The notes below the pieces were generated by a model. It was not told the origin of the DNA. It saw only the letters and a program-made list of their open reading frames with translations, and made no database searches. This document shows, one piece after another, positions 1-21,879 of a DNA stretch of 21,879 bases. The DNA is from Myxococcota bacterium (GTDB lineage Bacteria; Myxococcota; UBA4151). Position numbers and translations under genes: made by a program. How positions within the stretch are numbered: position 1 is the first letter of the stretch; every line of letters begins with the position of its first letter. The stretch is taken from NCBI GenBank assembly GCA_036338695.1, contig JAYZBQ010000040.1:1-21879 (forward strand), written 5' to 3'.

Positions 1-660
1 GATCTGTCCCACGGCGCAGCCCTCGTCGGAGCGGCAGCCTTGGACGCAGCTCTCGCTGACGCAGATCAAACCCGACGCGCCGCACTGGGCGTCCTCGAGA
101 CACTCCACACACCGACCGCTGCCTTCGTCACAGACGCCCTCGGCACAGGGTCGGTTGGGGCCACAGGTCGACGTACACTCGTTGTCAACGCAGGTGTTAC
201 CAAAGCCATAATCGATGCAGTGCGCGTCGGTCGAGCACTGACGACACGTACCCCCGTTCGGGCCACGCTCCGTACAGATCGGTCGCGCCGGGGAGCAGTT
301 GGCGTCAGGGCAATCCTCGGGCGCATCACAGCCCGCCGGGAAGTTGCTACGGCACCCCTGGACGCATCGGTTACCAACACAGATCTGACCGCCCTCGCAG
401 TCTCCGTCGCTGAAACAATCCAGACACTCGCCCTCACGGCAGACCTGTCCCTCGTCGCAGTCGGTGTCGCGCGCACATGGCGGCAGCCCGGCGTCCACAC
501 CATCGCCAGTGTCCGACACCCCCGAATCAAGGGCCACGCCCGGTCCGCAGGTTGGGCAGATCGGCGAGGGCGCCACACCGCCCCCAAACGCCACCGCAAC
601 AGCCAAAATGCTAACGACTCGAATCACCGCCACGCTCTGTTTCATTCGCTGCTTGTCCAT
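1..660 (-). CDS. Cys-rich exported/surface protein (partial, continues past left edge)
   Basis: Manual translation from ATG at 660 (alternative ATG at 645) stays open to base 1: MDKQRMKQSVAVIRVVSILAVAVAFGGGVAPSPICPTCG..., then repeated CxxDxDCxxGxxCxxxxC units (CARDTDCDEGQVCREGEC, CFSDGDCEGGQICVGNRC, CLEDAQCGASGLICVSESC). N-terminus is basic then hydrophobic. Not in the ORF track because no stop lies in the window. Confidence 0.85.
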   Translation of the reverse strand, partial: MDKQRMKQSVAVIRVVSILAVAVAFGGGVAPSPICPTCGPGVALDSGVSDTGDGVDAGLPPCARDTDCDEGQVCREGECLDCFSDGDCEGGQICVGNRCVQGCRSNFPAGCDAPEDCPDANCSPARPICTERGPNGGTCRQCSTDAHCIDYGFGNTCVDNECTSTCGPNRPCAEGVCDEGSGRCVECLEDAQCGASGLICVSESCVQGCRSDEGCAVGQI

Positions 661-747
661 TTGAATCTTGATGACTGGCGGGAGCTTAGCTTGGAAGTGA
701 CCACTTGACCATGCCCGGTCGATGGATTTGGTTGGACCTGAGATCAC

Positions 748-1986
748 ATGACCGCTCGCGTGCACATACCTTGGGTGACGCTCGCCGTTGCGACGACGGT
801 GATCGGAGCTTCTGTCGCAGCGTGGTGGAGCGTCGGTCTGCCCCTGACAGCCGACACAGCCGTGCGCTGCGGTGGGCGCGACGCGCTGGCGCTGCACCTG
901 GGACAGACCTGGCGGCTGATCTCGGCCGGCCTCTTGCACTCGGACCTCCACCATCTGCTCTGGAACCTCCTGCCAAGCTTGCCCATTCTGGTGCTGATCG
1001 AGCGACGACAAGGCAGCCTCACGGCGCTGGGTCTGACCCTCGGGTGCATCACCTACGGGCATGGCTTGGGCGCCTTGCTGCAAGGCGGCACCTCGGTCGG
1101 GTTTTCACCGGCGCTGTTCGGCCTGATCGCCGGCTTCTCCATTGTTAATGCTCGCCGTTACCCGCGTCTGGCGCGCCTGGGCACGTTCTACCTGATCGTC
1201 GGCGGATTCGCCTCACTTCGCTTCGCCAACGTCGACCTGGCGAGTCACCTCGGCGGCGTTCTGGCGGGGGGCTTCCTGAGCTTCTGGTGGAGCACCAGGC
1301 GGCGTGCGGGTGAGCTGATGCTCATCGCGCTCATGCCGCTGATGATGAGCTACACGCTGACTACACAAGCCACCGGCTGGTCGCTACCGGATCAAGGGCT
1401 CAAGCTCCAAGTCCACCCGACCCTGAGCGTCCAAGTCGACCCCACGACGCGGTGTTCGCCCGATGGTTTAGTCTGCGCCTCCGTACAGACGCAGCGCGTC
1501 GCAAGGCGGCACGACTTCCCTGCGTGGTCCGATCGATGCGCCGGTCATCTCGGCGCGCTCGGTCCGAGCCGCTGCCTAACGCAACGTCCCGAGCAGCTCT
1601 GCCAACTCGAACGCCGTGGTCTCTATGAACACTCCGTGTGCCTTCGGTCAGGCTCGGCGCGCGCCCTAAGCGCGCTGCGCAGCTTGATCCAGACGATCGA
1701 GTTGGTGCCCCCAAGCGATCAGCTGCCGACGGATAGCCTCTTCTCAAACGCCATACGAGCACACCGCCTCGGCGACACCGAGCGCGCACAGGCGCTGTAC
1801 AGGGAAGCGATGGCCGAGGCGCCACTCGACGCCAAGCGCCCGTTCCTGGCAGCGCTCCTCGAGCTCGATTTCACGGGCGATCTTGGCGCCGCCGAGCGGC
1901 TCGCTCGGCGTGCAACGACACTCGACGCAATACACCCAGATGGTCGAGCGTTGTTGCTCGAGATCCAGTCGAAGCGGTCGCCATGA
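748..1986 (+). CDS. Rhomboid family intramembrane serine protease with C-terminal Cys-containing domain and TPR-like helices
   Basis: WRLISAGLLHSDLHHLLWN (WR and HxxxN motifs), GFSP at the GxSG catalytic-Ser position, SHLGG catalytic His, several hydrophobic segments. C-terminal AQALYREAMAEAPLDA...AERLARRATTLDAIHPDG is TPR-like. Confidence 0.85.
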   Translation: MTARVHIPWVTLAVATTVIGASVAAWWSVGLPLTADTAVRCGGRDALALHLGQTWRLISAGLLHSDLHHLLWNLLPSLPILVLIERRQGSLTALGLTLGCITYGHGLGALLQGGTSVGFSPALFGLIAGFSIVNARRYPRLARLGTFYLIVGGFASLRFANVDLASHLGGVLAGGFLSFWWSTRRRAGELMLIALMPLMMSYTLTTQATGWSLPDQGLKLQVHPTLSVQVDPTTRCSPDGLVCASVQTQRVARRHDFPAWSDRCAGHLGALGPSRCLTQRPEQLCQLERRGLYEHSVCLRSGSARALSALRSLIQTIELVPPSDQLPTDSLFSNAIRAHRLGDTERAQALYREAMAEAPLDAKRPFLAALLELDFTGDLGAAERLARRATTLDAIHPDGRALLLEIQSKRSP

Positions 1987-3410
1987 ACGAACGACAGAAA
2001 AAGATCTTCTGGACCTTCCTTGGGCTCCTGCTGACGAGTCAATGCGTGAGCGTCATCGTCTCGTTTCCCGCCTCATCGGATGCGCTGCGGGTCTGGGTCT
2101 CGCCTCGCCTGGTGCTCGGATCCAAGGCGCAGCTACGCGCCGTGATCGTTAACCAGAGCGACCTGGCGCACCGCGCAGGCGTCCGTTATCGCATCACGCT
2201 GCACCAGGACAAACGGGAGCAGCCGCTGATCGAGAAGACCGTCGATGGGCGTGTCCTGGACCTCGGCTTCCTCGTGCCGCGCTGGAAGGCAGGCCCTGCG
2301 CGCCTCGTCGTGCACGCCCAGGTAGAGAGCCTCAGCCAGCGCGTGGCGGTCCCCATCGAGCTCATCGAGGCGCCTGAGCTCGGCGTGACCTGGTCCGAGC
2401 CCTGGCGCGCCTACGCGGCGCAGTCACCCGCCGACCCTGCAGAACGCGAAACGCCCCGGGCTCAGGCCTTGCCCGTCCAAGCCTTCCCGGTGACCGGCTG
2501 GGCGGTCCGCAACATCGAGCTGCCGCTCATCCTCAAACGTCGGTCGGGGAGCGCCCTACGCGTTCGCCCTGAAGGAGCGGGACAGCTCGGTACCGTTTTT
2601 GATCACGAAGGTTTTGCGCAGATCACCATGGGTCAACCGCTCCACCGGGGGCGCTATCGGGTCGAGATCGCCGACGCTGCGGGCTCTTGGAGCGCGCACG
2701 ACCTGTGGCTTCATAACCCCCCCTCGGAGCTACAGATCACGGCGAGCAAGAGAGCGCTTCGGCCGGGCGAGAAGACGACCTTACGTCTTCGCTCAGACAA
2801 CCGAAAGAGCAGCTACACCTTGCAGCTCTACCGCGGCGGTCAATGGGAGGGGATGCACGAGGTCGCCATGAGCGGCGGCGAGGGGACCTGGGACTACACC
2901 GCACCGCAGACCCCCGGCTGGGTCTCCATCGTCTGGGCCTCGGACCTAGTAACCGATAGCCGTCGCAAAGCCTTCATCACGCTTCGGGTGGGTGATGCGC
3001 CCTTTCCTGTGGGGCTCACCGGCGCCCTATCCCAACCCACCGGCACCAACGCCACCCTCGCCCGGCTCAGCCGGGTCCACCCCAACCGACTTCAGCCGAC
3101 CTTACGCGCCGACACCACGGCGCTGCGCAAGTCACAAGTCGAGGAGGAGCGCCGAATCCGTCAGGGCTACGCCGCGATGGTCTTTCAAGGGATCTCAGTC
3201 GCGTTCATGTCGTGGCTCTGTTTGAATATTTTAGCCCTGTACATCAGTCGAAAGAGGAGCCGCAGGGCGCTGGCGCTTGAGATGGAAGAGGCGGAAGTTC
3301 TCACCGGTCACGAGTTCCAAACCCTGGGCACGATTTTAGTCTTGCTGGGCCTTCTTTGCTTGCTGCTCGTGATCGGGTATCTTTTCAACCACATGGTGTG
3401 GGGCTGGTAG
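1983..3410 (+). CDS. Membrane protein: N-terminal TM/signal, beta-rich (Ig/macroglobulin-like) extracytoplasmic region, two C-terminal TM helices
   Basis: 475-aa ORF with ATGA overlap with the rhomboid stop. Hydrophobic N-terminus and two C-terminal hydrophobic stretches. LQITASKRALRPGEKTTLRL resembles alpha-2-macroglobulin MG-domain strands (inferred). Confidence 0.7.
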   Translation: MNERQKKIFWTFLGLLLTSQCVSVIVSFPASSDALRVWVSPRLVLGSKAQLRAVIVNQSDLAHRAGVRYRITLHQDKREQPLIEKTVDGRVLDLGFLVPRWKAGPARLVVHAQVESLSQRVAVPIELIEAPELGVTWSEPWRAYAAQSPADPAERETPRAQALPVQAFPVTGWAVRNIELPLILKRRSGSALRVRPEGAGQLGTVFDHEGFAQITMGQPLHRGRYRVEIADAAGSWSAHDLWLHNPPSELQITASKRALRPGEKTTLRLRSDNRKSSYTLQLYRGGQWEGMHEVAMSGGEGTWDYTAPQTPGWVSIVWASDLVTDSRRKAFITLRVGDAPFPVGLTGALSQPTGTNATLARLSRVHPNRLQPTLRADTTALRKSQVEEERRIRQGYAAMVFQGISVAFMSWLCLNILALYISRKRSRRALALEMEEAEVLTGHEFQTLGTILVLLGLLCLLLVIGYLFNHMVWGW

Positions 3411-3429
3411 CCCCCTCGGAGTACACAAC

Positions 3430-3858
3430 ATGAAGATGATGGCTTTGTCCCTTGCGCTCTTTGGTCTGTCGGCGACCGCCGCCCAACCGGTTGGTGAGGC
3501 GACCCAGATCGATCCGAAAGAAAAAGCGGAACTCACGCTCAAAGCACCCGATAAGCTGAAGGTGAAGCAGAGCGCCGAGCTCAGTTTTCACATCAAGCCG
3601 GAGAAGGGGTGGAAAGTGAGCTTTGAAGCGCCGCTGTCTGTCAAACTCTCCAACGCAGGGAAAGTGACGATCAAACAGCGCAAGCTGGGGATTAAAGACG
3701 GTAGGAAAGATGGCGAGGGTGTGGTGCTCTCGACGACAGTCCAAGGCGCAAGCTCGGGTGCAGACAAGGTAACCGCCAAAGCGGTCTACTTCTTGTGCAC
3801 CGCCGACGTGTGCAAGCGGTTCTCGGCCAAACGGGAGATCGCCCTCAAGGTGAACTAA
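3430..3858 (+). CDS. Exported stand-alone DsbD N-terminal (DsbD-alpha)-like protein
   Basis: GGAG RBS upstream, signal peptide (ATAA-Q), Lys-rich beta-strand pattern, IKPEKGWKV and C-terminal YFLCTADVC Cys pair resembling the DsbD-alpha redox loop. Confidence 0.65.
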   Translation: MKMMALSLALFGLSATAAQPVGEATQIDPKEKAELTLKAPDKLKVKQSAELSFHIKPEKGWKVSFEAPLSVKLSNAGKVTIKQRKLGIKDGRKDGEGVVLSTTVQGASSGADKVTAKAVYFLCTADVCKRFSAKREIALKVN

Positions 3859-3859
3859 C

Positions 3860-6800
3860 ATGCTCAAGCGCTCGCTACCTCTCATCCTCCTCCTCAGCCT
3901 GGCTTGCGACCCGCAGTCCATCCCGAGCAATTCGGGCTTGGACACGGGAGCCACCACAGGGAGCGACCGTGACGCCGGCGACCAGACGCCAAGCGATGCG
4001 GGGCAGGTGGTCATCGTCCCCGACACCGGCCCTCAACCCGACGGCTGTGAAGATGGAGACGGAGATGGTTACGGGCTCGGCGTCGACTGCCTCGGCAGCG
4101 ACTGCGACGACAACAACCCATGGCTCCACCCCGGCATCGTAGAGAACCGCCCGTTTTGCAGCGTCGACGATGACCCGAACTGTGACGCGAGCGACCTCCC
4201 CTTCTGCGACGGCATCGACAACAACTGCGACGGCGTGGTCGACGAGGGCTGCCCATGCCAAGACGGCGTGGTGGAGAGCTGCTACGACGCGCCTCGAGCG
4301 ACCCTCGCCAACGGCTCGTGTACCGCTGGTTTCAGGACCTGCAACGCAGGCATCTGGAGCGACTGTCAGGGGGCGGTGCTGCCGGCGAACGAGCTGTGCA
4401 ACGGGCGGGACGACGACTGCGACGGGCGCGTCGACGAAGAGGTCTTGAACGCCTGCGGTGTCTGTGGCGAGGTCCCCGAAGAGCGCTGCAACGGTCAAGA
4501 CGATGACTGCGACGGCGAGATCGATGAGGGCGTGCTCAATGCTTGCGGCGGCTGCGGCGAGCTCCCGGCTGAGCTGTGCGGCCCGAACAATCGAGGCGAC
4601 GGCATCGACAACAACTGCAACAATGTCGTCGACGAAGGCTGCCTGCCTGTCCAGGGCGACAGCTGCGACGGGCGCACGCGCCAGCCATGCTACGAGGGCC
4701 CAGGCCACACGGCGGGCCGAGGCGTCTGTCAGGGTGGCTTGCGTGACTGCGTCAACGACGTCTGGGGAGCCTGCGTCGGTCAGGTCCTCCCGGAGGCACA
4801 AGAGCAATGCGGCAATGGGATCGATGACGACTGCAACGGCCTGATCGACGACAACTGCCAACCTCGAGATTGCATCCCGGTCGCCGAGATCTGCGGCGAC
4901 AACATCGACAACGACTGCGACGGGGTCGTCGACGACGGCTGCCCCGGTCATGGCTGCACCCCCTCTGACGAGGTCTGCGACGGCAACGACAACGACTGCG
5001 ACGGGCTCGTCGACGAGGGCGTGATGAACGCCTGCGGTCGCTGCGGCAACGTGCCAGCAGAGCAATGCGGCGACGGGGTCGATAACAACTGCAACGGCGC
5101 CATCGACGAAGGCTGCGCCTGTGAGCCGGTGGTCGCCTGTGATGACGAACCTGGCAGCCCCTTAGGGTGCCGCACCTGCTACGCTGGTCCGCAGGGAACC
5201 GAAGGCGTCGGTCAGTGCAGCGGCGGTCTGCAACGCTGCGGCGAGCAGTGGCTCGATGAATGCATCGGGCAGGTCCTGCCAGCGCAAGAAGTCTGCGACG
5301 GCATCGACAACGACTGCGACGGAGACGTCGATGAGGGCGTGCTCAACGCTTGCGGTCAGTGTGGGCTCGCACCGGTCGAGGTCTGCGACGGCGTAGACAA
5401 CAATTGCGACGGCGAGATCGACGAGGGCGTTCTGAACGCCTGCGGCGGTTGCGGCGCCGTGCCCGATGAGGTGTGCGACGGGCAGGACAACGACTGCGAC
5501 GGCGAGGTGGATGAGTTTGTCCTCAACGCCTGTGGGCAGTGCGGAGAGGACCCCGTTGAGGTCTGCGACGGTCAGGATAATGACTGCGACGGGTTGGTCG
5601 ATGAAGGCGTCGTCAACGCCTGCGGTCTATGCGACGCCCCCTGCTACGAAGAGCCGTGGCAAGGCGAGAACTCGTGGAATGCGGGTGAGCGTGAGGGCAC
5701 CGAGGTGGAGCCAGGGCGCGGCGTAACGCTCGGTCAGAGCGCGTGGAGCCTACCATTCATCTGGGTCGCCAACTCAGCTGAGAACACTGTCTCTAAGCTC
5801 AACACCAGCAACGGCGCTGAGCTTGGGCGCTATCGGATGCCACCAGGCAGCGGCAGCCCGAGCCGAACCGCCGTGGACCTGGACGGGAACGTCTGGGCGG
5901 GGAACCGGTCTGGGGGCACCTTGGTCAAGATCGCAGTGGCGGAAGCAGACTGCATTGACCGCAACAACAACGGACAGATCGATACAAGCCGCGACGCCAA
6001 CAACAACAACCGGATCGACGGCAACGAGATCATGGCCGCGAACGCAGACGAATGCGTGGTCTTGGTGGTCAACCCACCAGGAAACTGCGTGCGAGCGGTC
6101 GCTATTGACGCTGAGAACCGTGTCTGGGCGGGCATGTGGGACGAGTCCCGTTACTACGTGATCAACGGCACCACCGGTCAGATCACTGGCTCGGTCGACT
6201 CGGGCGGCAACCCCTATGGCGCCGTGATCGACGGCAACAACCTGTGGTCATCCAACCGCGGCAACGGCACGCTGACGCGTATCAACGTGCAGCAGGTCCA
6301 GCGCACCGGGACCTGGTCGGTCCCTGCGGGGAACCTCTATGGCATCGGCGTCGACCCCGAAGGCGACGTCTGGATCGGTCAGTACAGCGCTGGCACGGTC
6401 GCCGAGTTCAACCCGCGCAGCCAGTCCTTCCGGCGGATCTCGCTCATGGGGTACCCGCGCGGGATCGCCATCACGGGGGCTGGTGAGGTCTTCGTAGGGC
6501 TCTACAGCGCCAACCGAATCGGCCGGATCAACAGCCGCACCGGTCAGGTCTTGGGTCAGTACGGCGTGGGTCAAACCGGCGTGATCGGCGTGGCGCTCGA
6601 TGATCAAGGCTTCGTCTGGGGCGTGAACTACAGCTCGCAGTCAGCGACCAAGATGCGGCAAAATGGGCAGGTCGTCGGCAGCCACCCTGTGGGGTCCGGA
6701 CCGTACACCTACTCGGACATGACCGGACAGGCGCTGCGCACCTTCACCGTGCGCAACGGCACCTGGCGCCGTCGCTTCGACACGGGTCGCGAGGCGGGCG

Positions 6801-7051
6801 ATGCCATCTTCCACCACGCCAACTGGACAGGCGATATGCCCGCCGAGACGCGGATCCGTCTTCGGTTCCGAAGCGGGCGCACACCGGCTGAGACCGACGC
6901 CGCGGATTACGGTCCGTGGACCGAGCTCAACCCGGCGCCGATCTCGGTCCCGATGGGGCGCTATCTCGACGTACAGGTCGGGTTGATCTCGAACGGGCGC
7001 GAGGCGCGCCCCTTCTTCCGAGACGTCGTCATCCACTGGTCACGCCTCTAG
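3860..7051 (+). CDS. Lipoprotein with 12 Cys/Asp 'putative metal-binding' (MopE-like) repeats and a C-terminal Vgb/NHL-type beta-propeller
   Basis: Lipobox SLAC. Twelve CDGxDNDCDGxVDE-type repeats, then FIWVANS...SPSRTAVDLDGNVW...YGIGVDPEGDVW...PYTYSDMTG propeller blades. Starts 1 nt after the upstream stop. Confidence 0.88.
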   Translation: MLKRSLPLILLLSLACDPQSIPSNSGLDTGATTGSDRDAGDQTPSDAGQVVIVPDTGPQPDGCEDGDGDGYGLGVDCLGSDCDDNNPWLHPGIVENRPFCSVDDDPNCDASDLPFCDGIDNNCDGVVDEGCPCQDGVVESCYDAPRATLANGSCTAGFRTCNAGIWSDCQGAVLPANELCNGRDDDCDGRVDEEVLNACGVCGEVPEERCNGQDDDCDGEIDEGVLNACGGCGELPAELCGPNNRGDGIDNNCNNVVDEGCLPVQGDSCDGRTRQPCYEGPGHTAGRGVCQGGLRDCVNDVWGACVGQVLPEAQEQCGNGIDDDCNGLIDDNCQPRDCIPVAEICGDNIDNDCDGVVDDGCPGHGCTPSDEVCDGNDNDCDGLVDEGVMNACGRCGNVPAEQCGDGVDNNCNGAIDEGCACEPVVACDDEPGSPLGCRTCYAGPQGTEGVGQCSGGLQRCGEQWLDECIGQVLPAQEVCDGIDNDCDGDVDEGVLNACGQCGLAPVEVCDGVDNNCDGEIDEGVLNACGGCGAVPDEVCDGQDNDCDGEVDEFVLNACGQCGEDPVEVCDGQDNDCDGLVDEGVVNACGLCDAPCYEEPWQGENSWNAGEREGTEVEPGRGVTLGQSAWSLPFIWVANSAENTVSKLNTSNGAELGRYRMPPGSGSPSRTAVDLDGNVWAGNRSGGTLVKIAVAEADCIDRNNNGQIDTSRDANNNNRIDGNEIMAANADECVVLVVNPPGNCVRAVAIDAENRVWAGMWDESRYYVINGTTGQITGSVDSGGNPYGAVIDGNNLWSSNRGNGTLTRINVQQVQRTGTWSVPAGNLYGIGVDPEGDVWIGQYSAGTVAEFNPRSQSFRRISLMGYPRGIAITGAGEVFVGLYSANRIGRINSRTGQVLGQYGVGQTGVIGVALDDQGFVWGVNYSSQSATKMRQNGQVVGSHPVGSGPYTYSDMTGQALRTFTVRNGTWRRRFDTGREAGDAIFHHANWTGDMPAETRIRLRFRSGRTPAETDAADYGPWTELNPAPISVPMGRYLDVQVGLISNGREARPFFRDVVIHWSRL
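5288..5635 (+). repeat. Four degenerate in-frame 90-bp tandem coding repeats (30-aa unit EVCDGxDNDCDGxVDEGVLNACGxC)
   Basis: Units begin at 5288, 5378, 5468 and 5558, an exact 90-nt period, with many third-position differences. Confidence 0.9.
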
Positions 7052-7289
7052 CGCCAGGGGGAGCAGCGACAAGAGCGAGTTCGCTTAGCCGGCGTGCGTG
7101 GGTGACCTGCGCTCGGTTGCTCGTGCTCTGCACAGCCATCGCCAGCGGCCTAGGCTCGAGCGTGTGGTGCGTCAGTTCGTCGATCGAAGAGCCCCCAACG
7201 GCGTGCCATCCCGCTTGAGCGAATCACCGCTCTTCGGCGCCACCGAGGCAGAGGGGGTGGCTCACGGGCTCGCTGCGTAGGGGCGCCTT

Positions 7290-7321
7290 AAACGAAAAGG
7301 CACGCCCTCGCAGGCGTGCCC
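7290..7321 (-). terminator. Intrinsic terminator after the cyclophilin gene
   Basis: Minus strand reads GGCACGCC-TGCGAG-GGCGTGCC-TTTTCGTTT, about 25 nt after the stop codon. Confidence 0.8.
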
Positions 7322-7344
7322 TCTCATGACGACGTTGGGTCGGC

Positions 7345-8409
<1,065 letters not shown>

Positions 8410-8473
8410 GGACGTCTCCTCATGACGCCGCTGCCTGCCAAGATTGTTTCGGTGGGTAAAGCCCTAACTCGAC

Positions 8474-11428
8474 TCAGGCTTCGTCATCACCGACCGGACC
8501 CAAAGGGCTCGAGGGATCATCGAGCTGCTCCGGCGTAATAAAGACCTCACGCGGTTTGGCGCCACGCGACGGACCGACGAGCCCTTCGGCTTGCATCCGA
8601 TCGATGATCCGGCCCGCGCGGGTGTAGCCGATGCTGAGTCGGCGTTGCAGCCACGACGTGCTCACCTGTCCCTCGTTCGCTGCGATCCGCAGACAGTCCA
8701 TCCACAGCGGATCATAGGGATCATCGCTGCTGCCCTCGCCGCCGCTCGTATCCGCCTCGGACATGGCGGTGATGGACTCATCGTAGTCCGGCTCACCTTG
8801 TGCGCGCAGGTGGTTGATGATGCTCGTGAGCTCATCCGTCGAGACAAATGCGCCCTGGACGCGGCTCGGGTCCGAGGAATTGGGAGGCACCACGAGCATG
8901 TCACCGTTTCCGAGCAGCCGCTCGGCGCCCGTGCGCCCAATGATGGTCTTCGAGTCCTGCGAGGCGCTCACGCGGAACGCGATGCGCGACGGGAAGTTGA
9001 CCTTGATCACGCCGGTCACGACGTCCACCGAAGGACGCTGCGTTGCCAGGATCACGTGCATCCCGGCGGCGCGCGCTTTTTGCGCCAGGCGCCCAACCGA
9101 CTCCTCAACGTCCTTACCTGCGGTCATCATCAGGTCAGCGAACTCGTCGACCACCACCAAGATGTAAGGCATCGGCTCAGGGTCGTTGTCTTCGCTCAGG
9201 GCGTGATCCGGCGGCAGCGTCACCTTGTTGTCCTCGCTGCCGTCTGCGGTGACGTCCACCGCCTCGACCTCGCGCTCCACCACCTGCATGTCGGCGGCGT
9301 CACCTTGCTCATCGACGACCATCTTGAGCTCGGGACCACGCTCAGCCTGCATCTCAGCATGCGCCGCCTCAGCCTCTGCGAGGATCTGCTCGTTAAGCTC
9401 TTTCCGAGCCTGCGCCCGCTCTTTGAGCGTGAGCTCGAGCCGATCGTTGTACTCTTTGATGTTCTTCACGCCTGACTTCGCGAGCTGCTCGTAGCGGCGA
9501 TCCATCTCTTTACACGCCCACTGCAGCGCAACGGTCGCCTTCGCCGGGTCGGTGATCGGCGGCACCATCAGGTGTGGGATGTCATTGTACGGCGCAAACT
9601 CGAGCATCTTCGGATCGATCAAGAGCAGCCTCAAGTCCATCGGGCTAAAGCGATAGAGCATGCTCAAGATCATGGTGTTGACGCCCACCGACTTACCTGA
9701 GCCGGTGCCACCCGCCACCAGCAGGTGCGGTGTCTTGGCGAGGTCCATGTAGAAACTGCGGCCTTCCCCGTCGCGCCCGAGCGCCATCGGCAGCGCCGCC
9801 TTGCTGCTCGCCCAGGCAGGGTCCGCAAGCAGCTCCTTGAGATAGACGGTCAGGCGCGTTCGGTTCGGGATCTCAATACCGACCGTGCTCTTCATCGGCA
9901 GGGGCGCAATGATCCGTGTCGAGCGAGCGCCGAGCGCCATCTGAAGATCGTCGGCGAAGCCAGCGATCTTGCTGACTTTGATCCCCGGACCCGGCTCGAA
10001 CTCATAGAGCGTCACGGTCGGCCCTGGGCGGATCTCAATGACCTTACCCTCGATCCGGAACTCGGCGAGCTTCTCGGTGATTTTACGCGCTGTCTCCTGC
10101 AGCCACTCCGTGTCGAGATCCTTGGCATCGGGCGCTTTGTACGCAAGCAGGTCCATGCTCGGCAGCTCCCACTCGCCCCGCTTTTTGCGCTTCTTCTTAC
10201 GTTCCATTTTCTTGCGCAGGATCTCACGAGCCTTGTCGGCCTCGCTCTGCGCCTCTTTGGCTTTGGACTCCGGCACCTTGGGGGTCTTGGCAGCGATAAT
10301 GCGCGGCGCAGGCTCCGGCTCAGCCGCCGGCGCCTCAGCTGCCGGTGCGGGAGCCGCTGGCTGATCGGCAGCTGCCTCAGGCGCTGGCGTCTCAGGCTCC
10401 CCCTTTGCTTCCGCTTTGAGTTTGGCGACCCAGGCGGGCTCTTCGTCCTGCGCCTTCCCTGCCGGCGTCTTAGGCTCGTCAGCCGGCTCAGGCTCCGTGG
10501 CCTCCGGGGGCACCGACACCAGCGAGTTGGTCGAGAAAAACTTCTCCTCGAAATCATCCGCTGCATCGGTCGGCGCCTCGCTGGGAAAGTCGACGACATT
10601 ATCCGGCGGCTTGGTCCCGTCACGCCGGCGCGCCTTGCTCGCTTTGGCGCGCGCCTTGGCCTCAGCCTTCTCTTGTTTGCGCGCCTCACGCTCCGCCTCT
10701 TTGAAGCGCTTCTGCTCGAGCCGACGCTCCTTGCGTTCCTCGGCCTCGAGCGCCCAACGCGCCGAGAGCTCTTGGCGCCGCTGACGGATCGCTGTCCGGA
10801 GCTTATCGAGGCGCAGCGCCCGCTGACACATGATCATCAACCCGCGCGGCCCCACGCCGACCAGCTCGCTAAACGCTAAGGTCCCGAGCGTCGCCAAGAT
10901 GAAGGTCGCGCCCCAATGCGAGAACACACCGACCACGCCGTTGCTCACGACCAAACCGAGCAGCCCGCCCGGTCGGAACGTAAAGAGCTCAGCGGGAACC
11001 CAGATCTGCGACAGGCCGGTGGCGGCGACCAGCGCCAGCGTCATGCCGACCCCGCTGCGCAAGCTCATCATGCGACGCGAGCGCCGCAACAGCTGCACCG
11101 CCATCTGCAGCAACGCGAGCCCCACGATGTAGGCTGTGCAGCCCAGCGCGCTGAACAACGCGGCGGCGATGTAAGCGCCGGCTGGGCCAATCAAGTTTTG
11201 GATCGAGTCCGCGCCACCGTTCGTTGAGTTCAAGTCGGTGTGTGAATAGCTCCCGAGGCTGCCGAGAATGAGCGCCGCTGCGAGCAGCGCCAACATGCCA
11301 GCGAGCTCAGGCGGCGTGGTGGGCACCAAGGTCGTGTGCTCGGCGGCCTTCGCCTTGGTCGGCTTGGCTGTTTTGGGGCGAGCGCTTGGACGGCGTTTGG
11401 GAGCGGCCACAGAAACCTCCGGAGTCAC
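8474..11428 (-). CDS. ftsK: DNA translocase FtsK/SpoIIIE
   Basis: N-terminal 4TM domain (NLIGPAGAYIA), Pro/Ala/Glu linker, PHLLVAGGTGSGKS Walker A, VVVDEFADLM Walker B, LATQRPSVDV, gamma domain STSWLQRRLSIGYTRAGRIID. The GTG start is approximate. Confidence 0.97.
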   Translation of the reverse strand: MTPEVSVAAPKRRPSARPKTAKPTKAKAAEHTTLVPTTPPELAGMLALLAAALILGSLGSYSHTDLNSTNGGADSIQNLIGPAGAYIAAALFSALGCTAYIVGLALLQMAVQLLRRSRRMMSLRSGVGMTLALVAATGLSQIWVPAELFTFRPGGLLGLVVSNGVVGVFSHWGATFILATLGTLAFSELVGVGPRGLMIMCQRALRLDKLRTAIRQRRQELSARWALEAEERKERRLEQKRFKEAEREARKQEKAEAKARAKASKARRRDGTKPPDNVVDFPSEAPTDAADDFEEKFFSTNSLVSVPPEATEPEPADEPKTPAGKAQDEEPAWVAKLKAEAKGEPETPAPEAAADQPAAPAPAAEAPAAEPEPAPRIIAAKTPKVPESKAKEAQSEADKAREILRKKMERKKKRKKRGEWELPSMDLLAYKAPDAKDLDTEWLQETARKITEKLAEFRIEGKVIEIRPGPTVTLYEFEPGPGIKVSKIAGFADDLQMALGARSTRIIAPLPMKSTVGIEIPNRTRLTVYLKELLADPAWASSKAALPMALGRDGEGRSFYMDLAKTPHLLVAGGTGSGKSVGVNTMILSMLYRFSPMDLRLLLIDPKMLEFAPYNDIPHLMVPPITDPAKATVALQWACKEMDRRYEQLAKSGVKNIKEYNDRLELTLKERAQARKELNEQILAEAEAAHAEMQAERGPELKMVVDEQGDAADMQVVEREVEAVDVTADGSEDNKVTLPPDHALSEDNDPEPMPYILVVVDEFADLMMTAGKDVEESVGRLAQKARAAGMHVILATQRPSVDVVTGVIKVNFPSRIAFRVSASQDSKTIIGRTGAERLLGNGDMLVVPPNSSDPSRVQGAFVSTDELTSIINHLRAQGEPDYDESITAMSEADTSGGEGSSDDPYDPLWMDCLRIAANEGQVSTSWLQRRLSIGYTRAGRIIDRMQAEGLVGPSRGAKPREVFITPEQLDDPSSPLGPVGDDEA

Positions 11429-11480
11429 GTCGATAGACGTCCCCCTAATAGTCGGCCCAAAGCCTCCAGATCTTTAGGAT

Positions 11481-11951
11481 TTACTTGGTTTTCTTGAGCG
11501 CCGCGACGATCTGCGGCGTCTGCTTGCTCACCGCCTTAAGGAGCGCCTCGACATCCGCCCCTTGGACCTTGTGCGTCCCAAAAATAGTCCCGGTCGTGTT
11601 CACGACGTTGAGCACCATCGTGTAGCGCCCCTTCTGTTGGGTCACCGTGCTGACCAGGACGTGCGTGCAATGCGCGAGCTTGGCGGTCTGAGCGGCGCAG
11701 GCCTCCGGGTCCTTCATGCAGCGCGTCTCGCTGCCAACGGCGCTCTGCATCGCCCGCAGCTTAAGGATCGCCTCGATGTCGGCGCGGCACTTGACCTCGA
11801 CGTTCGACGCCTTGAGCGCCTTCTCGAGCTGGTTGCACATCAACGGATCGAGCGTGGCGCCCACCGCCTTCGGGACGCCGCCTTCGGGGCTCACGCTGTC
11901 CACGAGCACGACCGGACTCGCCAGGATCATGCCCAGCCAGAGCACGGGCAT
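11481..11951 (-). CDS. Exported hypothetical protein, possible CsgG/TolB-N-like alpha/beta fold
   Basis: Start overlaps the TlpA stop (TAATG). Short hydrophobic N-terminus. The pattern DIEAIL...C...CAAQTAKL...VLVSTV...YTMVLNVVN resembles a common myxobacterial periplasmic family (recognition only). Confidence 0.65.
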   Translation of the reverse strand: MPVLWLGMILASPVVLVDSVSPEGGVPKAVGATLDPLMCNQLEKALKASNVEVKCRADIEAILKLRAMQSAVGSETRCMKDPEACAAQTAKLAHCTHVLVSTVTQQKGRYTMVLNVVNTTGTIFGTHKVQGADVEALLKAVSKQTPQIVAALKKTK

Positions 11952-12499
11952 TACAGGAACTTCCGAATCGTCGTAAGCAGCTTCTTGTCGTCACCCTTCT
12001 TCAGGTTGAAGCCCGACTTGGCGTAGACGATCTTACCGCTCTGATCCACGAGGTAGAGCGTCGGCAACGCCGCCGCCTTGTAACGCCTCATGAGCACGTT
12101 CATCCCGTCGTGAAAGACCGGTACGGTCAGGCCCATCTCACCGATCCGCTTCTTGAGCTTGTTCTTGCCGTCCGTGCCTTTGTCCGTCCCCACCACAAAA
12201 GCTGCGAAACCTTGCGACTTGAGCTGCGACGACCACTTATCGAGCAGCGGGACCTCATCCTGACAGCCGGCGCACCAGGTGGCGTAAAAACTGATCGCAA
12301 GCAGCTTGATCGACTTATCCTTCGCACGCTTTCCGATGGTCCGTCGCAGCACCGCTCGGCGCAACCCGCTCTCTTTGGGGTTCAGCGTCCGGAGCGTAAA
12401 GCTCGGCGGCTCACTGCCCACGGCGAGCAGCTCAGGCTTCTCGTCGGCGAGGGCGGTCACAGGGACCAAAAGGAGTGCACACAACACGCTGCGAATCAT
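11951..12499 (-). CDS. TlpA-family thiol:disulfide oxidoreductase (exported)
   Basis: Signal peptide (ALA-D), PSFTL, SFYATWCAGCQDEVP CxxC motif, cis-Pro motif LPTLYLVDQSGKI. ATGA overlap with hisS. Confidence 0.92.
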   Translation of the reverse strand: MIRSVLCALLLVPVTALADEKPELLAVGSEPPSFTLRTLNPKESGLRRAVLRRTIGKRAKDKSIKLLAISFYATWCAGCQDEVPLLDKWSSQLKSQGFAAFVVGTDKGTDGKNKLKKRIGEMGLTVPVFHDGMNVLMRRYKAAALPTLYLVDQSGKIVYAKSGFNLKKGDDKKLLTTIRKFL

Positions 12500-13761
12500 T
12501 CGACCTCCATCACGGCGGAGCGTACCGTATCGAACTCTAAAGAAATGTTCACGGTACTTCCATCTGCCATGCGACGTAACGACGCCGCATTTGATTCTAA
12601 TTCTGTCGCTCCGAGGACAAGGGCATATCGACAGCCGCGCCGATTAATTGCCTTCATCTGTGCCTTGACCGACCGGCCCGACAGGTCTGCGACCACGCAA
12701 CACCCGCTCGCACGCAGCTCGGTGACCCAGCGCAACACCGTGTGGTGATCGGCGCCCGGCGCGGCGACGACGCCGAGGTCGGGCGACGCTGCGCCGAGGC
12801 TCCGCCCGTGCGCCTGCGCAACGAGCAGCAGCCGCTCCGTCCCGCCTGCAAAGCCGACCGCTGCCACGTCCGGTCCCCCGACGGTCTCAAGCAGCCCGTC
12901 GTAGCGACCGCCCGCCAGCACAGCGGCTTGTGCGCCCAGCTTCTCGGTGAGCGCCTCAAAGACGGGTCCGCGGTAGTAATCCAAGCCGCGCACCATCCGC
13001 TTGTTCTCACGGACCTCCACGCCGAGCGCCACCAAGCCCTCATAGACCGCCTCGTGGTGCGCTCGATGCGCGTCGTTGAGGTGGTCCATCGGCAGCGGCG
13101 CCTCGAGCAACAGCTCCTGCACCTTGGCGTCTTTGGAGTCGAGCAGCCTGAGCGGGTTGCGCTGCGCCGTGTCGAGCGCGCCCTGCGGGAGCTCATCACG
13201 GCGCGCGTCCAGATACTCGGTCAGCTTCGCCAGGTAGCCGGGCCGGGTGTCCGGTCCGCCGACGTTACCGAGCTCGATCACGACGTCGTCGAGCCCGAGG
13301 GCGTCGAGGATCGCCTTCGCCAGCGCAATGCACTCGATGTCGGCGACCGGTGACGGCTCACCAAAGCACTCAAGCCCGATCTGGTGAAACTGGCGATAAC
13401 GCCCCTTCTGCGGACGCTCCCGGCGAAACATCGGGCCGGCGTAAAAGGCGCGTAACTTCGGGTCGGTCCGCAGCAAGCTGTGCTGAACCACCATCCGCGC
13501 CACGGCGGCGGTCGCCTCGGGTCTCAGAACTAGGTGCGAGCCGTCTCGATCCTCAAAGGCGTACATCTCTTTGCCGACGACGTCGGTCCCCTCGCCCACG
13601 CTGCGCACAAAGAGCTCTTGGTGCTCTAGAATCGGCGTCCGCACCTCCTGCGCGCCGTACGCCAACGCAAGGCGTCGCGCCACCTGCTCGACCTCGATCA
13701 GACCGGCGGCTTGCTCGCCAAACAGGTCGTTCATTCCCTTGACCGAACGGTAGCTCGTCAT
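12496..13761 (-). CDS. hisS: Histidine--tRNA ligase
   Basis: KGMND, TDVVGKEMY, LRPEATA, FRRERPQKGRYRQFHQ, VRGLDYY, AGGRYDGL. ATG at 13761 (MTSYRSVKG) fits the family N-terminus better than the track start at 13803. Confidence 0.97.
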   Translation of the reverse strand: MTSYRSVKGMNDLFGEQAAGLIEVEQVARRLALAYGAQEVRTPILEHQELFVRSVGEGTDVVGKEMYAFEDRDGSHLVLRPEATAAVARMVVQHSLLRTDPKLRAFYAGPMFRRERPQKGRYRQFHQIGLECFGEPSPVADIECIALAKAILDALGLDDVVIELGNVGGPDTRPGYLAKLTEYLDARRDELPQGALDTAQRNPLRLLDSKDAKVQELLLEAPLPMDHLNDAHRAHHEAVYEGLVALGVEVRENKRMVRGLDYYRGPVFEALTEKLGAQAAVLAGGRYDGLLETVGGPDVAAVGFAGGTERLLLVAQAHGRSLGAASPDLGVVAAPGADHHTVLRWVTELRASGCCVVADLSGRSVKAQMKAINRRGCRYALVLGATELESNAASLRRMADGSTVNISLEFDTVRSAVMEVE

Positions 13762-13827
13762 CTCGATCCCTGCGCTCCAGGCTGCGTGGTCCTGTGTATG
13801 CAACCGCCAGCGGCGGACAACAACCGC

Positions 13828-13867
13828 AAAAACGAGAACGACCGACGCAAGCGCCGGTCGCCTCGTT
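13828..13867 (-). terminator. Intrinsic terminator after pnp
   Basis: Minus strand ACGAG-GCGACCGGCG-CTTG-CGTCGGTCGT-TCTCG-TTTTT: GC stem, CUUG tetraloop and U-tract. Confidence 0.8.
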
Positions 13868-13888
13868 CGCTAAGCTGCTGCAGCAGAC

Positions 13889-16153
<2,265 letters not shown>

Positions 16154-16228
16154 CGTCCACTACTCCCGAGCGTGCCTGCGAGGGCAACCGCTCTATGTCG
16201 TGGAGTGACTAAGCGCCGCGTAGAAACT

Positions 16229-16279
16229 AGAAGAATGGGTGCAGAACCGTCAGGCTTTCGGTGCTGGACACATCCTTCT
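16229..16279 (-). promoter_or_regulatory. Long imperfect stem-loop in the pnp 5' leader (candidate RNase III processing site)
   Basis: RNA AGAAGGAUG pairs with CAUUCUUCU, then GU/AC, CAG/CUG and ACCG/CGGU with single mismatches, about 75 nt upstream of the pnp start. Confidence 0.6.
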
Positions 16280-16328
16280 TCGCGTGTGCTTAGCCGCTCC
16301 GTTGAGGTGCTCACACCACGTGAGCCCT

Positions 16329-16364
16329 TATAAAGCGACGGGCAGCGCTCTGGCTGCCCGTCAC
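16329..16364 (-). terminator. rpsO terminator/attenuator hairpin
   Basis: Perfect 10-bp inverted repeat GACGGGCAGC/GCTGCCCGTC (16337-16362) followed by a short TTTAT on the minus strand. Confidence 0.75.
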
Positions 16365-16380
16365 CTCTAAGTCATCTGTC

Positions 16381-16647
16381 TTACCGACGAATACCTAAGT
16401 CGGCGATGAGGGCACGATAGGCCTCAACATCTTTACGCTTCAGGTAATCCAGCAAGCTGCGACGCTTGGAGACGATCTTCAGCAGACCACGACGGCTGTG
16501 GTGGTCTTTGCTGTTGTCTTCAAAGTGCGGACGCAGGTCGTTGATACGCGCCGTCATGAGCGCAATCTGGACCTTGCTGTTGCCGGTGTCTTGCGGGTTG
16601 TCCCCGTACTTCTCGATAATCGCTTTGCGATCCTTTGCGGTGAGCAT
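16381..16647 (-). CDS. rpsO: 30S ribosomal protein S15
   Basis: [16 protein letters not shown]...[23 protein letters not shown]...LGIRR. ATG at 16647 follows an AAGGAGG RBS and gives 88 aa. Confidence 0.98.
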
Positions 16648-16740
16648 GTGCTCCTCCTTCACGCGCCTTGTTATCCACACTGAACCGCAGACGCGGGCAG
16701 CCCAAGCGCTCGGCTTGTGAAGCAAGGCTGCAAGGAGCGC
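16648..16740 (-). promoter_or_regulatory. Structured rpsO leader (candidate S15 autoregulatory element)
   Basis: Nested stems GCAGCC/GGCTGC (16697-16731) and CAAGC/GCTTG. A weak sigma70-like TTCAAG-N18-TACCTT lies just upstream on the minus strand. Confidence 0.45.
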
Positions 16741-16996
16741 AAGGTAATTCGGTTGGTTGCCGAACTTGAAACACTGAGTTGTGAAACATCAATAATCAGG
16801 ACAAAATACTGTTGTAGAATGCTGCGTAACGAGAGTGTTCAAGCGCTCAACGGCGACCGGGTGACGGTGGATCGAACTTTTGCGGGCACAGGACTATTTG
16901 GTGACTACGCGCTCTTCTTCCCAGCCCAAACCCTGTCGAGCGGCTCCAACGCAGGCGGGCTCCACCTACACCGCATCGAGGATATTTTGCTCCGCT

Positions 16997-19900
16997 TTGA
17001 AGCTGCTGCACCGCTCCCTTAGGCGCTGCGCACCGCTCGCTGTCTGTGTGAGCCTGCTCGGCAGCCCGTCGATGGCGCTCGCGGTGCTCGGGCCGGCGCC
17101 TGGGAGCGTCACGGCGGAGACGCTGACGCTGCCGACCACGCCCGGCTCGCTTCAAGGCGCTGGCGACGAGCTGGCGCTGGAGGCTTTCAGCGGTCAGGCG
17201 CAACACCAAGTTACCATCGAGCTCCCTGCCGGACGCGCAGGCGTCGCGCCGTTGCTGACTTTGCGCTACGACGGCAACCTCGGTGACGGACCGCTCGGAC
17301 CGGGTTGGACCCTCGACGTGCCTCAGATCCGTCGCAGCGTCCGGCGCGGCGTTCCGTCGTACACCGCTGCGGATACGCTCGAGCTGGTTGGCGTCCCCGG
17401 CGCCAACGGGCGCCTCCTACCGCTCGAGGACGGTACGTATCGTGTCCTTGGGCAGGGAGATCGCCTCCGCGTGCTCCCGCGTGATGGCGGCTTTCGCATG
17501 CTGACACCCGACGGTGGATTGTGGTTGTTTGGGGCGACCGAGGCGACGCGACAGACGACCGTACGCGGCGATTTTGCGTGGCTCGCAGGCGCCTATGAGC
17601 ACCCGACCGGTCAGGTGATTCGGTACACCTATCAGCAGCTCGACGGGCACGCCTACCTGGCGCAGATCACCTACCCTCTCGAGCGAAAGGTGCAGCTCAG
17701 CTACCTGCCCCGGGAGAGCGCCCTGTTCCGCCATCGAGCGGGGATGCCTCAGCGCTGGTCGCAGACACTCAGCCAGCTCGACGTCCGCGTCCGAGGGCAG
17801 CGCTACAGCCGCTGGCAGCTCGATTACGAGCGCACGAACCAGACCCCTCGCCTGGCGAGCGTTCAGCGCTTTGGCCAAACCGACGCCACGCGCCGACCGC
17901 CGCGGCGATTTTCCTATCGAGAGCCGGTGGCGCCGTCGTCGATCAGCTCCTTTGCCGGCGCGCCCTTCGCGCTGTCGAACCCGAACGTCACGCTGACCGA
18001 CGTCGACGGCGACGGGCTCGTGGACTTGGTGAACCTGCGCGGCGCCGACGCACAGTGGGCGCGCAACGCGGGCGACCGGTTCGAGCCTCCGCAGGCGCTC
18101 GAAGGACCGGATGAGACGCTCGCCTCCGGGCGGTTGCGGCTCATGGATATCAACGGCGACGCGCGGGCGGACCTCCTCGTGCAGCGCGGCGTGTGGATCC
18201 CCTGGCTCAACCAAGGCGCCGGTTACCGTGAACACACACCGATCGACGGCTCCGACGGCTTGAGCTTAGGAGGCGCGCAGGTGTTCGCCGACCTCGACGG
18301 TGACGGGATCGCCGAGCTGCTGCGCTCGAGCGGTAACGGGCTGGCGATTTTTCAAGGGGAAGCCGGCGCGCTGGGTGAGGAGCGGCTCGTCGACCTCCCG
18401 CCCGAGCTGAGCGGCTACAGCTTGCAGGATGCGCGCCTGCGTATCCAAGATATCACGGGCGACGGCTTAGCCGACTTCATCGTGCTCGAGCCGACCCACT
18501 TTACGCTTTTTGAAGGGTTGGGCGACGGCGGGGTCACCGCCGGCGTCCGCCAGGAACTACCGCGCCAGATCGTCGACTATGGCGCGAGCTACTTTCGCGA
18601 CCTTGACCGGGACGGCTGCGTCGATTTTGTGCTCTTTGTCGACGCGTCGGTCTTTTGGTTTCCGCGCCGTCCGGACGGCACCTTTGCTGCGGCGCGGCAG
18701 ATCGCTGCGCCCAGCGGAGCCGACAACACCAGCCGAATCCACCTCGGTGACCTCAACGGCAACGGCACGCTCGATGTGATCTGGAGTCAAAACCAGCAGG
18801 TGTGGGTCATGGAGCTGGTCGGCGACGCCAGCCGCGGTCTGCTCGAGGTCATCGACAACGGCTTGGGGCGGAGCCAGATGATCCGCTACACAAGCACCCG
18901 CAGCCTCGCAGCCATGGCTTCACGAGCCGGCTCGCCCTGGTCTCGGCAGCTCGCGACCATCTTACCGGTCGTCTCCCGCATCGAGACGCGCTTCGCCGAC
19001 GTGCACACCGCGCCGCGCGAGAAGCTGGTCGTGGTGGCTGATCCGATCTGGGATCATGAAGAGCGCAGCTTCGCTGGCTTTGGACAGGTCACGACGCGCC
19101 AGCTCAGCGCATCGACCCGCGAGACCCTGGTCACGCAAACGCAGCTCGCCCCCGGTCTAGGCGAAGCCCGGCCTTTACGCGGGCGGACGCTCACCATCGA
19201 GCGACGAGACGCCGACGGACGACGCTTCGATCGCGTCACGCACGACTGGCAGCTGCGCCGACCGGAGGCGCTCGCTGCGCAGCCGCTCGCAGCCCGAGCC
19301 GTGAACGTGGCGACCGTGCGGCAGGTCTATGAGGGCGCCGAGGAGCCGCTGACGCTCCGGACGACGCGTCTGTTCAATGAGCAGGGTGACGCGCTCGAGC
19401 TGCGACACCTGGGCGTCGAGGACCGCTCCGGCGATGAGCAGATCGTCCGGATGCGTTACCTCTACCTCACCGGCGCTTATCACCTCTGGGGCGCTCAAAC
19501 TGAGCGCTCCGTTCACGCGCTCAACGATGAGCTCGTCGCCAAGACCCGCTACCTCTACGACGGCGCGATGGAGCCGCTCCCCCATGGCGAGGCGACCCGG
19601 GGCTGGCTCCGGCAGGAGCTCGGGTGGCTCGAATCCGAGCAACGCTGGGTGCTGCGTCGGGCCTTCGACTACGATGAGCACGGCAACGTCACGCGCCGCT
19701 ACCGAGGCGGCGTCTGGCGGCGCATCGACTATGACGCGGACGGGCTGTTTGCGATCGCAGAGCATGTGGCGCCCAACCCCGAGCGGACGCTCAGCGTGCG
19801 CGCCCAGTGGGACCCGACCCTCGGCACCCTTGAGCGCCTCATCGACGCAGCAGGCGTCGAGCATGTGTTTGGGTACGACGGGCTCGGTCGGCTCACCACA

Positions 19901-21879
19901 CGCGCCCTGATGGGCCAAAACCCACACCTCACCATCGACTACACCCTGCTCAGCCCGCTCCCAACGGTGACGCGCAGGCTGATCGACGGGGAGGCGGGGA
20001 CCATCGTTGAGCATCAGCGCTACAACGGCGGCAGTGAGCTGGTGGCGCGCATCACCGAGCTTGGTCCCTCGCGCCGGATCGTCTCCCAATACACTCGGCG
20101 CAACGCACGCGGCTTGGCGGCGACGACCTGCGAAGCCTTCTACATGACCAGCCCCGAGATCCCCGAACAGCTCCCTCAGCGTACCCCGTGCGCGCAGCAT
20201 CGCTTTGACGCGCAAGGGCGACCGCTGACGTCCACCGATGCCCGCTCTATCGAGACGCAGTGGAGCTACCGGGCGCTGGAGTCCACATCGCAGACCGGAG
20301 GCATGAGCGCTGAGCTGAGGCGCCGAGATGGGCTCGATCGCCCAAGCGTCACGCGACGCACCGTCGAAGGCGTCGACCAAGAAGCCCAAGCCGAATACGA
20401 CGCCGCCGGCCGGCTGCGGCGTCTGGAGCTCAATCAAGGTCAAGCGAGCCACACCTTTGGCTACGACACCCTCGGTCGGCTGCTCGAGGCTGAAGACCCC
20501 GACCAAGGCCGGCGTGCGCACACGTATGATGATCATGACCGGATCGTGACGACTCAAAACGCGGCCGGCGAGACCATCAGCTATCGCTATGATGACGCCG
20601 GTCGCTTACTGTCTGAGAGCGGCAGCCGGGGGACTCAGCGCAGCTACCATTACGACGCGCCGCGCGCCGGCACCCAAGGCGGGCGCGAGGCAGGTCGACT
20701 GGCGTGGGTTGAGGAGCCGACCGGGACGATCGCCTTTGGCTACGACGCCTTCGGGCGCGTCCAATCTCAGCGTCGCTTCATCGCCGGGCAAGAGGCTCAT
20801 GAGCGGCGAACCTACAGCCCCTCAGGTAGGCTCCTAATGCACACCTTTGGCGGCGGCCCCACCGTCGACTACGGCTACGATCTCGGCGGCCGTTTGGTGC
20901 GCGCCGCGCCCTTCTGGGAGGCGATCGAGCTCGACGCAGCAGGGCGTCCGCTCAAAGAAGAATTTCAGAACGGCGTCCGCCACGACAACGAGCGAGATGG
21001 ACTCGGTTTCCTCATCGCTCAGGTGATCGCACGCGGCGAGACAACCCTGAGCGATCTCGCCATCGAGCGCAATGCGCGCGGGGCGACGACGCAGATCACC
21101 GATCGTCTGGCGACCGGCATGGACCACAACCAGCGCTTCACCTACGACCCGGGCCATCGGCTGCGCGCCGCCACGGTCGCCGGTCGCACCATCGAGCTGA
21201 CCTACGATGCGCTGGGCAACCTGACGGCGCGACGCGTGGACGGCGCGCCACCCGAGGGGCTGGTCACCGGTGCGTTTCGCTACCAAGAGGCACACCCCCG
21301 CCAGCTGGTGCAAGCGGGCGAGGTCACCCTCGCCTACGACGCGGCTGGCCGTGCGACCGAGGTCGGCGACCGGCGCCTGACCTGGGACGCCTTTGACCGC
21401 TTAATTGCGACGGAGCGGGACGGTCAGACCGAGACGCATCGCTACGGGCTGGGCGGCTTGCGCACGCTGACCGATCGCGCCGACGGCCGAACCGAGCGCT
21501 GGTTTAGCGAGCACCACCTGCGGCTCGGCGCCATGGATCACTTCTACGTCGAGGTGAACGGGCGACGGGTCGTCCGCGTGCGTCAAGTTGCGCCGGAGCA
21601 AGCCGCGCAAGCGCCTGTGTCACCGCCTTGGTTGCCGCTGCTGCTTGCGCTGCTGACGCTTTGGGCGAGCAGACCCCGCCAGGCTCGCCCCGCCTGGGCG
21701 CGCACGGCGGCGGCGGGCGGCATTTTGATTAGTTTGGGCGCGTGCGCCTGTGCGCCGACCGAGGCGCCCGGTGTGTTTTACCTCCACCGCAGCCACGCCG
21801 TGGGCCCCACCCTGATCACGGACCAAGCGGGCACACTCGTCGACGAGCGCCGGTTTGCACCCTATGGGCACCGCCTTGA
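16997..21879 (+). CDS. Secreted SpvB/FG-GAP/TcdB-midN/YD-repeat Rhs protein (TcB-TcC-like fusion), partial at 3' end
   Basis: Manual translation of frame +2 shows no stop from 16997 to the window end. SpvB-like IELPAGRAGVAPLLTLRYDGNLGDGPLGPGWTLDVPQIRR, six DxxGDG-type FG-GAP motifs (about 18000-18780), LLEVIDNGLG...WDHEERSFAGFG (TcdB midN-like), many YDxxGRL repeats, and the start of the Rhs core (FYLHRSHAVGPTLITDQAGTLVDERRFAPYG). The start is TTG 16997 (gives a signal peptide) or ATG 17072. Confidence 0.93.
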   Translation, partial: MKLLHRSLRRCAPLAVCVSLLGSPSMALAVLGPAPGSVTAETLTLPTTPGSLQGAGDELALEAFSGQAQHQVTIELPAGRAGVAPLLTLRYDGNLGDGPLGPGWTLDVPQIRRSVRRGVPSYTAADTLELVGVPGANGRLLPLEDGTYRVLGQGDRLRVLPRDGGFRMLTPDGGLWLFGATEATRQTTVRGDFAWLAGAYEHPTGQVIRYTYQQLDGHAYLAQITYPLERKVQLSYLPRESALFRHRAGMPQRWSQTLSQLDVRVRGQRYSRWQLDYERTNQTPRLASVQRFGQTDATRRPPRRFSYREPVAPSSISSFAGAPFALSNPNVTLTDVDGDGLVDLVNLRGADAQWARNAGDRFEPPQALEGPDETLASGRLRLMDINGDARADLLVQRGVWIPWLNQGAGYREHTPIDGSDGLSLGGAQVFADLDGDGIAELLRSSGNGLAIFQGEAGALGEERLVDLPPELSGYSLQDARLRIQDITGDGLADFIVLEPTHFTLFEGLGDGGVTAGVRQELPRQIVDYGASYFRDLDRDGCVDFVLFVDASVFWFPRRPDGTFAAARQIAAPSGADNTSRIHLGDLNGNGTLDVIWSQNQQVWVMELVGDASRGLLEVIDNGLGRSQMIRYTSTRSLAAMASRAGSPWSRQLATILPVVSRIETRFADVHTAPREKLVVVADPIWDHEERSFAGFGQVTTRQLSASTRETLVTQTQLAPGLGEARPLRGRTLTIERRDADGRRFDRVTHDWQLRRPEALAAQPLAARAVNVATVRQVYEGAEEPLTLRTTRLFNEQGDALELRHLGVEDRSGDEQIVRMRYLYLTGAYHLWGAQTERSVHALNDELVAKTRYLYDGAMEPLPHGEATRGWLRQELGWLESEQRWVLRRAFDYDEHGNVTRRYRGGVWRRIDYDADGLFAIAEHVAPNPERTLSVRAQWDPTLGTLERLIDAAGVEHVFGYDGLGRLTTRALMGQNPHLTIDYTLLSPLPTVTRRLIDGEAGTIVEHQRYNGGSELVARITELGPSRRIVSQYTRRNARGLAATTCEAFYMTSPEIPEQLPQRTPCAQHRFDAQGRPLTSTDARSIETQWSYRALESTSQTGGMSAELRRRDGLDRPSVTRRTVEGVDQEAQAEYDAAGRLRRLELNQGQASHTFGYDTLGRLLEAEDPDQGRRAHTYDDHDRIVTTQNAAGETISYRYDDAGRLLSESGSRGTQRSYHYDAPRAGTQGGREAGRLAWVEEPTGTIAFGYDAFGRVQSQRRFIAGQEAHERRTYSPSGRLLMHTFGGGPTVDYGYDLGGRLVRAAPFWEAIELDAAGRPLKEEFQNGVRHDNERDGLGFLIAQVIARGETTLSDLAIERNARGATTQITDRLATGMDHNQRFTYDPGHRLRAATVAGRTIELTYDALGNLTARRVDGAPPEGLVTGAFRYQEAHPRQLVQAGEVTLAYDAAGRATEVGDRRLTWDAFDRLIATERDGQTETHRYGLGGLRTLTDRADGRTERWFSEHHLRLGAMDHFYVEVNGRRVVRVRQVAPEQAAQAPVSPPWLPLLLALLTLWASRPRQARPAWARTAAAGGILISLGACACAPTEAPGVFYLHRSHAVGPTLITDQAGTLVDERRFAPYGHRL

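Follow-up and report, generated by a model that had tools for sequence, protein, structure and literature searches.

The window, which is the whole stretch of DNA that was analysed (21,879 nucleotides, all of contig G000:C40 from a source genome, G000, that is 94% complete), ends within a gene for a signal-peptide-bearing protein of SpvB/FG-GAP/TcdB-mid/Rhs architecture. In this protein, an insert of about 60 residues separates the last YD strand from the Rhs core. The features of the gene, with amino acid (aa) positions, are as follows.

16880..>21877, + strand: Rhs-protein open reading frame, 1666 aa (P0001), open at the contig end
16997..17083, + strand: likely start (TTG at 16997, the P0002 start) and Sec/SPase I-type signal peptide; hydrophobic window aa 50–71
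17183..17380, + strand: SpvB-like N-terminal domain (TcB-like); Pfam PF03534, aa 102–167, E 4e-17
18599..19135, + strand: FG-GAP repeats (best stretch; PF13517, aa 574–635) and TcdB_toxin_midN (PF12256, aa 611–752)
19160..21589, + strand: YD/RHS beta-barrel shell (PF05593, TIGR01643; AlphaFold)
21542–21580, + strand: last YD strands before the insert; final strand aa 1562–1570 (21563–21589), from sequence and AlphaFold strand E802–810
21590..21622, + strand: Pro/Ala spacer, predicted disordered, from sequence and pLDDT <50 at model residues 815–822
21623..21670, + strand: helix 1, predicted stop-transfer or C-terminal-sorting-like membrane helix, from hydropathy and model helix H824–837; conserved in homologues; named motif 21623–21664
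21671..21703, + strand: Arg-rich loop, predicted cytoplasmic, n-region of the putative internal signal; four Arg, no acidic residue
21704..21742, + strand: helix 2, h-region and lipobox of the predicted internal SPase II signal; model helix H846–860
21743..21745, + strand: Cys1622, predicted lipidated +1 residue, from hydropathy and motif rules and from homologues
21746..21769, + strand: short linker from Cys to core (family median 16 aa, range 7–32)
21770..21879, + strand: start of the Rhs-associated core (plug), truncated at the contig end; named core motif from 21776

The cleavage site of the signal peptide was inferred by eye, and the window protein contained no Pfam domain of a PAAR/VgrG N-terminus. 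Hydrophobic segments and signals were called with a hydropathy scale and with our own rules; the spacer, helix 1, basic loop, helix 2, and Cys at 21743 were all found where the first-pass annotation had put them, and its placement of the insert between the last YD strands and the Rhs core agreed in coordinates. The three most hydrophobic windows of 11, 15, and 19 residues in all 1666 aa were the N-terminal signal peptide and the two helices, and the putative internal signal occupies aa 1598–1622 of P0001, not the precursor N-terminus. Both helices of the window are weak for the family (3rd percentile for helix 1 and 15th for helix 2, of 155), in which helix 1 is strongly hydrophobic (median KD 2.5). 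Family spacers are rich in A, G, T, P, and S, and family basic loops average 4.6 K/R to 0.12 D/E, with a rule that itself demanded at least 2 K/R. Among G000 open reading frames with three or fewer hydrophobic segments, the window's insert was the only internal hairpin followed by A, G, or S and Cys, from which we concluded that the combination of hairpin and Cys is more than chance. A second Cys, at 21749–21751, is an alternative to Cys1622.

Contigs from two of four sequencing runs (X2 and X3, from two studies) spanned the insert with zero letter changes inside it, and therefore the insert is not an assembly artefact; run X1 gave no coverage of the insert and run X7 covered just its last ~40 bases. 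Where labelled, the runs that contain the locus were marine, estuary, or salt-marsh metagenomes, and there were no RNA runs among those listed as containing it. In G000 we found neither a paralogue of the Rhs gene nor a continuation of its missing 3′ part; the autocleavage motif, toxin, and immunity gene of the window's Rhs protein lie beyond the contig end and are absent from the assembly. Two of three same-genus genomes contained an orthologue, and a complete same-genus orthologue had an Rhs core with the DxxG autocleavage motif and then a small membrane-protein gene downstream. P0004 is a near relative with the source label Myxococcota. Among 29 tails there were 5 similar pairs.

Conservation of the hairpin and its cysteine

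To choose homologues by N-terminal sequence only, whether or not they carry the insert, we searched with residues 30–720 of a relative, which gave 593 matches; 120 were listed, and all 120 were analysed. The hairpin was detected by a rule that gave Cys zero hydrophobic weight. The Rhs core was present in 101 of the 120 listed homologues, and in all 31 of the hairpins that the rule detected among them directly ahead of the core, a Cys followed 10–19 residues past the last K/R, a result which, as kin are not independent, we take as consistency and not as a test. As background, 849 internal hairpins were taken from G000 open reading frames, and 99 of them (12%) had a Cys behind the helix; the control on helix 1 gave a Cys in 5 of 31. 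One further protein, P0113, contained a hairpin that the rule had overlooked, and the remaining 69 core proteins of the 120 were without one. When 121 N-terminal regions were placed on a tree, the hairpin was confined to two clades and was found in no member of a large clade without signal peptides. A signal peptide was scored in 28 of the 33 hairpin proteins in this tree and recognised by eye in two more; the other three begin within the conserved N-terminal motif and are probably late start calls. Four signal-peptide-bearing proteins nested in the window's own clade (P0115, P0132, P0139, and P0141) lacked the insert, and thus it is dispensable.

The larger set added a profile search (226 proteins at 1e-30, of which the best 150 were used), metagenome loci, and a phylum sample of 301 genomes, 14 with a match at 1e-30, G195 being left out afterwards. 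It comprised 451 sequences with a core, 391 of them with enough upstream sequence, and 199 distinct hairpins, 168 below 50% identity. The Cys was found by rule in 165 of these 168 non-redundant hairpins, and by eye in two more, in a set that leans toward the hypothesis because part of it was retrieved with profiles containing the Cys; P0050 is a hairpin without Cys. Residue −1 to the Cys was A, G, or S in 94% of the 165, compared with 96% of 280 rule-picked putative N-terminal lipoproteins in G000, and residue +2 was mostly G, S, or A, again as in these lipoproteins. The first-pass annotation had proposed homologues as the place to look for TM-basic-TM-Cys, and the alignment bore this out at the same site in both sets (31/31 and 165/168). 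Of the 98 core open reading frames at loci L090–L184, the rule found a full hairpin in 68, a Cys alone in 4, and neither in 2, the rest being cut at contig ends (14) or having a close upstream stop (10).

The sequence of the insert is not conserved, while its pattern is: between same-genus proteins, identity to the window's insert was 28–40%, whereas the flanks were 60–75% identical. At L062 the hairpin was duplicated, so that the helix count stays even. Carriers included cultured genera (source labels Corallococcus and Myxococcus stipitatus); the scan of genome contigs took in 3 of 64 parts, and its counts are not a census.

The barrel loop and the stand-alone core genes

The AlphaFold model of residues 761–1666, made from an alignment of 38 sequences, placed the barrel at a pLDDT of about 95, with confident flanking strands at 1562–1570 and 1631–1637, and the core strands E871–877, E883–887, and E893–896 at about 91. 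Over two models the insert was predicted as two helices at low pLDDT (44–61 overall and 48–61 in the window protein, compared with about 90 for barrel plus core), and the model of a same-genus orthologue with the whole core behaved alike; the looping out of the barrel that the first-pass annotation had wished to see modelled thus appeared as a loop of low confidence flanked by barrel strands that were both predicted confidently. Foldseek gave TcdB2-TccC3 (PDB 4o9x) as the best match (E 4e-38, TM 0.80 by query), superposing about 830 residues at 2.5 Å; a single-sequence PDB search gave no match. Close relatives that lack the insert connect the same two strands through a turn a few residues long, and in other clades a beta-rich domain or amphipathic helices occupy the same loop; this loop, at the barrel's plug end, is thus permissive. 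From the model confidence, the secondary structure, the insert-less relatives, and the tolerance of other inserts, we infer that this loop faces the outside of the barrel.

Core-toxin genes also occurred alone. Among the best 150 of the 226 profile matches, 15 of 147 new proteins started, by rule, with Met and a basic residue, then an uncharged stretch up to the Cys, followed by a linker, Rhs core, and toxin; one of them was apparently mis-started. The DNA confirmed a start codon, with a stop upstream of it, for L109, L144, L153, and L162/L168, which represent three distinct locus types, and GGAGG or GAGGA preceded the start in L109, L153, and L162/L168 but not in L144. A full-length Rhs gene lay upstream of the stand-alone core gene in L144, L153, and L168, and every context-checked stand-alone gene that showed an upstream neighbour sat behind the end of another gene. 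In L153 the full-length gene had no core of its own and the stand-alone core was immediately next to it. The Cys was invariant in 19 short core proteins. The suggestion that helix 2 and the Cys form a lipoprotein signal gained from these genes, in which the same element occurs as a true N-terminal signal, showing that it and an ordinary N-terminal lipoprotein signal can replace one another at this junction. Orphan modules are known at Rhs loci, and the stand-alone cores resemble them but have a signal peptide of their own.

Several other candidates were rejected. G052 had been considered as a shell gene plus stand-alone core, but a deletion there removes about 270 codons and shifts the frame; in L144, the leading cassette was a fused gene with a frameshift. 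Five further short core open reading frames without a signal look like frameshifts, and the start of P0288 seems to have been called too late. Core-less shells of ~1500 aa, considered as ending at the insert, ended about 100 residues earlier, and among the genes encountered none was a shell that stopped directly behind helix 1.

Relation to known systems

Of the NCBIfam sorting models, including those for MYXO-CTERM and GlyGly-CTERM, only NF058595 (invert_tail, 'lipo-invert putative C-terminal anchoring domain') matched the window's insert, and this match was weak (E 0.009, profile positions 17–73 of 113; 16.4 bits, below the cut-off of 37). The best Rhs relative reached 21.8 bits, and weak matches, none over 21.8, occurred in 3 of 19 and 6 of 9 relatives. 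True members of NF058595, present in 3 of 61 genomes, are Ig-like tails split by a hairpin, and members L188–L190 share with our insert the order of beta-strand, spacer, TM, Arg cluster, TM, lipobox Cys, linker, and domain-completing beta-strand. In these members the hairpin sits in a small C-terminal Ig-like domain and the lipidated piece would be that domain's tail of ~40 residues; in the Rhs protein the host is the RHS barrel and a long chain follows, so that the predicted lipidated piece is a chain of 250–600 residues with plug, autoprotease motif, and polymorphic toxin, encoded in some cases by a gene of its own. The model is a putative one, for which our literature search found no paper. 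The hairpin device is therefore already catalogued, as a hypothesis, and the insert would work like NF058595 yet fails membership. The first-pass remark that this was not a recognised characterised system needs dividing: as a putative anchor in another fold the hairpin was on record, while no use of it in a toxin shell was found described.

Polymorphic toxins of the TcdB/TcaC pathway resemble the window protein in having a signal peptide, SpvB, an integrin-like propeller, and RHS repeats, and would also share a variable C-terminus with it; the available text of that paper on transmembrane helices and signal peptides does not mention an internal hairpin (PMC3482391). Compared with Tc B and C components, the window protein is a natural B-C fusion, and in solved Tc structures a short soluble loop occupies roughly the position of the insert. 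The insert resembles a classical SPase II signal in its basic n-region, about 14 uncharged residues, A/G/S-Cys, and small +2 residue; unlike such a signal it lies about 1580 residues into a protein that already has an SPase I signal, and a stop-transfer-like helix precedes it. MYXO-CTERM proteins, the MrtX substrates, likewise carry a TM and Arg tail after a Sec-exported domain, and MXAN_5598 has a rare internal MYXO-CTERM (available text of PMC11980579). In contrast, the window and most relatives have no Cys before helix 1, and a second helix with a lipobox comes next; TIGR03901 (MYXO-CTERM) gave no match to the window's insert. A few inserts, for example that of L043, do have a MYXO-CTERM-like Gly-Cys motif before helix 1, and P0330 reached 18.4 bits against a cut-off of 20. 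In the predicted lipid-anchored form the window protein would resemble the SitA toxins, lipid-anchored polymorphic toxins of Myxococcota (PMC5562445), and the teneurin-like proteins (TLPs) of Myxococcota, YD shells predicted to be SPII-anchored (PMC13018210); the lipobox of both is N-terminal, and internal processing is not described in the available text of either paper.

An internal TM-TM-lipobox in Rhs/Tc proteins was not found described in our full-text literature search, which covered the main texts of mostly open-access papers. The available portions of PMC3482391, PMC10433427, PMC5562445, PMC13018210, PMC11980579, PMC7861908, and 10.1101/2024.02.26.582050 contained no internal lipoprotein signal in an Rhs/Tc shell, and in that of 10.1101/2023.06.07.544157 the terms Rhs, invert, and internal did not occur. 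Thus, the use of the hairpin in a toxin shell appears to be undescribed. In the part of PMC10433427 available to us, it is given as an open question how large signal-peptide-bearing myxobacterial Rhs toxins stay on the surface and, with no T6SS, are delivered; the family offers a concrete answer, an anchor from mid-chain. It would also be a clean test case for the action of Lgt and LspA on an internal signal, so far a putative database annotation, with the stand-alone genes as a natural control that is missing for the Ig-tail cases. Such lipoproteins would be invisible to signal-peptide predictors that read N-termini only.

Proposed mechanism and alternatives

Genes for LspA, Lgt, Lnt, and the T2SS secretin GspD all scored over cut-off in G000, as did 5 MYXO-CTERM proteins. 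The T6SS sheath protein VipB gave no match in G000 with a search whose positive control worked. The Tc A domains PF18276 and PF20220 gave zero matches in G000, as did PF18276 in 5 other carriers, in searches whose controls were equally silent.

We propose that the membrane hairpin in the loop of the Rhs barrel wall is probably a stop-transfer sequence followed by an internal lipoprotein signal, giving a shell chain and a lipid-anchored plug-toxin chain. The first-pass annotation had suggested such a two-chain, lipid-tethered container, a reading that our results support with lipidation, cleavage, and surface location as its predicted parts; judged from sequence, it is the most likely one, and it would join a known toxin architecture to a putative anchoring device. 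The shell of ~1500 residues would be exported via Sec by the N-terminal signal peptide seen in the sequence. With the Arg loop left on the cytoplasmic side, helix 1 would then stop translocation and helix 2 would restart it, a topology suggested by the charge bias and the even number of helices. Lgt would lipidate the Cys, LspA would cleave before it, and Lnt would add a third acyl chain, the genes for all three being present; experimental support for LspA cutting at an internal site was found nowhere in the literature searched. As the predicted fold suggests, the first strand of the new chain would pair with the last strand of the shell and the core would close the barrel. Autocleavage of the Rhs/Tc core is known from characterised families, and the toxin would likewise be cut at the DPxG motif and kept inside, as in Tc and Rhs proteins. 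The lipid would tether the closed container at its plug end, a tether being possible from neither terminus because the C-terminus is the released toxin. A membrane protease would probably remove helix 1, perhaps a myxosortase-like enzyme in the few members whose helix 1 is preceded by a Cys motif, and Lol or the T2SS would carry the container to the outer membrane or surface, where it would intoxicate touching cells. This final step is the least supported, with about an even chance of being right: no enzyme for release from the inner membrane was found, since the window has no sorting motif before helix 1, a Cys occurred in 5 of 131 family spacers, and no rhombosortase scored over cut-off in G000.

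For helix 1, most members show neither a sorting motif nor an enzyme. This lack, together with the strong hydrophobicity of the helix and the Cys-less P0050, would fit a hairpin that is a permanent inner-membrane anchor, with the Cys perhaps lipidated but the chain uncut, or with the shell hung on helix 1, and the protein periplasmic until release by lysis or vesicles. We consider this improbable, as the lipobox-like −1 residue and the stand-alone genes with helix 2-Cys as an N-terminal signal favour LspA cleavage. In lipoproteins, K+2, D+2, and A+7 act as inner-membrane retention signals. These were rare in the family (K+2 in 1, D+2 in 7, and A+7 in 21, of 155), which also speaks against retention; the K+2/A+7 rule is quoted in the available text of PMC5562445. 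If the chain is cleaved and lipidated, the core-toxin piece might quit the shell and act as a SitA-like toxin via outer membrane exchange, leaving the shell as a folding aid or with a separate role. The existence of stand-alone lipoprotein core-toxin genes and the movement of SitA lipoproteins by TraAB (available text of PMC5562445) agree with such a departure; however, in the prediction the first core strands belong to the barrel, and those context-checked stand-alone genes that show an upstream neighbour follow the end of another gene, a full-length Rhs gene in L144, L153, and L168, so that we rate it as quite improbable.

That the helices work on the target side, entering the victim membrane as the N-terminal TMD of a T6SS Rhs effector would, seems to us very improbable indeed. 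It would leave the Cys and the stand-alone lipoproteins unexplained, the T6SS sheath gene is absent from G000, and a Sec substrate is unlikely to pass the translocon with two hydrophobic helices and an Arg loop, since by the rules of topology such segments are not easily translocated by Sec. In its favour, no toxin-injecting Tc A component was found (in searches with silent controls), and TMD-assisted entry has been proposed for PAAR-Rhs effectors (available text of 10.1101/2024.02.26.582050).

Returning to the stop-transfer and internal-signal reading, the stand-alone genes may point one stage further, to a cartridge system in which a reusable barrel would take up an exchangeable lipid-anchored plug-plus-toxin, stand-alone cores encoded behind a full-length gene being expressed and loaded in trans into the shell it encodes, and the lipid tail carrying the loaded container along the outer membrane to neighbours. 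This extension is possible, if doubtful; if it is true, L153, where the shell gene lacks a core of its own, would be the dependent case.

A second modular site in the shell

Comparison of the homologues revealed a second modular site in the YD/RHS shell, located about 100 residues N-terminal to the hairpin insert and corresponding to about positions 21290-21320 of the window. At this site, represented by the homologous proteins P0309, P0249, P0124/P0128, P0304 and P0346 and the homologous loci L108:507-9233 and L154:1-9047, there were two kinds of variant: either NHL or other passenger domains were inserted, or the gene was split into a shell gene of about 1500 aa and a second gene. The second gene of the split form began with its own lipoprotein signal and encoded LamG/Kelch/F5-8 domains together with the final YD strands, hairpin, core and toxin.

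Rearranged hairpins and other inserts in the same loop

At L153:1-2078 the full-length gene retained the hairpin and its Cys and lacked the Rhs core, so that the hairpin led directly into the tail domain; the next gene was a stand-alone lipoprotein core gene. The related locus L144 retained the Rhs core. The L153 arrangement is known from one metagenome contig and could be a product of assembly or recombination. Locus L062:9972-11795 carried a tandem duplication of the hairpin, giving four helices and two Cys sites, and the shell gene at L185:7179-12397 (genome G052) had lost about 270 internal codons, with a frame change, ahead of helix 2.

The same barrel loop also held other inserts. In P0050 it carried a hairpin without the Cys, the end of which resembled an SPase I site; in P0089 and P0109 it carried one helix terminating in A-Q-A; and in P0088 it carried a short hydrophobic motif of a kind known from Chloroflexi C-termini. 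Further inserts consisted of amphipathic helices or a beta-rich domain of about 100 aa (L005, L006, L014, L017 and the P0153-P0228 group).

Other genes in the window

The window contained these additional features:

748-1986, + strand, rhomboid protease that is extended far at its C-terminus and scores under the rhombosortase cut-off
3860-7051, + strand, predicted lipoprotein of 1063 aa containing a Vgb-like propeller and numerous MopE-like repeats rich in Cys and Asp
7345-16153, - strand, housekeeping-like genes

Judged by resemblance, the minus-strand genes putatively encode cyclophilin, FtsK, HisS and PNPase. The rhomboid protease gene and the Rhs gene lie 15 kb apart. Immediately 5' of the Rhs gene, at positions 16001-17000, the GC content falls to 56%.
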